From positions 124,001 through 188,000 of the forward strand of contig JANJGN010000210.1 in assembly GCA_026770705.1 (NCBI GenBank): a stretch of DNA of 64,000 nucleotides, written 5' to 3'. The position numbers and the translations under genes are program-made. The DNA comes from Isurus oxyrinchus. Taxonomy: Eukaryota. Each line of letters begins with the position of its first letter. Within the stretch, counting starts at the first letter, position 1. Shown here one piece after another: positions 1 to 64,000 of this stretch. The notes under the pieces are model-generated. The model saw only the letters and a program-made list of their open reading frames with translations, made no database searches and was not told the origin of the DNA.

Positions 1-8
1 CAAAAACT
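1..8 (-). other. Probable nonamer of the 5' RSS of the next D segment (rest lies outside the window)
   Basis: Window begins CAAAAACT ([A]CAAAAACT nonamer, facing the V), about 370 bp beyond the VH RSS, which fits V-D1 spacing in shark IgH clusters. Heptamer not visible. Confidence 0.45.
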
Positions 9-377
9 GCACCCACTCTCTGTTCAGTGCTGCCTCTCAATATTCACTTCAAAAAGACGTTTACTCCTGATCTAGTTTAGTATTTATGCAGCAATTTACA
101 AAACTCAATGAACAGTGATCCCCTACAAGTATTAGACATATTCAAATGAACATTACATCCAGGTCTGTAATTGCGGAAACTGTTAACAGTAAATATAAAC
201 ACAGCCGAAGTTCAACCCATGATATCGATTGTTTTGTTAGGTTTTACTGTTAAATTTGCTGTTTTACTTTGGTCAGAAGCGACTTGTTGTCGGGTTCTGA
301 TCATTACAGTTAATATTACATTTAAAACAAGTACTGACTGTCAGGTTACGATGGAAGTTGTTGAGTTTCTCTCGATC

Positions 378-416
378 TGATCTAGTTCGGGTCCAGCCCT
401 GGTTCCTCTCGCTGTG
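378..416 (-). other. 23-spacer RSS of the VH
   Basis: Minus strand CACAGCG + 23 nt (AGAGGAACCAGGGCTGGACCCGA) + ACTAGATCA (5/9 match to ACAAAAACC), directly after YYCARD. Confidence 0.85.
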
Positions 417-721
417 GTCTCTTGCACAGTAATAGATGGCGGTGTCTTCAGTCTTCAGGCTCGTCATGTCCAAGGAAAAGATGTTTCTTGAAGTGTCTTT
501 GGACGCAGTAAATCGATTTTTAATTCCTGGGGCGTAGTTGTTGCTGGATGAACTATCGTACCGAAGCAGCCACTCCAACCCTTGTCCGGGAACCTGTCGG
601 ACCCAGCTCATCCAGTAGATGCCAAGATCGAAGCCGCTGGTTTTACAGGTCAGTGTCAGGGAGCCTCCGGGACGCCCGGTCTCTGCCTCTGGCTGAGTCA
701 ACACAACCTCCGACTGGACAC
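417..721 (-). CDS. IGHV: Germline IgH (IgM-type) V exon
   Basis: Acceptor tttttacag|GT. Translates [51 protein letters not shown]...RFTASKD...[11 protein letters not shown], with canonical Cys, Trp and YYC and no stops. Confidence 0.95.
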
Positions 722-847
722 CTGTAAAAATATATCAAAAACCCCGAGGATTAATCCTGGTGAAATGATTCCTGACTCTGTAACATTCCAGAGAGATTAA
801 CTCTGAGACAGTAATAGTGACACACTTGGAGAATGAAAACTACTCAC

Positions 848-893
848 GGGATAAGAAAGTCAGCAAGAAACTGAGAGAAATCGCCGACCTCAT
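848..893 (-). CDS. IGHV: Leader exon of the VH (MRSAISLSFLLTFLS-R)
   Basis: 46-nt phase-1 exon ending at C|GTGAGT, splicing in frame to the V exon; alternative in-frame ATG at 905. Confidence 0.9.
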
Positions 894-982
894 CCTTCTG
901 GTCATTTGGGGAAAATGGTTCTGTCCAGAACTCAGTAAACAAACCAGCTCCCGGACTGTTGGATTCCGGCTCCAGTGAGCGA

Positions 983-1016
983 TATTTAAATACCCGGCAG
1001 AAGGGGGCGGGTTTCC
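983..1016 (-). promoter_or_regulatory. Putative VH core promoter (TATA-like TATTTAAATA plus GC box)
   Basis: TATTTAAATA ~90 bp upstream of the ATG with GGGGCGGG just upstream. No octamer seen nearby. Confidence 0.45.
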
Positions 1017-2814
1017 AGGCGCCGCCTGTTGATTCCCTGGTGGAGGCGGTGAATGGATCCACGCCCCTCCTTCCACACCCCCAACAGAATGGACTCAGAT
1101 ATTTACAATAGGTTATTGTTAAAAGTGGATATCGGGATATTTGGCTGAATGGATTCATTGGAATGCATCCATTGGTTCCAATGGTGAAATTCCAGTTGAA
1201 CATCTGTTAATAAAAAAAACTAATTCCATTGATAATTAAGTCAATTTATTTCTACACTACCTCACAAGGGATGGAACCTAAAAAAATAAATTATATTATC
1301 AGGGAATAAAGGGAATGTCAGTCTGTTTTGCAGCAACTCCGGGTCTCTATCTCATTACCACAATAAAGTGTCATCAGTCATTGGAATTATTATCGATTTG
1401 TGTAAGTAAATGCGGGGGATGAACAAGGTGATTCTATTTACAGCCAGGGTGGCTATCGCTGTACAATTTGGGTCCGGAGATAAGAAGAATCTCCTCACAT
1501 TATACAATGTCCCTCCTCGCATTTCTCTAACTGCCCCTGACCCTAAGACAGCCCTGTGAAAATTAGCAGCAAAAGAAGCCCACCTGCCTGATAATTAAAC
1601 AGTGAGTTTACAGAGAAAGGTAAAATTTACATCAATTTTTGACGGAGAAGTTAATGAATCAGAACGGACACGGAGATTAGCAAAGTTATCCTTCAGAATT
1701 CAAATCATTGCAGCTAATTTTATTGGCCTCCCGCTGTCTACCATTCACTGGTATTGGGAACACAGGATATCAGCACTTTGCGGCATATTATACAACATCA
1801 CAAGAATAAATGTTTTATCTTCCACTGAAGCGGGTCATGAACTGGTTATTTCTCCACTCATTGGCAGCAATGAGAGGGACTGTTAAATATTCGAAATCAG
1901 CACAAATTAAACTATACAGTACAGGGTGCTAATCGGGTATAAGTGATCCCTCAGGTTAATTAAGGTGCACAACTCGGGGAATATTCAAGGAATTCCTGCG
2001 GGTTCAAGACAATTCTATGGTTTTCTTTTAATTTAATTTCTTTTTTTTTTGCCATTCTACTCAAATCATTAGACTGGGGGATTGGGACCATCAACATCGC
2101 TCTCTCGCACTTCATGAAGTTCTTAATAAACAGGCTTTAATAACTGGAATGTCCTTTACTTAGCAATAGTATAAATTAAATAGTATACGGCCAATTTCCT
2201 GATCGTGTTTAACCTCAGTGAACACGGCATTCATTAAAATATTTCCTTAGATGAAATGCCATTTAAAATGTGTCCTTCGTGTGCGACTGAAACATTTATT
2301 GTTTGAATGGCTAAATCCCATTTTGTTCATTCATATCCAGGCTAATCTGCCCCACGCAGTATTTGGCAGCAAGCCAGCCGGCTGCAGTCAGGGACGCTCG
2401 AACGTGCAATGTTGTTTACAGGAAGCATCTGTGAGTTTGTGGAGTAAATGAAAGATCTGTTTCCTCAGTACTGACCGCTTGGCTGCAAGCCAACTTCAAA
2501 CTCTTAACTCTTGACACTTGGCAACAAGGCCTATTTATAACAAATCTACCCAGCAACGACACTGGAGTCAGCTTTATTATTTTAAATTGTGAACTTATGT
2601 GGACTGTGCCCAGCTCTCAGGAAAGAAAAGTTATCCAGCTTCTCTGATACTCTCTCATCATCACTGGCTCATTGGAGGATCTCTCCAACACACCATAATA
2701 TTGTGATGAATGGATAGATGGAAAGAATTACAGGCAGATTATCAGAGAGGACTCAGAGAGAGGGTACATTTTGTTACAGTCAAACATATAAATCTGTGTG
2801 ATTTATTTTGTCCC

Positions 2815-3205
2815 TTTACTTTTTCACGGGATGTGGGAGTCACTGGCAAGGCCAGCATTTGTTGCTTCTCCCTAATTGCCTTTGAACTGAGTGCCTTGCT
2901 GGGCCATTTCAGAGGGCAGGTAGAGTCCACCATATTTCTATGGATCTGGAGTCACATGTAGGCCTGACTAGGTCCAGTGACAGATTTCCTTTCCAAAAGG
3001 ACATTAGTGAACCAGATGAGTTTTTTTCCACAATCGTTGATAGCTTCATGGTTCCGCTCACTGAGACCAGTTTTCAATCCCAGGTTTATTGTTGAATTTA
3101 AATTCCACTCGCTGCCATGGCGGGATTTGAATTCGTGTCCCCAGGAGAATAGCTTAGGTCTCTGGATTACTCGTCCAGTGACATGAATACAACACCACCA
3201 TCTGC
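2815..3205 (-). mobile_element. Shark tRNA-derived SINE
   Basis: Minus-strand head GGTGGTG...GTCACTGGACGAGTAATCCAGAGACC...TTCAAATCCCGCCATGGCAG; related copies at 6690-7180 and 58110-58500. Confidence 0.65.
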
Positions 3206-3994
3206 CAAAGAATGGAGGGATGTTGCAGTGATGCGGGAATGAATGATGGTTGGATGCCTGAACATTTTTATGAAAGGAACAGTGAATGAATTGATCGATG
3301 TATCGAAAGGTGCATCTGGACATACTGTTTTACCTTCTCATCTTGGTGCTTGACTACTCCATACCTTGAAGCAGGTCCAGCTTTTCATTTGTGTCAATCT
3401 AATACCTTCAGTCCCTCCGGATTTTCTGGATGTATTCCATCCCCAGGGTATCGAGCTGAACGTCACCAAGAAGGCTGGAGATGTCCCTGTGGTACTGATG
3501 ATTCTTCCCTGCTGATGGGGAATCATTATCTTTAAGACAGAAAGCGGGTACATAATTCGGTTTAGGATGGAGGATTGTAATATTTGGAACATGTGGTCCT
3601 TTCATGTAAAACAAAGCATTCAACATATCCTCACCCAAATTAGGGAGGGTAACGGGCATTACTCACTGGAGAGCCGCATTAACTTTCAGTCAGGTCCAGG
3701 TAGTTTTATTTATACCATTACTTTACAAATCCTCACACACTCCAGTTACATTTCAGGAGTTTCTGTGTGATGATGAGGAGATTACTTGTCAATACAGCGC
3801 AGAGGCTGCTGGGTAGCTGCTCATTATCCTCGGTCTGATTTAATTCCATTTCCCACTGAATTCTGGGACAGATGTGATTCCTCACTGACAGAATGGTCAA
3901 TGTGATCTCAATAAATGTTAACGATATTAAATGAATCGCAGTTACATTTTGTATGGAATAAAATACTGAAAATGCTTGGTTCATGCAATTGTTA

Positions 3995-4235
3995 ATATTT
4001 GTGAATGGATGATAATTGCTGAATATAATTATTTGTCTTGTGAATTGATGGTAATTGGTGAATATAATTTATCTTTGTGGATTGATGATAGTTGGTGAAT
4101 ATTATTATTTATCTTTGTGAATGGATGCCATTTGGTGAATATACTTATTTATCTTTGTGAATTGATGATTATTCTTGAAGATAATTATTTACCTTTGTGA
4201 GCTGATAATAATTGGTGTTGATAATTATTTATCTT
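3995..4235. repeat. AT-rich minisatellite, ~39-40-bp unit, about 6 copies
   Basis: Repeated TTGTGAATTGATGATAATTGGTGAATATAATTATTTATCT. Confidence 0.85.
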
Positions 4236-4239
4236 TCTC

Positions 4240-5720
4240 CGCCTTTACGACCTTCTTCTACTCTGCTGAAAGATAAGATCCGTTCCACAGGAGGTGAATG
4301 ATGCAAAAATCACCACATTATCTGAAAACAAAGCCGACAGGTGAGACTGCAACAACTACAGGGACATCTCATTCATAGAGTAACGGGGAAGGCCTTTGCT
4401 CAGGTCATGCTTTAAAGACTTCATCTGGTTGCAGGCTGAAGCACAATTTGATGTTTTTAACTGAAGCTATACTCTGGACATGATTTGCTCCACACGCTGG
4501 ACACCATCAGCAGAACAGGACTCTACAAGGCATTTGGGAAAACTGGCTGTTCACCAAAGCGCCTCAGTCTCATTCACTCGTTGCATGAAAACATGCACTG
4601 CACTGTACAGATTGATGATTCCACATCCGACAGATTCGGAGTGAAGACTGGAGTGAAAAATACCAGTGTCCAATCCCCGCTCTGTTGGGCACCTTCTACA
4701 TGCTGCTGATCTTTGTCTTCCCTGTAAATATGGAAGGAGTCGACTTACACACTCGATCAGACCACAAGCTCCACAATCTATAAGTCGAAAGTGAAGACAT
4801 AAACACATTGAATCTTGATCAGAGAACTCCTCCACGCTGATAACTGTGTCATCAAAATGGAAACTCATCCACAAAGACTGATGAGCTGACTCTCCCATGC
4901 CTGTAACTTGTTCTCCCTGACTATAAGCATGGAGAAAACCGTGGTCATGGGATAAGGTATTGTATTTCCGTCATTGATCACACTAAATAAAAAACCGATG
5001 GAAGTAAATTCTGCTCCCTGGGTTCCAAGGTGACAGGCAGCCTGTTCCTTGCTGCAGAACTTGATACCCGTATGGGGAAAGCAGCTGCCACCTTTGGCTG
5101 ACTCGTGAAACACCCCTGGAATAACATCAAACTGGCCCTTAGGACCAAGCTGATGGTTTATAAGGCCTGCGTTCTCAGCACCTTTCTCTATGGCTGTGAA
5201 ACATAAATGAATTACAGTTATCAAGAAAAGAAGCCCCACAATTTCCACCTTCACTGCCTGCTGCGCAGCTTGGGTATGTACTGGCAGGATAAAGTCACAA
5301 ATGCAGTGGTACTGTCAAAGGCAGAGCTCCCAAAACTGCAGAACTCATCAAACAGAAGCGGTTTTTGTGTCTTGGGAACGTTCGCAGGATGGAAGATGGT
5401 CACATACACAAGGACTTTCTGTATGGTGAGGGAGCCGGACACAGACAACCAGTGGGACGCCCAAAGCTCCGCTTCAAGGATACTAGAAGTGAAGGCCCTA
5501 AATATCGATTATCACAACTGAGTGTCCCTAACTGACGAGTGAGGAAAATGGTGACACCTCCTGTGGTTTGGCGTGAACCACCACGTTGACCAGTGGCTAC
5601 AGTGGCTTGGTAATCCAGGCTAACACCGGGGAAAAAAAGAAGCCACAACGACATTTTCTAGGTTCATGTGCAGCACTTGTGGCAGATACTGCCTCACAAC
5701 AATTGGCCTCCTTAGCAATC
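4240..5720 (+). mobile_element. Decayed RTE-clade LINE, RT to 3' region
   Basis: Broken-frame motifs DCNNYR.IS, FGVKTGVK and FHLHCL...G..WQDKVTN..VL..A.LP. Confidence 0.7.
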
Positions 5721-6689
5721 AGCACATCGGAAATGGCTTTGTTTCCATTGTGTGTCTGTGACCTTTCATAGATGTAAGGTTGTCCAGGATCTTCGTGAAA
5801 TTCAGTTGCAAACAATGTGATTTGCTTATCCCTCTCTTTCACTCCCTCCCAATCTCCTTCACACACACACACACAGAAACACACACACACAAACACAGAC
5901 CAAGATGGCATCTTGTGCTTCAACTTAAGATCGCACTTTGACTTCCTGGGAGGCTCCATAGCCTTTAACTATTGAAGAAAATGACCCTAACTGTCTTTCA
6001 GGTGGTATCATGAACCAATAAACTCTTCTCAACACTATGTTCGTTGAGGTGGATATTAATGCTCCAATGGTCTCTATACAGCTCCCTGATCAACATCCCT
6101 CCCTTTGATCAAGATGAACAAAGTTACATCACCAGGAATTGGGCCGCTTTACTCTGGTGCTGACTTTAACGTGCGCTAATCAGCCATGTCCACCTGCAAT
6201 TAGTTGAATTTTGTTAAATTTTGACACCACCTCCCACAGAAGGCGATGTGGTGTGACACCTGGGGAAGTGGATTCTTGATACAATAATGTCAAAGACCTA
6301 ACCTGACAGCAACATTTTCACAGTAGCTGCAATTGCAAAGTTTGGCCAGCAGATGGATGTGAAATCTTGATGGACACATTCTATGAAGCAGGCATTCTCT
6401 CAATTAACACTGCATTGGACCCACTCTCTGTCTATTTAAATTGAACTCCATCTATTTTTGTGTTAGACCAAACACTGTCTCTCTTTATGTTTCAAAGTAC
6501 CCTGTTTCAATTAATACTGCAACAATCAACACCAATATTTATATCACACAGTCTGGAGGTTCCCAATTCAAACCGATCGGATTTACCTCTGCAGTCCTGT
6601 CACATCCAGTTGTAAATGGTGGTGGACAAGTAAACAAGTAACTGGAGAATGGGGCTCCACAAAGCTGTGGGTCTGGAGTTATATGTATG

Positions 6690-7180
6690 GGAGGTGGTGA
6701 TGTGCTGGTTTTCTCACTGGGCTAGTAAATCGCTGGGGGTCTGGGTTTGAATCCCACCACGCCAGATGATGAAATTTGAATTGAAAAATCAAATGGTGAC
6801 TATGAAAGCATTGTCGTAAAAACCCATCCTAACAAGCCGCACTGTTCTTAAGGGGGCAATTAGGGATGGGCAATAAATGCTGGCCTAGCCAGCGCCGCCC
6901 CCATTCTCATGAACGAACAAAAAAACAAACGTAGGTCAGACTGGGTCAGGACGGCATATTTCCTTCCCTAAAGGGCATCGGTGAACCAGACGGATGTTTA
7001 ATATAACCGATTATAGTTTCATGGTCACCATTATTGAGATGAGCTTTCAATTCCAGATTTATTAATTGAATTTGGATTCCACATGCTGCCATAATGGGAT
7101 TCAAACCTCTACCCCCAGGGAAAAGGCCTGGATCTCTGGGTTACTGATCCAGTGAAGTTCCCACGGCACGATCGTCCCTC
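6690..7180. mobile_element. Two SINE fragments in opposite orientation
   Basis: Plus copy (GGTTTGAATCCCACCACG...GGGCAATTAGGGATGGGCAATAAATGCTGGCC) followed by a minus copy similar to 2960-3200. Confidence 0.6.
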
Positions 7181-7434
7181 CCATATTATACAGGATCCTA
7201 GTTCGATTATTAATTCCCTGGGAACTAATTTATTTCTATTGTGCTGGATCAGGCCTCTGTTTGTATGAAAATAGACCCTATCTCATTAATGTTCCACTGG
7301 AAGCCATCTCAGTTTGTATTGCACTAGATTCTTTTTCTGTTTATATTACACTAGGCCCTGTCTCTGTTTATGTTATATTAAATCTTGACTATGTCTACAT
7401 TATAGTGGTCATTGTAACTATGGCACTAGGCTAT

Positions 7435-7575
7435 GTTTCTGAAGAAGAATCATATGGACTCGAAACATTTAACTCTGTTTCTCTCTCCACAGATGCTGTC
7501 CAACCTGCTGAGTTTGTCCAGCATTTTCTGTCTTAATTTCAGATTTCCAGCATTTGCAGAATTTTGCTTTTATCT
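7435..7575 (+). mobile_element. Penelope-like element terminus with hammerhead-like motif
   Basis: CTGAAGA-AGAATC-ATATG-GACTC-GAAAC...CACAGATGCTG...TTTCCAGCATTTGCAG; same terminus flanks the GIY-YIG element at 25480-26790. Confidence 0.65.
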
Positions 7576-7789
7576 ATGCCTCTGTTTAAATTAGAGCTGC
7601 ATTACTCCATGTTTCTGTGAGATGGAGAGATAATATTATAATAACTACATTAGGCTAGGAATCGGTATCTGAAAGGACGGTATCGGATCGGCAGCATATG
7701 CTACGCAGCACTTGATATTCATTTTCAGTGCAGTCAGCAGAATTAGATTTCAGATATACCTTCTTTTCCGGTGCCAAAGGCCAATTTCC

Positions 7790-10270
7790 CATCTATGGAG
7801 TGGTATGTGTAGGAGGATGCAGGGCATTGTGTTCCCATGTGCTTGTTGCCCTTAGTATTCTGGGAGGTGGAGGTCACAGGTATGGAAGGTGTTGTTGAAG
7901 AGGCCTTGGCGAGTTGCTGCAGTGAATTCTGTGGATGTTACATACTGCAGCCACTGTGTATCAGTGGCAAAAAGAGTGAATGTTTAATTCCTGAATGAGG
8001 AGCCTATCAAGGGGTTGATTTCCCCTGGTTGGTGTGGAGGTTCTTGAGTGTTGCTGCAGTTACATTTGTCAAGGAAAGTAAACAATTTCCAACAGGCATT
8101 TGACTTCCAGATTTGCAGATAGTGGAAAGGCTTTGTGGAATCTGGAGGTGAGTTATTCGCCACATGATTCCCAGCCTCTGACCTACTCTTGTAGCCATAG
8201 TATTTATATGGCTGATCCAGTTCAGTTTCTGTTCAATGCCACCTGCACAACGTTGATTGTGGGTTTCAGTGATGGTAATGTCTTTTGAACGTCAAGGGGA
8301 GATATTTGGTTCCTTTATTGTTGGAGTTGGTCATTGCCTGGCACTTGAGTGCTGCTTATATCACTTGCAACTTATCAGCTCAAACTTGTCCAGTTCGAGA
8401 TGCAATAAGTAAGGACGGTTTCATCATCTGAGAGGTCATAAATGGAACTGAACACTGTGCAAATATGAGTGAACATCCCCACTCCTGACCCAGCGATGAA
8501 AGGAGGGTCATTGATCAAGCTGCTGAAGATGGTTGGACCAAGGACACTCCTCTGAGAGACTCCTGGAATGATGTCCTGGTGCCGAGATGATTGGTCTTCA
8601 ACAACACAACATCTTCATATTTGCTAGGTGTGACTCCAGCCAGTGGAGAGACTTGCCCCTGATTCCCATTGACCTGACACTTTCCAAGGCTTCCTGATAC
8701 CAGACTCAGTTAATAGCTACTTTGAAATCAAGTACTGAAGCACTCATACATCATGTCTGGATGTTCGCTCTCTTGTCCATGTTCAGACCAAGTTTACAAT
8801 GAGCTTTGATGCTGGCTGATCCTGGTGGATTCAGTCTGAGCTTTGGTGGGCATTTTGGCGACACCTTCAGTCACTTTACTGATGATTGAGAGTAGACTGA
8901 TTGAGCTGCGAGCGGGCGGACCTAATCTGTTGTCCATTATGTACATTATTCTATCTTCGCGCTATGGTTCATCAATTTCAGGTATGCCTGGTCTTGCTTC
9001 TGACCTGCTGGCCTACATTCCTCATTATTCCCAGGCTGGATGTTAGACTCAAAGACTCAGAGACGTTTACAGCACAGATGGAGGCCATTCGGCTCATCGT
9101 TACCGCCCCGGTAAACAAAGATCTGATTACACTAATCCCATTTTCCCGCACTTGGCTCATAGCCCTGGAGGCTATGGCAGCTTAAGTGAACATTTAAATC
9201 CTTCTTAAATGTTACTAGAGTTTCTGACTCAACCATCCTTTCGGGCAGTGAGTTCCAAATTCCTACCACCCCCTGGGTGAAAAAGATTCTCCTCAACTCC
9301 CCTCTTAGCCTTCTACCTCTTATCTAAAATCTCTGCTCTCTGGTTTATGACCCCTGTACTAATGGAAAAGGTGCCTTCCTATCCATTCTCCCCATGCCCC
9401 TCAGCACCCCCTCAAGCATCGTTCCCCAAGGAAAACAGCCTAGCATATCCAATCTTTCCTCATAGTTCAGATCCTCCAGCCCAGATAGCATCTTGGTAAA
9501 TCTCCTCTGCACTCTCTCCAATGCAGTCACATACTTCCTAGAAATGTGATGACCAGAACTGCAAGTAGTGCTCCAGTTGTGCCCTAACCAACGTTTTATA
9601 AAGTTCCAGCATAACCTCCCTGCTCTTGTGTTTTATGCCTCAGATAATAAAGGCAAGTAACCCATATGCCTTCTTAACCACCTCATCTACCTGCTCTGCT
9701 ACCTTTAGGAATCTGTGGATAGGCACACTAAGGTTTGAGTGAGGGATATTCTGGTCCATGAGATTACAGGGTGTGATTGAATGCAACTATCCTGCTGTTA
9801 ATGTCCAACAATATCTCGTTAATGCTAAGTTTTGAGCTGCTAGATCTGTTCTGAATGTATCCCATTTAGCACAGCGGCAGTGCCACACAACACAATGGAG
9901 AATGTGATCAGTGTGAATACCGGCCTGGGTTTCCGCAAGGACAGTGCAGGGGTCAATCACAGTTAAATCAATAGTGTGGTGGGCCGGAGATCAGGTAAGG
10001 GTTTCCTCGTGTTGGCTCTCTAACCATCTGTGGCAGGTCCATCCTGTCAGATACGTCGTTCAGGACTCATCCAGCTCCGGCATTCTTGGTCTTGTCAAAT
10101 GGTAAATGATTTTGCAAATTCACAGCATATTCTTTGCCCTTGCTACCCTCAGTGTTTCTTCCACGCAGTGCTAAAGATGATGGAGTACAGATTCATCAGC
10201 TGAGGGAGGGCAATAGGTGGTAATCACCAGGAGGTATCTCCACCCAGATCTTATCTGGTTCTGTGGGACG
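7790..10270 (-). mobile_element. Nested decayed LINE fragments, with a CR1 3' end at ~9050-9735
   Basis: ORF 9345-9530 ALERVQRRFTKMLSGL..LNYEERL is the CR1 RT C-terminal motif. Flanks resemble an older LINE on the - strand. Confidence 0.65.
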
Positions 10271-10299
10271 TCAATATGGTGTCAATATTGCTGCATTCC

Positions 10300-10560
10300 A
10301 CCGTGTTTCTGTTAATATTACACTCAGCCTGTCTCATTGTTACTGCTCTAGTCCGTGATTCTGTTTCTGTAACACTGGACTCTGTCTCAGTTATTGCTGC
10401 TCTCCACCATGTCTCTGTTCATATTTTAATGGGCCTGTCTCATTGTTACTGTTCTAGTCCATGCTTCTGTTTCTGTAACATTAGGTCCTGTCTCAGTTAT
10501 TTATGTAATTGTCCTCAGTTTATATTACATTAGTAAATTCCCTTACTTTATTGCACTAGA
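10300..10560 (+). repeat. Degenerate patch of the 27-bp satellite family
   Basis: CCTGTCTCAGTTATTGCTGC/CTGTTTCTGTAACACTGG units. Confidence 0.65.
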
Positions 10561-10759
10561 CCCTGAAAATAGGAGTTGAATGGTTTAATTCAAACAGCTG
10601 CAAAAAAGAGAGGTCTGCAGATTATGAACACAAATCTGGGATGCAGGTAGGACAAGTTATAACATCTAAATAGGCACCCATGTTAATTGTTCCCACCATC
10701 TTGCTGCCTTATCTTCACTATTTCCACCCCAGCCAATTTCCATATTATTGCACGTGTGC

Positions 10760-11312
10760 AATGCAGTAATAACAGAGGCAGGGTCTAATGTAATTTAAAT
10801 ACAGATATGATCTAGCACAGAACTGAGACAGTGGCTACTGAAATACAGAGTCAGTTCTAGATTAATATATACAGAGAAAGGTCAATTATAATATAAACAG
10901 AGACAGGGCCTTGTTTAATAGAAGCAAAGACAGGATCTAGAGTAATATAAACAGAAACGGCGTCCAGTGTAAAATAAATAGAGACAGGGTCTAGTGTAAC
11001 ATAAACAGAAACAGGGTCTAGTGTAATATAAACCGGGGCAGGGCCTAGTGCAATATAAACAGAGACAGCATCTCATGCAATATAAACAGAGGCAGGTCGA
11101 ATATAATATAAAGAGACATGTTGAGTGTCATATAAACAGGGGCAGGGCCTAGTGCAATGTAAACAGAGACACTGTCTAGTGCAATATAAACAGAGACATG
11201 TTGGGTGCAACATAAACAGGAACAGGGCCTAGTGTAATACAAACAGAGGCAGGGTCGACTGTAATATAAACAGAGACAGGGTCACGGTCGAATGCAATAT
11301 CAAGACAGGGTC
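10760..11312 (-). repeat. 27-bp satellite family, inverted orientation
   Basis: AATATAAACAGAGACAGGGTCTAGTG units, reverse complement of the main array monomer. Confidence 0.8.
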
Positions 11313-12250
11313 TACTGTCCCATCAAACACTCCCAGGACAGATGCAGCATGGGGCTAGTCACAGAATTTAAAGCTACCTCTACATTGTCACATTGAACAC
11401 TCCCAGGGCAGGTACAGCACGGGTTAGATACGGTTGGACACGGTCTAATGTAATGCATAGACAAGGCCCACGGCTCCACCAAACAGCCCCAGGGCAGATG
11501 TAGCATGGGGCTACATTAATAATGTAAAGTTCCCTCTGCATTGCCATATGAAAATCTCCCAATGCAGGTATAGCATGAGTTAGATTCAGAGTGAATCTCC
11601 CTCGACACTGTCGCCATCAAACATTTCCAGGACAGGTGCAGCGCAGTTCAGAAACAGGGTAAAACTTCCTCTACATTGTCCGCTCAAACACAGTTGAGGC
11701 ATTTAGGGTAAGGGTTCTATGTAGTGTAAGGTTTCCTCTGCACTCTTCATCAGACATTTCCCAGGAAGCTCGGCACTGGGGGCAGGTAAAGAGGAAAGCT
11801 GCCTCTGCGCCATCACATCAAGTATTTCCAGGGCTTAGATAGGGGCAAATCCCCCTCTACAATGTCTACAGCCATGTCAAATATAGCGTGGTTTAGATGC
11901 AGAGTAACACTCCCTCTAAACTACCCTATCAATTACTCCCAGGCCAGGTATAGCACAGTTTAGATACAGAGTAAATCTCCCTCTACACAGTCGTATCAAA
12001 CACTCCCAGGGCAGTCACTGTGCAGGTTAGGTGCAAAGTAAAGCTCCCTCTACACTGTCCCATCAGACACTCCAAAGGCAGGAACAGCACGGGTTAGATA
12101 CAGGGAAAGATCCTTCGGCACGGCCACATCAAATCTACGCTACAGGCTGCAACACAGGTTTGATACAGCGTAGTTTCATCTGCAGTTTCCCACCAAGCAC
12201 TCTCAAGTCCGTGAATGCTCGAAACAGATTTAGAATAAAGTTCCCTCTAC
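11313..12250. repeat. ~67-bp tandem repeat
   Basis: Unit ACACTGTCCCATCAAACACTCCCAGGACAGGTACAGCACGGGTTAGATACAGAGTAAAGCTCCCTCT, roughly 14 degenerate copies. Confidence 0.85.
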
Positions 12251-13094
12251 AGATTATAATCCATTTCATTAGATCAATTTAGTTTGAAGTGTATGAACCG
12301 GGTTGAGAAAATATATTGGCTAGACATTGACTTCATGTTGTGGAGTAAAGACAGTGACCCATGGTGGAGAGACAAGACAAAGTACCAGAGAGGAGAAAGA
12401 GACAGAGAGAGAGAGAGGATACAGGACATCCCTACAAACACATTTGCCATGACATTATATTTCATGATAAGTGGGAATCTTACTTAATTCTGAACAGAGA
12501 TATCATCGTGACATAATTCTCATTTAACTGATTTTAAAAATGCCCAAAAAACAATTGCTACTGAAATCGGTTGATGTATTTGCATGTTTGACTCTATTTT
12601 TGTGCTATGTTGATGGGGAAATATTTACTGTGCTTTTGTGTCTCCAGAATCTAATCTGGGACTTCTATTTCTGTGTTTATTTACATAAACGCCTCACTGA
12701 TTTCAATTAAGTGTTCATGGCAGCAAAACCAGATAAACACAGACACTTATTGATTGGTTTCAACTCAAAACAAGAGTTTATTTTAAGAATATTGACAGTT
12801 GGTATAAAATTAATAGAAACATTTTCAACATCCATTAGAACAGATGTTATTTATTTCAAATAATTAAAAATACATTTAAATTAATAATTCAATTCTGAAA
12901 GTTCTACTGTCACAATCAATGATGAATATTTGAACAGGCTGGGATTACACTCAATGTCAATTTGTTGGAAGATTTAACCGATTAAAAATGGACAATTTAA
13001 AACAGCAGCCAGAGGAGCGACCTATAATCATATTAATCTCAAAGTTTTCAACATATCACAACCAGCATTTTTAAATGTTAACATTTAGGAAGAA

Positions 13095-13360
13095 TTTACA
13101 TTTATAGAACGCTGCTTACGACCCCATGAAATCCTAAAGCCCTTGAAATTCGCTGATGTACATTTGTTGAAGTTTAGTCACTGCTGTAATATTGGAAATC
13201 CATCCGGTGATTTGTGCACAGCAAGCTCCCACGAATAGAGCTGCGAAAAATGATGAGATAATATGTGATTTTAGTTGAAGAATGAATACTTGACTAGCAT
13301 AGTGGGGAGAACAGTCCTGCTCTATAGATTGGTACCAAGGGAGATTTTGCACCTGTCATT
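13095..13360 (-). mobile_element. Deu-domain-like SINE remnant
   Basis: GCACAGCAAGCTCCCAC...AATGA block shared with 40170-40500. Confidence 0.5.
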
Positions 13361-14169
13361 GGCCTGAACGTTTGACCTGTTTTTCTCTCTATTGATGCCC
13401 ACTGACCTGCTGAATGGTTATTTTTTGCCCTGCTTTAGATTTCCGGAACCCGCAGTATTTTGCAGTGTTTTAATTCGGTCTTGGGATATGGGCATCAATG
13501 ATGAATTAATTCTTGCACTTGGCCCTGTCTCAGTTTATTCTAGTCCAGACCATATATCAGGAATCACTGCACTAGACACTGTCTCAGTTTATATTAATTT
13601 AGACCCTGTATCATTAATTGCTGCAGTGGACCCTGTCTCAGTTTACATTAATCTAGACCCTGTGTCAGTCATCTCTGCACTGGACATTGTCTGAGTTTAT
13701 GTTAATCTACACCCTGCATCAGTAACCACTGCACTAGGCCCTGTCTCAGTTTCTATTAATCTCGACCCTGAATTAGTAATGATTGCACTGGACATTGTCC
13801 GAATTTATACTGATCAGGACCATGTATCAGTAAACACTGCACTGGACCCTGTCTCAGTTTCTATTAATCTTGACCCTGTATTAGTAATGACTGCTCTAGG
13901 CTCTGATTCAGTTTATATTAGTCCAGACCTTCTAACAGTAATCATTGGAAAGGACACTGCCTCAGTTTATATTGATCCAGATCCTGTATCATTAATTACT
14001 GCACTAGCCCCTGTCCTAGTTTATAATAATCTCGTCCCTGTGTCAGTAATCACAGCACTCGGCCCTGTCACAGTTTGTATTAATCTAGATTCTGTGTCAG
14101 TAATCACTGCGCTAGATGCTGTCTCACTTGATATTGATCTAGACCTGTATCAGTAATCAGTTTATACTA

Positions 14170-15270
14170 TCACAGAATCACAGAATCACACAGTGCAGAA
14201 GAGGCCCTTTGGCACATCGAGTCTGCACAGACATGTGAAAAACACCTGACCTACCTGCCTAATCTCATTTATCAGCACTTGGCCCATAGCCTTGAATGTT
14301 ATGATGTGCCAAGTGCTCAACCAAGTACATTTTAAAGGATGTAAGGCAATCCACCTCCACCACCCGACCAGGCAGCACATTCCAGCCATCACCACCCTCT
14401 GGGTAAAAAAGGTTTTCCTCAAAAGCCCCCTAAACCTCCTGCCCCTCACCTTGAACTTATGTCTCCTTGTGACTGACCCTTCAACTATGGGCAACAGCTG
14501 CTCCCTATTCACTCTGTCCACACCCCTCATAATCTTGTACACCTCGATCAGGTCTCCCCTCAGTCTTCTCTGCTCCAATGAAAACAACCCAACCTCTCTT
14601 TATAACTTAAATGTTTCATACCAGGCAACATCCTGGTGAATCGCCTCTGCACCCTCTCCAGTGCATCACATCCTTCCTATAATGTGGCGACCAGAACTGC
14701 ATATGGTACTCAAGCTGTGACCTCACCAAGGTTCCATACAAGTCCAACATGGCCTTCCTACTTTTGTAATCTATGCCTCGATTGATAAAGGCAACTGTCT
14801 CATATGCCTTTTTCACCACCCCACTAAGATGCCCCTCCGCCTTCAGAGACCGATGGACACACACGCCAAGGTCCCTTTGTTCCTCAGAACTTCCTAGTGT
14901 CATCCCATTCATTGAATATTTCCTAGTCAAATTACTCCTTCAAAGATGTATCACCTCGTACTTTTCAGTGCTAAATTCCATCTGCCACTTATCTGCCCAT
15001 TTGACCATTCCATCTATATCTTCCTGTAGCCAAAACACTCAACATCACTGTTAACCAACCGGCCAATCTCTGTATCCTCCGCAAACTTACTAATCCTACC
15101 CCACATGTAGGCATCTACTTTCGTTTATATTAATAACAAATAATCGGGGACCCAGCACAGATCCCTGTGGTACACCACTGGACCCTGGCTTCCAGTCACA
15201 AAAGCGTCTTTCTGTCATCACCCTCTGTCTCCTACAACTAATCCAATTTTAGAATTATATTCTTCCCTGC
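14170..15270 (-). mobile_element. 5'-truncated CR1-like LINE
   Basis: ORFs FSLEQRRLRGDLIEVYKIMRG and QRDLGVCVHRSLK...QLEY..QFWSPHYRKD; (CACAGAAT)n tail at 14171-14190. Confidence 0.85.
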
Positions 15271-18200
15271 CTCAGTTTTTATCAATCTAGACCCTGTATC
15301 TGTAATCACCGTACTAGACCTTGTCTTCCTTACATTACTTTAGAGCATCAGTAATCACTGCACTGTGCCCTGTCACAGTTTATATTGAGCTAGACCATGT
15401 ATCAGTAGTCTCTGCACTAGATCTGTCTCAGAATATAATAATCTAGATCCTCTATCTGTATTCTCTGCACTTGAGGCTCTCTCAGTTTATATTAATCTAG
15501 ACCCTGTAACATTACTTACTGCACTAGGTCCTGTCTCAGTTTTTATCAATCAAGACCCTGGATCAGTAATCACTGCAATGGGCATTGTCTCAGTTGACTT
15601 TGATCTAAACCCTGTATCAGTAATCATTGCAACAGACCCTGTCTCAGTTTATATTAATTTAGTCCCTGCAGCAGTCATCACTGCAAGATCTCCTGTCCCA
15701 ATTGTATTTATCTAGGCCCTGTACCAGTGGACATTTCACCAGGCTCTGTCTCAGTTTATGTTGATTCAGACCCTGCATCAGTAATTACTGCACAAGAGCC
15801 TGTCTCAGTTTATATTAATCAAGACCCTGTTTCAGTAATCACTGCATTCGACCCTGTTCTGGTATTAATAATTTGCACCCTGAACCTAAAAGCACTGTAC
15901 TGGACTGCTTCTCAGTTTATATTAATCTAAAGCCTGTACCTGTAGTCACTGCACTAGGCCCTGTCCCATTTTATATGCATCCAACCCTGTAACACAAATC
16001 CTGGCACCAGGCCTTGTCTCAGTTTATATCAATCTAGACCCTATACCAGTAATCACTACACTAGACGCAAGTCATTTTATATCAGTTTGGACCTTATGCC
16101 AGTAATCACTGCACTTGACCCTCTCTGAGTTTATATTAATCTCGGCCCAATATCAGTAATCCCTGCACTATGTCCTGTCTGAGGTTTTCTTTTATCAATC
16201 TAGACCCTGTATCAGTTATCACTGCCTCATCCCAGTTATATTTATCTAGGCCCTATATCAATGAACACTGCACCAGGCCCTGTCTCAGTTTATGTTAGTC
16301 CAGACCATGTATCAGTAATTACTGTACAAGAGCCTGTCTCAGTTTATATTAATCAAGCCCCTTTTTCAGTAGTCACTGCACTCGTCCCTGTTCTGGTTAT
16401 AATAAACTGCACACTGAATCTATAATCACTGCACTTGGCCCTCTCTCAGTTTCTATTAACCTAGACCTTGTATCAGTAATCACTGCAGTAGTCCCTGCCT
16501 CAGTTCATATTTATCTTGGCCCTGTATCAGTAATCACTGCATTAGACATTGTCGGAGTTTATATTGATTGAGACCCTGTATCAGTAATTACTGCGCAAGA
16601 ACCTGTCTCAGTTTATATTAAGCTAGATCCTGTGCCTGTAATCACTACACTAGAACATGCCTCAGTTTACATTAATCTGGATCCTGTATCAGTAATCAGT
16701 GCACTCAGCATTGTCTGAGTTATGCTGAATGAGACACTGTATTAATAAACACTGTGCTAGACCCTGTCTCAGTTTATATTAATCTAGATCCTGTATCAGT
16801 CATCACAGCACTATGGCCTGCCTCAGTTTATATTAGTCCAGACCATCTATCAGTAATAATTGCAATAAGCCCTGTCTCAGGTTATATTAATCTAGATCTT
16901 GTATCAGTAATGACTGCACAAGGCCCTGTCTCACTTTATATTAATCCAGACCCGTATCAGTAATCACTGCACTTGGACCTATCTCAGTTTATATTGATCG
17001 GGACACTGTATCAGTAATTACAGCAATATGGCCTACCTCAGTCTATATCAATTTAGACCGTCTATCAGTATTCAGTGCACTTGGCCCTCTCTCTGTTTCT
17101 ATTAATCTAGACCCTGTATCAATTATCACTGCATGAAGCCCTGCCTCAGTTTATATTAATCTAGCTCTGCATCAGTAATCGCTGCACTGGGCATTGTCTA
17201 AGTTCATATTGATTGAGACCATGTGTCAGTAATCACTGCACTCGGCCCTGCCGCAGTTTATATTAAGCTAGATGCTGTGCAATATGCCAGGCCTCATTTT
17301 GTTTATCAATCTAGACCCTGTATCAGTAATCACTGCACTAGACCTATCTCAGTTTACATTAATTTAGTCCCTGCAGCAGTAATCACTGCCCGAGCCCCTG
17401 TCCCAGTTATATTTATCTGGGCCCTGTGTCAGTGAACACTGCACCAGGCCCTGTCTCACGTTATGTTAGTTCAGACAGTATATCAGTAATTACTGTACAA
17501 GTGCCTGTCTCAGTTTATATTAATCAAGGCCCTGTTTCAGTAATCACTGCACTCGTCCCTGTTCTGGTTATAATAATCTGCACCCTGAATCTATAATCAT
17601 TGCACTTGGCCCTCACTCAGTTTCTATTAACCCATACCCTGTACCAGTAATCACTGCAATATGCCCTGCCTCAGTTTATGTCAATCTCATCCCTGTATCA
17701 GCAATTACTGCAATTTTCCCTACTTTTGTTTATATCAATCTAGACCCTAAATCAGTAATCGCTGCACTAGGCCATGCCTCAGTTCATATTAATCAAGACC
17801 ATGTATCAGTAATCACTGCACTAATCACTATCTCAGTTTTATTTTTATCAAGACCAAGGATCAGTAATCATTGCCCTAGACACTGTCTCATTTTATACTG
17901 ATGTACACCCCGTAACTGTAATCGCTTCAATGGACACTGTTTCAGTTTATATTGACCCTGATCCTGTATCATTAATCACTGCACTATCCCCTGTCCTATG
18001 TTAATCTAGTCCCTGTGACAGTAATCACTGCAATATGGCCTGCCTCAGTTCATATTAATCTAGACCCTAAATCAGTAACTGCTGCACTGCGCCCTGACTC
18101 AGTTCATATTAATTTAGGCCATGCATCAGTTATCAGTGCAATGGACACTGTCTCAGTTTATATTGATATTGATCCTGTATCATTAATCAATGCACTAGCC

Positions 18201-20544
18201 TCTGTCCTACTTTATATTTAGCTCGACCATGTATCAGTAATTACTGCACTATGCCCTCCTCCATTTTTATCATCTAGACCCTGTATTAGTAATCAGTGCA
18301 CTAGTCTCATTTTATATTAATCTAGACCCTGTATCAATAATCACTGCACTGGCCACTGTCTCAGTTTATATTGATCCAGACCCTGTATCAGTAATCCTGG
18401 CATTAGAGCCTGTCTCATTTTATATAAATCAAACCCTGTATAATAATCAGTGCAATGAACACCCTCACTTTATATTGCCCTAGACCCCGTATCGGTAATC
18501 ACTGCACTAGCCGCTGTCCTCGATTTTATTTATCTTGGCCCTGCAACACTAGTCACTGCACTATGGCCTGCCTTAGTTTATATCAATCCAGGTCCTGTAT
18601 CAGTAATAACTTCGCTGAACCCTGTCTCCATTTATGAGTCCAGACCCTGTGCCAGTAATCACTGCACTGGCCCTTATCCCAATACATATTTATGTCAACC
18701 GTCTCTGTTTATACTGATCTGGACGCTGTGCCAGTAATCACTGCACTAGACCCAACATCAGTTTATATCAATCCATATCCTGGATCAGTAATCACTGCAC
18801 TAGTCCCTATCTCTATTTATATTGATCTGGACGCTGTGCCAGTAATCACTGCACTAGACCCAGCATCAGTTTATATCAATCCATATCTTGTATCAGTAAT
18901 CACTGCACTAGACCTTATCTCAGTTTAAATGAGTCGAGAATCTGTATCAGTAATGACAGATCTAGAGAATGCCTCCACTTATTTTAGTCCAGACACTGTA
19001 ACAGTAATCACTGTTCTAGCCCCGGTCCCAGTTTATACTTATCAGTAATCACTGCACAATGCCCTGTCTCAGTTTCTGTCAAGCTAGAGCCTGTATCAGG
19101 AATCACTGCACTAAACCCCGTCTCAGTTTATATTAATCAAGACCCTGTATCAGTAATCACTCCACTGGACACTGCCTCAGTTTATATTGATCTAGACCAT
19201 GTATCAGTAATCACTGCACTAGACCCTGTCTCAGTTTATATTAGCCCTAGAGCCTTGTTCAGTAATTACTGCAATATGGCCTGCCTCAGTTCATATTAAT
19301 TTAGGCCATGTATCAGTAATTACTTCAATGGACACTGTCTCAGTTTATATTGACCCTGATCCTGTATCATTAATCAATGCACTAGCCTCTGTCCTGCATT
19401 ATATTTACCTTGGTCCTGCATCAGTAATTACTGCACTTGGCTCTGTCTCAGTTTACATTTATCTAGACCTTGTATCAGTAATCACTGCACTATGCCCTGC
19501 CTCTGTTTTTATCATCTAGACCCTGTATCATTAATCATCACACTAGGCTCTGTCTCAGTTTATATTAATCTAGACTCTGTATCAGTAATCATCACACTAG
19601 GCTCTGTTTCAATTTATGTTAATCAAGACCCCGTATCGGTAATCACTGCACTGGACACTGTCTCAGTTTATATTGATCTAGACCATGTATCAGTAATCAC
19701 TGCACTCGGCTCTGTCTCAGTTTATATTAGCCCTAGAGCCTTGTTCAGTAATTACTGCAATATGGCCTGCCTCAGTTCATATTAATTTAGGCCATGTATC
19801 AGTAATTACTTCAATGGACACTGTCTCAGTTTATATTGACCCTGATCCTGTATCATTAATCAATGCACTAGCCTCTGTCCTGCTTTATATTTACCTTGGT
19901 CCTGCATCAGTAATCACTGCACTAGACTCTGTCTTTTTATATTAATCTAGACTCTGTATCCGTAATCATCACACTAGGCTCTGTTTCAATTTATGTTAAT
20001 CTAGACCCTGTATCGGTAATCACTGCACTGGACACTGTCTCAGTTTATATTGATCCAGCCCCTGTATCAGAAATCACTGCACTAGGCTCTGTCTCAGTTT
20101 ACATTAATCTAGACCCTGTATCAGTAATCACTACACTATGCCCGGCCTCTGTTTTTATCGTCCAGACCCTGTATCAGTAATCATGACACTAGGCTCTGTC
20201 TCAGTTTATATTAATCTAGACCCTGTTTCAGTAATCACTGCACTGGACACTGTCTCAGTTTATATTGATCCAGACCCTGCATCAGCAATCACTGCAGTAG
20301 GCCCAGTCTCAGTTTATATTTGTCTCGGCCCTGTATCAATAATCTCTGCACTGGACATTGTCTGAGTTTATATTAATCTTGACCCTACTTCAGTTTTCAT
20401 TGCACTGGACCCTGTCTCAGATTCTATTGAACTAGACCCTGTATTAGTAATGAATGCACTGGACATTGTCTGAGTTTATATTGATCAGGACCATGTATCA
20501 GTAAACACTGCACTAGAACCTGTCTCAGTTTCTATTAATCTAGC

Positions 20545-20692
20545 CATCTATGTCATTTATATAAATGACAAATAATAGGGGACCCAGCACAGATCCCTGT
20601 GCTACACCACTGGACACTGGCTTCTAGTAACTAAAGCATCCTTCTGTCATCATCCTCTGTCTCCTACAACAAAGCCAATCTTTGAATTATAT
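20545..20692 (-). mobile_element. Copy of the 5' junction of the CR1 at 15112-15265
   Basis: Near-identical sequence (GGGGACCCAGCACAGATCCCTGTG...GAATTATATTCT) with the same satellite junction. Confidence 0.8.
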
Positions 20693-23600
20693 TCTGCCCT
20701 GTCTCAGTTTTTATCAATCTAGACCCTGTATCAGTAAGCACTATACTAGGCCTTGTCTCAGTTTACATTAATTTAGAGCCTGCATCAGTAATCATTGCAC
20801 TGTGCCCTCCGCAGTTTATATTAATCAAGACCCCGTGTCAGTAATCACTGCACTGGATACTGCCTCAATTTATATTGAGCTAGGCCATGTATCTGACATC
20901 TCTACACTAGACCTGTCTCAGATTATATTAATCTAGACCCTGTACCTGTAATCTCTGTACTTGAGGCTCTCTCAGTTGATTTTAATCTAGCCCCTGTAAC
21001 ATTAATCGCTGCACTAGGCCCTGTGTCAGTTTTTACTAATCAAGACCCTGTATCAGTATTCACTGCAGTAGAAACTGTCTCAGTTGATATTGATCTAGAC
21101 CCTGTCTCAGTTTATATTGATCCTGGTCCCACATCTGTTATCTCTGCACTAGATTCTGTCTCACTTTACATTAGCCCAGTCCCTCTATCAGTAATCACTG
21201 CACTAGATCCATTCTCAGTTTATATTAATTTAGTCACTGCAACTGTAATCATTGCAAGAGCTCCTGTCCCAGGTATATTTATCTGGGCCCTGTATCAGTG
21301 AACACTTCACCAGGCCCTGTCTCAGTTTATGTTGGTTCAGACCCTGTATCAGTAATTACTGCACAAGGGCCTGTCTCAGTTTATATTAATCAAGACCCTG
21401 TTTCAGTAATCATTGCACTCGACCCTGTTCTAATAATAATAATTTGCACCCTGAACCTAAAAGCAGTGCACTGGACTGTTTCTCAGTTTCAATTAATCTG
21501 GACCCTGTACCTGTAATCACTGCACTGGACCCTGTCCCATTTTTCTGCACCCAATCCTGTAACACAAATCATGGCACTCGGCCTTGTCTCAGTTTATATC
21601 AATCTAGGCCCTGTATCAGTAATCGCTGCAATAGATCCTATGTTTTTATAACAATTTAGACACTATATCAGCAATCACTGCACTTGAGCCTCTCTGACTG
21701 TATATTAATCTCGGCCCGGTATCAGTAATCCCTGCACCATGCCTTGCCTCAGCTTTTTTTTATGAATCTAGACCCTGTTTCAGTTATCCCTGAACTAGGC
21801 CCCATCTCAATATCTATATTAACCTAGACCCTGTATCAGTAATCACTGCCCGAATCCCTGTGCCAGTTATATTTATCTAGGCCCTGTATCAGTGAACACT
21901 GCACCAGGCCCTGTCTCAGTTTATGTTAGTTCAGACCGTGTATCAGTAATTACTGCACAAGAGCCTGTCTCAGTTTATATTAATCAAGACCCTGTTTCAG
22001 TAATCACTGCACACGTCCCTGTTCTGGTTATTATAATCTTCACCATCAATCTATAATCACTGCACTTGGCCCCCTCTCAGTTCCTGTTAACCTAGACCCT
22101 GTATCAGTAATTACTGCAGTAGGCCCTGCCTCAATTTATATTTATCTCATCCCTGTATCAGTAATCACTGCCTTGGGCATTGTCTGAGTTTATATTGATT
22201 GAGACCCTGTATCAGTAATTACTGCACAAGAACCTGTCTCAGTTTATATTAAGCTAAATCCTGTGCCTGTAATCACTGCACTAGAGCATGCCTCAGTTTT
22301 TATAAATCTAGATCCTGTATCAGTAATCAGTGCACTCGGCATTGTCTGAGTTTATATTGATTGAGACCCTGTATCAGTAAACACTGGACTAGAGCCTGTC
22401 TCAGTTTATATTTATCTGGACCCAGTATCAGTAATCACTGACTATGGTCTGCCTCAGTTTATAACAGCCTAGACCCTGTATCTGTAATCACTGCACTTCG
22501 CAGTGTCTCAGTTTTCACTTATCAAGACCGTGCATCAGCAATCACTGCAATGAACACTGTCTCCATATATATTGCTCTCGGCTCTGTATCACTGCAATAT
22601 GCACTCCCTCAGTTTATATCAAATAGACCATGTGTCAGTAATCACTGCACGAGACCCTGTCACAGTTTATATTAACAAAGAGCCTGCATTTGTCATCACT
22701 GCACAATGCCCTGCCTCAGTTTATATCAATCAAGACCCTGTATCAGTAATCTCTGCACTAGGCCCTGTCTCCATTGATATTGATCTAGATCTTGTATCAG
22801 TAATCACTACAAAGGACACTGTCTCAGTTTATATTGATCATGATCCCGTATCATTAATCACTGCACTAGCCCTTGTCCTGGCTTATATTTATCTAGGCCC
22901 TGTCTCAGTTTATATTAATCTGTACCTTGTATCAGCAATCACTGCACTATGCCCTGCCTCAGTTTTTTTAAAATCAGTCTAGACCCTGTATCAGTAATCA
23001 CTGCACTAGGCCTATCAAAGTTTATATTAATTTAGCCCCTGCAGCAGTAATCACTGCCCGAGCCCCTGTCCCAGTTATATTTATCTGGGTCCTGTGTCAG
23101 TGAACAGTGCACCAGGCCCTGTCTCAGGTTATGTTAGTTCAGACCGTGTATCAGTAATTACTGTACAAGAGCCTGGTTCAGTTTATATTAATCAAGGCCC
23201 TGTTTCAGTAATCACTGCCCTCGTCCCTGTTCTGGTTATAATAATCTGCACCATGAATGTATAATCACTGCACTTTGCCCTCTCTCAGTTTCTATTAACC
23301 TGGACCCTGCATCAGTAATCAATTCAATATGCCCTTTCTTAGTTTATATCAATCTAGACCCTAAATCAGTAATCGCTGCACTAGGCTGTGCCTCAGTTCA
23401 TATTAATCTAGACCATGTATCAATAATCACTGCAGTAGACACTATCTTAGTTTTATATTTATCAAGATATTGGATCAGTAATCACTGCACTAGCCCCTGA
23501 CCTAGTTTATATTGCTCTCCTCCCTGTGTCAGTAATCACTGCACTAGGCCCTGCCTCACTTTATTTCAACCTAGAACATCTATCAGTAATCACTGCACTA

Positions 23601-24529
23601 GGCTCTGTCTCACTTTATAGCAACCTAGACCTTCTATTAGTAATCACTGCACTAGGCTCTGTCTCAGTTTATATTGATCTAGACCCTGAATTAGTAATCA
23701 CTGCACTATGGCCTGCCTCAGTTCATATTAATCTGTTCCTAAATCAGTAATCGTTGCACTAGGCCCTGCCTCAGTTCATATTAATTTAGGCCATGTACCA
23801 GTAATCACTGCAATGGGCACTGCCTCAGTTTATACTGACCCTGATCCTGTATCATTAATCACTGCACTAGCCTCTGTCCTATTTTATATTCACCTCGGCC
23901 CTGTATCAGTAATCACTGCACTATGCCCTGTCTCAGTTAACATTAATCTAGACCCCGTATCAGTAATCTCTGCACTATGCCCTGCCTCAGTTAACATTAA
24001 TCTAGACCTTGTATCAGTAATCTCTGCACTATGCCCTGCCTCAGATTTTATCATCTGGACCCTGTATCAGTCATCACTGCACTCAGCTCTGTCTCAGTTT
24101 ATATTGATTCAGACACTGTATCAGTAATCATTGCACTAGCCACTGTCCTCATTTTTATTTATCTAGGCCCTGCATCAGTAATCACTGCACTATGCCCTGC
24201 CTCAGCTTATATCAATCCAGATCCTGTATAAGTTACCACTTCGCTTGACCCTGTCTCAGTTTATATTAGTCCACAACCTGTATCAATAATGACAGAGCTA
24301 GAAAATGCCTCAGTTTATGAGTCCAGATCCTGTATCAGTAATCACTGCAATGGCCCCCATCCCAGTATATATTTATATAGACCCTGGATCAGTAATCACT
24401 GCACTAGCGCCTGTCTCTGTTTATATTGATCTAGACCCTGTGTCAGTAATCACTGCACTAGACCCAGCATCAGTTTATATCAATCTAAACCCTCAAGCCA
24501 GACCCTGTATCAGTAATCGCAGCACTATA

Positions 24530-24870
24530 ATAAAAGCAAAAAACTGTGGATACTGGAAATCCAAAACAAAAACAAAAATACCTGGAAAAACTCAGCAGAA
24601 CAGGCAGCATCTGGGGAGAGGAGCACAGTTAACGTTTCAAGTCCGCATGACTCTTCAACAGAACTAAGGAAAAATAGAAAAGGGGTGAAATATGTCTTAT
24701 TAGCTTATATCCCACCATTCCCCGCCCCCTTTAACCAGCTTATATTTCACCCCTTTCCTATTTTTCCTTAGTTCTGTTGAAGAGTCATGCAGACTTGAAA
24801 CATTAACTGTGTTCCTCTCCACAGATGCTGCCAGACCTGCTGAGATTTTCCAGGTATTTTTGTTTTTGTT
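24530..24870. mobile_element. Inverted pair of Penelope-like termini with target-site duplication
   Basis: Arms ~24563-24692 and ~24741-24870 are reverse complements; flanked by ATCGCAGCACTATA / ATCGTAGCACTATA. Confidence 0.8.
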
Positions 24871-25479
24871 ATCGTAGCACTATACTCTGTCTCAGTTTAT
24901 ATTAATCAAGACCCTGTTTCAGTAATCATAGCACTTGGTCCTGCCTCAGTTTATATTAGTCTAGATCCTTTATGAGTAATCATTGCACTAGCTCCGGCAT
25001 CAGTTTATATCAACCTAGACCCTGTATCGCTAATCACTGCACTGGACACTGCCTCAGTTTATACTGATCTACACCCTGTATCAGTAATCATTGCTCTAGT
25101 CCCTGTCCTAGTTTATTTTTATCTCAGCCCTCTATGAATAATCATTGCACTATGGCTTGCCTCAATGTATATCAACCTAGACCCTGTATCAGGGCATTGT
25201 CTGAATTTATATTGATCAAGATCCTGTATCAATAAACACTGTCCCAGTTTATATTAATCTAAATTCTGTGTCTGTAATCAGTGCACTTGAGCATATTTCA
25301 GTTCATATTAATCTAGATCCTGTATCAGTTATCACTGCACGTGAGCCTGTCTCAGTTTACATTAATCTAGATACTGTATCAGTAAGCATTACACTAGGCC
25401 TTGTCTCAGTTCATGATAATCTAGACCCTCCATTAGTAATCACTGCACTAGGCACTGTCTCAGTTTATATCAATCTGGA

Positions 25480-26785
25480 TAAAAGCAAAATAGTGCGGAT
25501 GCTGGAAATCTGAAAGAAAAGCATAAAATGCTGGGACATTGCAGCAGGTCTGACAGCACCTGTGGTGAGAGAAGCAGAGCTAACTTTCTGAGACCGTATG
25601 ACCTTCCTCAGAGCTAAAGAGAAGTCGAAATGTGATGACATTTACTGTTTAAACGGGGTGGAGCAGGTCAAGCTGGATAGAAGGCAAGCAATAGGTAGGA
25701 GTAAGGTGACACTGCCAAACATATCATAGGCAAACAGAAAAAGGGAGTGTTAGTGGCAGTGGTAAGGCTAAAGTAGGTGTTAATAGAGTCATAAAGGTAA
25801 GAAAGCAGAATGTGTTAACAGCAGAGCCAGAATCAACACACTGTGAAAGAACAACTTGGGACAAGTAACTGATGGCACTTTTGGGGGTGTGGTAGGGGTG
25901 GTTGGGGAAAAATGGTATAAAAAGGAACGTAAAAGGGGATAAAAAAAGGATAAAACAATGAATAAATGAATAAGGCTGTAACATTCATAATTTTAAGATG
26001 AGTTTCTGTTCCTCCAGTTTGCGTTGGGCTTCACTGGGGCAATGCAGCAGGTCAAAGAGGGACATGTGGGTATCAGAGAAGGATGGCATGTTGAAATTGC
26101 AAGCGACAGGAAGGTCTAGGTCATGCTTGTAGATAGACTGAAGGTGTTCCACAAAGCGGCCTGCCAGTCTGTGTTTGGTGTCCTCAATCTAGAGGAGACT
26201 GCATTGGGAGCAGCGAATGCAGTCGACCAAATTGAAGGAGGTGCAATGCAGCAATGCTTCACCTGAGTGTTTAGGCCCTTGGACGGTGAGGAGGGAGGAG
26301 GTAAAGGGGCAGATGTTGCATCTTCTCTGATTGCTTGGGAAGGTGCCATGGGAAGGGATGAGGTGTTGCGGATGATGGAGGAGTGGACCAGGGTGTCTCA
26401 GAGGGAACAGTCCCTGTGGAATGCTGACAGGGGTGGGGCTGGAGTGGTGAGGGGAAGGTATGTTTGGTGGTGGTATCATGTTGGGGTTAGTGGAAAAGGC
26501 GGAGGATGATCCTTTGAATGCTGAGGTGGTGGGATGAAACGTGAGTAAAAGGAGGACTTTATCATGATTCTGGGAGAGAGGGGAATGTGTGAAAGCAGAG
26601 ATGTGGGAGATGGGTCGGACACAGTTGAGGGCCCTGTCAACCACAGTGGGTGGGTAACCTTGGTTAAGGAAGAAGGAAGGCATGTAAGAAGCATCATTTT
26701 GGATAGTGGCATCATCGGAACAGATGTGAAGGAGGTGAACAAATTAAGAGAATGGAATGGCGTTTTTCCAGCATTTTCTGATTTT
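25480..26785 (-). mobile_element. Penelope-like retroelement 3' part (RT end plus GIY-YIG endonuclease, decayed)
   Basis: ORF 26189-26683: FFLNQGYPPTVVDRAL...GTFP...RRCNICPF...FNLVDCIRCSQC, typical of the PLE linker/GIY-YIG start. Confidence 0.8.
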
Positions 26786-27454
26786 ATATCAACCTAGACC
26801 CTGTATTAGTAATTACTGCACATAACACTTCCGCCGTTGGCATTAACCTCGGCCCTGTATAAGTAATTACTACACTAGACCCTGTCTCAGTTTATATCAA
26901 TCTAAACCCTGTATCAGTAATCACTGCACTAGGCCCTGTCTCAGCCTATAATAATCCAGGCCCTGTATCAGGAATCACTGCACTAGACCCTGCCTCAGCT
27001 TATGTCAATTGAGGCCCTGTTTTAATAATTCCTATACATCCCCTGTTCAATTTATCTTACGTCCTCATTTGTAACTGTAAAAGCTAGATTACACTTTGCT
27101 TAGGTTATTGTTGTACAGGTGAACATCACTGTTAATAGTACAATGGGCCTTATCTTGTTTATTATTGCAGCCGTCCATATCTCTACTTGTGTTGCAATTG
27201 GTCCTTTCCCAGTTATCACTGCACCTGGCGCTGCTGCAGTTTATATCATGCATATCATGCGCCAGTTATTACTACATTAGGCCGTGCTTCTGTGCACACT
27301 CCAATTAACCCTTATCCAGTTCGCACTGTTGTACAACCATGTTTTAATTTATATTTCACTGCAAATTGTGTTTTGTTGTTTTACACTGAACCATGCTTCA
27401 GTTATCACTGCCCTTGACCTGCTGAACTTGTCTCACTGATGACTGTACTGGACC

Positions 27455-28120
27455 ATACGAACACACGAGCATATGAACAAGGAGCATGAGTAGGCCATTC
27501 AGCCCCTTGAGCTTGCTCCACCATTTAATAATATCATGGCTGATCTGATAGTAACATGAAATCTGCATCCTGTCGACCCCCGATAACTTATCACCCCCTT
27601 GCTTAGCAAGAATCTATCCACCTCTGCCTCAAGGCTCTGCTTCCACTGCCTTTTTAGGGAGCGAGTCCCAAAGACTCATGACCCTGAGAGTAAAAATATT
27701 TGCCTCATCTCTGTTTTACATGGCCGACACCTTATTTTTAAACAATGACCCCTAGTTCCAGATTCTCCCATAAGAGGAAACACCCTCTCCACATCCACCC
27801 TGTCAAGACCCCTCAGGATCTTATATATTTCAGTCAAGTCACCTCTTACTCTTCTAAACTCCAGAAGATATAAGCCTAGTCTGTCCAACCATTCCTCAGT
27901 AGGCAACCCACCCATTCCAAGTGTTAATCTAATTAACCTTCTCTGAACATCTTGCAACACATTTACATCCTTCCTTAAATAAGGTGACCAATACAGTGCA
28001 CAGTACATGAAACATGATCTCACTGGTGCCCGGTATAACTGAAACATAACTTCCATATGTTTGTATTCAATTCCCCTCGCAATAACTTATAACATTCTAT
28101 TAGTTTTCCCAATTACTTAC
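27455..28120 (-). mobile_element. CR1-like LINE 3' end
   Basis: ORF YCALYWSPYLRKDVNVLQDVQRR...RRVRGDLTEIYKIL. Confidence 0.85.
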
Positions 28121-28389
28121 CATTTCTCCTTTTATCTTTCTTTCAGCATTGTATCTGTGTATATAATGCTATCTGCAGTTTAACTTATTAATGCACTGGA
28201 CCATGCCTCGATATACACTACAATTGACTTTTCTCAGTTATTACTGCACTAGACTATGTCTCTATCTCTATTACATTATATGATGCTTCGTTTATTAATG
28301 CACATAACCGTGCCTCTATATATACTGCAAGTGACAATTCCTGAGCTGTTGTTGCATTGCACAAAGTCTCCGTTTGTATTTTATTAGGA

Positions 28390-29560
28390 TTTATCTGACA
28401 ACCAAATTATGGGAAAAGTTATAGCTCATGGAATAAAAGGGACAGAAGAAATGTGGATACAAAATAAGCTGAAAAAAAGGAAGCAGGGAGTAATGGTCAA
28501 TGAATGTTTTTCGGGCTGGAGGAAGGTTTGTAGTGCAGTTCCCCAGGGGTCGGTATTGGGACCCTTGCTTTTCCTGATATATATTAACCATCTAGGCCTT
28601 GGTGTGCAGGGGACAGTTTGAAAGTTTGCGGATGATGCGAAGCTTGGAAGTGTTGCAAACTGCCAGGGGAATGGTGTGGAACTTCAAGAGGACACAGATA
28701 AGTTGGTGGAGTGGGCAGATAGGTGGCAGATGAAATTCAATGTGGAGAAGTGTGAGGTGATGCATTTTGGTAAGAGGAACATGGACAGACAAAACAAATA
28801 AGGGGTGGAGTTTTGAAAGGAGTGCAGGAGCAGAAAGACTTGGGTGTAGATATGCATAGATCATTGAAAGTGGCAGGACAGGTGGAGAGAGCAGTTAATA
28901 AAGCATATAGTATCCTGCGCTCTATTAATAGGGGCATCGAGTACACGAGCAGGGAGGTAATGCTGAATTTATGTAAGGCCCTCGTTAGACCTCAGCTGGA
29001 ATATTGTGTACCGCCCTTTGTACCATATTATAGGAAGGATGGAAATATATTGGAGAGAGTGCTGAAGAGGTTTAATTGAATGTTCCCAGGGATGAGAAAC
29101 TTCAGTTATGAGGGGAGACTGGAGAAGTTGGGATTGTGTTCCTTGGAGAGGAGAAGGCTGAGAGGAGATTTGATTGAAGTTTTCAAAATCATGAGTGAGC
29201 TGGATAGAGTAGAGTGGAAGAAACTGTTCCCATTCATAGAAGGATAAAGAATGAGAGGGCACAGGTTTAAAGTGATTTGCAAAAGAAACAAATGTGACGT
29301 GAGAAATTACTTTTTCACACAACGAGTGGTTCGGCCTGGAATACACTGCCTGGAAGTATGAGGAAGGCAGGCTCAACTGAGTCATTCAAGAGGCAATTAA
29401 ATGATTATTTGAATAGAAACAAAATGCAAGGGTGGGGGGAAAAGCCAGGGCAATTGCACTAGGTCAGAATGCCCATTTGGAGAGCCGATGCAGACAAGTT
29501 GGGCCGAATAGCCTCCTTCTGTACCATTAAAGTTCTGTGATTCTATGATTCTGTGATTTT
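28390..29560 (+). mobile_element. CR1-like LINE 3' end
   Basis: VPQGSVLGPLLFLIYIN, KFADD and EQKDLGV motifs; (TTCTATGA/TTCTGTGA) tail. Confidence 0.9.
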
Positions 29561-30163
29561 ACTGTTTTAGGCTGCTTCATTCATCACTATACTCTTCTAA
29601 GTCTCACCTTATATTATAAAGCTCCAATCCCATTTATTAATACACGAGACCAAGTCTCAGTTATTATTGCACGATAAAAGGTCTCTACTAACTGGATAGA
29701 GCTGGAGAGAGAGCCAGGTGGACAGGTGGGTATTAATTTTTAAAATGTTATAATATCCTGTAGGTAATAATGTGTTGGAAGAATACATTTAGTCTTGTTA
29801 ATAACTATTAGGCGTTGTGTGCAATTTCTAGTTGCTCTAGTGTGATGTGTGTAATGTTTGTGTTGAAAGTTTGTGGTGAATCTTGTAACATTCCCTTCAT
29901 CAATGAGATTGAGGAATAGAAATAAAGATGAACCACATTGCACTGCACATTGCACAACTTAGTCACAAACTGCATTGTGTTGGAGATGACTGATTCATAC
30001 TTGACTTTATCTATGACAATTGCTCACAGGTTTCTTTAATTTCCAGATATTTTTCCCTCTTTCAACCGAAATTTCTGTTCGCTTTTGGCGTGGTCACTGA
30101 TTGTGACAGACAGGGTCTGAAGCCGCATCCTCAGGCGAATGGGCGGCCGCAGGCTCCTAATAA

Positions 30164-30302
30164 NNNNNNNNNNNNNNNNNNNNNNNNNNNNNNNNNNNNN
30201 NNNNNNNNNNNNNNNNNNNNNNNNNNNNNNNNNNNNNNNNNNNNNNNNNNNNNNNNNNNNNNNNNNNNNNNNNNNNNNNNNNNNNNNNNNNNNNNNNNNN
30301 NN
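30164..30302. other. Assembly gap (N run) next to a (GT)n microsatellite
   Basis: Run of N; GT-rich repeat at 30303-30420. Confidence 0.99.
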
Positions 30303-33300
30303 CGTATGTGTGTGTTTGTGTGCTACTGTTTGTGTGTCTGCGTGGCTGAGTGTGTGCTTGTGCCTGTGCGTGTGTGTGGCTGTTTGGCTGTGTGTATGAA
30401 TGTGTGCAGCTATATGTGTGGTGCGGGTACGTCTAGAACATATCATGCTTCATTGCTTTCAAAAGACATTATAATTATTTTTCAACACGTTACGATAGTT
30501 TATTGAGAATATATCTATAGGCTGCCTATGCTGCTGTTAATATTTATCGGTAATGCATTGTCTTGAGTGCTCCAGAAAGTAATGTCAAGCTGGCTATTCC
30601 GTTGTCAAGGAAAATACATCTTTAAAATGACTCACTGAACTTTTTCCCTCTCTTCCTCTCTCTCAGACTATACCTAAATCAATTAACCTCTCTTCTCTCT
30701 CTCAGACTTCACTTCACTCACTTACACAGACTCACAAGGGCTGGATCTGGCAGCTTCGAGGCACCAATGTTTAAATCTTTTGCTTAAGGCACATTATCAT
30801 TGAAAAAATTAAGCGCCAAAATCTCATCAGTGGAAAATTCAGTGCCATAAAGACACCAGCTCATTCACTTAACTTCTCTCCTCTCTTTCTCTCAGGCAGC
30901 ACCAAGCCCTCTTAAAATTTTCCATTTTAGAATAACCCCCTGTGAGCGGTTTTATAGTTTTAATTTCCCCTCTTTTCTCCCAGTGATAACATTCAGTCAA
31001 TCTCGCCTTCAGTTAATATGTTATAACCAAAATAACTTCGTTTATTTAATCATTTAAATCTGGAATGGAGTTGAATGTTATGCTGAGATCGGCAGCAATC
31101 TGTGTGGTTGTTCTTGATGCTGTCAGAGTGAGTTTAACCTCACAGGCAAGAAGACTGTCCATGGTGATAACATGAAACTGACGCCTGCTGTTTCATTCTC
31201 AGATAACACAACTTCCTGTTTCTCTGCTGCCGGTTCCAAACCGCACATCTCACTTCTGAGCAGAAAATAAATCCAGGGGCCACAATCTGGTGAGAACATC
31301 TGTCAAGGTGGCCTATTTCTGGCCACAGAGTCAGGGCAGAATCACACAGATCACATTGCAGTGACATTTACAAATGAGACCGTGTGATCCGTTTCGAGCT
31401 TCCATTTCCATGACATCGCTGGATGGTCAGTCACTGAGCTCCCTCGAGTCCCTGAAGCGGGGAAATGAGATCTTGATACCTTTGATTTGTCGCTGTTATG
31501 CTCCACCACCCGCCCCCACTCTAACTCCCCCTCCACAACCCACAACCCCCCCTCTCCCCCACCCGCCACGCACACACACTCCCTACACATACACTTTCCC
31601 TCGAAACTTGTTTCCTCTGTTTCTCTGCAACATTCCGTCTCCCTTTTTCATTTTAAGTTTCCTTCCCTTAGTTTTATTTCTATCTCTTTCTCTGTGTATC
31701 TCTCTCCACCTCCCTGTGTGTCGATTAATTAGAAGCGTTCAAAATCATGAAAGGTTTGTTGGTATGAATGAAGAGAGACTAGTTCAATTGGCAGGAGGGT
31801 CGGTAACCAGGGGACGCAAATTTACTTTGTTGAACAGGAAGACAGGAGGATAATTGTTTATTTTTTTAACACGGCGAGTTGTTCTGAACTGGAATGCACA
31901 GCTTGGAAGGGTGATGGCACCAGACTAATAATAACTTTGTAAAATGAATTCTATAAATAATTAAAGGCGTTAACAATTGAAGGATTACAGGGAATGGGGC
32001 CAATTGAAATGCTCATCTATATCACTGTCCCAGCACCTTTCCTGTATCTACCTCGGTCCCTCATTGAGCCCAAATAAAATGCAGTAATTTTACATCTTTC
32101 GTCTTCTGCTAAACCTGTCTTTTGACAGCGCTTGAGTGCGTGTGAGTCGATAATTGCCAAGAATCATTCAGAAGTTCACTACTATTTACAAACCACTTCT
32201 TTGAACAAAATAATAACACTGAGTAGTGCTTGTTTAGTAGAAAGCACGATTATCTTTAACATTTTAGGCTCTGATTCTTCCTCTGGTGAGGTTTTGGTGT
32301 TTAATCCTTTCAGTCATCATGTGCCTCACGCTGAAGATTTAAACATTGGCGTGTTTGGCCCTTGCGTGTCTGTTTAAATGGAGAACTGTTGGTAAGAATG
32401 AGAGGGAACAGATTATTTTCTGTTCCTCTGACAGATGCAGCATTGATACTTCAGATATCAGAAATCTCTGGAGTCCGCCTTAATGGTCCTCCCCTTGGGT
32501 AGAACATCTTTTAGTCAGGTGGAGTCAGTCACCCGGGCCTCTGTCATGATGTTTCCGCTCCGTTTTTACCGCACAAATCCCTGGGTCACTCATCATAACA
32601 CAGAAGCCTGCGCTAAGGCCCTAAACATCATTGCTTCCTCACACTTTCACACCCTAATACAGTCAGATGTTTATGAGATCCCCTGCCTCTCTTCATGTTA
32701 GATTACCAGCAGCCTTTGTTACTGACACACTGGAGCCGGCCTCTGTGATTATTATTGGACCAGGCCCCAGTCTGGCCCGGACCCGGCAGTCAGAACTCCC
32801 TTTGCAAATGCAAGGAGTCAGAGGTTGTTTGTTTTTTTTTGGAGAGGGCGCGAAGGTCAAAGCAGCAACCCGTCCTTTGCTGGATAGAGGAACTGTCCAG
32901 AGTTTCTCTGTCTTTAATTCCTCCTCCTGAGTGTAAGGAAATAATGGATAAAAGAACTGAAAGGCTGACATATAAACTATCACTGTGAGCACTGGCCTTT
33001 ATTAAGTGGTCAACTCTCTGGATTGAGGCTTCAACCCACAACCGTTTGACCCATGGGTAAAAGTGATGCTAATTCGTCAATTCTGACATAATGTCAGTTC
33101 CCATTGCATTAGTACAACGGCGACATATGGCAGATGCTAGAAATCTAATATAAAAACCGAATGTGCTGGAAATCCTCAACAGGTCAGACAGCAGGTGTCG
33201 AGCCTGTTTGTTTTCCAGATCGTCATATATTTTGCAGCCTTGGGGAAAGGGTGGAGAGGCGGGAGGATTTTGGACGTTGATTGCAAACCGGCGTTCTGTC

Positions 33301-33549
33301 ACACCAACACTTTTCCCGTGGTCAACGGAGCTGGGCGTGGAATCTAAACATAGATCTTACAGCTCAAAAGCAGGAGGACCGCCAACTGTACCACTCGGGA
33401 GTGCAGTGGCTGTGGAGAGAAGTGGAGTTAAAGTTTCTAATCGATGACTCCGGTTCTGCTGAAGGGTCATCGCCATGAAACGTTCAATCTGTTTATCGCC
33501 ACAGATTCTGTCTGACCTGCTGAGTGATTCCAGAATGTTATGTTGCATT

Positions 33550-34630
33550 TGCTATTACACTAGACTTTGTCACTGTTATTGCACCAACTCCATCCCATTC
33601 ATATTTCAGTCGTGCTTGACTCTGTTATTAGGCATTAGGCAAAAGATTTGCTATTGTATCAACTGGCGCTGTCTCATACAAACTATTATATCAGGCCCAA
33701 CTTCGATTTGGGTGGATCAGGTGCTGACTGTATCATTATCACACTGGATCCAGTGATGTATTCAGTGATTCACTGCTATCCTCTGTTATCATCAAACATT
33801 GCACTAATTACACAGCTTTACCGCTTTTAATCTGTTCTCTATATCCAATCTCATTGTATAAAACGCTGTCTCTGTAATGGTTGCCCGAAGAGCCTAAATG
33901 TCATTCAATTCTAATGCAAACCTCTCTCATTATTTCTGAAATCAGTTTTCAATAGTAACCTGATTCTGATATTGTTAACGTTGACCCTGTTTCTGCTAGT
34001 GTTTCGCCATGACCTCTTTCAGTTGTTATTTTATACAAAGTATTTTTGTTATTATGATCACACAAATATCGGTTCATTCGGTGTTATACCAAGTCCTCCC
34101 TCTCTCTTATTCCTGAACTAGCCAATTTCTCTCTTTCTTTGACTCCTTGTGTCAATTTGTGTTATCACCGCACTAGCACATGCCTCTGCCTGTACTACAC
34201 TAGGTATTGTGCCTGTTATTACTTACACTAGCCGATACCTATGTTTATATTACACCAGGTCCTGTCTCTGATATTACTGCACGGGCCCATATTCCTGGTT
34301 ATACAACACCAGGCTTTGTCTCTTTTATTACTTCATTAGCCGATATCTCCTTTTATATTAAACCAGATACTGTCTCTGTTATTAATGCAGTAGTCCATAT
34401 CTCTGCTTATGTTACACCAGGTCCGGTGTCTGATATTACTGCACGAGCCCATATCCTTGGTTATATAACACCAGGTCTTGTCTCTGTTATTAATTCATTA
34501 GTCGATATCTCCTTTTATGTTAAACCAGATACTGCCTCTGTTATTAATGCAGTAACCCATATCTCTGCTTATGTTACATCAAGTTCGGTCTCTTTATATA
34601 CTCGACTAGGCCCTGGTTTATTTTCGTTAA
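33550..34630 (+). repeat. Degenerate 27-bp satellite family patch
   Basis: CCTGTCTCTGATATTACTGCAC/TTTATATTACACCAG units; source of ORF 34207-34641. Confidence 0.7.
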
Positions 34631-35829
34631 GATTACATTGAATATGCAACCTGCAGTTAAACTAATCTGTCCAAACATGATTCGAGTGGTTGTGGTGGAA
34701 TTTGTGAAGAAAGCAGTTAAAAAAGTGGAAACAGAAATTCTGAGAGTCTCTGGAGAGCAGCAGGAGTTTCATTCCTTCCCATCAACAGGAAAAATAAACT
34801 GGAGAATTACAGGTGTATTAGTCTCATGTCAGGTGTTGGTAAAGTTTGATTTTTGCTATCACTTGCACAAATCATCACACATTCGAGATTATCAGGAGCT
34901 TCTGAGAGATATTGAGGTGATCATTTGTTAATAAACTGCTGGTTCTTCTGGATGTGATTTACTCCGTTTTCCAACTGATCAGCGGAGACAGATAAAGCAC
35001 CTCAGAAACGAAATTGTTAGTCTGAGATCACTTTATAAACAAATGCACACAGCAGACTGGTTATCACTAAATACTTACAGTATTAAACAATCTACAATTT
35101 AACTAAATGCATAGTTTTGGATTTGAACACAATCACTGAAGACAGGAGTCGACTGAAAGTTGTCACTGGGAGAAAGGAAGAGAAATTGTGAAAAAAAAAT
35201 TCTCCAAAGAGTGTTATTAGATATCAGGAGATTCAAAATGAATAAGGGACGGTCTCAGAGAGAGAGAGAGAGAGAGCGGGGGTGTGGGGGGCGGGAGTTA
35301 GATGGTGGGTGGAGAGAGAGCGTGAAAGAGAGAGAAAGGAAGGTTGAGCGAGAGAGAGAGAGAGAAAAGGTTCAGTGAGTTAGAAGCTGCCTCAGACAGA
35401 GAAACAAAGGACATTCAATGAGTTTGGTGATAAACATGCTCGTCTTAGTGATGGAAGTGTTAGTATGACATCACTTTCTAAGCAAAAGTAAACAACGAAA
35501 CATGCTATCAATAAATATTTACAGCACTAAATAATCCGCAGTGACAGTTTGAGTAAAAGAAAATTAAATATTGAAACATTCGGGTAAAGATCATCATTTA
35601 TCTTTGAGAAACGGCGGTATAAGCAAGAAGTATGATTTTTTTCTATACGGCACACATAACTGACCATATCTGATCCATCATTTCTTTGACTAAAACTAAA
35701 TGAAAATAACTATCAGGTGCTGCAAAGAACGGGTCATCCAATACCGCCCGTTTTAGGCCAACGCCAGGGAACAATTCCCACCTCAACATCTTTGTGTATA
35801 ATATTATCTCTCCAACTCACAGTTGCAGG

Positions 35830-37470
35830 AATCACAGAGACATGGCCAAGCGTAGAAATAACCGAGGCAGGGTTAGCGCACTAACACTGGGTCAATTGAT
35901 ATTAATCCTCTCTCGGGGCTAGAACAGTAATGATTGATTCGGCACATGGATTAATAACACCCTCGACAGGGTCTGGTGCTATAATAACTCAGATTGCCTA
36001 TAGTGTAAGATAAACAAAAACATGATCTAGTGGAATAAAAACAGGGACAGGGAAAGTGTAATAAAAAGAGATGTCTGGATTAGTGCAGCAGCTACTAAGA
36101 CAGGGTTTAGCGTTGTATATACAGACGCTGGGCCCAGAGAAGTAATAACTGAGACTTTTCCGCATGCAATACAACCAGAGCCACGGGCGAATTCAGAAGC
36201 AGCTGAGGCGAGGCCGAGCACTGAAATAACTGAGGCAGGAACTGGTGTAATATTATCATGGACATACTCTATTTCAATATAAACAAAGTCAGGGTCTGGT
36301 GCAGTAATGCTGAGACAGGGCTGAGTGCACCAATTATTGATACAGCATCCACAGTAATACAAACGAAGGCTGGGCCTAGTATCAGCAATTATTGAGCCAG
36401 CATCTAGTGCAGTGATAACAGACTTGGCCTTGTGTAGTATAAACAGAGACATGTCCTACACAGAAATAACATTGACAGGGCCTATTTTAATATAAACAGA
36501 GGAAATGTCTAGTGTAATATTAACTGAGACAGGGTCTAGTGTAATATAAACTGAGAGAGGGTCTATTGTAATGTAAACACAGATGTGCTCTGGTGTAATA
36601 TAAACCGAGACGGGCTCCAGTATAATATTATCTGAGACGGGGTCTAATGTAATATAAACTGAGACAGGGTCGAGTGTTATATAAACTGAGATAGGGTCTA
36701 ACAGAATATGAGCAAAAAGGTGATCTAGTGTAATATAAACAGAGGCATGATGTAGTGGAGTAAAATGTGAGGCAGTGCCGAGTGCAGTAATAATTGAGAC
36801 AGTGTCTTGTGTAATATGAACACCGACATGGTCTAGTTCAGTAATGACTGGGGCAGGATCTAGTGAAAGGAAATTGACACGGGGTCTGTTGCAGTTTCAT
36901 CTGATATAGGACCTTGTCTAATATAAACTGAGGCAGCGCCCAGTGCAATAACTGCCAACATAGGACCTGGATTAATATAAACAGAGATGTGGGCAAGTGC
37001 AGCAATAAGAAAGAGGCACGGTATTATACAATAATAACAATGACAGGGCATCGTCTGATATAAACAGAGACATAGACTGGTGCAGTGTTCGCCAAGACAT
37101 CCCCTAGTTTAGTATAAACATGGCAAAGTCTAGTAGTGCAATAACTGAGACAGAGCCTCGTGTCATGTAAACAGGAACATATTCTGGTTTCATATAAGTA
37201 GAGAGAAATACCAGTGCAGTAACAACTGAGACATGGACTACTGTCATATTAGCCAAGATATGGTTTAGTGCAGTGATAACTGAGAGAATGTATAGTGTAA
37301 CATGGTCTTTGTCATGTATATTGACTGAGATTGACCTATTATAGAAACAACAGAGACACAACCTGTTGTAATATGATCAGAGACATCACTGAGTGTAATA
37401 TATACAGTCAAAGGTCAAGTTTAATATGAACAGGGAAAGGGTTCAGTGCAGAAATGATTGAGACAGTGCT
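35830..37470 (-). repeat. Degenerate 27-bp satellite family, inverted
   Basis: AATATAAACTGAGACAGGGTCTAGTG units. Confidence 0.8.
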
Positions 37471-37579
37471 TGTTTCATATAATGTCAGTATTCACTGTTT
37501 CCCTGCCATCTACTGGACGGACCCTACTATTGCAGATGTTGTGAAAATGTCGATTTTCGTTGCTGCTTCCGACATTAAT

Positions 37580-38840
37580 GACAGAATCATAGAATTCTTA
37601 CAGCGCAGGAGGATGCCATTCGGCCACTCCTGTCCGTGCTAACCTTCTGAAGGAGTAATTGACCTTGGGCCACAGCTTTCCCTGCAGTCCAGTATCTTTT
37701 TTCTTTTCAGATAAGGATCCAGTTTCGTTTTGAAAGCATCAATTGTCCCTCAATCCACCACACTGTCAGGCAATGCATTCCAGATCCTAACCACTCACTG
37801 CGTGAAATGTTTTTCCTCTTGTCTCTATTGCTTCTTCTCCAGATTACTTTAAATCTGAGCCGTCTGGTTCTCAATCCTTCCATCAATGGGAACAATTTCT
37901 CCCTATCTACTCTGCCCCGGCCCTTCATGATTTTTAATACCTGTATCAAATCTCCTCTAAACTTTTTCTCCTAAAACGAGATTAAAGCCAACTGCTCCAC
38001 TCTTCATACATAACCGGAGTTTGTCACCCTTGAAACAATTTCCATGAAGCTTTCCTTTGCCTTTTCTCATGCCTTCAAATTCTTCCAAAAATGTAGTGCC
38101 CGCAATAAGATGCAATTCTCCAGTTGAGGCCTAACCAGTGTGCCACACACGTTTAACATGACCTCTTTGCTTGTATACGCTTTTCCTCTGTTAATAAAGC
38201 TCAGGATGTTGCATGATTTATTAATCGCGCTCTTTCAACTTGTCCTGCCACCTTCAATGATTTATACACATTAACACCCAGGTCACTCGGCTCCTGCAGC
38301 CCCTTTGGAATCACACCCTTTCCTTTATACTGTCTATCTGCGTTCTTCCCACCAAAATTTCATCTGTCACTTGTCCGCCCTTTCCCCCAACCTCTCGATG
38401 TCTTTTTGAAGTTCTACACTATCCTCCTCATGGCCCACAATGCTTCCACATTTCACATCGTCCAGATATTTTGACATTGTGCTCTGTACACCAAGGCCCA
38501 GTTTATGAATAAATGTGATGAAAAGTAGGCGTTGTAACACTGACCCTTGGGGAACTTCATTATAACCCTTCCCCGAGTCTGAAAAACAAACGTTCAAAAC
38601 TACTCTTTGTTTCCTGGCACTCAGCCAGTTCCCAATCCATGATGTTACTGTCCATTTTATTCCAGTGAGCTCCAACTTTGCTCACAGGTCTGTTGTGCGG
38701 CATTTTATCAAATGTCTTTTAGAAACCATGTAAACCACGTCAAAAGCATTACCCTCATCAACCATCGCTGCTATGTCAACAAAAAACTCAAGCAAGTTAG
38801 TTAAATATGATTTTCCCTTAACAGATCCATGCTGGCTTAT
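37580..38840 (-). mobile_element. CR1-like LINE fragment
   Basis: WIGNWLSARKQRVVLN...VPQGSVL motif, plus CR1 3' UTR/tail near 37582-37600. Confidence 0.85.
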
Positions 38841-40169
38841 TGTATCAAGAAACCACTACTACTGATGTATCGGCTCATTACATCCTGAGCGAACTCCCAA
38901 TGCTTATGGTGCAACTGTGGCAGATTAACATGGCTGATTTGCGCACTTTAAGGTCACAAGAAGAGCAAAGTGTCTCAATTCCTATTGATTAATTCTTGAT
39001 GATCTTGTTTCAGCCGAAGAATGTGGACCAAGGCGCACATTGTGGGAATGATGGGAGCTTTAATGACCAACTCAACCGGTGTGAAGTGGGGAGAGATTTT
39101 TTCTTCATGGAACCACCTGAAATGTGGTGGCGGTGATTTTCTCCGATTCTTCAGGTGCTACAGAACCTCCGACGGAGGAAAGATGGGATCTTAAGCTGAA
39201 ATATGTGTGTGTGTGAGTGCGCGCATCAGATTTACTGACAAGTGAAGTCCACCAAAACAAATAAATATTGTTACCTATTATGTTCAAGATTTTATTTTAT
39301 TGAAAATGTATTTGCTGTTCTTTTAATGTTGTTAACATTGATTGAGAAGGCATTGAGAATTCCCTCACCATGGAATACCTTTGTTCCTAGAATTCTGTTG
39401 GAAAATGGACTAAATTATTCCAAGGATGGTGAGCATATACCCACCAGTCTCTGCGTTTCAGTATTACGTGCTTCGCTCAGCATTAAATAGAAGCTCCTGA
39501 CGTAAATGTTGAGGGTGTGATAAGTTGTGCAAGTGACACTACCTGTATCTGACCTAAATTTACTCAGTTTTAAAATCCAGATTTATTATTTCCCTTGCTT
39601 GGAAAGGAATGAAACACTTGCTGCTCTCCAGCAAGTTTTACACTATTCCTGTTATCACATTATTCCTTCTTACCCTGTTACATTCATCATTTCCGCCCCA
39701 ATGTCTTCCAAACCCTCGGGTATGATTTAGTGAAATAATAGTTAAAAAACGGCTTTATATAAAATAAAAGGCCCCATGCCCCAGAGCAATATAAGTGGGA
39801 CAACTGGACAGAGACTGATCCATTATCAACGAAGGCACGATCTCCAATGGGCATAAATTGCTGGGCTATGGGGAAACAGCATGGGTAGTGGAGTGGGTGG
39901 TGGGGAGTGGTGGGTGGGGGGGTGGGGGGCGGCGGGGAGACTGGGAGGCGGCTGCTGGATGGGTGGGGGGGGGGGGTGGTGAGACTGCATGAGGTAAATT
40001 CGATAGTTTTTTTTAAATGCTGGTACAATCCTGAGGAGCTGAATGACCTCCTTCCCAGCCGGGGGCACGGGTTCATTCTAGAAGTCTATGAATAATTGGC
40101 TCAATGCAACACTTTTCATTTTGCATCTATAGTTCATAAAAAGGAAAAGGGAAAAAAAGGATATATATA

Positions 40170-40500
40170 TTATAGCACTTTTCACGATCACCAAAAGTCT
40201 CTGAGTGTTTTACAACCAAAAATGCACTAATGATGTGTATTGACAGTTGTAATGTAGGAAACACCACAGCCTGTTTGAACACAGCAAGCTCCCACAAACC
40301 GCAATATGATAATGACCAGGTAATCTGCGCCTTTGCATATTTTAAAATGTTTATTGACTGATAAATGCTAAGGCACCCGGGATAACTCCCCTGCACTTCC
40401 AGATGGAATAGTACCGTGGAATCTTTCACATCGACCTGAGCTGGCAGACGGCCCCAGTTTAATGTCAGAGGAGAAAGTGCTGCCAACTGAGCCACAGCTG
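40170..40500 (-). mobile_element. Deu-domain-like SINE remnant
   Basis: TTGTAATGTAGGAAACACCACAGCC...ACAGCAAGCTCCCACAAAC block. Confidence 0.5.
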
Positions 40501-41084
40501 ACAACCAAAGTCCTTTGTGAATGAATATGACATAAAAAAAATAAATCCAGGCATCCAATGGCTCAACTTTATACATAAGTACATAGTTAAATCAGACTGA
40601 ACCTGGCCCCAGCGGTACCACAAACCCTATCATAGAGTTCCGCTGATAGGACAGGCACTGACTGTGGGTGTGATCTTGAACCTGACAACAGAACAGCTCC
40701 CTCACTGTGTGAGTTGTACTCTAAGATCCAACCAGTTTGTAGGTCAGCCAGAACTTCACAGTAATTCAAATGGACCAATTAGCTCATTTCCCTAAACAAA
40801 AGGATATTCACTGGGCCTTGAATCGTTTCAGAATTGGTGACCATTAATAGATTGTGAAACACCAATCGATTAGGTGTGGTGAAAGGGTTGAGGATTATTG
40901 ATACAGCGAGAAACATCATTCAGTTGCAAATCATTGATTGTATGGGAAGGTTGAAGGTTTGAACGATGAATAGATCAAACCATTAATGGATTGAGGCACA
41001 GCTGATGTTTATTAAACACGATTATTGGCAAAAATACCAAGAAATATAAATTGTTTTGCAATATGACAGCCTGGGAACACCTAT

Positions 41085-42207
41085 TGTTACGAAAATATAA
41101 TAATTTCATAATATTTTTCTGGATTATAGGAAAATAGGTTTATGGGAGTGAGTATATTTGATTCTGTTTATGTGATTAAAATACATTTGGAGTCAGATAG
41201 ACTGCAAGCTTGGAATTATCAAAAGAAGCTAGGTGTAGAAATGTGTTTGAAATGTTAACGAATAAACATGGGTGCTGGCTTAGCATGCAAGGAAGGAAGG
41301 GAGTTGCCTTTTTACATAAATGAAGGGAATGTATGGATTTTAAGTTCACAAGTAGCCAGCTAAGCAAGGCTAAGGAGTGTGTTTATTTTTCCCAAAGGTT
41401 ACTGATAATATTGGAACATGAATTTTTCTTTATTATGAGAAAGGTACCGCTCCAAAGTCATATGGAACACGAGAATTTACATATTAAAGAGAGATAAAGT
41501 TACATAAAAGAGAATGAAAGGCTATGTGAGGCAAGGGCCATGAAGGATCTAACAGGAGTGTGTGAAACAGCCTTCAAGAAACCTCTAGCCTTTTGTGCAT
41601 AAGCCGGCTCTGTCCAGTAACTGAAGTTGGAGCAAACCATTTGCAATTCCATTGCCAAGTGAGTACTGGGTTAACTTGCTGGTTTTCTTCGAAATCTAAA
41701 ATCACACTACCTGGGAGGGTGGTGGAGGCGGGTTGCCTCACAGCCTTTAAAAAGTACCTGGATGAGCACTTGCCACGTCATAACATTCAAAGCTAAGGGC
41801 CAGGTGCTGGTAAATGGGATTAGGTAGGTAGGTCAGGTGTTTCTCATGTGTCGGTGCAGACTCGATGAGCTGAAGGCCCTCTTCTGCACTGTGTGATTCT
41901 GAGATTCTGTGATTCTATGATTTTGGACTGCTGCCTTAAAGAGGGTGTGTAACTGAAGGTCAGGTTAATTCAGAATTTTAGGATTTGCTACAGAATTATG
42001 TATGTTTTTGAAATCTTTTATTTTGTCAATATATATTTTAATTTAATTTTGAAAATCTCTAAATGTCTTAGTGGAGTCGTCACCTGTGAAGGCAGTTCAC
42101 TCATCTTCTCAAAATAATTATAAATTGAAAACCTTTGTGATGGCGTGACCACATTTCCCTTGTGGATTTGGTCCGCCTGGCCACATATCATCAGCTACGC
42201 CATAACA
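41085..42207. mobile_element. Possible solo LTR containing a CR1 3' fragment (~41700-41920)
   Basis: Ends TGTTACG...CATAACA (TG..CA with short inverted repeat); no clean TSD. Inner fragment matches the tail of the CR1 at 14170. Confidence 0.4.
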
Positions 42208-43817
42208 CATGGATCTGGAACTATCTCCCCATTTGTCTGTCACTGTTTCTGTTAGTTAGCACAGCGACAGTTACTCCTGATAGTGGGATATTGAACATGA
42301 ATGGCAGTGTGCACAGAGCAGGTAGTTATCCTCGTTAAAGGTAGAGATCATCTTCTGCAATGAGGGAGGATCAATTGTGTATTAAGGAACTCTGTGCTGT
42401 TTACCTAAAAAACATTTCCCCAATATGATATTAGCGACCATATTAATAACAATATTAATACTTCATTTTGCTGTAGTTTTGAACATTTGCAAAGGGTTTC
42501 AAGGTATAAATTCAGAGCAGAAGTTAGTGTGGAAAGGTAATTACTGAATATTCCCACATCGATTCCTCATTGGAGGCTTCATATCACAACACCACTTCTC
42601 TCCGATCCTAAAACGTCTCACAATGCAACTGCAAACGTATGAAAACCATGAGCTTGGACTCATATCGTCCCATAGAGCACTGACCCTGTATTCACGTTCA
42701 AACTGTGATTCATATCACTTCAGCCACTTCACCGACTCAGTTCTGTCCAGTTCATGCACCATGCCCGATCTAAGCAGAATCGCCATTGCGGCGATCCTGA
42801 GCACATCTCATTGGAGTAGTGACCTCACCCATCCAACTCGTGAAGAATTGATTCTCTGCACGATTGTACTGAATGGAAAGCATCTCGGGAGTGTGGTTAA
42901 AGGGGCTAAGGGCTTTTGAATTTGCGACAACAATCCGTAATATCCATCGGATATATTTGATTGTGACAATCGGTTTTCAATCAATATTTTGCCGTAAAGA
43001 AAGTCACAGTTCATGCACGTTCTTTCCGTGGTGTTCAGAATGGTGTGACTGCACCGGAATCACAGAGCAGCAAGAAATTACCATGGAAATGTGAAAAATG
43101 TATGTATTCAACTATCTGCTATGTTTCTGCTGTGATTGAAGTAAGTTGGTTGAGGATATGCTGAGTGTTTTGTTGTACGTGAAAAGGCCGCAGGTTCCAC
43201 GTAGTATAATCCCCGTTTCTCATCACAGTCATGAAACCGCTTTCTAACTTTGAGATGAAGATTCAGCATCACCAGAAAAGGATCATCAGTGCCGCAGGGA
43301 TATCTTCAGGTTGCACTTGGTGACGTTCAGCTCGTCAGTTGTCAACAGCCAAGGAATTGGAATGATCCAGAAAATCGGGAAGGACTGAAAGCACCAGACA
43401 GACACAAATTGAATAAAGAATCTGCTGCAAGTTATGGAGCAGTCAATCGTAAAGATGAAAAGTGGATCAGCATTTTTCAGGCACATCCACCCACACTCCA
43501 CCGACCCATCCATCCATCTGATGAAGAGTCATACGGACACTAAACTATTGTCTCTCTCTCCACATTTGCTGTCAGACCTGCTAAGCTTTTCCAGCATTTT
43601 CTGTTTTTACATCCGTCCATCCATCCATCCATCTCTTCAACTCCCGATCTGTCCATCCCTCCATCCGTCTATCTATCCATCTATCCATCCACCCATCTGC
43701 CCTTATCTATCTATCGAACTATTTTTCTATCCATACCTCCATCTATATATTAATTCATCCATTCGTTGTCTGTTGTTCATTATGTTTCCATGGTTAACCA
43801 TGAAATAATTTCTGCAG

Positions 43818-44148
43818 TAGTGAGTTCTGGAGGTTCAGTCGGACAGTGGTCAATAGAAGCCCATTAACTGGAAGGAATCTCGATGAGCATAATTTGCATA
43901 TTTTCAACTTCCGATGTGAATTATGTTTTGCAGCTTCATCGTCAAAACTAGAACCCGGCTCCAGCTTTCGTAATTCGGGCACATTCTTGTGGAAAGAACA
44001 TTAAAGGTCGCTTTTCAGTCATTCGAAAAACACCCAATTATATAGCTGCTTTCACCTTGTTTGTGCTTCAGGTCGCTGACAACCCCGTGTATTACTATGT
44101 GCTGAGACCATCAGTGAGAAAGGCCTCGGGGCAACTCGTACCAATAAA
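43818..44148 (+). pseudogene. TCR alpha/delta-type V pseudogene with degenerate 23-RSS
   Basis: After tttctgcag: VSSGGSVGQWSIEAH*LEGISMSIICIFSTSDVNYVLQLHRQN*NPAPAFVIR...GRFSV...LQVADNPVYYYVLR. Two stops, Trp and second Cys lost. Then (C)ATCAGTG-23-ACCAATAAA. Possible dead leader at 43098-43140. Confidence 0.75.
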
Positions 44149-44159
44149 GTGTTTTGTGA

Positions 44160-44740
44160 AACAAAAACAGAATTACCTGGAAAAACTCAGCAGGTCTGGC
44201 AGCATCGGCGGAGAAGAAAAGAGTTGACGTTTCGAGTCCTCATGACCCTTCGACAGAACTTGATTTCGAGTCCAAGAAAGAGTTGAAATATAAGCTGGTT
44301 TAAGGTGTGTGTGTGGGGGGCGGAGAGATAGAGAGAGAGAGAGAGGTGGTTGTGTGGACAAACAAGCAGTGATAGAAGCAGATCATCAAAAGATGTCAGC
44401 GACAATGGTACAATAGAACACATAGGTGTTAAAGTCAAAGTTGTTGATATTATCTAAACGAATGTGCTAATTAAGAATGGATGGTAGGGCACTCAAGGTA
44501 CAGCTCTAGTGGGGGTGGAGGGAGCATAAAAGATTTTAAAATATTTAAAAATAATGGAAATAGGTGGGAAAAGAAAAATCTATATAATTTATTGGGAAAA
44601 AAGGGGGAAACAGAAAGGGGGTGGGGATGGGGGAGGGAGCTCACGACCTAAAGTTGTTGAATTCAATATTCAGACCGGAAGGCTGTAAGGTGCCTAGTCG
44701 GAAGATGAGGTGTTGTTCCTCCAGTTTGCGTTAGGCTTCT
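44160..44740 (-). mobile_element. Penelope-like element 3' fragment
   Basis: Same terminus as other copies; inner end matches 26000-26030; flanked by TTTGTGA on both sides. Confidence 0.7.
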
Positions 44741-45409
44741 TTGTGAGATCAGCGAAAATAAGCTTCATTAAATCCGGCCACGAGGAGGCGCATCAGGCCG
44801 TGGATTCCCGCCTCCTGACAAATACTTCTTAAAAATACTTGAGGAAAAATTGCGTTTGATCTCTTATTTATGCCCATTAGTGTGACGTTTCCTTAGAGAC
44901 CCATAATTGGGAAGTTTATTTCAGTGTTAATCAACAGCCCAGCTCCAATACATTGGGATGGGACGCCCAGTTGTTCTGTTCCCCACGACAGATTCAGCCC
45001 CTTGTTTTAATTGATTTCAACTATGAAATTTCTGTAATTACAGAATAATACAGCAATCCTCTAATACCTGTCGCCAGACTGTTTTCCCCAGATTTGAAAT
45101 GTCTATGAACGTAACGCAGTCCTTACAGACCGGCAGAAATATATAATTTCAGTTGAGCGCGTTAGTTTTGAATTCAGCTCATTATCGTTAGATTTTACGA
45201 CTGACAACAGTGCCCGCGGCCGCCTCCCCCATAGTTCCGTTCGTTTCTTTCGCTCTGACCTTCCTTGCCTTTCCTGTGATTTGGAAAGTTGTTTTCCACT
45301 GTTCCTGATTTGACGTTGGTTGGATCGACAGTACAGTGCGCTGGGGATCTGCACTTCTGCCCTGACAGAGGATTTGGCGGACTGTAGAGTTACAGACTCA
45401 GGGAGCATC

Positions 45410-45990
45410 ATGGGGAATTTCATCACACCCGGTCCTCGTCATTATATCACTTCTTAGTAAGTATTTCCTTCCCAGAAAAAAATCCGTTCTCCCCCTGACA
45501 GCTGCAACCCACGTGTTATTAATTGTAAAGTGATGCAGCTGATGATGAAGCTACTTGAAATGGTGGTGATGATGATCCTGATAATGATGACATCTACCCG
45601 ACTACTTTATGTTAGGATGGAGCCATCCAGACACAGTGGTCGGGTCGGTTGCTGAAATGATGCCGAAGCTGAAATGATGCCGAAGGCGACAGTAACACCA
45701 CGTGATCTGCATCTTGAAAACATATCTCCATAACCACACAAACAGTCATTCGGACTCGAAACGTTAACTGTCTTCCTCTCCACAGATGCTGTCAGACCTG
45801 TGGAGCTTTTCCAACTATTTTTATTTTTGCTCCATAACCAGTTGTTCTGGTATAGTCAGCAGCCCGAGCAAAACATCCACAGCTCCTCAATAATCTGATC
45901 GGTGAGAATGAAAACAATAAGACAGACATTGTTGGGCAATTCTCTTCTACATTTAACAGAACTGCCAAGATAACGGAGCTGAGGCTCTGA
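45410..45990 (+). pseudogene. Heavily decayed TCR-type V pseudogene (frameshifted leader, PLE insertion, no YYC)
   Basis: Leader MG/ISSHPVLVIISLL|GTAAGT (45410-45456, one extra base). Removing the insertion between the CTCCATAACCA duplicates gives ICILKTYLHNQLFWYSQQP, then by frameshift HPQLL...GQFSSTFNRTAKITELR. TGACGT (CRE-like) at 45311. Confidence 0.6.
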
Positions 45991-48900
45991 ACTGCGACGC
46001 AGCCAAGCCCCACGGCAGAGATCCGGCGGATCCCGGTCAAAATGCTAGAACGAGCGGCTCAGTTAATGCTCAACAGAGGGCGCTCGAACACCGGGAAACA
46101 AGGGCAAATATTCAGCCTTCGTATCATATTCAGGCGGAGCCCCGTTAAAGGTGCAAGAAAACCGTAACATTCTGTTGGGCCATGACCTCCGAGCTAAAAG
46201 GCCGTGTAAGTGGAGGACACAGCAAAGAAGCGCCGGGGAACACCCCGCCCGGAGTTCCCAGGCAAGGTTTACACGGCAATTGTCCGGGAAGTAGAAACTT
46301 CCCATGGGCAATTGCTCTGTACTGGGAACAAACAGAAAATACAATTTACATTGCAAACTTCGAATGGTTCCGACTGTCCGACATCAAGAGTTGCCCAGAA
46401 AGTTAGAATTAAAACCACTTCTAGCTTCTGAGTAACTTTGTACAGAGCCACACTGACACCCACGAGTCTCCTTCCACACCCCCGAACTCCCAGGAAGTCC
46501 CCCCACCTCTCAGACTCCAACTCCCCCCACGGGACACCCCCAACCCACGAACCCCAGGGGACTCCCTGCACCTCACGACCACTCTCAGCAGCCCAAACCC
46601 AGCTGCTCATATAAAGAAAGTCCAGCGAATTCAGTAAATAGACGGAGAATTTCTCACCGCCTGGCAGCGGGGGATCCTGCGGATTGTAAACGGAAGAGGG
46701 AGACGGAGAGAGAGAAGCATAAATAAAAGCAGAAATGATATAAATAAATCAAGTTAACAAATCCAGGCAGGAAGCAGAAAAGGAGAGAATTAATAAAATT
46801 ATTGAATCGTGCAATGGCATTGATTGAAAGGAAGATCTTAACATTGTCCCTGTGCACGCGAGTGCCGCCTGCTCCACGGTGCATCAGCCCCACACTTTAT
46901 ACCGAGTGTTTAAAACCTGAACAATGTTCCGGTGACGGTGAGTGAAACCCCTTCCTTCCGCCCCCGCCTCCACCATCACCATCGTATATCGGCTCAGTGC
47001 CTGTCTGGCCTCAATGGTTAAAGGCCTGAGAGATTTACCTGTGAAGATCAGTGAATGAGGTCCCCCAGATGAGTAATTTCAGTGTCGTCTGGTCTCACTC
47101 GTTAAAGATTTGTATACCTCGTCTACAGATTAGCCCTGTGTCTGTATGCTTTCAGACACCTACACAATGCCGAATATAAAGTTGAGGTCAAGAACGATGG
47201 ACGATGCATAGGGAGTTTGATAAAAATGAGACTCAGTGTGGTGATAATGCAGAGAAACACTAACAGAGGGACATAAATGAAGGTGAGATTGATTACATTG
47301 AGTGGCAGAGAGACATATTAACAGAGAGAGATGTATAATGCTGAGGTGAGGACAGTTAGTGGTACAAATCTAGAATAGCAGAAAGGTATTAATGCAGAAA
47401 TGTATTTATAAATATAAAGGCACAGAAAGTAAACAGTTGATAATGGCTATTCTCCCATATGACACTTGGTGCAGTAAACTGCGGGAAAGGGATCATCAGT
47501 GCTCTGTGTAATACAAATGGACAAGAGAGACTAACACTGACTGAAGTTATGGGATGCACACACAGTCTGTAGGCTCCTCAGTGACACCAGGAAATATGAA
47601 ATTTGGAGAATCCTGGGGATTTCAATCAGGAAAATGGGGATGACGCTAAAGGAAACAATGGGAAACAAAGGCAAACATTAGCACACAGCTAACAGAAAAA
47701 AAAGCAAGTTAAAATGAAACAAACTCGTGGTATAGGAATCTGAGCATCTTTACTGTGACGTGAGTGACGGTCACCTCGGTGAATGAGTTCAGTGTCTGGC
47801 TGCACACAGTTACTCTAGGATTAAGCAATACTCATTTATTAGCGCGCTGTACAATCCCTCTGTTTATATTAAACCAGACGTCACCTCATTTATTACTGCA
47901 CTGCACTGGATGATGTCTTAGCTAGTACTGCATTAGATAGGCCTCCACTTATGTTAGAAGAGGCCCTATTTTTGTTATTACTGACTACAATATTTTAATG
48001 CTTATGCTTATATTACACTAGACACTGTCCCAATGGAACTACACTTGACCACATCTCACTATATATTGCATTCGTCCCTTTTTTCAGTTATTTGCAAAAG
48101 GATCCAATTCTGTCTATGTGATCCAAGGTGGTATCTCAGTTATTATTGCAAAATGTCATCTCCATTAGTGTTAGGCAACATCCTGTCTCAGTATTACTCA
48201 AGATAATGTCACTCTTGATACTACAATAGCCTGTGTCTCTGTTTACGGTGCACGAGCCCCAACCTCATTTATTGCGGCATTACTCATGTCTGTTTGCATT
48301 ACACTCGGCCATCCCTGAATTACTACTGCTTAACAAGGCTTTGAAGTGTTCGATCAGCCATGATTGTATTGAATGGCGGATCAGGCTCGATGGGCTGAAT
48401 GACCTTCTCCTGTTCGTATGTTCCTAAGCTTCCATATCCCGTACTATTGGTATTATTCCGAAGCAGACACTAGCCACCTAGCCAAGTAAGGTAACGAGCT
48501 GCCAGTTATTCTTTGTCTATGTTGTGTACATCTGCCAGGATATTGGTAATGTCACTGGACTCCCTCATATTGCAACCTGGGCCAGGGAAGATGCTGGGTC
48601 TGAGGCGCCGACCTTCAGATCAGAAATCTAACTGAGGTCCTGCTAGCCCGTTCAGGGTGATGTTAAACAATCTCCGGAATACTGGGGTAAGAACCGGGCG
48701 CGGGGATTCTCCTGGTGTCCTGGGCCCACATTCCACCTTAAACAAGCATCACCCAATACAAACATAGGCACCGACCTCCCAGTTCATTACTGTGGGGAAA
48801 GGAAGGCGGCAGCACAACTGGCAGAAAGAAAATCTCCCCTCCCCCACCCCTGTACACCATAGTATTGTGGGAGGGGCTTTCACATCTGGATCACAATCCA

Positions 48901-49109
48901 AATGTAGAGTCAGAAAATTGCAGCCTCCTTTTATAAACATGTCTCTTATTCACATACACTTCGCCAGCGACCCAAGAACAGTGCGGTCCATCAATGATCT
49001 CAAACACACTGCCCTGTGCAAATCAACTCGATCCCCCTAAAGTACTTCAGTCCAGCTCTGAGGTCCGGTCTCCCAGTGCAGTCCAGGGCTGCAGCCTCCA
49101 GTTCCCCGC

Positions 49110-49117
49110 CATATAAA
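49110..49117 (+). promoter_or_regulatory. TATA box of the NAR-TCR V
   Basis: ATATAAA about 30 bp upstream of the leader ATG. Confidence 0.5.
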
Positions 49118-49141
49118 CACTCAGCTCCAGGCAGCAGAACG

Positions 49142-49184
49142 ATGGGAATCCTCCATGTTTTCACCCTGTGTGTCTATTTATCCC
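49142..49184 (+). CDS. Leader exon of the NAR-TCR V (MGILHVFTLCVYLS-R)
   Basis: 43-nt phase-1 exon ending C|GTGAGT, in frame with the V exon. Confidence 0.9.
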
Positions 49185-49328
49185 GTGAGTACCGATCAAA
49201 CAAACCGACATTGTGTGGGTTTAATATAAAGCTGCCCGAGTCCATTCCATTTACAGACACTGTCCGGAGTTTTAACCCCGTTCTGTGGTTCGGCTCTGAT
49301 AGTCCATTAAACTCTGTTTAATTTCCAG

Positions 49329-49613
49329 GCTCTTTCAGTCAGTCAGTGACACAGACCCCGGCAGCGGTGACCAGGAAGGAGTGTCAGTCTCTCACCATCA
49401 CCTGTGTTTTCTCCGCTGCTTCGTGGCATTATTTCCAAACGGGACATTTCTTCAAACAAACACAGAGTGGGACTGAGCGGGAGCGGATCTCCAGCTGGGG
49501 GAGATTTGTTGTTTCGGTGAATAAAGCACGAAAGACATTTTCGCTGGAAATTCAGGATGTGAGAGTTGAGGACACCGCCACCTATTACTGTAAAGCTCAG
49601 TACCTGCACGACA
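49329..49613 (+). CDS. NAR-like V segment of NAR-TCR
   Basis: Acceptor tttccag|. SFSQSVTQTPAAVTRKECQSLTITCVF...ERERISSWGRFVVSVNKARKTFSLEIQDVRVEDTATYYCKA: IgNAR-like, with FR2/CDR2 deletion and an extra FR1 Cys. Open frame. Confidence 0.9.
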
Positions 49614-49651
49614 CACAGTGATGGGCCTCGGCTGCCCGCGATACAAAAACT
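49614..49651 (+). other. RSS of the NAR V (22-nt spacer, two-turn class)
   Basis: CACAGTG + ATGGGCCTCGGCTGCCCGCGAT + ACAAAAACT. Confidence 0.92.
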
Positions 49652-49979
49652 CTCTCTGCCGATTATCACAGAAACAAATGAAAAAGCGGAGTTAATCTGC
49701 AGTTAAACTCCAACAGTTGCGCCTCACACCGTCTGCCCCACAGTCTAGTTTATAATGAGATTGGATTATTGCTGTTAACATCTTGAGTTTTATAAATGCC
49801 GAGTGTGTGCGGATGGTGATGTCTATCCCGGGATTGGTGTCAGTGAATGGGGATTGGGAATGACTGATCCCAGTTGCAAACCCCGAACGCCATATGTGAT
49901 TCTGGTCTAACAGCTGGAACCGGGAACCGCAGTCCCCGGTGTTTAACTAATGTCCACAAATCTCAACAAACACCCGGGG

Positions 49980-50052
49980 GATTTAATACTGACTTTGTAA
50001 CACTGTGTGGATGGATGGGGGAGTCACAATGGGAGAGACCTGAGCAAATAAC
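49980..50052 (+). other. D segment (50008-50024, TGGATGGATGGGGGAGT) flanked by 12-RSSs
   Basis: GATTTAATA-12-CACTGTG | D | CACAATG-12-GCAAATAAC. Heptamers good, nonamers degenerate. Confidence 0.8.
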
Positions 50053-50367
50053 TCTATACAATTTAAATATAAATTCTCCGGGCCTGGATAGTGAATTGTC
50101 GGGTTGATGTTATTATCGCTGGAATCTGGTTACATTTCATTTTAATTCCCACCATTCAGTTATCTTTCTTTGATATTTTTCTCGGTTTATATGAAGCGAA
50201 CATCTAGTTCCCGGGACTATTTACTCAGTGCTCAGGGCCTCACAAAGGACGGTTTGAACCGACAGAGACTTTGAAACGTTGAATATTGTTTATTTATTTA
50301 AATCCGCTGAATAATTGCGCAGTTTCTACTGTCTGATGATGATTTCCGGGCAGGTTGCGGTGTCGGT

Positions 50368-50459
50368 GGTTGTTGTACCTGGGAGACTGAGAGCGGTGTT
50401 ACTGTGGTGGGTTACTGATTATGCGGATGGATCCGGGACAGTGGTGACTGTCACAGACG
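50368..50459 (+). other. J segment (50407-50459, WVTDYADGSGTVVTVTD) with 5' 23-RSS
   Basis: GGTTGTTGT-23-TACTGTG; NAR-type DGxGT motif; phase-1 donor G|GTAAGT. Confidence 0.9.
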
Positions 50460-51409
50460 GTAAGTGACTCCAACCCACGCCGCGTTACAGACTGTCCCGG
50501 GTAATGTTATTGATATCAGTGGAGTTTGGGTGGGATGTGGGAGTTGACGGAATCTGGACAATTATTGGTTTAATGGGCACATCGGGGACAACATCAACAT
50601 CAACATCACGGACTCTCACACGCTGAATCGCTTTTAATGAGCACAGGTTGGCGACAATCCGGACCCCACTCCTAGCGTTAACTGTGACCGAGGGAGCTCT
50701 GTCTGTCCCTTAGAACCCGGGACCGGGGTCACAGAGCTCTCTCCTGGGCAGCAGATTGCAGTCCGAGCCGCGGAATGTGAATGAGGTACCGGTTGAACAA
50801 ACTCAACACAACTGCGGCCAGTTCGGGTACCTGCAGCGGCTCGTTCAACACCTGACCCGGGAGAAAAACGGGACAGTGACACAACGGACTCCAGATATAA
50901 GAGATCCTGATATGGGTCCAGATGGAATTTTATTATTGGGCAATCAGTGACTGAAATTTGTGACATTGTCCCCTCCATTTCTTTCAGTTGCCTCCATATA
51001 ACCAATCAGTTTCCTCCTCTTCTGTCTTCAGACCGAAATATGAATGATTGGGACTGCAGGCACTTCTCTATCTTGAATGTAGATGTTTGAAAGATGGGAT
51101 TGCAGTAATTTATCTGTATCCCTGATTACTATGAATTGAATCAACACAGTGCAGAGAACGAGTGAGGGTAATGCTTTAATCTTATGAATGAGTACAGGGA
51201 CAGAAGGAAACAGTTATAAACAGGGGGAACGTTCGTTGATAACCAGCAAGAAATAATTAATCGAAAGGGAGAGAAGGATTGGCTGAATTCTGGGTGCCTT
51301 TCAAAGTACAATCCGACCCCAGGGTGGTGGGTGAGGTTTATGGAGGGAAGGATTGAAATAGACTCCAGTCCAGAATGCTGTGTAAAATTCTGTTCTCCTT
51401 ACAGAAGAT

Positions 51410-51910
51410 AGATCAACCTGCATTGGAAGGATTGCAACAAATGTTCTTCAGACTGATTCCTGAGATGAAGGGATTGTCCAATGGGAAGAGATTTAGTCGC
51501 CTCGGTCTATATTTCCCAGAGTTTAGAATAAAGAGAGGTGATCTCATGAAAACATATAATATACTGAAGGGTTTTGACAGGGCAGATTCTGGCTCGGAGT
51601 TTCCCCAGACTGAGGAGTATCGAACTCGGGGTCACAGCTTCAGAATAAAGAGTCATCCATGAGAACTGAGAAGCAAAAAAATCTTCAGTCGAACCATTGT
51701 TGTGAATGTGTTGCATTCTGTAAATCAGAGCGCTATGGATGTTCAGTATCTGTTTGCATTGAAGACAATATTTGATTGGTTTGCAGACACTAAAATATCA
51801 GGGATATGGGGAGAATGCGGAGATGTGCTGTTGATGTTGTAAATCAGCCAGGATATTACTGAATGGCTGAGGAGGTTTGAAAGGTGATCTGGCGACTCCT
51901 GCTTCTATTG
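51410..51910 (+). mobile_element. CR1-like LINE 3' fragment in the J-to-supporting-V intron
   Basis: LGLY..EFR..RGDL..TYNILKG motif. Confidence 0.75.
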
Positions 51911-53375
51911 ATTGGATTCTCTGCTTTGATTTCTTACACCCCTGAGAAAAGAAATCAGCAACAATCCACATCTCTCTGGGAAGATTGAACAGGCTGGGTC
52001 TTTTTTTTCTGAAAAACAGAACTACAAGGAGAATCCATAGAAATCTTTTCAATAATGAACGGTTTTATGGTGGAGAAATTTTTCATTTGTGACTAAGTCC
52101 AAGGCAACATCCGTCAACATATAACAATCATTAACAGAACAAATAAAATATTTAAGACAAATGAATTGAAACAAAGGCAGGTTAGAATGTGGAACTTGCT
52201 GCCACAGGGAGAGGTTGGGGATAGTATTGATATATTTATTGGAACACTTGGAAATACAGGAGGGAGAACGGAACAGGCCAACACAGGGAGCTGGATGTAA
52301 ATGGTCAATTAGATTTCGGGCGGAGTCAGGCTGGAATTGATTATATGCACAGGCTGAATGGCCCATTCCTCTTCCGCATTCTTCTTCCTCTATAATGTAA
52401 AACTGAGAGAAAACTCCACCCAGTGAACCCGGGAGAGAATCAGTCAATGGGAGGAAAGAATGAAATTTTCAGAGAACTGGAAGAGGCAGTTCCCAGTGAG
52501 TAACAGGAAAACCACTGCGGAAACTGAACAGACAACTGAGAAACTTTGGGGCAAGTTCCCACGGTTGCAAAAAGTACAAACAGCACAAAATAAATGTCAA
52601 ATAAAGGGAATGTGAAATTAAAGAAATAAAATGAAATTAATTGCACCTATTTGAAATTAAGTTGAACTGGAGAAAATTGGACCCTATTGATAGAACATAA
52701 AGGAATAGAGCAAAAGGCAGATCGAAATTTCTGAGCAGTTTTAAACAGCAGTGAATGATTGACCTTTCACCACGAGAGATGCTCACTCTCGGTTTGGCCC
52801 AGTCGGTGCTGATGAACCCCATCCATTTGTGTTGGATCTTGCTGTGCACAGTGTTTCCTCGCAGCTGTGTTCCTCTCCAACACACATGCTTTTTGGAAAC
52901 TGGTTGCCTCGCTGAACATAAAATGCTCCCTCGTGTTGGCCTCTCACCAAGGAAAATAGAAACGGGAATGTAATATAATTCATAGAATTGTCTAGCACGA
53001 AAGGATGACATTTGGCCCATCGCTGACCCTTTAAAAGTGCAATCCAATTGTTCCCACTGCCCATGAATTTTCTCTATAGCTCTATATTTGTATTTACATT
53101 TCCAGCACAGATCATTAACCGTTTGAAAGCCACGACTGAATCTATCCCCAACACCAATTCAGACAGTGCTGTCCTGATCGGAAGAATTCGCGATGTAAAA
53201 TAAATCATCACCTCATTCCCCACTTGGTCATATTTTTATAAGAGTGAACACGGTTCAAACAGGCTTCCAGCAAATAAAATTACTGCAATAAGCAGAGCTA
53301 TTCACGCGATTGACAGATTCTCCTGGACAAACAGTGGTTGAACAAAAAGATAGTGTTCATTTTTTTATCCTATAG

Positions 53376-53680
53376 ATTCCAGTTCCATGATTTCCCGGAT
53401 TTCGCTTCTACAAACGTCTGCTGCTGGTGATAGCGTTACTTTAAGCTGTGGGTATTCAGGTATCTGTCAGTACACAGTACACTGGTATCGTCAGTCCCCA
53501 GGACAGGCTCCAGAATATCTTCTTCAGAGATACACTTCAGGAGAAGAGAATGAAGAAAACTCTGCAGGGAAAGAACTTCTGCTTCTATCGATTCTTCCGA
53601 GAAAATCAACCGGTTAAAGATCTCCAAACTGCAACTGAGCGACTCCGCTGTTTATTACTGTGAACTGAGTCGGCGCACAG
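53376..53680 (+). pseudogene. TRDV: Supporting TCR-delta V of NAR-TCR, with a 1-nt frameshift
   Basis: Acceptor tcctatag| in phase with J. DSSSMISRISLLQTSAAGDSVTLSCGYSGICQYTVHWYRQSPGQAPEYLLQR...SAG, then after a shift at ~53567-53572 RTSASIDSSEKINRLKISKLQLSDSAVYYCELSRR. CDR1 Cys at 53465. Confidence 0.88.
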
Positions 53681-53893
53681 CACAGTGATACGGAGCATGG
53701 AGAGAACCGTACAAAAACCTGAACATGGTGCAGAGTGACACAGAAACCAGAGGGCGCTGTACAAAAACCTGAACATGGTGGGGTAACAGACACACAGTGA
53801 TACAGAGCACGGAAAGAGTTGTACAAAAAGCTGAACATGGTGGGATTACAGACACACAGTGATACAAGGCACGGAAAGAAATCAAATAATTGC
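53681..53893 (+). other. Tandem array of four 23-spacer RSSs
   Basis: Heptamers at 53681 (CACAGTG), 53731 (CAGAGTG), 53793 and 53855 (CACAGTG). Each is followed 23 nt later by ACAAAAACC, ACAAAAACC, ACAAAAAGC and AATAATTGC respectively. Confidence 0.92.
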
Positions 53894-54179
53894 CCAATTT
53901 CGGGTTTACGTTGAAAGGAGCATACACACACACACACGCAAACCTACATACACACACAGAAGAGGGATGGGGCTAGGGAATCACTCCACGAATGTATTTT
54001 CAATTGACCTTATAATTTTGTGTCACAGAATAAAACCGTTAAACACATCAAGGTCGCACGTTCTTTCTGGCTCTGCAGAGCCTTTAACGTTTTTATACTT
54101 CGAGCCGCCTACAATACTCCCGCCAAAATAATTCATTCAATTATCCATTCTTCAACAAGCGATATGCACTTTATGGGCA

Positions 54180-54530
54180 TAAATGATTGAAGGTGGCCTG
54201 ACAGCCTGAGAAAGTGGTGCTAAAACATTAGGAATTATCGACATCATAACAGCGGCATAGAGTCTAAAAGCAAGGGAATACTACTGTTCCCCTGGAAATC
54301 ACTGGTTCCCCCTCAACTGGAACATTGTGTCCACTTCCGGGCATCGCACTTTAGGAGGGATGTGAATGGTTTAGAGAGGGCGCATGTAAGATTACTAGAG
54401 TCATCCCAGGGATGCAGAACTTCAGTTAATTGGATAGATTGGGGAAACTGGGCTTGTTCTCCATGGAGAATGGAATGTTCAGGATAGATCACATAGACGT
54501 GCTCAAAATCATGTAGCCTTGGGCTCCGTT
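54180..54530 (+). mobile_element. Decayed CR1 fragment
   Basis: CAACTGGAACATTGTGTCCAC...TTTAGGAGGGATGTG matches the CR1 RT C-terminal region seen in other copies. Confidence 0.6.
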
Positions 54531-56230
54531 GATCAAAACAAACTGTTTCTATAGGTGGGAGGGTAGAGAAGAGCAGGAGGCTGGTTTTCGATTCTCTTCC
54601 TTGGTAAATGGGCCGTGGAAGGAAGTGGCTCCAACAGTTCTGTGCGGCTGGGAAGGAGCCCTATCTGTGGCACAGGGAGTGCAGGTGGCACTCTGCGAGA
54701 ATTGTCCGCAAATTCGCGGCTGTTCAAACCATCGCTTTTGTCCACTAAGACCGAATGTTTATATTGAAGTCACTTTTCGTATAAATCAAGCCTTTTTCCC
54801 CGCATTCACGTGAGATATGCACAGCCTGCTGTATCACAAACACATACAAGGCCGACTGTGTGTCACAGAAACCTGGCCTCCGGTTTTCAATGGCTCAGGG
54901 CAAAATATTGTCAGCAGGATAACAGCACAGTGATTAGCTCTTTCTCCCCTGATCCGTTGTCAGGAGGTGACGGTGTATTTTCAGGCTCCACCCAGTATTA
55001 AAATTTCCAGCTTGTAAATCGTGTAACTTTTGACCTGGTACATGGAAGAGGGGTAAAACCGCAGTTCTTAAAGGGGGTCTGCAGCGCTCAAGCTGTTTGG
55101 CTAAGTTTCGCATTTAGGAGGGGTGATTAGTGGTTGAAATATGGATCAGAAGAAAGTGACAGTTTTAATGCATTGATTCAGTCAGTTGGCTGAACATCAA
55201 TTGTTCATTTTTAATAACAACAATGATTTCGTACAGTCAACACATAATGTAGAAACAGTAGTTTTCGAGGAGTACATGCCATCAATCCAATGCAATGTTG
55301 TTGTAAGAAACACGATCTGGATCTTGTTTATTGCTGTATCCTCTTAAAACACAGCATATGGACTTGGGAATACAACAAAGTTAGGATGAATGCTAACAGA
55401 GACAGAGCCTAGTGTAATACTCAAAAAGGAAGTGTAAAATAATGGGGATCCATTAAAACATTCACAGAGAAAGAGCCTAACATCATAACCAAGGAGCCTA
55501 GGACTGGTACAAAAATATCTTAATATTTCCTTATGTGACTTAATTCCAATTTTGTTTTATTGTGCCCTTGTGAGGCGCTTGGTAACATTTATAATGTTTT
55601 AAAATGTTATAATACATGTTAAACCCTGTGCAAATGCGCATTGTTGTTGTGAGATTATGCTTTGTGTTGTGTGGATATTCGTTGGCTACTGCTGGCATAA
55701 CTTGCATTGTGTGGATATAACTTGCATTGTGTGGGTATAACTTGCAATTTCTGGGGACCTTATGTGTTGTGTGTGAGTCTAACTTCTATCATGTCAGTAA
55801 ATTCGGCAGCATTTAACTTTCACTGTCATTCTGATTCTTACCTGGTCTCATGTAACTGAGCTGTGCTGGCTTCGGCCTGATGGCTATCAATGTTTCTTTC
55901 AGTGTCTCCCATAAATGAACGTTCCACATGACTAAGTGTACTTTAGATCTGCGCAAGCACTAACAAGTTACATTCAAAACTACACTGGGCTGCATGAGGC
56001 ATCAAGGCTCGATAATCGTCTCCCAAGTGTCTCCCAACATTCAACCACCTCCCAAAAATAACATGAAAAACAATTGCTGACTTTATTTGTTCGGGTAACT
56101 GTAAATAATTATGGAAGGTAATTGTCTCTCTGTAGAATTCCAACAGTATAAATAAGGATCTATTTGAGCTTATCACAGAGAATCTCTGTCATCAACTATC
56201 ACCGGCAGAGAACATCTCTTCTCATAGAAA

Positions 56231-56300
56231 ATGCACGGCCGAATATCTGGTGTAGTTTATGCCATTTACTATCCAATTCTTGCTGCTATTGGAGTTCCGG
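56231..56300 (+). CDS. GPR139/GPR142-like GPCR, coding exon 1
   Basis: MHGRISGVVYAIYYPILAAIGVP + G|GTAAGT; joins exon 2 to give GVPVNL, the TM1 motif. Confidence 0.85.
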
Positions 56301-56347
56301 GTAAGTCTTTGGGCTAAACCATCAATTGGACAAAGCACTGTTTTATG

Positions 56348-56718
56348 GATTTCCAGCATCCACAGTGTTTTGTTTTTATCTCTGTGTTTAATTGACTGCC
56401 ACTTCACTTAAAGAAATATCTACCTTGAAGACGTACGGCTCTACTCTCCGACAAGATTTCCGTATCTCTCTTTTGCCTTGTTCACTGCTTGCTTGTCCCT
56501 ACAACCACACTCCCCACTTCTCTCCCCCACCCCACCCCCACCTTAAACCAGTTTATATTTCACCCCTCTCCTAATTTTGCTCAGTTCTGTTGAAGGGTCA
56601 TGAGGACTCAAAACATCAACTTTATTCTTCTCCGCCGATGCTGCCAGACCTGCTGATATTTTCCAGGTAATTTTGTTTTTGTTTTGGATTTCCAGCCTCC
56701 ACAGTTTTTTGTTTTTAT
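56348..56718 (+). mobile_element. Penelope-like terminal repeat insertion in the GPCR intron
   Basis: Partial tandem terminus (GATTTCCAGCATCC...TTTTATC twice) flanked by CACTGTTTTATG at 56336 and 56719. Confidence 0.75.
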
Positions 56719-59700
56719 CACTGTTTTATGAAGCTGGTTCTGTCAAAGGCAATTAAAAATTGTGATATAGTCATCTTCAGGCATTTCTTTAAACTCATTT
56801 TTTCAGGGATATATAAACTTTCCGCCGTTTTAATATTTCTTTGTTTTAAACTCAAGCATTAATAATTAAGTCTCTGAAAAACCCAAAATTCTGCGTCTAT
56901 TCCTTTACACCATCCCATGCTGAGGCTGCGCAGGTTGCTAGATTGAATTCTAAAAAGTAATATTCTGGTAGCCTTTTCAAAATCTATAGTTCACGGATAT
57001 TCTTCTACAAGTGAATAACTGGAGAATACATATCCAGTGATACCAACTTTAGGTAGAGTTTGATTTTGTGTTAGTCTAAAAATAGCAATTGCCGTTGTTA
57101 TATCTGCCTTGAATTATGGTTCCATTGTTTTCAGGTGAATTACAATTCTGGAGTGATGTGGAATGAGCTGCAGGTTCATTAATAGCCATTTCACATTTGC
57201 GCCTGAAGTTAAGCTTCACCTGCTTGAAATGGTTGAGGGATGAAATTGGCCTTGAGCTGTTAAGCAAGACAGTTTTACCCTCGATGCAGTCCTCTGTCCC
57301 ATTGACATTGGAGGCTTGGAAATCGGACCAAGTGTAAAACTGTCAGCTCATTCGATCCAGCCTAAAAACGGTTCCTGCCCCATGGAAGTCAAAGGGTATC
57401 GGGTGCAGGTGGAAATGTGGAGCTGTGGCCATGCTCAGGCTAGCCATGATCTTATTGAATAACGAAGCAGGCTAGAGGGACCGAATGGCCTGTCTCTGCT
57501 CCTGATTCGTATGTTTGTATTTCCTTGAAATGCTCGCCCAAGGCTATTGAATTAATAGTTTAGTGGCATAGTCAATATAGTTATCTTCCCTTTGAGTTTG
57601 GGCTCCTTTACGTTATGCCAATCAATCACTATTTCCCATTCTGCGCTAAAATTGCCCTTTAATTTGTCTCTTTGTGGGTATGCTGTTATAACGAAAGCCA
57701 TGAAGTTATGAACTAAATGCAGTTTAAAAATCAATGCAGAGATCTGATCAAAATAATCACTGGTGTCAAATGTTTTTAATTACAAAGTCAATCATTATAC
57801 GTACGGAGTAAGTTAACGCTTTCATGAGAAAACCAGGTGAATATTTATTTTTGTAGCGTCACTTACTGAGGCACCGCTACTTTGTTGTAATGGTTTTGCT
57901 ACTCTGTGTTCTGAAACATTTTTCTCTGCCCAGAGCTAGTTGAGCGAGGAAGGAAATGCTGTTGTGTTGTTTCATACATGACAAAATCCCCGGTAGATAA
58001 CCGACATCAGACGTGTTTGCAGAAAAATCGTTGTGGCTCAGCAAAGGAATGTATAACTTAACACAGACCTTTCATGCCAACCAGGTTATGTTCCGCGAGC
58101 GGAAGCTCATGCTTACGTCACTGGATTAATGATCCAGAGGCCTGAGCCAATGACATGAGTTCCAATTCTAATTCTACTAATTAATTTCAATGGAGATAAT
58201 AAATAACTCGAGTAAAGTTGAAGTACCAGAAATAGTGATCAGGCAACTACAAGATCATCGCAATAAACTCTACCCGGTTCACCAACGTCCTTCAGGGAAG
58301 GACATCTACTCCGGCTCAGATATGATTCCAGATCCACAACAATGTGGTTGAACATTAACCGCCTTCTTACATGACCCAGAAAACCATTCAATCGGTAGGT
58401 GGCGGCTGGCCATCACCCTCTGAAAGGCAGTTAGTGATGGACAATAGACGCTGTTGCTCCTAAGTCGCCGAAATCGAGTGAATGAATGAATGAATGAATA
58501 AAAAGGGCCAGGGTGTAGGAGGGGCTAGAGCGCTTACCCTACACCCGGAAAGCTGGAAAGTAAGTCGAAGCTGCTGTTAACTTGAGAATCAGGCATTGTG
58601 CCGAGCCGTGCACCACTGGAACAGACATACATCTGAGCAGCTACCTGCGTGTATATGAACAATGGGCAAGTTCTATGTTTCTGTCATTATGTGTAGCTCT
58701 AAATGAACATGATAAGGTTTTAGTGACAGACAACGCTTACATATATACCAATAGGCTGCAAAATTTGCATTCCGCTCAGTGGGAGATGAAACGTGGTAAA
58801 TAGGAAATTCACATAGAACCAAACGTTCCCGATATTGGGGAGGCATAAAATCGGTGATCTGCATTGGGATATCCGTTTGATGCCCTGAGGATCTCTAGAC
58901 TGGTGTTAATCAGAAAGATTATTCTATCTTCAACCAAAAACGGTTGTTGCCCATTGGAGTCAAAGGATATCGGGGGCAGGTGGGAATGTGGCATTGAGGC
59001 CGTAATGAGATCATCCATGATCTTATTGAATGGCGAAGAAGGCTAGATTGGCTGAATGGCCTGAGTCTGCTCCTGATTCGTTTGTTTGTACGTCCCTGAA
59101 ATATTCGTCCAAGGCTATTGAATTAATAGTTTAGTGGAATAGCCACTATACTAATCATCTATTCATTGCGATTACAGGGCACAGATCGGCACGCTCCATA
59201 CTTCAGCCGCTCAAACGTCAGAATTCACCTGGGAGTGAAGACAAATGTTGGAGATAAAATTCGTTTTTCCTGTACCTCAGAGTGAGAGAGGTTCCAAGCA
59301 AAATTAAAACCATGCCGGATTTTTACTTCAATCATTGTGCATTGTCCCAAAGAAGAATTTCAGCGACAATATTTTGTTTGCCTCCTTTGGGGTATTGAAT
59401 TGCCTTTTGGTCAATGGGCGTGAAGAGTGGGAGAAGAACTACGGACATGATTCTGGTTACACCGAGGGGTGCAGATTAAAGGCTTTTAACTATTTTAAAC
59501 AACGATTGCTCTGGGTCCGAACTTCAGTCCCGCTTCTTCATTGGTGTCACAGGGCCTGATAATTATCACTCCCATTTTGAGGCCCTCTAAAGGCAAGTGG
59601 TATTCATGAAAATCGCCTCATCTTTATTTTATTAATCCAAATTATATCACCTTGGACACCAGCAATTTGTTGATTTGATTAATGCCATCGGAATGTTAAA

Positions 59701-59994
59701 GTATGTCATGCATCCACGCTTACAGGTAGCATAGCCACCGGGATCTGAGATACATAATCCAATCCAGTGGGGTGCTCAGCACTGAGTACCAAAAAATTAC
59801 TGAAAGTTATCTGGTTTACATATCCAGATGGACGACGTGTGATGACCTGGGAGGTGATCATTGTCGTGCTATATATACGTGGTCATTTGCTCTTACAGCT
59901 GCAGATTTACATATGGCACCACGTGCGCTCCATTCTCGCTGTGGTGTGATTGATGTCTTTCTGGAAGATCAGACAAGTTTGTATACAAGAACAC

Positions 59995-60430
59995 CAGCGA
60001 TAGAAGCAGCAGAAGACCATGCAGCACGCTGAGCCAGCTCCTCTGTTAAATTAAATCATGGCTGATCCTGGTCTTCAATCCACTTTCCGCTGGGTCCACA
60101 TACCATCTGATTCCCAGAGACGCCAACAATCTGTCTATCCAAGTCTGAAATCTTCTCAACAATGAAATATCCACAGACCTCTGGGTATAGAATTCCAGAA
60201 ATGCACAAACTTTTGAGTGAAGAAATTTCTGCTGATCTCCATCCGAAATGATCGCTCTCTTATCCCGGGGCTGTTCCCGGAGGCTTTAGATCTTCCAGTC
60301 AGCGGGAAAACCCTCCGCATGTCTATCCCGTCAAGCCCTTGAGAATAGTGCATGTTTCCATGAGATTACTTCCCATTCTTCTAAATCCCTGAAAATATAA
60401 GCCGAAGTTATTTCGCCTTTCACCATCGGG
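59995..60430 (-). mobile_element. CR1-like 3' fragment
   Basis: ORF 60156-60353 resembles the CR1 C-terminus (FRMEISRNFFTQ...WNSIP). Confidence 0.65.
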
Positions 60431-61105
60431 CAATAAACATCACACCTCCGCAGAATGGGAACTGTAGAAACGTAGACATGTCGCCTCCAAACTAGCAGTA
60501 TTTCAGATATAAATCGTTTGGTGCTTCTCCAATTGCATATACCCGACACATCCTGCTTCCTAAACATCCTCCCGTGGAATCCTAACGAGCCAATTTAAAC
60601 AATGTCACAGTGTACATTTCAACAACAGAAAGATAATATGTCTACTGTATTTAGAGGAAATGCCCTGTAACATGATGCAATATCCAAAAGCTGAGTGCCA
60701 AATATTACAAGTAACCTCAAGGCCTTCAGCTGTTATGTCCTAAGCCCTCTTAAATTCACTCCCTAAAACATTCCGCCTCTCTACTGCACTCTCTTCCTTA
60801 AATCGTCCCTTAAACCTATATCATTCTCATTCTTTTTCGTCATTTGGCATAATATCTCCTTATGCGGTTGGATATTAAATTTTGCTGTATCACTCTCCTG
60901 TGACACGCTTGGGCCACGTTTTTACGTTAAAGGTGCTATATAACTGCAGCCTATCCATGTTGTTTATATTAAAACAGAGATGACATTGGAAAGCTATTAA
61001 TCATTAATTTGGTTGTCTTCTATAAACGAGGATGAAGTATCAGAAGCCTGTAACATTCACGTCCCTGCTTGAACTTTACAATGTTAATTTTGTTATTCCT
61101 CTCAG

Positions 61106-62013
61106 TTAACTTGGTGATAATTGTGATCCTATCCCGAGGAAGGTGTGGTCTCTCCAAATGCATCACTCGGTACCTGGTGTCCATGGCAGTGACGGATCTA
61201 TTAGTTGTTGTGAGCGCTGTGATATTCAATCGGATCATTGGCATTTATGTTCCCGTTAGTTTTATGTCCATGACTCCAGCCTGCACTCTCAGTACTGTGC
61301 TAATCTATGCAGCCACGGAGAGTTCTGTTTGGTTAACCGTCGCTTTCACCTTTGACCGATACATAGCCATTTGTTTCCAGAAGCTGAAAACAAATTATTG
61401 CACTGAGAGAATGGCGGCTGTGGTTATAGGAACTGTCTGTCTGTTAAGCTTTTTAAAAAGTGTTCCCTGGTACTTTATGTATGAACCACTCTATATAATG
61501 AACAATGTACCGTGGTTTTGTAATGTAAAATCAAGCTTCTACACATCACTCGCATGGACAGCCTATGATTGGTTTGCACGTGTTTTAAATCCGGTCTTGC
61601 CATTCCTCCTGATTCTGTTGTTCAATGCTCTGACCGTCAGGCACATCCTCGAGGCCAGTCGAGCCCGCAGGAGACTCCGGACTCACCGCAGTGGAGAGAA
61701 GCAGAGTGATCCAGAGATGAAGAACCGGAGAAAGTCAATTGTTTTACTCTTTACCATCTCGGGAAGCTTCATCCTGTTGTGGATGACGTACGTTGTAGAT
61801 TTCCTGTATATGAAAATTACAAACGAACCTTATTTCACAGGTTCCAATTTCAATGACCCCAAATTCATTCGCCAAGAAAGTGGAAACATGCTTCAGCTCT
61901 TGAGCTGCTGCACCAACACGTGTATTTATGCAGTGACCCAGAGAAAATTCAGAGAGGAGCTGAAAAATGCAGCAAAATATCCCTGGAATCTAATTGTGAA
62001 TTTAGTAAACTAG
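61106..62013 (+). CDS. GPR139/GPR142-like class A GPCR, coding exon 2 (spliced product 325 aa)
   Basis: Acceptor ttcctctcag|. YLVSMAVTDL, SVWLTVAFTFDRYIAIC, ILLFNALTV, CTNTCIY...KFREEL; open to TAG. Confidence 0.9.
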
Positions 62014-62984
62014 GAAAGTCACAGGCCTGAGTTTTGGATAATCTCAAAATGTATATTTTTATCTCTGCGTTTTTCTCCCTGACATGTGGGGTGAAATTGG
62101 TCTTGCACAACCGTGCAAAACGGCTCTAAACAACCTGCCACCAGTTTGCATCCTGCTTCACTGACGTGTCAAGTGAAGAAAATCGGACTGGATGTAAAAT
62201 CCACAGCCAGTTTGTGATCGCCAGGCTTGTGTGACCAGCCCCTCCAATCATGTCCCGCCCTCCTTTAGAGGTTTCTCCTTAAGAACATAAGAAATGGGAA
62301 TAGGGAGGGCCAAGCAATTCCTCCAGCCTGCACTTCATTTAATACAATCGTGACCGAACTTCTATATCAAAGCCACGATTCTGCTCTGTCCCTTTATCCA
62401 CTAACTCCCTTAGTGCCCCAAAATCCATCAGCTTCAAACTTGAATATGCTCAGTAATTGAATGCCTACAGTCCGCTAGCATGGAGAGTCCAAAAATTGGT
62501 AACTCTTAAATTTCTCATCATCCAAGACCCACATTCCTTATCCTGAAACTATGACCCTTAGTTACCCACTATCTAGATGAAGAAACATCTTCTCAGTGTC
62601 TGCTTGTCGAGTTCCCAAAGAAATTGAAACATTTCGATGAGATCACTTCTCATGCTCCGAAACTCTGAGACTAGAGGCCCATTCTACTCAATCTTCACCC
62701 TGTCTCTCTGGCGCAAAACAGATCTGTCCCAGTTCCTTCCTCTGGATACCGAAGGATAGCGTAAAGTGACCTGGTGGATTTGCAAGTCAGTAAAGGTCAC
62801 AGTTGAACACCTGAAATTGCAATGCATTACTTGGTGATGCACATTTACATGGGCCATTAAGGTATTTCAAACAAATGTGCTAACAGCTGTAAGGAATCAT
62901 TTACACACCAATGTTAAACATTCAAGAAGAAAATTCACCATCGGCAGATCTGTCTTCCTGTGTATATTCCAAGTTCTCTTTACG

Positions 62985-63950
62985 GGAACATATTTGCCCT
63001 GTATTCCGGCTATTCCCCCATTGGATTCCCAATGCTCTGACACAGTTTTCCCTGCTCAAAGCTGCTTCCAGTCCACTTGGGCGAAATCATATCTCATCTT
63101 AGTAAAGTCAGCCTTTCTCCAGTTTAGAACTTTTATTCCTGGCCCAACCTTATACTTTTCCATATATATCCTAAATCTAACTGAGCAATGGTCACTATCC
63201 CCAAAATGCTCCCCTACTGATACGCTTTCCACCTGCCTGGGCTCACTTCCGAACATTAGGTCCAGAACTGCCCCTTTCCTTGTTAGGTTTTTTACATACT
63301 GCCTAAAAAATGTTCTCCTGGATGCAACTTAAGAATTTTGCTCCCTCCCTAACTTGCAGACCAAAACTCTCCCAGTTAAAATTTGGGTAGTAAAAATCTT
63401 CTACTATTGCTGTCTTACTATTTTTACACAGCTCTGAAATTTGATTAAATATTTGATCCTCTATGTCTCCCTAACTATTTGGGGGCCTATAGTACACACC
63501 CAACAGCGTGTTTGCCCCTTTTGTGTTTTTTCAGTTTTACCCATTTGGCCTCATTTGATGATCCTTCAAGGATATTATCTCTCTTCATTGTTATAATTCA
63601 TTTCTTGATCATTATTGCGGCCCGCCATTCTCTTCTACCCCCCTCTTGATCTCGTCTGAATACCCTATAACCAGGAATGTTGAGCTGCCAATCCTCCACT
63701 TCTTTTAGTCAAGTGTCGGTCATAATTATGATATCATATTGCCAGGTGTCTGTCTATGCCCTCAGCTCGTCTGTCTTATTCCTCAGGCTCCCTGCATTAA
63801 AATATATTCAATTTAGCCTGGCTAAACTCTCTTCTATCTTATCTAGCCTATGATCTTCGCTGCCTTCCAGACTCACTTACTAGCGTTTTAACTTCTAATT
63901 CCATCTCAGCTTCTCTCCCCGTTGAACTACATTTCAGGATCTCATCACCC
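62985..63950 (-). mobile_element. CR1-like LINE endonuclease-region fragment
   Basis: VESVSVGEHFGDSDHCSVRF: APE endonuclease SDH motif. Confidence 0.75.
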
Positions 63951-64000
63951 TGCCAATTTAGTTCAAATCCAATTCAATTTAAATGAATTCATCGCTACAT

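Follow-up and report, generated by a model that had tools for sequence, protein, structure and literature searches.

It is very likely (a probability of roughly 0.9) that the window, by which is meant the whole 64,000-nt stretch analysed (Isurus oxyrinchus, GCA_026770705.1, JANJGN010000210.1, forward strand 124,001–188,000; feature coordinates are relative to the window), holds a NAR-TCR cassette whose supporting V exon has an inherited 1-nt deletion and an early stop codon, a likely pseudogene copy within a large amplified family. The cassette belongs to NAR-TCR by descent, and it is not a functional gene. Shark NAR-TCR is a delta chain with two V domains that needs two VDJ events, and Criscitiello is said to have described it in 2006 as a doubly rearranging TCR-delta of cartilaginous fish.

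Parts of the cassette

The cassette is composed of the following parts, in order:

49142..49184, + strand: NAR-TCR V leader exon, 14 codons plus 1 nt, with a phase-1 GT donor at 49185
49329..49613, + strand: NAR-TCR V exon, open; Pfam V-set, with VNAR domains as its best PDB matches
49614..49651, + strand: V 3' RSS, 22-nt spacer, 1 mismatch
49979..50007, - strand: D 5' RSS, 13-nt spacer, 3 nonamer mismatches
50008..50024, + strand: D segment, 17 nt, open in all three frames
50025..50052, + strand: D 3' RSS, 12-nt spacer, 1 heptamer and 3 nonamer mismatches
50368..50406, - strand: J 5' RSS, 23-nt spacer, 2 mismatches
50407..50459, + strand: NAR-TCR J segment of DGSGT type, with a phase-1 GT donor at 50460
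53376..53680, + strand: leaderless supporting V-delta exon with an AG acceptor; frameshifted
53681..53719, + strand: 23-RSS of the supporting V, perfect match
53731..53861, + strand: spare stacked RSSs, a tandem unit of ~62 nt

The first-pass annotation assigned the cassette to NAR-TCR, and rightly, since it has every feature given as diagnostic in the available portion of PMC1845163. There the N-terminal V is described as related to that of IgNAR, and the diagnostics are a Cys in the a-b loop, absence of the Trp of WYRK, and a leaderless supporting V with a Cys in CDR1 (PMC1845163). The NAR V has its canonical Cys at 49403 and 49589 and, as claimed, a non-canonical FR1 Cys codon at 49382; aligned to VNAR it has Phe instead of Trp in WYRK, its best PDB matches are VNAR domains with E 1e-19, and its leader is of the same type as those in RefSeq two-V models. 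The order of parts (leader, V, D, J, supporting V) is the same in all 20 of the paralogues fetched. Four RSSs with no more than two mismatches occur in the 64-kb window, all of them inside 49142–53900; this exceeds chance, as 300 Markov resamples of that segment gave a mean of 0.017 RSS and at most one.

The cassette has its own D and J with 12/23-compatible signals (22 / 13-D-12 / 23), of which the 5' D signal is degraded. The arrangement L-V(22)-(12)D(12)-(23)J proposed at first holds for the parts themselves and for the 22-, 3' D 12- and 23-nt spacers, but the 5' D spacer is 13 nt rather than 12; it is 12 nt in most paralogues, and the extra base is common to the five frameshifted copies discussed below.

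The supporting V is 84–89% identical to the second domain of P0003 (a RefSeq model labelled Cetorhinus), and the non-canonical CDR1 Cys claimed for it (codon at 53465) and its own 23-RSS (at 53681) are both present. Beyond the latter, and absent from the first-pass annotation, lie spare 23-RSSs at 53731 and 53793 with 1 mismatch each and a heptamer alone at 53855; similar stacks follow the supporting V in most paralogues. No credible leader lies between J and the supporting V, the sole ATG...GT match (at 52447) having been rejected as a hidden leader because it is hydrophilic and not a signal peptide. The two extra Cys residues may form an interdomain disulfide; in an alignment of 34 two-V proteins the C33 column never varies, and the CDR1 Cys motif is present in most. 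The AlphaFold model of one protein, P0015, has a pLDDT of 81.

It is extremely improbable that these parts form an antibody minicluster of the IgNAR or IgW kind, with J spliced to the constant exon of an Ig. VNAR domains are indeed the closest solved structures to the V, and an IgM cluster starts 48 kb away, but that cluster is on the other strand and points away, the V has the FR1 Cys and not the WYRK Trp, and RefSeq models with the same V pair run on into a TCR constant region. Splicing of J to an Ig constant exon, which the first-pass annotation had set against its own reading, has no counterpart here: four Ig CH exon queries found none between 112.6 kb and 248 kb of the window's contig (C210, a separate contig of 899 kb). 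An IgNAR, IgW or IgM minicluster was rejected on this absence of CH exons behind J.

Origin and consequences of the frameshift

The 1-nt deletion in the supporting V lies within 53560–53578 (near 53565), and a TAA stop at 53615–53617 precedes the second canonical Cys. Pfam V-set matches the exon as two pieces in two frames, and the window's copy has no open reading frame through both V domains. The J donor had been said to join the second V in frame; entry is indeed in phase 1 and in frame, but the correct frame is kept only to codon ~63. This copy keeps its leader, NAR V and J intact, as well as both splice sites and the 23-RSS that follows the supporting V. The stop lies ~65 nt upstream of the second junction, and therefore junctional trimming or N-addition cannot restore the frame; rescue through junctional diversity or a downstream spare RSS was rejected, as the stop is upstream of every RSS. 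The message from this copy would encode no more than ~79 residues of its second domain and would probably be degraded.

A search of the whole assembly for the deletion pattern gave exactly five matches, one each on contigs C26, C140, C152, C210 and C301, and a control search with the reversed pattern gave none. The five frameshifted copies are 97.3–98.8% identical over 5 kb, so that a single read error cannot account for them, and they are too many to be the two alleles of a single locus. The deletion site is also spanned without a gap by a contig of run X1 (53490–53626), possibly the very sample from which the assembly was made, and by one of run X6 (53502–53667), which has another organism label and comes from another study; the X6 evidence is one contig with a depth of 12.5. 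Presence of the deletion in five copies on five contigs and in two public runs means that it is inherited and not an assembly error. The idea that the cassette is intact and functional, its frameshift being an assembly error in a short homopolymer, is accordingly very improbable and was rejected on these copies and runs. The missing base does adjoin a G/A run, where indel errors are common, and the signals of the cassette all look usable with the exception of the D 5' RSS, but the same deletion recurs in copies that are 2–4% apart in the supporting V exon and in contigs from different studies, and it is absent from most other paralogues of the same assembly. The deletion probably arose once; segmental duplication then copied the lesion to at least five places, as its sharing shows.

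Further damage is present within this group; one frameshifted copy (L001) has lost the first canonical Cys of its supporting V, and another (L002) has a stop in its leader. The supporting Vs of the five differ by 16 nonsynonymous and 4 synonymous changes (pN/pS 1.3–1.8), and the NAR V of the five-copy clade has a pN/pS of 0.87–1.17 with 15 changes, too few to tell decay from use.

It is very unlikely that the NAR half remains in use through skipping, in which, once both rearrangements had taken place, the frameshifted supporting V(D)J exon would be passed over and NAR V-D-J spliced directly to C-delta to give a one-V chain. The leader, V, J and RSSs of this half are open, and skipping the supporting V keeps the frame because the donor of the NAR J agrees in phase (phase 1) with the acceptor of C-delta, but the acceptor of the supporting V is intact and should be used, and the FR1 Cys would be left without a partner. 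No transcript was seen, and the degraded D 5' RSS, the leader stop of L002 and the lack of any sign of constraint on the NAR V also speak against it. No RNA dataset is among those listed as containing this stretch of the window. Contigs from runs X21–X24 (guessed to be RNA) that match a tandem paralogue, L081, are mostly repeats plus two short pieces that span exon and intron alike, with no exon-to-exon joint among the matches listed; they are uninformative on expression either way.

The NAR-TCR family in the assembly

The NAR-V motif has 138 matches in the assembly, where the TCR-alpha/delta-IgM region is amplified, and NAR-TCR members occupy both strands over ~17 Mb of C26, and other contigs hold more of them; 32 of the 41 supporting Vs examined on C26 are open. 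C26 carries C-delta, D-delta (12/23) and J-delta (12) at 29.90–29.93 Mb, with matching RSS logic and phase, and C242 has another C-delta, preceded by an upstream block that matches; the two C-delta blocks are ~88–93% alike. A search of C210 gave no C-delta match. The window's cassette is therefore not "complete" as first described, since its supporting V is frameshifted and D-delta, J-delta and C-delta were not found on its contig. Its closest C26 paralogue, L003, lies 5.4 Mb from C-delta on the opposite strand, and the NAR V tree (48 of 56 rows after identical rows were removed; 87 columns), which is mostly unresolved, groups the two (100/94).

In a working copy, following the published system, RAG would first join NAR V-D-J within the cassette, and the supporting V would then be joined through its 23-RSS to D-delta and J-delta ahead of C-delta; phase-1 splicing would yield leader-NARV-Vdelta-Cdelta, a layout that is observed, by rearrangement steps drawn from that system. 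Intact paralogues exist (for example L015–L017 and L019), which makes the window's copy ill suited to probe design or expression studies. Being damaged, and of a gene type already described, it is of little importance in itself; its setting, about a hundred NAR-TCR V exons across many Mb around two C-delta blocks, is of modest value and makes testable the greatest distance from C-delta at which a supporting V is still usable.

Outside the window, at least ten open germline-joined NAR V-D-J exons are flanked by a rearranging NAR unit on one side and an open supporting V on the other, and nine of the ten found have lost their own leader; examples of joined exons are at C26:30,056,133, 31,159,071 and 38,754,809. 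They may be internal exons of a putative three-V chain. It is possible, if rather doubtful, that some NAR-TCR cassettes (the window's excluded) produce a TCR-delta chain that carries at least three stacked V domains, or a milder invariant form. The rearranged NAR V-D-J would be spliced to the leaderless germline-joined NAR V-D-J, then to the supporting V-delta and C-delta, and the joined exon's loss of its leader would parallel that of the supporting V; in the milder form the joined exon would borrow the upstream leader, giving a ready-made invariant NAR-TCR. One joined family has a pN/pS of ~0.4–0.6, and family B (3 copies) shows no constraint (0.96). Joined exons lie near models labelled Carcharodon and Cetorhinus in the NAR V tree, which does not show a single origin of joining (48 rows, mostly unresolved). 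If leader-dead joined exons are used, the outcome would be a shark TCR chain with three V domains or, alternatively, one with an invariant antibody-like tip. Germline maps of NAR-TCR cassettes are reportedly to be found, in all probability, in Criscitiello 2006, Ott 2021 and Deiss 2019, where joined or tandem units may be mentioned.

Relation to known systems

The cassette is most like the published NAR-TCR genes, which it resembles, as far as the available portions of those sources describe them, in its IgNAR-like V with a leader, an FR1 (a-b loop) Cys and no WYRK Trp (PMC1845163, PMC5931798, PMC12227049), in having its own D and J and a leaderless supporting V-delta with a CDR1 Cys and its own RSS, and in its location among TCR-alpha/delta V segments and IgH clusters. 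It differs in its frameshifted supporting V and 13-nt D 5' spacer, and also in the great size of the family in this assembly. Germline resolution, which the first-pass annotation put forward for this cassette, is not new; according to the portions available, the elephant shark assembly has already yielded genomic NAR-TCR V and supporting V genes (PMC1845163), and maps of NARTCR V exons cover four elasmobranch genomes (PMC12227049, section 6).

RefSeq has models with the two-V layout from over ten species of sharks and rays; those such as P0003 and P0005 (labelled Carcharodon) share leader-NARV-J-supporting V with the window's cassette and are 60–89% identical to its NAR V, but they are open whereas its copy is frameshifted. 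These models are unnamed or misnamed in the database, and a near-length protein search gave four unnamed or hypothetical matches and no named IgNAR or NAR-TCR sequence.

The IgNAR V (VNAR) has the same single-domain fold without CDR2 and provides the best PDB matches; the window's cassette differs in having one D, no WYRK Trp, a second V downstream and no IgNAR constant exons. Mammalian TCR-mu, in the parts of the sources at hand, likewise has three extracellular Ig domains with an antibody-like V upon a supporting V, and is of independent origin (PMC7615758, PMC3457774). In marsupials the supporting V is already joined in the germline and every cluster carries a C of its own (PMC7615758, PMC3457774); here the supporting V rearranges to a shared D-J-C-delta.

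Layout and family of the cassette

The cassette under study occupies positions 49142–53719 of the window, which spans C210:124001–188000, and has the following parts:

49142–49184: leader exon, phase 1
49329–49613: NAR V exon with a 22-spacer RSS
D segment, 17 nt
50407–50459: J segment with a 23-RSS and a phase-1 donor
53376–53680: second (supporting) V exon, 2.9 kb beyond J; leaderless, preceded by an AG acceptor and followed by a perfect 23-RSS
53681–53861: stacked RSSs behind the supporting V (two extra 23-RSSs and a lone heptamer after the V's own)

The RSSs of the two V exons and of the J, and the J donor, are all as the first-pass annotation had described them, and the extra cysteine codons that it placed at 49382 and 53465 are present. 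A disulfide between these two cysteines is a published prediction. The 5′ RSS of D, read there as a 12-spacer, has instead a 13 nt spacer and three nonamer mismatches; the spacer is 12 nt in most paralogues. Stacks of 23-RSSs behind the supporting V also occur in paralogues, in varying number. Scored against what we take to be the RSS consensus, the whole 64-kb window contains four RSSs with ≤2 mismatches, all inside the cassette stretch, versus a mean of 0.017 in Markov resamples of that stretch (n = 300).

The identification as NAR-TCR holds. The best solved-structure matches of the first V are VNAR domains, and the NAR-TCR marks listed in PMC1845163 (in the first V a leader, a cysteine in the a–b loop and no WYRK tryptophan; in the supporting V no leader and a CDR1 cysteine) are all present. 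Of 92 candidates in a search for longer relatives, 52 proteins were returned. All are shark or ray gene models; most have the two-V layout, and in several a TCR constant region follows. An IgNAR/IgW minicluster, the alternative that the first-pass annotation had named and in which J would splice to an Ig constant exon, was rejected because a search with four Ig CH exons found no constant exon on the window's contig from C210:112.6 kb to 248 kb. The cassette is a real feature of a known family, and it is a broken copy.

A deletion in the supporting V

Alignment with 20 paralogues places a 1 nt deletion within 53560–53578. The second V, thought to be joined in frame, is indeed entered in frame, but the frame is lost after about codon 63 and a TAA at 53615–53617 precedes the second canonical cysteine, so that the cassette is not complete as had been claimed. 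Translation of this copy would stop about 79 residues into its second domain, and junction editing cannot rescue the frame because the stop precedes every RSS.

A search pattern that matches the deletion occurs exactly five times in the assembly, each time on a different contig (C26, C140, C152, C210 and C301), whereas the reversed control pattern does not occur. These copies are 97.3–98.8% identical over 5 kb, and their supporting V exons are 96–98% identical to that of the window. The site is crossed without a gap by contigs of two public sequencing runs, X1 and X6, the latter from a different study and with a different organism label. The assembly may, however, derive from the X1 sample itself, and X6 contributes one low-depth contig. 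The deletion is inherited, and an assembly error is extremely improbable. Between them, the supporting Vs of the five copies differ by 16 nonsynonymous and four synonymous changes (pN/pS 1.3–1.8); one copy has lost a canonical cysteine and another has a leader stop. The broken exon might be skipped and the rest of the cassette still used, which we consider improbable; the NAR V of this clade shows 11 nonsynonymous and four synonymous changes (pN/pS 0.87–1.17), too few to judge. We read the window's cassette as a pseudogene copy, with a probability of about 0.88. A separate 1 nt deletion at nearly the same place, in a supporting V of another subfamily (L006, C151:841200–849200), suggests that the site is prone to slippage.

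Census and germline-joined exons

The NAR-V FR1 motif (≤1 mismatch) has 138 matches in the assembly, which is not a gene count since several extra contigs may be alternative haplotypes. Among the 100 matches listed, 50 lie on contig C26 at 23.1–39.2 Mb, on both strands. NAR-TCR cassettes occur there over 23.1–40.2 Mb, on both strands and both sides of C-delta, up to 10 Mb away. A scripted census of C26 stretches around the listed motif sites and a few others yielded 58 NAR V exons and 41 supporting Vs. The V-D-J is split in 29 of the 58 (22 open through the second cysteine, of which three have a stop immediately after it); 12 are V-D-joined, ten are V-D-J-joined and open, and seven are unclassified (two of them joined with a stop). 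As 32 of the 41 supporting Vs are stop-free with V motifs, the window's cassette shares the common layout, and its broken state puts it in a minority. The joined exons (L numbers denote fetched stretches) are:

C26 31.10–38.70 Mb (e.g., L050, L055, L058–L061, L063, L070–L072, L077): 12 V-D-joined NAR V exons, 12-RSS facing the 23-RSS of J
C26 29.98–38.77 Mb (L039, L045, L048, L051, L066–L067, L074, L075, L078, L079): joined NAR V-D-J exons, ten open of 12 on C26
C210:442,825–451,999 (L083–L084): also joined NAR V-D-J exons

One V-D-joined family is nearly identical to the RefSeq gene model P0005. All ten open V-D-J-joined exons keep the acceptor, donor, FR1 cysteine and leader intron. Each has, on its own strand, a rearrangeable NAR unit upstream and an open supporting V downstream. 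They stand in tandem, up to three in a row (counted over all but a 6-kb gap of the 37.90 Mb array). The leader is dead in nine of the ten (codon-4 stop in six, ATG lost in two, donor lost in one); it is kept in 21 of 22 open split Vs. Gene conversion aside, pN/pS of the codon-4-stop copies (n = 5) is 0.39 (transition bias corrected, P = 0.006), and 0.59 (P = 0.03) with a sixth, divergent copy, both P-values being generous because the copies are related. These sequences raise the idea that some cassettes might encode a three-V or invariant chain, the joined exons perhaps being internal. We think this unlikely, however: a second joined family has a pN/pS of 0.96, two further joined exons have stops and three are partly deleted, several arrays have weak RSSs upstream, and no transcript has been seen. 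RefSeq models with the labels Carcharodon and Cetorhinus contain the same joined CDR3s; the Carcharodon-labelled ones nest among this genome's copies in a tree and may not be independent. One supplement file of PMC3964593 gave no match to the search terms. The main lead is these tandem joined exons at paralogous loci, not the window's own copy.

Genomic setting and the published system

Loci relevant to the setting are:

Window 417–905 (minus) on to C210:109.6 kb (L027, L028): IgM minicluster with VH, two D, J and four CH exons
C26:29.90 Mb (L031) and C242:617 kb (L099): two J–C-delta blocks, ∼88–93% alike over long matches

The VH of the IgM minicluster lies at the left end of the window; the cluster is on the minus strand, in head-to-head orientation to the cassette, and extends away from it. 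This VH is open, its RSS has no recognisable nonamer, and it may be unable to rearrange. A tandem repeat with a 27/54-nt unit forms long arrays between it and the cassette (10286–36821, above all 15347–25481). An intronless 319-codon open frame for a rhodopsin-family seven-transmembrane receptor (61054–62010, plus; Pfam 7tm_1, E = 1e-25) also sits inside this antigen-receptor region. To the right, C210:189–248 kb (L021–L026) carries roughly a dozen V segments of TCR-alpha/delta type; they lie on both strands, and several are broken. A further NAR-TCR cassette follows beyond them at 243.7–248 kb. Because a similar VH recurs head to head ∼45–55 kb from many cassettes, the IgM, NAR-TCR and TCR V block has probably spread by segmental duplication. 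Section 6 of PMC12227049 describes IgH clusters, NARTCR V and TCR-alpha/delta as linked.

Used as a query, the TCR constant region of the shark and ray gene models has no match on C210 but two full matches elsewhere in the assembly, one at C26:29.902 Mb (minus), the other at C242:617 kb (plus). We take this region to be C-delta from the delta transmembrane motif and from the D and J segments ahead of it. On C26 these are a D with 12/23 RSSs and several J segments that have 12-RSSs and phase-1 donors, the RSSs that the 23-RSS of the supporting V requires. The two J–C-delta blocks resemble paralogues more than they do alleles. C-alpha may be represented by a weak transmembrane-exon match that lies 135 kb behind the copy on C242; no such match is listed on C26. 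Directly upstream of D-delta, an open VH-like V (L034, C26:29,933,811–29,934,158) matches part of the RefSeq model P0004 and may be a TCR-delta-associated Ig-like V.

By analogy with the published system, RAG would make two rearrangements in an intact cassette, a local one of NAR V-D-J and one that links the supporting V with D-delta and J-delta; splicing in phase 1 would then give leader–NARV–Vdelta–Cdelta. According to PMC3457774 and PMC5931798, the unpaired NAR V of such a chain is thought to bind antigen alone.
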